A DNA stretch of 63,320 nucleotides, the filler included, from Octopus bimaculoides (Eukaryota), in assembly GCF_001194135.2 (NCBI RefSeq). It is 8 parts of 8 records of this genome, joined end to end, with 100 filler letters (N's around TTAATTAATTAA, not from the genome) between each part and the next. Parts side by side here need not be neighbours in the genome. Positions count along the whole stretch, not along the records: positions 23,150 to 27,514 come from NC_068981.1; 7 more parts are not named here. One strand, given 5' to 3'. The notes under the pieces are model-generated. The model was not told the origin of the DNA. It ran no database searches and saw only the letters and a list, made by a program, of their open reading frames with translations. Numbering within the stretch: the first letter of the stretch is position 1; each line of letters starts with the position of its first letter. Positions 1-63,320 of the stretch are shown here, piece after piece. The translations under genes were made by a program, and so were the position numbers.

Positions 1-25140: not shown

Positions 25141-25690
25141 TGTTCTAGTCTACTATTACTTAATTTAAAATGGTAGGGTGTGATTTCAGGGAGATTTGAC
25201 TACTATTTCCAGCATGTTGAGTTATCGTACAGAAGCTTCTCTCTTGGACTCTGAGACCAACTGACATGCATTCACATCAACTTACATGGAGTAAAATATT
25301 GTTAGACACTATGCAACAAGAAGAAAAAAGTCTCTCTCTCAGTGAGCTTAGTAGCTATATCTGGGAGCTTAAGGACAAAAAAATAGAATATAGACTAGAA
25401 TGGTGCATACTCGTAAAAACAACTTCTTACAGCTCTACCAATAGACGCTGTGATCTCTGTTTAACCAAACACCTGGTAATTCTAATGGCTAAACCACTTC
25501 TTCTTAATTGAAAATATGAGAAAACAAGTTTTGTCTACATATAGGCCTCTTTGTCTTTTCCAAGTATCGGTAAACCCACTTGACCCTGTACAAATCCTAC
25601 GCTAGCTTCTTCATCTAAATAATACCATTTAGCTGGGAACCACTTAAACTACTTACATGCAAACATTCACCTCCCAACCTCACTCGCTTT

Positions 25691-26524
25691 TTTTTTTCTT
25701 TTTTTTTCCACCCTTTTAAAGCCTAGCCAGGCTCATGGGCCCAGTTTCCCGGTTTCTATGGCGTCTGTGTTCCCTCCAACTGAACGGGACACCAGTCCAT
25801 CGCAGCATTACTCAAGAAACAGGAAGAAAGAGTGAGAGAAAGTTGCGGCGAAAGAGTACAACAGGGGTCGCCACCACCCCCTGCTGGAGCCTTGTGGAGC
25901 TTAGGTGTTTTCGCTCAATAAACACTCACAACGCCCAGTCTGGGAATCGAAACTGCGACCCTCCGACCGCGAGTCCGCTGCCCTAACCACTGGGCCAATG
26001 CACCTCCACAATAAATAAATGCGCCCTTTTAAAGCCTAGCCAGGCTCATGAGCCTGGTTTCCCGGTTTCTATGGCGTATGTCTTCTCCAGCTGGACGGGA
26101 CACCAGTCCATCACAGCGTTACTCATTTTTGTCAGCTGAGTGGACTGGAGCAATGTGAAATGAAGTGTTTTGCTCAGGAACACAACGCGCTGCCCGGTCC
26201 AGGAATTGAAACCACAATCTTACGATCATGGTGCTGACACCCTAACCACTAAGCCACACACCTCCACAAAATAAACGCGCCCTTTTAAAGCCTGGCCAGG
26301 CTCATGGGCCTGGTTTCCTGGTTTCTATGGCGTATGTCTTCTCCAGTTGGACGGGACGCCAGTCCATCACAGCGTTACTCATTTTTGCCAGCTGAGTGGA
26401 CTGGAGCAACGTGAAATGAAGTGTTTTGCTCAAGAACACAACGCGTCACACAGTCCAGGAATTGAAACCACAATCTTCCGATCATGATGCTGACACCTTA
26501 ACCACTAAGCCACATGCCTCCGCT
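25691..26524 (-). mobile_element. head-to-tail SINE trimer (E, E, D/E chimera) inside one 13-bp TSD
   Basis: units 26269-26524, 26011-26268, 25691-26010, each with A/B boxes and the same GGCTAGGCTTTAAAAGGG tail; CCTCACTCGCTTT at 25678-25690 and 26525-26537. Confidence 0.9.
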
Positions 26525-26882
26525 CCTCACTCGCTTTACACACTCCATGATAAATTATTTTAGACCTACACAGGGCTTCCTCTATTACTACAAACTTCCT
26601 GAGTAATTTGGATAGAGTTAGCCCCCTTTTCACCATGAGTTAGAGTTAATCCCCTTTCTTTATACCGCCGGTGAAGTCTAGCCAGAATAAATACATGGAA
26701 AATATGCTCTTACTTAAACTTGGGACTACTGATCAAAATACCCTCCATCCTACATCCACTTTGCAGCAGAATTATCAACTTGGAAATCCACTATAATGTA
26801 AAACTCACCATTCTTTGTCTTTATTCTCGTTACCAATGTATCCCTATATCTTTTGCTCTTCTTACCTCTACATATGACTATG

Positions 26883-26934
26883 CATTCTGATGATGTCTAC
26901 CACTGCAAATGGTAAACAGAAACAATCATAAATG
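26883..26934 (+). ncRNA. degenerate type I hammerhead ribozyme
   Basis: CATT-CTGATGA-TGTCTACC-ACTGCAAAT-GGTAAACA-GAAAC-AATC-ATA-AATG; stems I and II present, stem III and triplet mutated. Confidence 0.55.
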
Positions 26935-27050
26935 TTCTATTACTACCACTTTTCTATATTAATTAATTAAATTAATGGCTTACTAGCGCAAACGACCAAC
27001 TTCTTCCTGTTATTTTTCTTCCATTTTCTTCTTGCATACATATATGTATT

Positions 27051-27089
<39 letters not shown>

Positions 27090-27165
27090 CCATTATAGCA
27101 TGTAATATGCTGTAAAAGAACATTTTCTCTACATATGAAAACTATGAACATGTTTATATTATAAA

Positions 27166-27510
27166 TTAGCAGAGATACCCGGTGTTGCCCGTGTTACATG
27201 CAATTGAAAAATGAGACTTTTCTGTTATATTTTCTGTAAGGAACTGGAATACATATGATTCGAATTTCATCAAAATTGCACATGAGGGTTCTTTCCCTTT
27301 TTACACACCCTAAAAAAATTCTAATCATGAGACATGTATCCCATACTATTGAACTTTATGCGCATATTCCAAAATTTCAGTCTTCTGGAACCTGTAAAAA
27401 AGATTTTGCTCCTGCAAAATGGAGCTCATGGAGCTCTAAAATGTGGGAATGAAGGCCCCTATTGGGGGTGGGGGTGTTAATGTCAACCAGAGAAGTTGAA
27501 TTGTTGGGAA
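27166..27510 (-). mobile_element. non-autonomous Helitron 3' end
   Basis: minus strand ends CACGGGCAACACCGGGTATCTCTGCTAAT: GC-rich subterminal motif plus CTAA (variant of CTAG). Confidence 0.55.
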
Positions 27511-27614
27511 TGTTNNNNNNNNNNNNNNNNNNNNNNNNNNNNNNNNNNNNNNNNNNNNTTAATTAATTAANNNNNNNNNNNNNNNNNNNNNNNNNNNNNN
27601 NNNNNNNNNNNNNN

Positions 27615-27673
<59 letters not shown>

Positions 27674-27894
27674 ATGTGTTCGTCTATGTAGGAAATTGAT
27701 ATTCTCGTAGGCGTAAATCTTGTGTGGGAGATGTTTATGAATGGATATATGAATAAACTCTGTCGCGTATATATATGTAGGTATATATATGTGTGTGTGT
27801 GCGTGTGCATGTGTGTGTGTGTGTGTATGTACATACATATGTATGAACACACTTATACACATACACATGTATGTACACAGTGGCATGATAATAT

Positions 27895-27945
<51 letters not shown>

Positions 27946-28543
27946 NNNNNNNNNNNNNNNNNNNNNNNNNNNNNNNNNNNNNNNNNNNNNNNNNNNNNNN
28001 NNNNNNNNNNNNNNNNNNNNNNNNNNNNNNNNNNNNNNNNNNNNNNNNNNNNNNNNNNNNNNNNNNNNNNNNNNNNNNNNNNNNNNNNNNNNNNNNNNNN
28101 NNNNNNNNNNNNNNNNNNNNNNNNNNNNNNNNNNNNNNNNNNNNNNNNNNNNNNNNNNNNNNNNNNNNNNNNNNNNNNNNNNNNNNNNNNNNNNNNNNNN
28201 NNNNNNNNNNNNNNNNNNNNNNNNNNNNNNNNNNNNNNNNNNNNNNNNNNNNNNNNNNNNNNNNNNNNNNNNNNNNNNNNNNNNNNNNNNNNNNNNNNNN
28301 NNNNNNNNNNNNNNNNNNNNNNNNNNNNNNNNNNNNNNNNNNNNNNNNNNNNNNNNNNNNNNNNNNNNNNNNNNNNNNNNNNNNNNNNNNNNNNNNNNNN
28401 NNNNNNNNNNCAGAACATAGAATAACGTTTTCCAGCTGGGAATGTGTAATGGCATCTTTGTGTGGGGGAGGACGATAATGGCGGTGGTTGTGGTGGAGAT
28501 GGTGGTGGTGCCGGTGATAGTCAAGATGGAGTGCGGTAACTTT

Positions 28544-28588
<45 letters not shown>

Positions 28589-28791
28589 GCATGCGTGTTT
28601 GAGTGTGTGTTGTGTTGTGTTGCACTGGGTGTTTCTCTCTGCATAGGTGCGGACGGAATGCCTTGCGGTTAAGAAGTTTAATTCGCAATCACGGAGTATT
28701 GTTTTCGATTCTGTGAGAAACATAGGTTTGGTATGTCCCTGTGGAACGGTGGACTGTACCCGTAATTTTAAAGTCAATTTTGTCATACATT

Positions 28792-28887
<96 letters not shown>

Positions 28888-29587
28888 TCTATATACATAA
28901 CTACTTATTTAATTACAGAATGACTGTTAGTCTGCAGACGTTTTTCTTCTTGATGTAATTCTTCCATGTCATCCTGAATCTACCTCGGGTTAATATTCAG
29001 GGTGGGATGCTATCGTGAAATGTCTATATGGCCTTTTGTCTTAACAGAAGTAGCAGCCAGCTATCACTCAAATCGCATCCTACCACCTGGGACACTGAAA
29101 AGCCATGGTTTGGCCGGTCTCTGATCGTAGTTCTAACGGAGGAGGAAAGTTCAGTTCGGAGTAAACAACAACAACAACAGCAGCAACAGTAACAATAGTC
29201 AGACCAAAGTAACATTTGTTACACAATCCTGCTGTTGTTGTGTCAAATGACTTCTATTCACAACTTCCTGCCGCCTCAGCAGTTTCCAGCAGACATTCTC
29301 CCCCATCCCCACCTCCACATTATCAAAACATCTTTGTGTCCAAACGGACCCAACCATTCATCACCTACATTTGCAATCTTTAAGACATTCTATTTGTCCC
29401 TTCCTAATTCCGATGTGGTTTTTTTGTACGTGTAGGGTGTCTATGCGTGAGCATGTATATACCTTATATATGTGTGTGCGTGTGGGTGTGTATATATGCT
29501 TACTCACACGCACGCACATACACAGACACGTGCACACTCACACATATATGTATTGAGAGAGAAAAGTATGTAAGCATATATGCATAC

Positions 29588-29797
29588 CCGAAATGCCGCA
29601 CCCCAGCAGCTTATCTTGGTGACGCCGCCAAATTGAACAAAATACTTATCGTACGTGTTGAAATCGTGGTGATATTTGGTCCAGACCTGACGAGCCATTG
29701 AGCATGTCTGCGTCTTTTGTGTGTGTGTTTTCTGTTTCTCCGTATGTTTCTTTGTCGTTTTCCTTCGTACGCAAACAAGATTTCCTTGTAAAGTCAA
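29588..29797 (-). CDS. candidate exon, unknown product
   Basis: acceptor CATTTCCATGTCTTCTAG and donor CGG/GTATGC; 210 nt open in phase 0; the alternative phase-1 frame reads VDFTRKSCLRTKENDK...PRFQHVR-stop. Confidence 0.2.
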
Positions 29798-30029
29798 CTA
29801 GAAGACATGGAAATGCTTAACGGTAAATGCCATAACCGAAGTTCGATTCTTGTAATAGTCGTTCGGGTTTTAGGTTTCTTCCAGATTGTCACCTTTCTTC
29901 CCAGCAGAGGTTACACAATAAATTCTCAAATACACTTCTGAGTTAATAAATATATACTCCCTATGCTTGTAAGGGGGACGGGCCGTGCTTTAGAGACGTG
30001 AGACAAACTTGAATTAAAAAAAAAAAGAT

Positions 30030-30145
30030 ACTGATTTCATATTTTGGCACAAGGCCAGCAATTTATGCTGAGTGGACTTGTCGTTTACACCGACCTTTGT
30101 ACTCAACTGGTACTTATTTTATCGACCGCGGAAGGATGAAAATAG
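30030..30145 (-). mobile_element. SINE family B 3' fragment (GTGCCAAAATATGAAA tail)
   Basis: TTTTGGCACAAGGCCAGCAAT...CAACTGGTACTTATTTTATCGACC..GGAAGGATGAAA. Confidence 0.7.
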
Positions 30146-31342
30146 GTGTTTTCTTGACTGATATTCATTCTCCTTGTTATATACACTTGGCACCCGATCT
30201 TCCAATACATTTCACGATGTCAGTCAACTCTGTAGCAACATCCTTCGCGTTTCAGACATGAAACCCTCTCAAATCGTCGTCAACATTTTTTCATTCTATT
30301 TCTGAAACATCAAGGCAGGTCACACCCCTTCGTGGTGCTGCTTTTACATTATCCCACACAACCAACGAAGTAAAGTACATCTTTTGTGTTGTCTTTGTGA
30401 TAATTGCATTAAATACCGATTTGTCTCTTAAAACCGTTCTTTATTGTCCCTCATTTTAATGTTGTACAACTTATTAAACTTGTACTAGGCGTTGGTATTG
30501 TTATCTAATGAATATCAGACTCTCAGGTAAGTTTCGCGATTACACGCGGAGATCCTGAAGAAGGGAACTGGCAGACAGCCATTGAAGGAAGATGTTACCT
30601 GCAAACAAGCACAGAATTGTTTATAAACTGTAAGAAGCGAATACTCTTGTTTTGAAATCTATGTAATTTACCTTAATAAATCTCTTTAATGTTTTTCTGA
30701 GAGTCTTTCATAACAGGACTTTTTAAATAATGTCATTACAGACAATTATTACCTCATCTATCACACTTTTCACGAAGAACGAGCAACAAACAAGAACACA
30801 TTTTTTCGTATTCTTTAATATATGTCTTGCTAGTGTGTGTCATATCTTTCATATATTTCATAAGACAAAAGTACTTTACTTTTATAGAGCACAGTATCAG
30901 GGGTGTATACGAGAAGTTTGATTTGGTGGCGAGTATGTTGTGATAGCATTTCTCTTATACACGAGTTCAACTCTGGGGTGAACTGAACAGTTGTCAAGAA
31001 TAAGAATTTAGTTTATATATTTCTGTTAGTTTATATTCTAATAAACGTAAAGTCAATCATGTCACGTCTATAATTTTTGATAAGATTAGTATTTTTAATA
31101 ATATTGTTTAACATTTTTCTATCTTAATATAAGTATTTTTATATACATTCATTTGTTATTTATTGTTGGTTGATATATACATTCTTTTTATTATTATTGT
31201 TGTTGTATTTTGACCTGAAGATTAGCTATATCTTTGAATAGAATTGATTTTCAATCGATTTAATCGATTTTCAATCGATTTAATCGATTTGAATATATTT
31301 TATTTTCTATTTGAAAACTTGTTTTGAAACACGTGTAGTATA

Positions 31343-31505
31343 TATATACGACGGGCTTCTTTCAGTTTCCGTCTACCAAATCCACTCACAAGGCTTTGGT
31401 CAGCCCGAGGCTTTAGTAGAAGACACTTGCCCAAGGTACCACGTAGTGGGACTGAACCCAGAACCATGTGGTTGGGAAGGAACTTCTTACCACACACCTA
31501 CGCTT
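31343..31505 (-). mobile_element. SINE family A copy
   Basis: near-consensus CGACGGGCTTCTTTCAGTTTCCGTCTACCAAATCCACTCACAAGG...GGGACTGAACCC. Confidence 0.9.
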
Positions 31506-31537
31506 GCACGTATACATACATATACGCATGCATACGC

Positions 31538-31575
<38 letters not shown>

Positions 31576-31789
31576 CCGCTACATGTGAGCGTTTGATCAC
31601 CCCAGTGCACAAATGCGCTCATGTAGTTCCACCCTTGGAATTTAGAATATTTGTAGCCAGTGGACTATTTTCTCTTCTCTTCTGTTGACGCCCTTCTAAC
31701 GTCCGTCACCAATGCAAAGCGGTGCCATCCGCACTATACACCATTACGAACCTGCTCAAGACACACCCAAACAGACATGAACGCACGTG

Positions 31790-31833
<44 letters not shown>

Positions 31834-32675
31834 NNNNNNNNNNNNNNNNNNNNNNNNNNNNNNNNNNNNNNNNNNNNNNNNNNNNNNNNNNNNNNNNNNN
31901 NNNNNNNNNNNNNNNNNNNNNNNNNNNNNNNNNNNNNNNNNNNNNNNNNNNNNNNNNNNNNNNNNNNNNNNNNNNNNNNNNNNNNNNNNNNNNNNNNNNN
32001 NNNNNNNNNNNNNNNNNNNNNNNNNNNNNNNNNNNNNNNNNNNNNNNNNNNNNNNNNNNNNNNNNNNNNNNNNNNNNNNNNNNNNNNNNNNNNNNNNNNN
32101 NNNNNNNNNNNNNNNNNNNNNNNNNNNNNNNNNNNNNNNNNNNNNNNNNNNNNNNNNNNNNNNNNNNNNNNNNNNNNNNNNNNNNNNNNNNNNNNNNNNN
32201 NNNNNNNNNNNNNNNNNNNNNNNNNNNNNNNNNNNNNNNNNNNNNNNNNNNNNNNNNNNNNNNNNNNNNNNTACTCTCACACACATTTAGTCTCACACAC
32301 AGTCACACTAAACGCACGCATACACCCTCCACACATACGTCACACACATACACAACGAAACGCATTCACACTCCCCCCCCCACACACTTCTGCCTATACT
32401 CTCAGACACATCCTCACATCCTCAACGAACACCCCCACACACACACACAGTGTCTATGTGTCTGCTGCTCCCTTACAATGTTATATGTTCAGCTGTCATT
32501 GTCCTGTCAACATTATTGTATTGACTCGTTAGCAACAACAGCTAAATTAGATCCTCTTACAATTATAGATGGGTACCATTGAGAGGTACACCTCAGTGAA
32601 GCGTCTAGTTCTCTTAAAAACAGGTACCATAAAGAAGTACAATTCAATGCTGTACCAAATCCCCTTAAAGGTACC

Positions 32676-33003
32676 ACGGTACTAGCAGAATCGTTAGCGC
32701 GCCGGGTGAAATGCTTAGGTTGACTTTGCCTTTCATCCTTTCGGGGTCGATAAATTAAGTACCAGTGAAACACTGGGGTCGAGGTAGTCGACTAGTCCCC
32801 TCCCCCACAATTTCAGGCCTTGTGCCTATAGTAGAAAGGATTTCGTCCGTCTTCACGTTCTAGGTTCAAATTCTGCGGAGGTCGACTTTACCTTTCATCC
32901 TTTCGGGGTCGATTAAATAAGTACCAGTCACATACTGGGGGCGATGTAATCGACTTAATTCCTGACTTCAAAGTTGTTGCCCATGTGCCAAAATTTGAAT
33001 CCG
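32676..33003 (+). mobile_element. SINE B with a 5'-truncated SINE B (32719-32842) nested inside
   Basis: two consecutive GTCGACTTT.CCTTTCATCCTTTCGGGGTCGAT blocks with different tails; host head resumes at TTTCGTCCG (32841). Confidence 0.8.
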
Positions 33004-33004
33004 A

Positions 33005-34330
33005 TATAAATAAAAGATGGGGTGGTCACAACTGGAACGTCTATACCATGAAGAAGAAGTACGGTTCATGTAATGTACTCTGCACCCTCAACTATAAATA
33101 GTTACCCGGCAGAGACACAGTTCTTTGCTGTACCCAGATCTTTTAACTGTAAATAGGGAAACACTGATGGAAGAAGCGGAAGCATTGTATAACTGACGAG
33201 TGCTTTCTTAAATTTGTTGCTATTTGTATTGTTTAACAGCATCTAATCGGATTTGATGAGCCAGCTATGACTAACCCATTAGTAATCTTAACTCTAAGCC
33301 AGCAAAGCCACCCCCATCTTTAGATCTAATTTTGTTTTCCTCCAGCCATGACCATCTAGTCAAATGGAATGACACAGTGAACAATATATCTTGGACTACA
33401 TTCTACAACGTGTCTATTCGTTTCACGGTATTCCTGGCAGACAGAGCGACCGCGAACACCTTTTCTCGTTGTGCTCCTCGTCGCTGCTGTTGTTGTTGTT
33501 GTCTCGTTGAGGATGTTGCTGTTGTTGTTACTGTTGTCCTCGTCGCTGTTGGTGTTGTCTTTACCGTTGACACTGTTGTCGTCGACGACAACGACCACCA
33601 AAATCCCTTTGGATTCATTAACTTAATGCTTCCTCATATTTCTCGGCCCACGACTGTCCCTACTTTCTGCAAATGACGTAAATTGAAATGACAGACGACT
33701 TCGGCAAAGAATCAAACGTTTGAAATTTTCAAATCAAAATTTTACACTTCACCGCTTTCTGGTTGTAGTCGTGACGGTGGTTTTACATCAGCCTTGATCC
33801 AGTAGACATTGTAGTCATAGACGTTCCAGTTGTGACCATCCCATCTTTTATTCCGGTATAATGTATCTAGTTCGACATTATCTTTGTGGTTGCGTTGACG
33901 TTTCACTGTTACCATAACAGCCAACGTTATTTCTTATTTGAAAACTGAGTCAATGGGGACGAGTCCCAACTCGATGATGTCTCCAAGCGGTTTAAATGCA
34001 CAAATCTCCGATACCCAAGTGGCTAAAAAGTGTCAGCAGAAGGGCACCCAGGAGTTATGATCTGGATGCAGCTCGGCCCGGCCCCTTTAGAGTGTAAGAA
34101 GTTAAGGGCTGGGTTGCATCTTTGGGTTTCTTCTCTGAACACCTTCTTCACTTCAGGTCTCTTGAGATTTTCTTACCATTCTGTTGTGTCCTCCATACTT
34201 GTTTACTTAATGCATCTAAAACTTCAATATTTAATGTGTCCTTCCTATCTGCTAAAGATGATTGGATGTGCTGGTAGTTGGATTTTGTTACTATTATTAG
34301 CAAGTCGAGCGACCCTGTAATAGCCTCTAT
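33005..34330. mobile_element. cluster of repeat F fragments (33005-33050 +, 33340-33420 -, 33770-33875 -, 34150-34330 -)
   Basis: TAAAAGATGGG(G/A)TGGTCACAACTGGAACGTCTAT on both strands; AGGAAGGACACATT and AATGTAGTCC.AGATA blocks. Confidence 0.55.
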
Positions 34331-35019
34331 CATTTGTGACGTTATAAAGTTTCCGAATAGCAGTAGTGAAATGGTGGGTGTACAGAGTTACCCAAAGGCA
34401 AAATGATGGTATTAAACTACTAAAAAATTGCTGCACGAATTATATTTTATGTATAAATTATATAAATAGTTGCAAAAACCTTTCAGAAAAACAGGCGAGG
34501 AGTTAAGTAAAATATGTCAGATTTTGCAATGACTAAACAAAGAGAATGTATATTGTATTTATTAACTGGCATAAGTTGTTTAATTATCATATATTTTGGT
34601 AAAGGTTCCCCTATTCAAAAAACCAACAAAAACAACAACCATAGCAAAACTGAACAACAACACAAGTGTCCAACTATCACAACAACAAGAACAATAACAG
34701 CAACAGTAACCAACAACAACAAACTCAATAACAACACAATTATAGACACCAACAAAAACCATAACAACAGCAATGACAAATAATATAAATTTACTAATGT
34801 ACAATATATGAGGAGTATGTATATATCAGGAACATTGTAAATGTGTGCAAGTGTGTTGGTGTTGGGGCAGAATCAAACTATCAATCTTATACCGGAGGTT
34901 TCATACAATTTCGCTTATTATAACCGCTGACAGCTTCAATAGGACGTTTGTGTCTACATTCAGACACACACTCACACAAACAAGCAAGCACATGCGCACA
35001 CAAACACACGTGCACGCAC

Positions 35020-35780
35020 ATATGTGTATAAACGGGAAGAACATCAATAACCTTAGATATTTAGCTATGTGGACGACGATACTTCCTTATTAACTTTGAA
35101 CAGAGATGACCTACAGAACCTTGTATCTATAATAAATGACAAAAGAATGTCCTCTCGAATTGAAATGTGTTGTAAAGAAAACAAAATCAATGGAAAGAAC
35201 GACAGAAAGAGAGAAGGAAACAAATCACCGAACCGAGTATTAGATTTGTGTGGGGTGGGGGAGCCACGGGAAATGAGGCAGCAAAGATTCTATATTCGGG
35301 ATATATGGACTAAGAGAACGAAGAATGTGAATTAGAAATGAAAAGAAGGAGTGAGGTAAGATATTAACAAGGAGAATGATTAATTTTAAAGAAAGGCAAA
35401 GGTTATTAAAATGTTATTATTTATGGTCTGCGGTATTGCATGGAACTGAAGCATGGATATTAAGGAAGTATTCTTAAATAAATAACGAAAGTTTAGGCTG
35501 CAGACATAGAGAAGACATTTAAGGAAATGGTGAACAGAACACAATAGTATTGAGGAAAGGAAAAGAAAGAGGAAAAGCAATGAGAATCTTATTCGATATC
35601 TTGAAGGAGAGTAAAGTAAAATATATAGGAAACTTAATTATAAATATAGGTCTCAGACAATTTTCATGAAAGGCAAAATGGATGGGAAAAGTAGAAGAAA
35701 GCCAGACATTACTTGGATGGATTTGGCTTGCAAGATTCTTGGTGTGGATTGGTGTGTTGTAACAAATTTTGTGGTGACTT
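35020..35780 (+). mobile_element. RTE-clade (BovB-like) LINE relic, RT to C-terminus
   Basis: INGKNINNLRY / YVDDDTSLL...DDLQNLV; VLHGTEAWILRK; KYIGNLI...FMKGKMDGKSRRKP.ITWMD match RTE GRNINNLRYADD, YG.E.W and EGK..G.R.RGR. Confidence 0.75.
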
Positions 35781-36648
35781 GGGAAGATCATTACGGCCAA
35801 TACGTGTGTTATTAGTATTGGCGTAATGAACTTCCCACGACACAATACTTCAATGGATATCATTAATAATTGGGTTGATTTAGCAACATTCAATAAATGT
35901 ATAAGGACAGTGAAAGAAATATCGAGATATTGATTCCTTGTATTCAAACTGTTGAAAGGCAGACGATACTGGATGGTAGTGATATAAAATAGCGTATGTA
36001 TACGTACATATATACTTAACGAGATATCTGTTCTTCCTCCGTGAGGCACCAGTTTAGCATAGCTAGTGGTCATAAGATGAAAGGTGATAACGAGAGAAAA
36101 GACAAGAATAGCTCTAATATCATAACTATTTAATGACCCTAAAATAAATAAATATTCGGGGCCACGACGGACCCTCAGAGAATAAGTTCCTTTCCAACAA
36201 GACACCCAGTCATCAAAACACATGTTCCTACATCAATTGTTGATCTCTTTCCAAATTGGCTACATCCTATCACAATAAATCGATACATCATATCTTTCCC
36301 ACTTCTATTATTGTAATTATTTTTCTTATCTTCGAGGAGAGACATTTAATCCTAAATATGGCTTCTACAAAACATGTTTCTCCCCTCCCGAGGGGGAAAC
36401 TAATATATAAGTTTCTGTTTCTCTTATTTGTTTATGATGACTTTTGAAATACAATTGAATTTTCAAAGCGCTGAGTTAGTCATCCGATGTCTTCTAGCAG
36501 GTTAGATGCACACACATTTTCATGCACTAAGAAGAACGCACACAAGCACACACATACACACGCACGCGTCTATATGTACATAAGTGTATGTGTGTATAGA
36601 GACAGGTAGATAGATAGATAGATAGATAGATAGATCCACTGTAACATT

Positions 36649-36863
36649 CTTTTCTACTCTAGGCACAAGGCCCGAAAATTTTTTTACGGGGGCAGTCAAT
36701 TAGATCAACCCCCAGTACATAACTGGTACTTAATTTATCGACTCCGAAAGGATGAAAGGCAAAGTCAACCTCGGCGGAATTTGAACTCAGAACATAAAGA
36801 CAGACGAAATACCGCTAAGCATTTCGCCCGGCGTTCTAACGTTTCTGCCAGCTCGCCACTTTA
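36649..36863 (-). mobile_element. SINE family B, full length, with 17-bp TSD
   Basis: AGATCCACTGTAACATT (36632-36648) / AGATCCACCGTAACATT (36864-36880). Confidence 0.9.
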
Positions 36864-37140
36864 AGATCCACCGTAACATTGAGACAAGCTCTGCTGTCTC
36901 CAACACCCACCTTGATGGCCTTCGGCCTGCTGGCTCCTGAGATACGCAGCATGTTGTAAACTCTGCAGAGAGAGTAGCTTGCAAACCTGCATCTTACCTC
37001 GATGAGATCTCACCTCGACGAGTTTCCTTTCCGTCCACTGCTTTGGCATAGCTTCATCAGCTCAGCATGTTTCCTCCCCTTATTCTCATTTGTCTCCTTG
37101 AAGCTGTCTTTCCAATGAACGGAGTTCCAATAGAACCACC
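36864..37140 (-). mobile_element. second HERO-like RLE fragment
   Basis: with frameshifts: VLLEL.VHWKDSFKETNENKGRKHAELMKLCQSSG...IEVRCRFASYSLCRVYNMLRISGASR...ETAELVSMLRWIL. Confidence 0.7.
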
Positions 37141-48519: not shown

Positions 48520-49520
48520 TGACGTCTTGGAATTTCTTGAGCCTCTTTCCTCTTTCATGACTTCGTAAAGGACTCTTCGTGCTATCTTTCAGCTTCATCC
48601 CTTTGCCATACAGATCGTACTTGAAGCCAAATTGCATTCCATCATTCCCTTTCAAGTGATTCTTGAAACCAGTGACAGAAACACAGATTCTTCCCCGCGT
48701 TTCCCACTAATTTTGTCTGCAGCTTTTGAAAATTTTGCTTGCTTCCTCTTTCGAATTATTCCTATATATGGCGCATGATGAATTCTTTCTCTCTCAATTC
48801 CACTCTGTCAAAGATTGTCTTTGTCCACTTCGTTCCATCAACAGCTCATTCTTCTTAGTTCTCAACAGAAATAACATCTTACGAAAGTTCATTGTACCAG
48901 CGTTTTTTTTTTTAATTTTTCTTCTTTCTTTTGTACAATTCTCCATAAAATAGTTGCTTTGGAATTATAGTCTTACTCATTCGTACAAGATGTCCACTCC
49001 GTTTTAAAACATCTCGAACGGTGATGCCCTCAACGTGAGCCATTTGAATTTTCTCTTGAACTTCGGAGTCCGGAGTACATGGTCTATTTCACATTGAGTA
49101 TATGTCTCAAACAGTATCAGGACAATTACCACCCTCTGGGCAATTATCCCTCCCATAGGACAATTCCCCCAACGACAGCTATCCCCTGGACAATTCCCTC
49201 CGACGACAACTACCTCCAGGACAATTATTCCACCCTTGGTTAATTGCCCCTCTCCAATATATTAAGACGTTTTAAATCATCTGTTGTCCTTGGGCAGGGT
49301 TATTGTCCATGGGGCTGGGGCTGAATGTCCTAGCCCCGAACAAATAACGTTGTTGCAGGAATGTATTCTTGCTTTGCTTCACCTTCAACAGGAAAAGGTT
49401 CCGATAAATTACCATTAAAGTTCATTGTAGCCTTCGTGTTGTCAGGCAAAGTTTGTATCAGGTTTGTAAACATGGCTGGACACGCAAACTTCTTTAACTC
49501 AAACCGAAACATTGATTTTC
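48520..49520 (-). mobile_element. RTE-clade LINE relic, interrupted and internally deleted
   Basis: KKFACPAMFTNLIQTLPDNTKATMNFNGNLSEPFPVEGEAKQEYIPATTLF (RT) and CLRHILNVK / TPDSEV...GHLVRMSKTIIPKQLFYGEL, then a zinc-finger remnant. Confidence 0.8.
49122..49330. mobile_element. MITE-like element with GGACAATT-CC subterminal repeats
   Basis: about 6 GGACAATT/GGCAATT(A/C)CC words at the left; inverted GGGTTATTGTCC and AATGTCC at the right. Confidence 0.55.
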
Positions 49521-49639
49521 TCTGTGTTGATGATGCTGGTGATGATGATGATGTTGTTGCTGTAAGTGATGATATTGGTGATGTTGGTGATGAGGGTGAG
49601 GGTTGACGTTTATGTTTGTGACGTGGATGGTGTTGATGA

Positions 49640-49641
49640 TA

Positions 49642-49708
<67 letters not shown>

Positions 49709-49710
49709 CA
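49640..49710. repeat. (GAT)n microsatellite
   Basis: direct read. Confidence 0.95.
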
Positions 49711-50084
49711 GTGCGATGATGGCGGTAATAAAAGGTTTTTTTAACTGGGAATGTTCCGATAGCTGTTGATGATAACAATAAACTGACAGTGATGAGGTCG
49801 ACGATGATGATGATGACGGGGAGGAAGAGGAAGAGGAGGAGGTGCTGAGGGTGACGAGGATGACTATAATGTTGATCGTGCTGAAGCTATGTTGATGATG
49901 ATGATGATGCAACAGCTGTTTCGGATTCCAAATGTTGTCACAGCTGATGTTGAACTGTTACGCCACTTGGTGGTGTTCGTGCCTTTCTAGTAATTTTCAT
50001 TGTTTTTGTTGTAGTAGTAGTAGTAGTAGTCGTAGTAGTAGTAGTTGTTGTTGTCCTTCTTCAAAAAAAACACACGTACACACA

Positions 50085-50177
<93 letters not shown>

Positions 50178-50313
50178 NNNNNNNNNNNNNNNNNNNNNNN
50201 NNNNNNNNNNNNNNNNNNNNNNNNNNNNNNNNNNNNNNNNNNNNNNNNNNNNNNNNNNNNNNNNNNNNNNNNNNNNNNNNNNNNNNNNNNNNNNNNNNNN
50301 NNNNNNNNNNNNN

Positions 50314-50359
<46 letters not shown>

Positions 50360-50448
50360 AGTGAGAGAGAAAGAGAGAGAGAGAGAAAGAGAGTCGTACA
50401 GAGATGAAATTGCCATAGTCACCCTACAGGTACCACAGCGTGACTTAC

Positions 50449-50568
50449 CCCTCGTCAACTGTTGACTGGAGATCAAAGTAATGTTGCCCTTTTCAACGGT
50501 GCCATACAACGCGCATGCTACATGGGAATATCCAGGTTTTAAGGGAGAAAATTTCTCGGACGTTACAA
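50449..50568 (-). CDS. candidate 120-nt symmetric phase-1 exon, unknown product
   Basis: TACATGCAG/TT...AGGG/GTAAGT; open frame VTSEKFSPLKPGYSHVACALYGTVEKGNITLISSQQLTR in unique, non-repeat sequence. Confidence 0.35.
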
Positions 50569-51429
50569 CTGCATGTATATGCAGAGGTGATTTAGAATTT
50601 CTTCATCCAGTCTTTAGGCGCTTACTAACGAAATGAGAGGCACCAAGAATTATGAGCAGCGATGTAAGTTGTACGTGTGAAGTCCTTTGTAAAATCCAAG
50701 TGTTTGTCGATAATGCGAGATCGATAATGACTTATTGCCAATTTTGACCCTGGGGATAATTATCAGCCTTTTTCTTTCTGTTTGGAAAATAAAATTGAAA
50801 CTTATTTAGTTTTTGTATTTGTCTTGCAAGCATCTTGACGTGAAACATATTTTGTTGCATTTCGGGAGGTTAATTATGCCAATAATAAACACAAGCACTG
50901 GTACTACCTCACTTCTTTCTTCTTTATTTGTCAATTACTTAACTATGTAACTAATTAACTAATCGATTGTTTGATTAATCGTTCGGTCAGTCAAACAATG
51001 AGTTAAGTTTAACAAAATCATTTCGCCGCTATTCACAACCTCATCAATGGCTGCCCTCTCTACTCCAATGAAATAGAATCGGTGTGTTTATTATTGGCAT
51101 TGGGACACTCTGCTACCGAGGTACAACATAAAAGATCAAAATTAGCTTGATTAGAAATATGCACAGAGCAAAGTTTGGCAATTTTTCATCCGAAATATTT
51201 CATAATTAATAACATCACTGTAAGAATGAAACAAAATTAACTGGATGAAGCCATTTTATAATCTACCCGTTTGTACATGTTATGAAACGCTATATATTCT
51301 GTCTGTGTGTCTGTATGTTTGTCTACTTATGGAAACTATTCATATTCTTATAAGTTTCATCCTATCTTTTATCTTCATCTTTTATCAAGAATTTCAGTCG
51401 AACGAATCGACTTCAATATTTACTTTTTA

Positions 51430-51696
51430 AGCCTTGCACTTATTCTATCGGTCTGTTTTGCCGAACCGCTAAGTTATGGCGAGGAAAACTCTCCAACACC
51501 GCTTGCCAAGCGGTGGTGGGGACAAATACATATATACAACAGGCTTCTTTCAGTTTCCGTCTACAAATATCACTCACAAGGCTTTGGTCGACCTGAGACT
51601 ATAGTAGAAGCCACTTAACCGAGGTGCCACGAGTAGGACTGAACCCGGGACCATGTGGGCGAGAGGCAAACTTTTCACCACAGAGCTATGCCTGCT
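51430..51696 (-). mobile_element. composite SINE A + short microsatellite + partial module C
   Basis: C block CTTATTCTATCGGTCTGTTTTGCCGAACCGCTAAGTTA joined via ACAAATACATATATAC to the A block. Confidence 0.85.
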
Positions 51697-51959
51697 CCCG
51701 CAGAAAAAGAAATTTGCAATCATATTTTCGATATGTGAAGGCGAAGCGAACGTCTTCACCAGACTGTAATACTCCGCAAATCTTTAGGTTTTGTGATAGT
51801 AAAGAAGGAAGTTAGTAGCTATGACCCTTTTCAGGGGTTCCCATCTGGACAGGGGCGGGGAGAAAGAAGGTACCCTCAAACCAGAAACCGGGTCGAAATT
51901 CTTTCAAATGAGTGGGCTCCGACAAACGTGGTTGTGTTAAAAAAGAAAGGTTGGTGGAT

Positions 51960-52070
51960 TAAAATCGACATCCTACGTAGGGATTGAACTCAGTGCAACG
52001 CTAGGGGAGAGCAAACACTGTGAGACATCATCATCTGACGGCCTATTAGCTCTGCCAGTTCACCGCCGAC
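51960..52070 (-). mobile_element. degenerate SINE B-like head
   Basis: minus strand GGCGGTGAACTGGCAGAGC...CTGAGTTCAATCCC. Confidence 0.4.
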
Positions 52071-52187
52071 AGAAGCTCGGCCTCAAAACCACAATTAATA
52101 ATTCAGTTTTCACGTATTAGTTACATGAAATTATTTAAGTGCAGACACACATATATACTCACACACATACGCACTCGCCTCACCTAT

Positions 52188-52266
<79 letters not shown>

Positions 52267-52912
52267 CGTATGAGTGTGTGCGTGTGTGTGTTGTTGTTTG
52301 CGTCGGAGATAGGGACGGCGTATCTGGACTTCCATTTTATGCAATGTAACATTGATCGATGAGTAGAGATTAGTCTGGCCTTGTAGTTAAGAAGTTTACA
52401 TCCCAACCACACACCGAGAAGAAAACTTACATACTCCTTGCTAAACATACATAAAAAAAACAAATAACTACTACCACAACAGAGTGTATCTTCATAAATA
52501 TAACTCGGCAGACAGTGTGTATAACGTTTCATAAACATGTAGACACAGATGATAGAATGATTCCATACAGAGCGGATTGTTTCGCTTTTGCAGTTTTCTC
52601 ATAAATTATGAAATATTTCGGATGGGAAATTGCCAATATTTGTTCCAATCAAGCTAACTTTGAACACTTATTCCCCAAATAGCAATACCTACGTCCATTG
52701 TCAAAACAAATTTTAAATAATTAATAGATGCACATCATTCGGCTTCCAAGTCTCCACCCGTGGACGTATAATTGTATTTTAGAAGAGCATTCAGACTTAT
52801 AGTATATATTTGTACCCATAATTAATGGCACATTTGTTTTTTGCTTTTTTGTAAATGTCTGAATGCCAGTCAAAAAAAGCCAGAGCTTTCAGGCCAAGAA
52901 ATACCGACTTAC

Positions 52913-53036
52913 AAATACACCTTGTTAGACGAACAGGAATATGATGCAGCAGTTATTCTCAAATTCATCAATGTTATTATTCTTCTTTGGTTTTGTCTAA
53001 ATTCTTGCGGTGATTCTTTGATTCTAATTTGGAGAC
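52913..53036 (-). CDS. candidate exon, unknown product
   Basis: TTTTCATTTTAAAGAAGTGCAG/GT...TT/GTAAGT; single open frame LQIRIKESPQEFRQNQRRIITLMNLRITAASYSCSSNKVY; alternative AG gives 52913-53044. Confidence 0.3.
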
Positions 53037-53109
53037 CTGCACTTCTTTAAAATGAAAATTTCAAAGCATTAAAAACGGAAGATAATATACGCACGTGTTC
53101 GTAAATATG

Positions 53110-53180
53110 TCTATATCGATCGATCCATCCGTCCATCCATCCATCCGACAATCTAATCTGTCTATCTATACATCTATCTA

Positions 53181-53213
<33 letters not shown>

Positions 53214-53288
53214 GTGTCTGTCTCTGTGTGTGTGTGTCTGTCTGTCTGTCTATCTATCTGTCTGTCTATCTATCTATCTATCTATCTA

Positions 53289-53357
<69 letters not shown>

Positions 53358-53440
53358 TTGTCTGTTTGTCTGTATGTCTGTCTCTCTGTCTGTCTGTCTG
53401 CGTGTCTGTATGTCTGTCTGTATATCTATCTATATATAAG
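53110..53440. repeat. (TCTA)n/(TCTG)n compound microsatellite
   Basis: direct read. Confidence 0.9.
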
Positions 53441-53602
53441 CATACATGTATGTATATATATATTATGAAGATAATACATATAACTTTTAGAGTGTGCTTT
53501 TTTTCGTATATATGATCCACTGACGATATATATATATATAACTATAAAGACAGAGAAATAGAGAGAGGGGGGGGAGAGAGAGAGAGAGAGAGAGATGCAT
53601 AT

Positions 53603-53721
53603 ATAGGTGGTTCCGGGTTCAGTCCCACTGCGGGGCACCTTAGGAGAGTGTCTTCTATTCTAGCTTCGGGCCGTTCAAAACGTTGTGAGTGGATTTGGTA
53701 GACGGAAGCTGAAAGAAGCCC

Positions 53722-53807
<86 letters not shown>

Positions 53808-54115
53808 TGTCTGTACGTGTGTGTGTGAGAGAGAGAGAGAGAGAGAACGAGAGAGGGGAGAATGAAGAGTGTGCGCGCGTGCGTGTGCATGTCTGTGTAT
53901 GTATGTCCTTGTTTCTGTGTTTGTACCCATCGATACTTGACAATCGGTGTTAGTGTGTTTACGTCCTTGTAACTTAGCGGTTCGGCAACATTGACCGATA
54001 GAATAAGTTACAGATTACAATGAAAATATGTAGTACTGGAGTCGATACATTCAACTAATAATTCTTCAAGGCGGTGCCCCAGCATGGCCGCAGTGTAATG
54101 GCTAAAACAAGTAAA
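53603..54115 (+). mobile_element. composite SINE A + long (GT)n(GA)n + module C
   Basis: GGTTCCGGGTTCAGTCCCACTGCG...GAAAGAAGCCC, microsatellite, then TTGACAATCGG...CTTAGCGGTTCGGC...GGCGGTGCCCCAGCATGGCCGCAG. Confidence 0.85.
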
Positions 54116-54118
54116 TGG

Positions 54119-54164
<46 letters not shown>

Positions 54165-54176
54165 ATACACACACAC

Positions 54177-54217
<41 letters not shown>

Positions 54218-55576
54218 NNNNNNNNNNNNNNNNNNNNNNNNNNNNNNNNNNNNNNNNNNNNTTAATTAATTAANNNNNNNNNNNNNNNNNNNNNNNNNNN
54301 NNNNNNNNNNNNNNNNNTATATATATATATGTATACATATACACATATATATATTATGATTTGCCTTGCAATAGTCTCTTCATCTTCTAATATGGATTTC
54401 TACATAATTTTTAAAAAACCATGACACCTCTGCCTTTTCCTTCGTCAAATGTGGTGTTGAGACTGAAGATCGCTGATTATGTAAATGCAAATCTTACATT
54501 AAGCCACCTCAGTCATGCGCTCTAAGCCTGAACTTAGTTGAGGCAGATACGAATCAAACCTTACGGAGTAATGTCTGTATATTGGTGTTTTTACAGCTTC
54601 AGTGATGGAACAATGGAAAGAGTGTGTCATGTCTACATATGAATGGGAAGAAACTGTAAAACAAAATATAAGGAAAACTTAGAGTAGATCGTATTATTAT
54701 GTGTTTGTAGGACTGTATATAAAGTGGACATTTGCATAGTCGAACGCTTAAATAGCTCTGTGTTCGCTCCAGTTTTTAGCATATCGAGAACAACTCTCTG
54801 AGCAATGAATCACGTCAAAGAAATCCTTGTGAAAGAAAGTAAATAGACAGAAACTTTGCGGAATTGTGTAGGAAGAAATGGTTTTTGTAATTCAAAGAAA
54901 CAAACTGATCACGCATTTCCGAAGCAAGTGGGTGTGGAATAGCGAACCACTTAATGTAAATACAACGAGGATGAAATACAGTTCATTGTGCAACTTATCC
55001 ATTATTGCTGAAATAAATGATGAGCCTTATACTTTTTTTGCATAGACACGAGTAATTATTTGAAAATGTTTTCTTTAATTGTAGATGATAGCCTTATTAT
55101 ATATGCAGGAAATTATTGTCACAAATATAGATATACACATACAGATTTACACAGACACAGTTAAACAGTCGCACACACATATTAATCAAACTTTGCCGCT
55201 TCTCTGGTTGATATTCGCGGGGTAGTGGTCATGGGGGTTAAATCCTCAGGCAATTCTTCCATAGGGTCTTATCATTAGTAACACACTTTAGAATTTCCGG
55301 CTGGATTGCCTAGCGTGACTAAGTGACACTTTGTATATGATCCATCTCTTTCTTAGTCTACTTCTAGGTCTGCAGTGGCTTGAAAAATTCGTCTTGTGAT
55401 TCTTTCGTGCAAAGTTTTTTATAGCATGTCCGTAATAGCCAGCACCTACAACACTAGCATTTATTTTATCCTCCTGCCGTCTATCAAATCTACGCTTGTG
55501 TACATATAATAATATTGATTTAAACAAAAGATTAAATGTGGTACTTAAAATGTTTGAGGTACCAGAATTTGGTAGG

Positions 55577-55677
<101 letters not shown>

Positions 55678-57180
55678 CACACAAATGTGATGTATTATAC
55701 TATATATTGAAATAGACACCACTTAACAAATTGATTTCTTTGCAAGCATAGTGAAGCTTCTAATAAATCATGGGTATATAGCACCATTCCTTTGAGGCTT
55801 CATCTTATTTATCGATATGTGTGTGCATTGCATATGCAATATTTTATTCCTCGTTCTGATTTTTTTCCAGAATACTAATTATGTATGCATGGTAATAACA
55901 CAGGTATTGTATTACATTCACATTTTCACTTTTATATATATTGAATACTATTTTACGTGAATTTAACGCTTATAATAATGAAGTACAAGTCAAATACCCT
56001 GTTTTATGCCATATTTTATTAGAAGAACCAGAAGTATTTTCATGAAATATATTAAAAACAGATATCTCTCTCCTATTCAATATTAAATAGACACAATATA
56101 TTTTATAACGCTTTCATATCATTTCCATGTCACCGTTGGGTTTAATCAATATTATGCACATTTTTAGGAAATGTCTCATTATATTTCACTGCATAGAAAA
56201 AATCATAATGGGAGAACAATGGCACTAAAAGCCTGTCACCTACATTCTTTGTATTGTTTTGATAAAAGCTATTTTATAACTGAATTAATGTTAGCACAAA
56301 AATATGACCTTTTGGAGATATGAAATATGCGTGACTGATAGAATGTTCTATAGCATGAGTCGCGGGAGATGTTTTACGTATTCCCTTTTGTTACACTGAT
56401 TGACGGTATTTAAAAAAGTGCTTTCGTATGAAAGAACGATTTTATTTAGAAAAGTACAACAAACATCTTGAGGCAAAACAAGAAATTAAGGTGAAAATAG
56501 TACAAGTAAATGAATCCAATAACTGTAATGCAACTGAGGCAGAAAACAAAATATAGCGATAACCACTTAGCAATTGCCAATAAAGTATTTTTATGGTGGC
56601 AATGTAGGAATAATAATAGTATATATTAAAAGAAATAAGCTCTTTAAACGTAAACATTTACAAATGAAATAGAGACGATTTGTTTCAGATAAAATTGTTC
56701 TGTGTTCCAGAAATTCTACCTCCATAAATCGCTGTTGACCTGAATTAAAAAGCTGTTTGTACATTGAGTAGGGGCACTTGGTATGATACGACAAGTTTTT
56801 CTGGAATTATCCGAGAGAAGCGACTAGCATCTTAATCCAAAAACATCGCGGTTATAATATTGTGAACATAAAATTAGCGCACAAGATAGGTGTGCATAGT
56901 CACAACCCACCACCGAAAAATAACATATTCACATATGTATGTATGAATGCATGTAGGTGCGTCATATATACATATATAGAGAGATATATATGTGTGTGTG
57001 CGTTTATGTATGTATGTGTGTATCTCTCCCTCTCTCTCTCCCCCTCTCTCTCCCCCTCTCTCGCTCTCCCTCTCTCTCCCNNNNNNNNNNNNNNNNNNNN
57101 NNNNNNNNNNNNNNNNNNNNNNNNTTAATTAATTAANNNNNNNNNNNNNNNNNNNNNNNNNNNNNNNNNNNNNNNNNNNN

Positions 57181-57800
57181 ACCCGTTCGGGATAAGTTCT
57201 ACAGACACGGATCGAGACACGCCGCCGGTCTGAGCTGTCCGAGGTGCAGGCAGGACGACGAGACCGTCCTGCATGCCCTCGTGCAGTGTCCTCATATATT
57301 GAATCTGTGAAACTATGTCGAACGACTGCTGTCACGTGTAGGGTCAACCGTTCTGTCGACTGAGTCCATTGTGAATATTGTCCCGCCACCTTCCTTTAAC
57401 TGGGAAGGCACAGCGGTATTCATCACCTTGTTGGCTATGGCTAAAGAGTGTATATGGTGGACCAGAATGAAAGGACTAGAGACGAATACTTTCCTTTCTG
57501 GCCAACCTCTAATTAACTTTTTCAAGTACTACTTAAAAAGGAAGATTAGAGTAGAGAGTGAAGTGTTGTCGGGTAAATGTTTCGATAAAAGGTGGGTGAA
57601 TGTAGCAAGAATGGTCCGTATGAATGACGGACCCAATCTAAGCATAACCCTGTAATAAAAAGGAAAGAAAGAGAGTAGGGACCTTGCTCCTGAACAGTAA
57701 CGCCCATCCAAGGTCTCCGTGGTGCTTTTTTCGTAGGTTTTTCTTCCCACGGATAACCTTACCTGTTTTTGTTAATACGAACATAACATTCTAAAAATTT
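57181..57800 (+). mobile_element. Tx1/L1-clade ORF2 C-terminus and 3' UTR
   Basis: PVRDKFYRHG...CPRCRQDDETVLHALVQC (zf-RVT-type CCHC), one internal stop, ORF ends at 57655. Confidence 0.85.
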
Positions 57801-57920
57801 CACTTTTCGAAATTTTCGACTTTATTAACAAAAACATTTTTTTCTATTTTTTTTTTTAAAGAAAAAATTCTACATTGTATTGTCCCCTCTATATTGAGAC
57901 CTGTGTGTCTAATAAAAGAA

Positions 57921-57951
<31 letters not shown>

Positions 57952-58645
57952 NNNNNNNNNNNNNNNNNNNNNNNNNNNNNNNNNNNNNNNNNNNNNNNNN
58001 NNNNNNNNNNNNNNNNNNNNNNNNNNNNNNNNNNNNNNNNNNNNNNNNNNNNNNNNNNNNNNNNNNNNNNNNNNNNNNNNNNNNNNNNNNNNNNNNNNNN
58101 NNNNNNNNNNNNNNNNNNNNNNNNNNNNNNNNNNNNNNNNNNNNNNNNNNNNNNNNNNNNNNNNNNNNNNNNNNNNNNNNNNNNNNNNNNNNNNNNNNNN
58201 NNNNNNNNNNNNNNNNNNNNNNNNNNNNNNNNNNNNNNNNNNNNNNNNNNNNNNNNNNNNNNNNNNNNNNNNNNNNNNNNNNNNNNNNNNNNNNNNNNNN
58301 NNNNNNNNNNNNNNNNNNNNNNNNNNNNNNNNNNNNNNNNNNNNNNNNNNNNNNNNNNNNNNNNNNNNNNNNNNNNNNNNNNNNNNNNNNNNNNNNNNNN
58401 NNNNNNNNNNNNNNNNNNNNNNNNNNNNNNNNNNNNNNNNNNNNNNNNNNNNNNNNNNNNNNNNNNNNNNNNNNNNNNNNNNNNNNNNNNNNNNNNNNNN
58501 NNNNNNNNNNNNNNNNNNNNNNNNNNNNNNNNNNNNNNNNNNNNNNNNNNNNNNNNNNNNNNNNNNNNNNNNNNNNNNNNNNNNNNNNNNNNNNNNNNNN
58601 NNNNNNNNNNNNNNNNNNNNNNNNNNCACCACCACCAACAACAAC

Positions 58646-58679
<34 letters not shown>

Positions 58680-58759
58680 ACAACAACAGCAGCAGCAGCA
58701 GCAACAGTTTAACTCAACCTTTGCTCTCTTTACCAGCAGCAAACGAAAGAGAGGAAGGA

Positions 58760-60336
58760 AAAATGAAAACAAGCCACAACACTACTGACACAGTCACAAA
58801 TACCACATCTGCCACCAATACCAGTGGCAGCACAAGCAACAACAATAACAACAATAACAAAAAAACTTTGCTGAAGCTTTGAAGCAAAGAGAAACTATTG
58901 TGTCCTACACGACAAGAGAAATAATAGATATGAGAAGGTTAATCACTAAAGAAAACAATGAAATACATTTAAACATACCCGAACATACATTACAGGAAAC
59001 CAATAGAAAAACTATCATATACAAAATAATAAATGCTAAAAGTAGAAGGCCAGAACAGGCCAGTACAGACATAATTCAAAAATGTTTGCACTCACTCTGA
59101 TCTGAAAAAATATACATCACATGGTATAAATATGCACATGTCCAAGTGATTTTTCGAAATGAAGAGTTAGCGAAGAAATTTTCAACGCTAACTCTTCACA
59201 CACCAGAAATAACAATGATACCTAGTTACCTTGGCCAAAAGGTAACCAAGGTAACGATAATGCATGCACCTCCAACAATAGACACACTATGATTGCTATC
59301 GGCCATATGTGTCGACATGGACAATATAAATATACTCAAAATCACCGTTGGAGAAAGCAACTGGACAGGAAAAACCATACAAATCCTGTTCCACACAAAC
59401 GAACAAGAAATACAAAATATTCCCGCCATACATCCGTTTGGCAGCAAACCAAAAATTACATATAGTGGTAGAGGGCAGGCGGCCTCGCTGTTACTTATGC
59501 AACAGCGAGGCACACCTCAAAAAGGAGTGTCCGACTGCCCTAAAAACACAACAACAACAACAAGAACTAACTAAACACATAAAAAAACCTTGCTGCCCAC
59601 ACGTTGATGTTGTTGATGTTGCTTTTGTTGTTTTTGTGTGGATGGCGATCCACACAAAAACAACAAAAGCAACATCAACAACATCAACGAAAGAAAACAC
59701 TACAAAAACTGCAAAATTAACAAAGACGAAAAAAGAAAAGACAATACAAAAACTGATACCCCTTCCCCCACATCACTTACACCACAACCAAAAATTCAAC
59801 AACCAACAAAAAAAAAAACAACACAACCACTTACACAAGAAAACACAAAAGCATACAACATGCCCCTACATCCTTCCGATTCCTCAGAGATTTCATCTGA
59901 AGACGAATTAAGTAATGAGGAATGGAAAATAGCCCAAAAAGAAGGAGGAAGAGGTGCAAAAAAAGAAAAACAAACAACAGCAAAGCAGGGAGATTCACAT
60001 ATCCCGAAAATACTCCCAAATCCCAAACGATAGACACCAATATTAACACACCAAAAACAATGCTAACAGCAATAGACACTACAAACACAGAGTTGATGAA
60101 ATACATCAACTCTAAAACAAACATCACAAATAACGACATCAAAAGAAACAATCACCCACACACAACACCGCTCAAACACATAAAAATATATCATGTAACA
60201 CCAGCATTGCACCACAAAATAAAATCCCTCTACCCCAATGCTTAGGGGGATGTCAAAAATATTTGTGCAAGAAATTGTACAATAGCCTCCTTGGTGAAAA
60301 ATCCAAGGAGGAAGCAAAACTTTCAAACAAGTAGGT
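58760..60336 (+). mobile_element. Tx1/L1-clade ORF1 (gag-like) pseudogene
   Basis: frameshifted A-rich ORF with KTFAEAL, IPSYLG...VTI and zinc knuckle VEGRRPRCYLCNSEAHLKKECP (CX2CX4HX4C). Confidence 0.7.
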
Positions 60337-60914
60337 NNNNNNNNNNNNNNNNNNNNNNNNNNNNNNNNNNNNNNNNNNNNNNNNNNNNNNNNNNNNNNNN
60401 NNNNNNNNNNNNNNNNNNNNNNNNNNNNNNNNNNNNNNNNNNNNNNNNNNNNNNNNNNNNNNNNNNNNNNNNNNNNNNNNNNNNNNNNNNNNNNNNNNNN
60501 NNNNNNNNNNNNNNNNNNNNNNNNNNNNNNNNNNNNNNNNNNNNNNNNNNNNNNNNNNNNNNNNNNNNNNNNNNNNNNNNNNNNNNNNNNNNNNNNNNNN
60601 NNNNNNNNNNNNNNNNNNNNNNNNNNNNNNNNNNNNNNNNNNNNNNNNNNNNNNNNNNNNNNNNNNNNNNNNNNNNNNNNNNNNNNNNNNNNNNNNNNNN
60701 NNNNNNNNNNNNNNNNNNNNNNNNNNNNNNNNNNNNNNNNNNNNNNNNNNNNNNNNNNNNNNNNNNNNNNNNNNNNNNNNNNNNNNNNNNNNNNNNNNNN
60801 NNNNNNNNNNNNNNNNNNNNNNNNNNNNNNNNNNNNNNNNNNNNNNNNNNNNNNNNNNNNNNNNNNNNNNNNNNNNNNNNNNNNNNNNNNNNNNNNNNNN
60901 NNNNNNNNNNNNNN

Positions 60915-61546
60915 AAGGGGATGCAAATGCTTCAGAGACCTGCTCAGTCGCTTTCAACTGTCTGACAGGTACCGACTCGAACACCCAAATGTGCCAACGT
61001 GGACATGGAGCGGCCGCATTGGGACGTCAAGATCGTATCTAGATAGGATACTGTGTAGGACAGTAGATAGGGATAGCTTAGGATGTCCACAGTTCCACAC
61101 AGTCAGCTACACGGATCACAAACTTGTGACGTGTACGCTAGACTTAGATAAGGCACATAGGCAGGGTCCCGGTTACTGGAAACTAAACGCGTCTTTCCCG
61201 TCGAGACAAGTTTTCAGAGACCGGATTAGCACGTTAGTAAAGAGGGCTTTGACGGGAGCCATCATCAACAACAAATGGAGGTTTGTCCTCAAGAGAGCAG
61301 TAAAAGCAGAAGCAACTAGATATAGCAAGGCATTAGCCGTAGATGGAAACAGAGTAGAGGGAGAGCTAGTGAATAAGTTAGAGGAGGCATTAAGAAACGG
61401 CATCACATCCTTTCAGCAGCATTTTGCCCGACTGTTCGGGACGAGTGGCAAGCGAGAAGGCAGGGTGGACTTCAGTGCCTATCTACACAGCCTGAAACGA
61501 CTCTCGGCAAGAGAGGCGGAGTGCTGCGAAGGTGCCGTCACGGCGG
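60915..61546 (+). mobile_element. Tx1/L1-clade ORF2: AP endonuclease C-terminus and linker
   Basis: TWTWSG..SYLDRILC...YTDHKLV...GPGYWKLNAS then FQQHFARLF...LSAREAECCEG; apparent deletion after NGITS. Confidence 0.88.
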
Positions 61547-61834
61547 NNNNNNNNNNNNNNNNNNNNNNNNNNNNNNNNNNNNNNNNNNNNTTAATTAATT
61601 AANNNNNNNNNNNNNNNNNNNNNNNNNNNNNNNNNNNNNNNNNNNNGGTATTCACATTGACATTACACATCCAACGGAATATATATATATATATATATTG
61701 ACCGAGTAATCTGCACACTAAAAGGCTAATAAATTGTATATCATCTTATAGCTTCAATAATGAGGTTGTATTTGCATACAGGAGTGTCCTTTGTATACCT
61801 CTCCAGCTAAGCATTCCTAACCTTGCAGGCTTGT

Positions 61835-61946
61835 GAGTGCTGGTGCCACATAAAAAGCACCCGTAGCCATGTAAACTCACCTATGCTGGTGCTGCGTATA
61901 AGCACCCAGTTGCATTAGGGAGGGCATCCAGCTGTAGAAACCATGC
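61835..61946 (+). mobile_element. retroposon fragment (family G-like), cut by gap
   Basis: duplicated GCTGGTGC..CGT/CATA.AAGCACCC and AGGGCATCCAGCTGTAGAAACC. Confidence 0.5.
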
Positions 61947-62549
61947 NNNNNNNNNNNNNNNNNNNNNNNNNNNNNNNNNNNNNNNNNNNNNNNNNNNNNN
62001 NNNNNNNNNNNNNNNNNNNNNNNNNNNNNNNNNNNNNNNNNNNNNNNNNNNNNNNNNNNNNNNNNNNNNNNNNNNNNNNNNNNNNNNNNNNNNNNNNNNN
62101 NNNNNNNNNNNNNNNNNNNNNNNNNNNNNNNNNNNNNNNNNNNNNNNNNNNNNNNNNNNNNNNNNNNNNNNNNNNNNNNNNNNNNNNNNNNNNNNNNNNN
62201 NNNNNNNNNNNNNNNNNNNNNNNNNNNNNNNNNNNNNNNNNNNNNNNNNNNNNNNNNNNNNNNNNNNNNNNNNNNNNNNNNNNNNNNNNNNNNNNNNNNN
62301 NNNNNNNNNNNNNNNNNNNNNNNNNNNNNNNNNNNNNNNNNNNNNNNNNNNNNNNNNNNNNNNNNNNNNNNNNNNNNNNNNNNNNNNNNNNNNNNNNNNN
62401 NNNNNNNNNNNNNNNNNNNNNNNNNNNNNNNNNNNNNNNNNNNNNNNNNNNNNNNNNNNNNNNNNNNNNNNNNNNNNNNNNNNNNNNNNNNNNNNNNNNN
62501 NNNNNNNNNNNNNNNNNNNNNNNNNACACACATGCATGTATATATACAT

Positions 62550-62716
62550 ATATACGACGGGCTTCTTTCAGTTTCCGTCAACCAAATCCACTCACGAGGC
62601 TTTGGTTGGTCCGAGGCTATAGTAGAAGACACTTGCCCAAGATGCTACGCAGTGGGACTGAACCCGGAACCATGTGGCTGGTAAGCAAGCTACTTACTAC
62701 ATAGCCACTCTTGCAC
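62550..62716 (-). mobile_element. SINE family A copy
   Basis: near-consensus A sequence. Confidence 0.9.
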
Positions 62717-62764
62717 GTATAATATTTGGGCCGAATATGGCTGGTTTAAAAGCTAAAAGCTCGA

Positions 62765-62922
62765 ATCACTCTCAACAGTTTTAGAAAAAGATGTGTTCAA
62801 TAATGTGATTCTGGGTTACCTGCACGGAGGGAAAAGACAGGATAGACAGGGCTGGAATACTTTCGATCATAGGTCTGCTCTATCAGATTAAGGTTGACCT
62901 AGGGTTAAAGAGCAGCAGCAAC
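62765..62922 (+). mobile_element. repeat F 3' part
   Basis: GGCTGGAATACTTTCGATCATAGGTCTGCTCTATCAG...GACCTAGGGTTAAA then (GCA)n. Confidence 0.55.
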
Positions 62923-63320
62923 AATCACATATCTACCAGACTTTTGTTATTTTCTCTTGATTGATTATCAAATGAAACCTTCTAAGATTGAATAAAATAT
63001 AGAAAATAAATAAAATCACATTTAATGTTTACCATTAGGTCAGAACAGACACACACACACACACACACACATGTACACAAGCACATAGGTGCACACATGT
63101 ACACAAGCACATGCGTACACACGTATATGTATGTATGCATATACATTCATGCACATACAAATACACATGCACACATGTCTATGTGTGCTTATATATTTAC
63201 ATATATGCACACTTACATTATCTGTTTGTGCTTGAATGTGTGTGTATGAGTGTGTATGTGTGTATATATATATGTGTGTATATATCTATATCTATCTAGT
63301 TATCTCTCTCTCTCTCTCTC

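What the first reader, a model, noticed from the sequence alone, without database searches (positions are those of the whole stretch)
25678..26537. Three SINEs head-to-tail inside a single target-site duplication
Seen: two family E units and one D-head/E-tail unit are joined with no spacer (tail ATTT directly to the next GTGGAGG head). Only the outermost unit has a poly(A)-like tail, and one exact 13-bp repeat CCTCACTCGCTTT flanks the whole 834 bp. Established: non-LTR RTs can jump between RNA templates, and Pol III can read through weak terminators. Inference: a single integration of a multimeric transcript, or serial template jumping across different SINE RNAs, rather than three independent insertions.
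Basis: partly seen in the sequence, partly recalled or inferred. Interest (0 to 1): 0.75.

Follow-up and report, generated by a model that had tools for sequence, protein, structure and literature searches.

The report
Three SINEs inserted as one block
Three short retrotransposon copies (SINEs) lie head-to-tail on the minus strand, with one A-tail and one 13-base target-site duplication around all 834 bases, so they most likely entered in one reverse-transcription event; this kind of product is already known.

Summary
On the minus strand there are three full-length SINE units:
- A, 26524-26268.
- B, 26267-26010, which is 92% identical to A.
- C, 26009-25708, with a different head and body and a shared tail of about 104 nt.

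The units abut with no spacer. Only C carries an A-tail (A9GA7, 25707-25691). The exact 13-mer CCTCACTCGCTTT occurs only at 25678-25690 and 26525-26537, enclosing exactly 834 nt. No single unit or pair of units has flanking repeats above chance level.

Each unit starts 11-12 nt upstream of a perfect box A. A and B end in T-rich, Pol III-terminator-like tails (TTTATTTT and TTTATTTATT). The joints therefore coincide with the ends of transcripts.

Best reading (about 0.5): one target-primed reverse transcription, started on the A-tail of unit C at a TTT|A nick, followed by two end-to-end template jumps onto E-family RNAs.

Rivals:
- Retroposition of an RNA from a source that was already trimeric (0.2).
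- Tail-targeted sequential insertion or in-situ duplication (0.2).
- Misassembly (0.05).

The closest precedents are tripartite template-switch chimeras and the SINE multimers of rodents, bats and bivalves. I file it as a new member of a known kind, of modest interest.

The parts
26525..26537 (-). 5' copy of the target-site duplication (minus strand AAAGCGAGTGAGG)
   Evidence: Exact 13-mer present only twice in the piece. It is the only flank pair above chance.
26268..26524 (-). Unit A ('E' family). It starts (A)GCGGAGGCATG and ends GGGCGCG-TTTATTTT.
   Evidence: Box A TGGCTTAGTGG at 26512-26502; box B-like GTTTCAATTCC at 26468-26458.
26268..26275 (-). T-rich end of unit A (TTTATTTT). It holds the only T4 run on the sense strand inside the trimer and abuts the head of unit B directly.
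26010..26267 (-). Unit B ('E' family). It starts GTGGAGGTGTG and ends GGGCGCA-TTTATTTATT. 92% identical to A.
   Evidence: Box A at 26256-26246; box B-like at 26212-26202.
25708..26009 (-). Unit C. Different tRNA-like head (GTGGAGGTGCATTGGCCCAGTGG) and body. Its last 104 nt are 86-89% like A/B. It ends AAAAGGGTGG, without the CGCG-TTTATTT end of A and B.
   Evidence: Box A TGGCCCAGTGG at 25997-25987; box B GTTTCGATTCC at 25953-25943.
25691..25707 (-). A-tail A9GA7, the only one in the block. It runs into the AAA that starts the 3' duplication copy.
25678..25690 (-). 3' copy of the target-site duplication
26040..26057 (-). 18-nt palindrome CCAGGCTCATGAGCCTGG in the shared 3' module of unit B. 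The same place in A is 26296-26313 (one mismatch). In C it is 25724-25741, where pairing is kept through G-U-type pairs on the sense strand only.
   Evidence: Inverted repeats I3 and I8; RNA folds of the tails. Only three sequences, so this is suggestive, not proof of a LINE-recognition hairpin.

Best explanation
One target-primed reverse transcription event built and integrated a composite cDNA of three complete SINE RNAs.

Inferred sequence of events:
1. A LINE endonuclease nicked the window's + strand at CGCTTT|ACAC, a TTT|A site.
2. The T-ended DNA primed on the A-tail of a unit-C RNA. That RNA was either 3'-shortened and oligoadenylated, or was reached by an early switch from a LINE poly(A).
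3. The reverse transcriptase ran to the 5' end of C and jumped to the U-rich 3' end of an E-family Pol III transcript (unit B).
4. It ran to the 5' end of B and jumped once more onto an E-family RNA (unit A).
5. A second-strand nick 13 nt away produced the single duplication.

Shown: the anatomy, that is one duplication, one A-tail, spacer-free joints, and unit limits that match a start 11-12 nt upstream of box A and a T-rich end.

Inferred: that the units were separate RNAs, the order of the jumps, and the kind of LINE involved.
For: - Exact 13-nt duplication around the whole 834 nt and around nothing smaller.
- A single A9GA7 tail at the 3' end, next to a duplication that starts AAA after a TTT|A nick site.
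- Inner joints are tail|head with no A-run and no repeat.
- All three units begin in the same register, 11-12 nt upstream of a perfect box A. A and B end in TTTATTTT and TTTATTTATT, which look like Pol III termination tracts of different length, as expected for separate transcripts.
- C belongs to a different family from A and B, so duplication of one unit cannot explain the whole block.
- Precedents: tripartite chimeras inside 14-16-bp direct repeats explained by double template switching (PMC2104539), and template switching documented for L1, L2 and RTE clade LINEs (PMC4476161).
Against: - This is one locus. There is no second copy, no empty site, and no read or RNA support.
- C lacks the CGCG-TTTATTT end of A and B, so its RNA needs an extra assumption (3' shortening plus adenylation, or an early switch).
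- A and B may have been identical when they arrived. Their differences fit neutral decay, which fits two passes over the same kind of RNA but fits an in-situ duplication just as well.
- The canonical ends of the two families are unknown to me, because no other copies could be fetched.
- The heads are not recognised as tRNA by ARAGORN at default thresholds or by Rfam. Pol III transcription is inferred from the boxes only.
Confidence: 0.5

Rival explanations
1. Retroposition of one long RNA from a locus that was already an E-E-D trimer. The RNA would arise from Pol III reading through the weak T4 at the end of the first unit, or from a Pol II or host-gene transcript. This is still a single integration, but no jumps happen at this locus.
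For: - It predicts the same local anatomy.
- Only one T4 run lies on the sense strand inside the block, and unit B has no T4 at all, so read-through is conceivable.
- SINEs that propagate as dimers or trimers are known (Alu; tree-shrew Tu types II and III; PMC13023118).
Against: - It moves the origin of the trimer to another locus without explaining it.
- A Pol II origin would not explain why the 5' end of the insert coincides with the start of a unit.
- No second copy of the trimer could be sought.
Confidence: 0.2
2. A stepwise origin at this site. One element, or a dimer, inserted with the 13-nt duplication. The other unit or units then arrived by insertion primed in the (TTTA)n tail of the resident copy, which would hide the duplications in the tail. 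Alternatively, A/B arose by an early unit-length tandem duplication.
For: - Head-to-tail SINE multimers are very common in some genomes: 11-49% of Ves, B2 and Dip copies, with their origin left open (PMC8466645). They also occur in bivalves and potato (PMC11481361).
- The word TTTATTT stands both before and after unit B and could be a hidden 7-nt duplication.
- The A/B divergence pattern fits decay in place from identical copies. At about 4% change per lineage, an intact 13-nt duplication (P about 0.35) and one interruption in the A-tail are both expected.
Against: - Unit C has no repeat of its own. Its A-tail runs straight into the outer duplication, with no (TTTA) remnant after it.
- There are no A-runs at the inner joints, as L1-type tail insertions leave.
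- The strand to be nicked at the inner tails reads AAAATAAA or AATAAATAAA, with no T-run.
- Unequal exchange in an E-D dimer through the shared tail would duplicate the D head, not the E unit.
- The A and B tails differ in length.
- Inner units are not truncated, unlike the bivalve TSD1-(SINE)n-TSD1 arrays.
Confidence: 0.2
3. Assembly artefact: a false path through SINE copies in a scaffold-level assembly.
For: The piece contains a 304-N gap (23769-24072), so the assembly is scaffolded. SINEs are classic sources of misjoins.
Against: - The units differ from each other at 8% or more of positions, so most k-mers are unit-specific.
- Tail-to-head joints must exist in reads to be assembled at all.
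- The matching 13-nt duplication and the single A-tail would be an odd coincidence for a misjoin.
Confidence: 0.05

Closest known systems
Tripartite chimeric retroelements made by double template switching during LINE reverse transcription (Magnaporthe WEIRD/Mg-SINE/MGL; mouse B2/U6/L1) - PMC2104539
   Same: Three retro-copies fused directly in one orientation and flanked as a whole by one perfect direct repeat of 14-16 bp (here 13 nt). The A-tail or LINE end sits only at the 3' side, and the 5'-most part is full length.
   Different: Those chimeras start on a LINE RNA and mostly switch at internal points of the first template. Here all three parts are SINEs, no LINE sequence is present, and both switches would be end-to-end.
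U6/L1 and U6/poly(A) chimeras; template switching by L1, L2 and RTE clade LINEs - PMC4476161
   Same: A Pol III transcript is taken up from its natural 3' end as the second template, with one duplication and a nick site that is L1-like. The 'early switch from poly(A)' idea could explain the tail of unit C.
   Different: The acceptor there is an snRNA, not a SINE, and mostly one switch occurs.
Head-to-tail SINE multimers of rodents and bats (B2, Dip with B1, Ves) - PMC8466645, PMC10702118
   Same: Full-length SINEs of one or several families stand in tandem, up to eight units. Those authors also leave open whether the cause is insertion into tails or retroposition of multimeric templates.
   Different: From my own knowledge, those SINEs carry A-rich tails, and tail insertion by L1 is the usual reading. 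Here the inner units have no A-tail at all. Whether multimers are frequent in this genome is unknown.
Tandem-like SINE arrays of bivalves, TSD1-(SINE)n-TSD1 and TSD1-(SINE-TSD1)n - PMC11481361
   Same: Several SINE units lie inside one pair of duplications, and arrays that mix families are also reported.
   Different: In the bivalve (SINE)n form the inner units are truncated at head and tail, indicating an internal duplication. In the other form the duplication is repeated between units. Neither holds here.
Complex (dimeric or trimeric) SINE families such as Alu and tree-shrew Tu type III - PMC13023118
   Same: Several Pol III-derived monomers are joined into one retroposable unit.
   Different: Those are families with many copies of the same composite. 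Here only one copy is known, and its monomers keep full tails.

Membership tests
tRNA-related SINE | Internal Pol III promoter: box A (TRGCNNAGTGG) and box B (GGTTCGANNCC) 30-60 nt apart near the 5' end | tested here: met
   Box A is exact in all three units. Box B has 1-2 mismatches and lies 44 nt downstream.
tRNA-related SINE | Head recognisable as a tRNA (cloverleaf or sequence) | tested here: not met
   ARAGORN finds none at default thresholds. At 70-80% thresholds it gives only odd calls. Rfam gives no tRNA match even at E<=10. 'tRNA-derived' therefore rests on the boxes alone.
tRNA-related SINE | Many dispersed genomic copies, each with its own target-site duplication | not testable with these tools
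   The piece holds no further copy. Public collections gave only chance matches of 20-25 nt. Protein-level searches were empty.
Template-switch chimeric retroelement (bi- or tripartite) | Parts fused directly, in the same orientation, without own tails or duplications at the joints | tested here: met
Template-switch chimeric retroelement (bi- or tripartite) | One direct repeat flanking the whole element, and an A-tail only at the 3' end | tested here: met
   13/13 repeat present only at the two outer ends. A9GA7 tail only after unit C.
Template-switch chimeric retroelement (bi- or tripartite) | Parts derive from separate RNAs (different source genes), not from one transcript or from later DNA events | tested here: inconclusive
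   C is a different family from A and B, and the tails of A and B differ in length. However, A and B may have been identical at insertion, and a trimeric source cannot be excluded.
Complex (trimeric) SINE family | The same composite recurs at many loci | not testable with these tools
   No genome or reads were reachable (closed; negative).
Bivalve-type TSD1-(SINE)n-TSD1 array (internal duplication) | Inner units truncated at the tRNA head and the 3' tail | tested here: not met
   B and C start at the same base as A relative to box A. A and B keep the full shared 3' module plus a T-rich end.
TSD1-(SINE-TSD1)n array (unequal exchange between duplications) | The duplication sequence is repeated between units | tested here: not met
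   The 13-mer occurs only twice, at the outer ends.
Ribozyme-bearing tandem retroelements (retrozymes, Penelope-associated) | Hammerhead or other self-cleaving motif in each unit | tested here: not met
   No Rfam family matched 25660-26560 at E<=10 on either strand.

The most novel reading that the evidence does not exclude
In this genome the LINE reverse transcriptase regularly finishes one SINE RNA and jumps end-to-end onto the U-tailed 3' end of another Pol III SINE transcript. Concatemers of full-length SINEs inside a single duplication would then be a routine product and the seed of composite SINE families and SINE-derived satellites. This locus would be a clean, datable example in which the acceptor ends are the natural terminator ends.
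Probability: 0.15. Interest if true: 0.5.

Novelty: new member of a known kind. Interest (0 to 1): 0.3.

Why it matters
If it was a single event, the locus is a natural record of two consecutive end-to-end template jumps between Pol III SINE RNAs. That step is usually invoked, but rarely seen this cleanly, to explain how composite SINEs (dimers, trimers, new head/tail combinations) and SINE-derived tandem repeats are born.

On its own it does not change current views. The mechanism and similar products are already documented in fungi and mammals, and SINE multimers are documented in rodents, bats, bivalves and plants.

Tried and rejected
- **Reads:** There is therefore no read support, no empty-allele test and no genome-wide joint count.
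- **DNA scans for other copies:** the metagenome scans gave nothing and 30 loci, the prokaryote genome scan gave 23 loci, and the viral scan gave nothing. BLAST showed that all these loci match only the 20-25-nt pattern itself, so they are chance hits.
- **Protein route to other copies:** a joint-spanning translation and a six-frame chimeric query of the trimer found nothing.
- **Exact ORF look-ups:** five window ORFs were not on record.
- **Organism identification through the flank ORF:**
  - The word-indexed search was empty.
  - The full HMMER search gave 1078 relatives of a widespread repeated family at no more than about 55% identity.
  - Contigs of one relative (L054/L055) contain no such SINE, so they come from another organism.
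  - The organism remains unidentified. My guess of a SINE-rich mollusc such as an octopus is untested.
- **Literature search by sequence strings:** only chance primer matches.
- **Rejected readings:**
  - Hammerhead or retrozyme tandem: no Rfam hit.
  - Satellite: only three units, of two families.
  - Three L1-type insertions into tails: no inner A-runs or repeats.
  - A 21-nt duplication with microhomology, suggested by the CCTCC that follows both copies three bases later (family D5): it would need three adjacent substitutions, so I treat it as coincidence.

Full report
**What is there.** The usable piece is 23150-27514, with a 304-N gap at 23769-24072. The feature lies on the minus strand. 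Read 5' to 3' on that strand, it is:
- AAAGCGAGTGAGG (26537-26525).
- Unit A (26524-26268).
- Unit B (26267-26010).
- Unit C (26009-25708).
- A9GA7 (25707-25691).
- AAAGCGAGTGAGG again (25690-25678).

A and B are the 256-nt-period tandem pair reported by the repeat finders at 90-92% identity. A global alignment gives 21 differences in 256 positions: 18 transitions, 3 transversions and no indel.

C is related to A and B along its whole length but is clearly another family:
- About 67% identity over the first ~125 nt.
- A ~64-nt replacement in the middle.
- 86-89% identity over the last 104 nt.

'D-head/E-tail' may simply be a sister family using the same 3' module.

**Unit limits.**
- All three units carry a perfect box A (TGGCTTAGTGG twice, TGGCCCAGTGG once). 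A box B with 1-2 mismatches lies 44 nt downstream.
- All three begin in the same register, 11-12 nt upstream of box A: G(T/C)GGAGG. Unit A has one extra A after the duplication.
- A ends GGGCGCG-TTTATTTT and B ends GGGCGCA-TTTATTTATT. Each abuts the next GTGGAGG directly.
- The TTTT at the end of A is the only T4 run on the sense strand inside the block.
- C stops at AAAAGGGTGG and then has the only A-tail.

The joints therefore coincide with what full-length Pol III transcripts would look like: a start a few bases upstream of box A, and an end in a T-rich tract of variable length. That the heads derive from tRNA is not demonstrated. ARAGORN at default thresholds and Rfam do not recognise them.

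The shared 3' module contains an 18-nt palindrome, CCAGGCTCATGAGCCTGG. It is perfect in B and has one mismatch in A. In C it is kept through G-U-type pairs on the sense strand only. This is what a LINE-recognition hairpin would look like, but three sequences prove nothing.

**Is the duplication more than chance?** The 13-mer occurs exactly twice in the piece. I compared 28-nt windows at the start and end of every possible sub-block.
- Only A+B+C gives a long shared word (13 nt).
- A, B, C, A+B and B+C give 5-6 nt.
- In the null distribution from the piece, the median is 4-5, P(>=7) is 0.04 and P(>=13) is about 0.001. That last figure is inflated by the piece's own repeats.

The joined flanks give the empty site ...CCTCACTCGCTTT|ACACAC... 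on the + strand. This is a TTT|A nick followed by a 13-nt staggered cut, as in A-tail-primed retroposition.

**Age.**
- The flanks are strongly CpG-depleted (observed/expected 0.22-0.30), while the block stands at 0.67.
- Between A and B, 6 of 13 CpG sites differ by TG/CA, against 6.5% of other positions. Their divergence looks like ordinary decay.
- At about 4% change per lineage, an intact 13-nt duplication (P about 0.35) and one interruption in the A-tail are both expected.
- A and B may therefore have been identical at the time of insertion. The data do not say whether they were two RNAs of one master, two passes over one RNA, or an early duplication.

**Comparative evidence: none obtainable.**
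- Pattern scans of the metagenome, prokaryote-genome and viral collections returned only chance hits of pattern length.
- Translations of the trimer in all frames found no protein in the large protein collection.
- Five window ORFs are not on record.
- The flank ORF (25266-25511) has 1078 distant relatives, but only about 50 residues (25356-25520) are homologous. The contigs of one relative contain no such SINE.
- The organism is therefore unidentified. An octopus-like, SINE-rich mollusc is my untested guess.

**Mechanism.** A single reverse-transcription and integration event explains every local feature with the fewest assumptions. Priming occurred on the A-tail of C at the TTT|A nick. Synthesis ran to the 5' end of C. 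The enzyme then jumped to the U-rich 3' end of an E RNA (B), jumped again (A), and a second nick 13 nt away closed the event.

This is the double template-switch model used for the tripartite chimeras of Magnaporthe and mouse, which sit inside perfect 14-16-bp repeats (PMC2104539). Template switching onto Pol III transcripts is documented for L1, L2 and RTE clade LINEs (PMC4476161). From my own knowledge, end-to-end jumping onto the 3' end of a new RNA without homology was shown in vitro for the R2 enzyme by Bibillo and Eickbush.

The weak point is unit C. It lacks the CGCG-TTTATTT end and carries A's instead. This needs either a 3'-shortened, adenylated RNA or an early switch from a LINE poly(A), both of which PMC4476161 discusses for U6.

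**Rivals.**
- (a) *RNA from an already trimeric source.* This gives the same anatomy but postpones the origin. Recurrence of E-E-D elsewhere would decide it.
- (b) *Stepwise origin.* Head-to-tail multimers make up 11-49% of Ves, B2 and Dip copies, with their origin left open (PMC8466645). Arrays also occur in bivalves and potato (PMC11481361). Here, however, the inner joints have no A-runs, and the strand to be nicked there has no T-run. C has no duplication of its own, and its A-tail meets the outer duplication directly. The inner units are not truncated as in the bivalve (SINE)n arrays, and the duplication is not repeated between units. A hidden TTTATTT duplication around B, or an early unit-length duplication of the E unit, cannot be excluded.
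- (c) *Misassembly.* This is possible in a scaffolded assembly but unlikely given unit-specific differences, the matching duplication and the single tail.

**Verdict.**
I put it at about 0.7 for its two variants together, and at about 0.5 for template jumping specifically. It rests on one locus.
- It is a new example of a known kind of product, not a new mechanism.

Noticed in passing
window 23150-23768: The + strand is G+T-rich and almost free of C (37% G, 37% T, 6% C; GC skew up to +0.82). It carries an imperfect ~114-nt tandem pair (23428-23539 and 23542-23653, 72% identical) and ends at the N gap. Its nature is unknown; a minisatellite or a heavily C-depleted repeat are possibilities.
   Followed up: partly
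window 23769-24072: A run of 304 N, that is an assembly gap inside the piece. The source is therefore a scaffolded assembly, which matters for trusting repeat joins.
   Followed up: no
window 25266-25511 (homologous part 25356-25520), + strand: An 81-aa ORF whose last ~50 residues (…SSYIWELKDKKIEYRLEWCILVKTTSYSSTNRRCDLCLTKHLVI…) belong to a very widespread repeated protein family. It has 1078 hits at E<=0.001 and the family consensus …STELSKYIWxLKD…RRCDLCLTEKL…CRHRxKHLL. No Pfam family matches. One named member is an 'uncharacterized protein' of the fish Nerophis ophidion. Here it is only a fragment, about 160 nt from the 3' end of the trimer.
   Followed up: partly
L054 and L055 (ENA ERZ25878469): In another, unidentified eukaryote, the gene for a relative of that ORF sits between called genes with RVT_1 and Pao_retrotransp hits. 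This suggests the family travels with, or lies among, retroelements.
   Followed up: no
window 24073-25677 and 26538-27514 versus 25678-26537: The flanks are strongly CpG-depleted (observed/expected 0.22 and 0.30), while the SINE block keeps 0.67. This indicates a CpG-methylating genome and a comparatively young, or CpG-rich, insert.
   Followed up: partly
window 26515-26524 and 25670-25677: The first 10 nt of unit A differ from unit B at 4 positions (AGCGGAGGCA against TGTGGAGGTG), compared with about 7% elsewhere. The flank beyond the 3' duplication reads TTGGGAGGTG, resembling the SINE start GTGGAGGTG (repeat family D5: 21 nt, 86%). I found no convincing explanation; coincidence or an untidy 5' joining are both possible.
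   Followed up: partly
window 24471-24491 and 27056-27087: Pure microsatellites (TG)10.5 and (GA)16. There is also AT-rich, TATA-like low-complexity sequence around 24073-24310.
   Followed up: no
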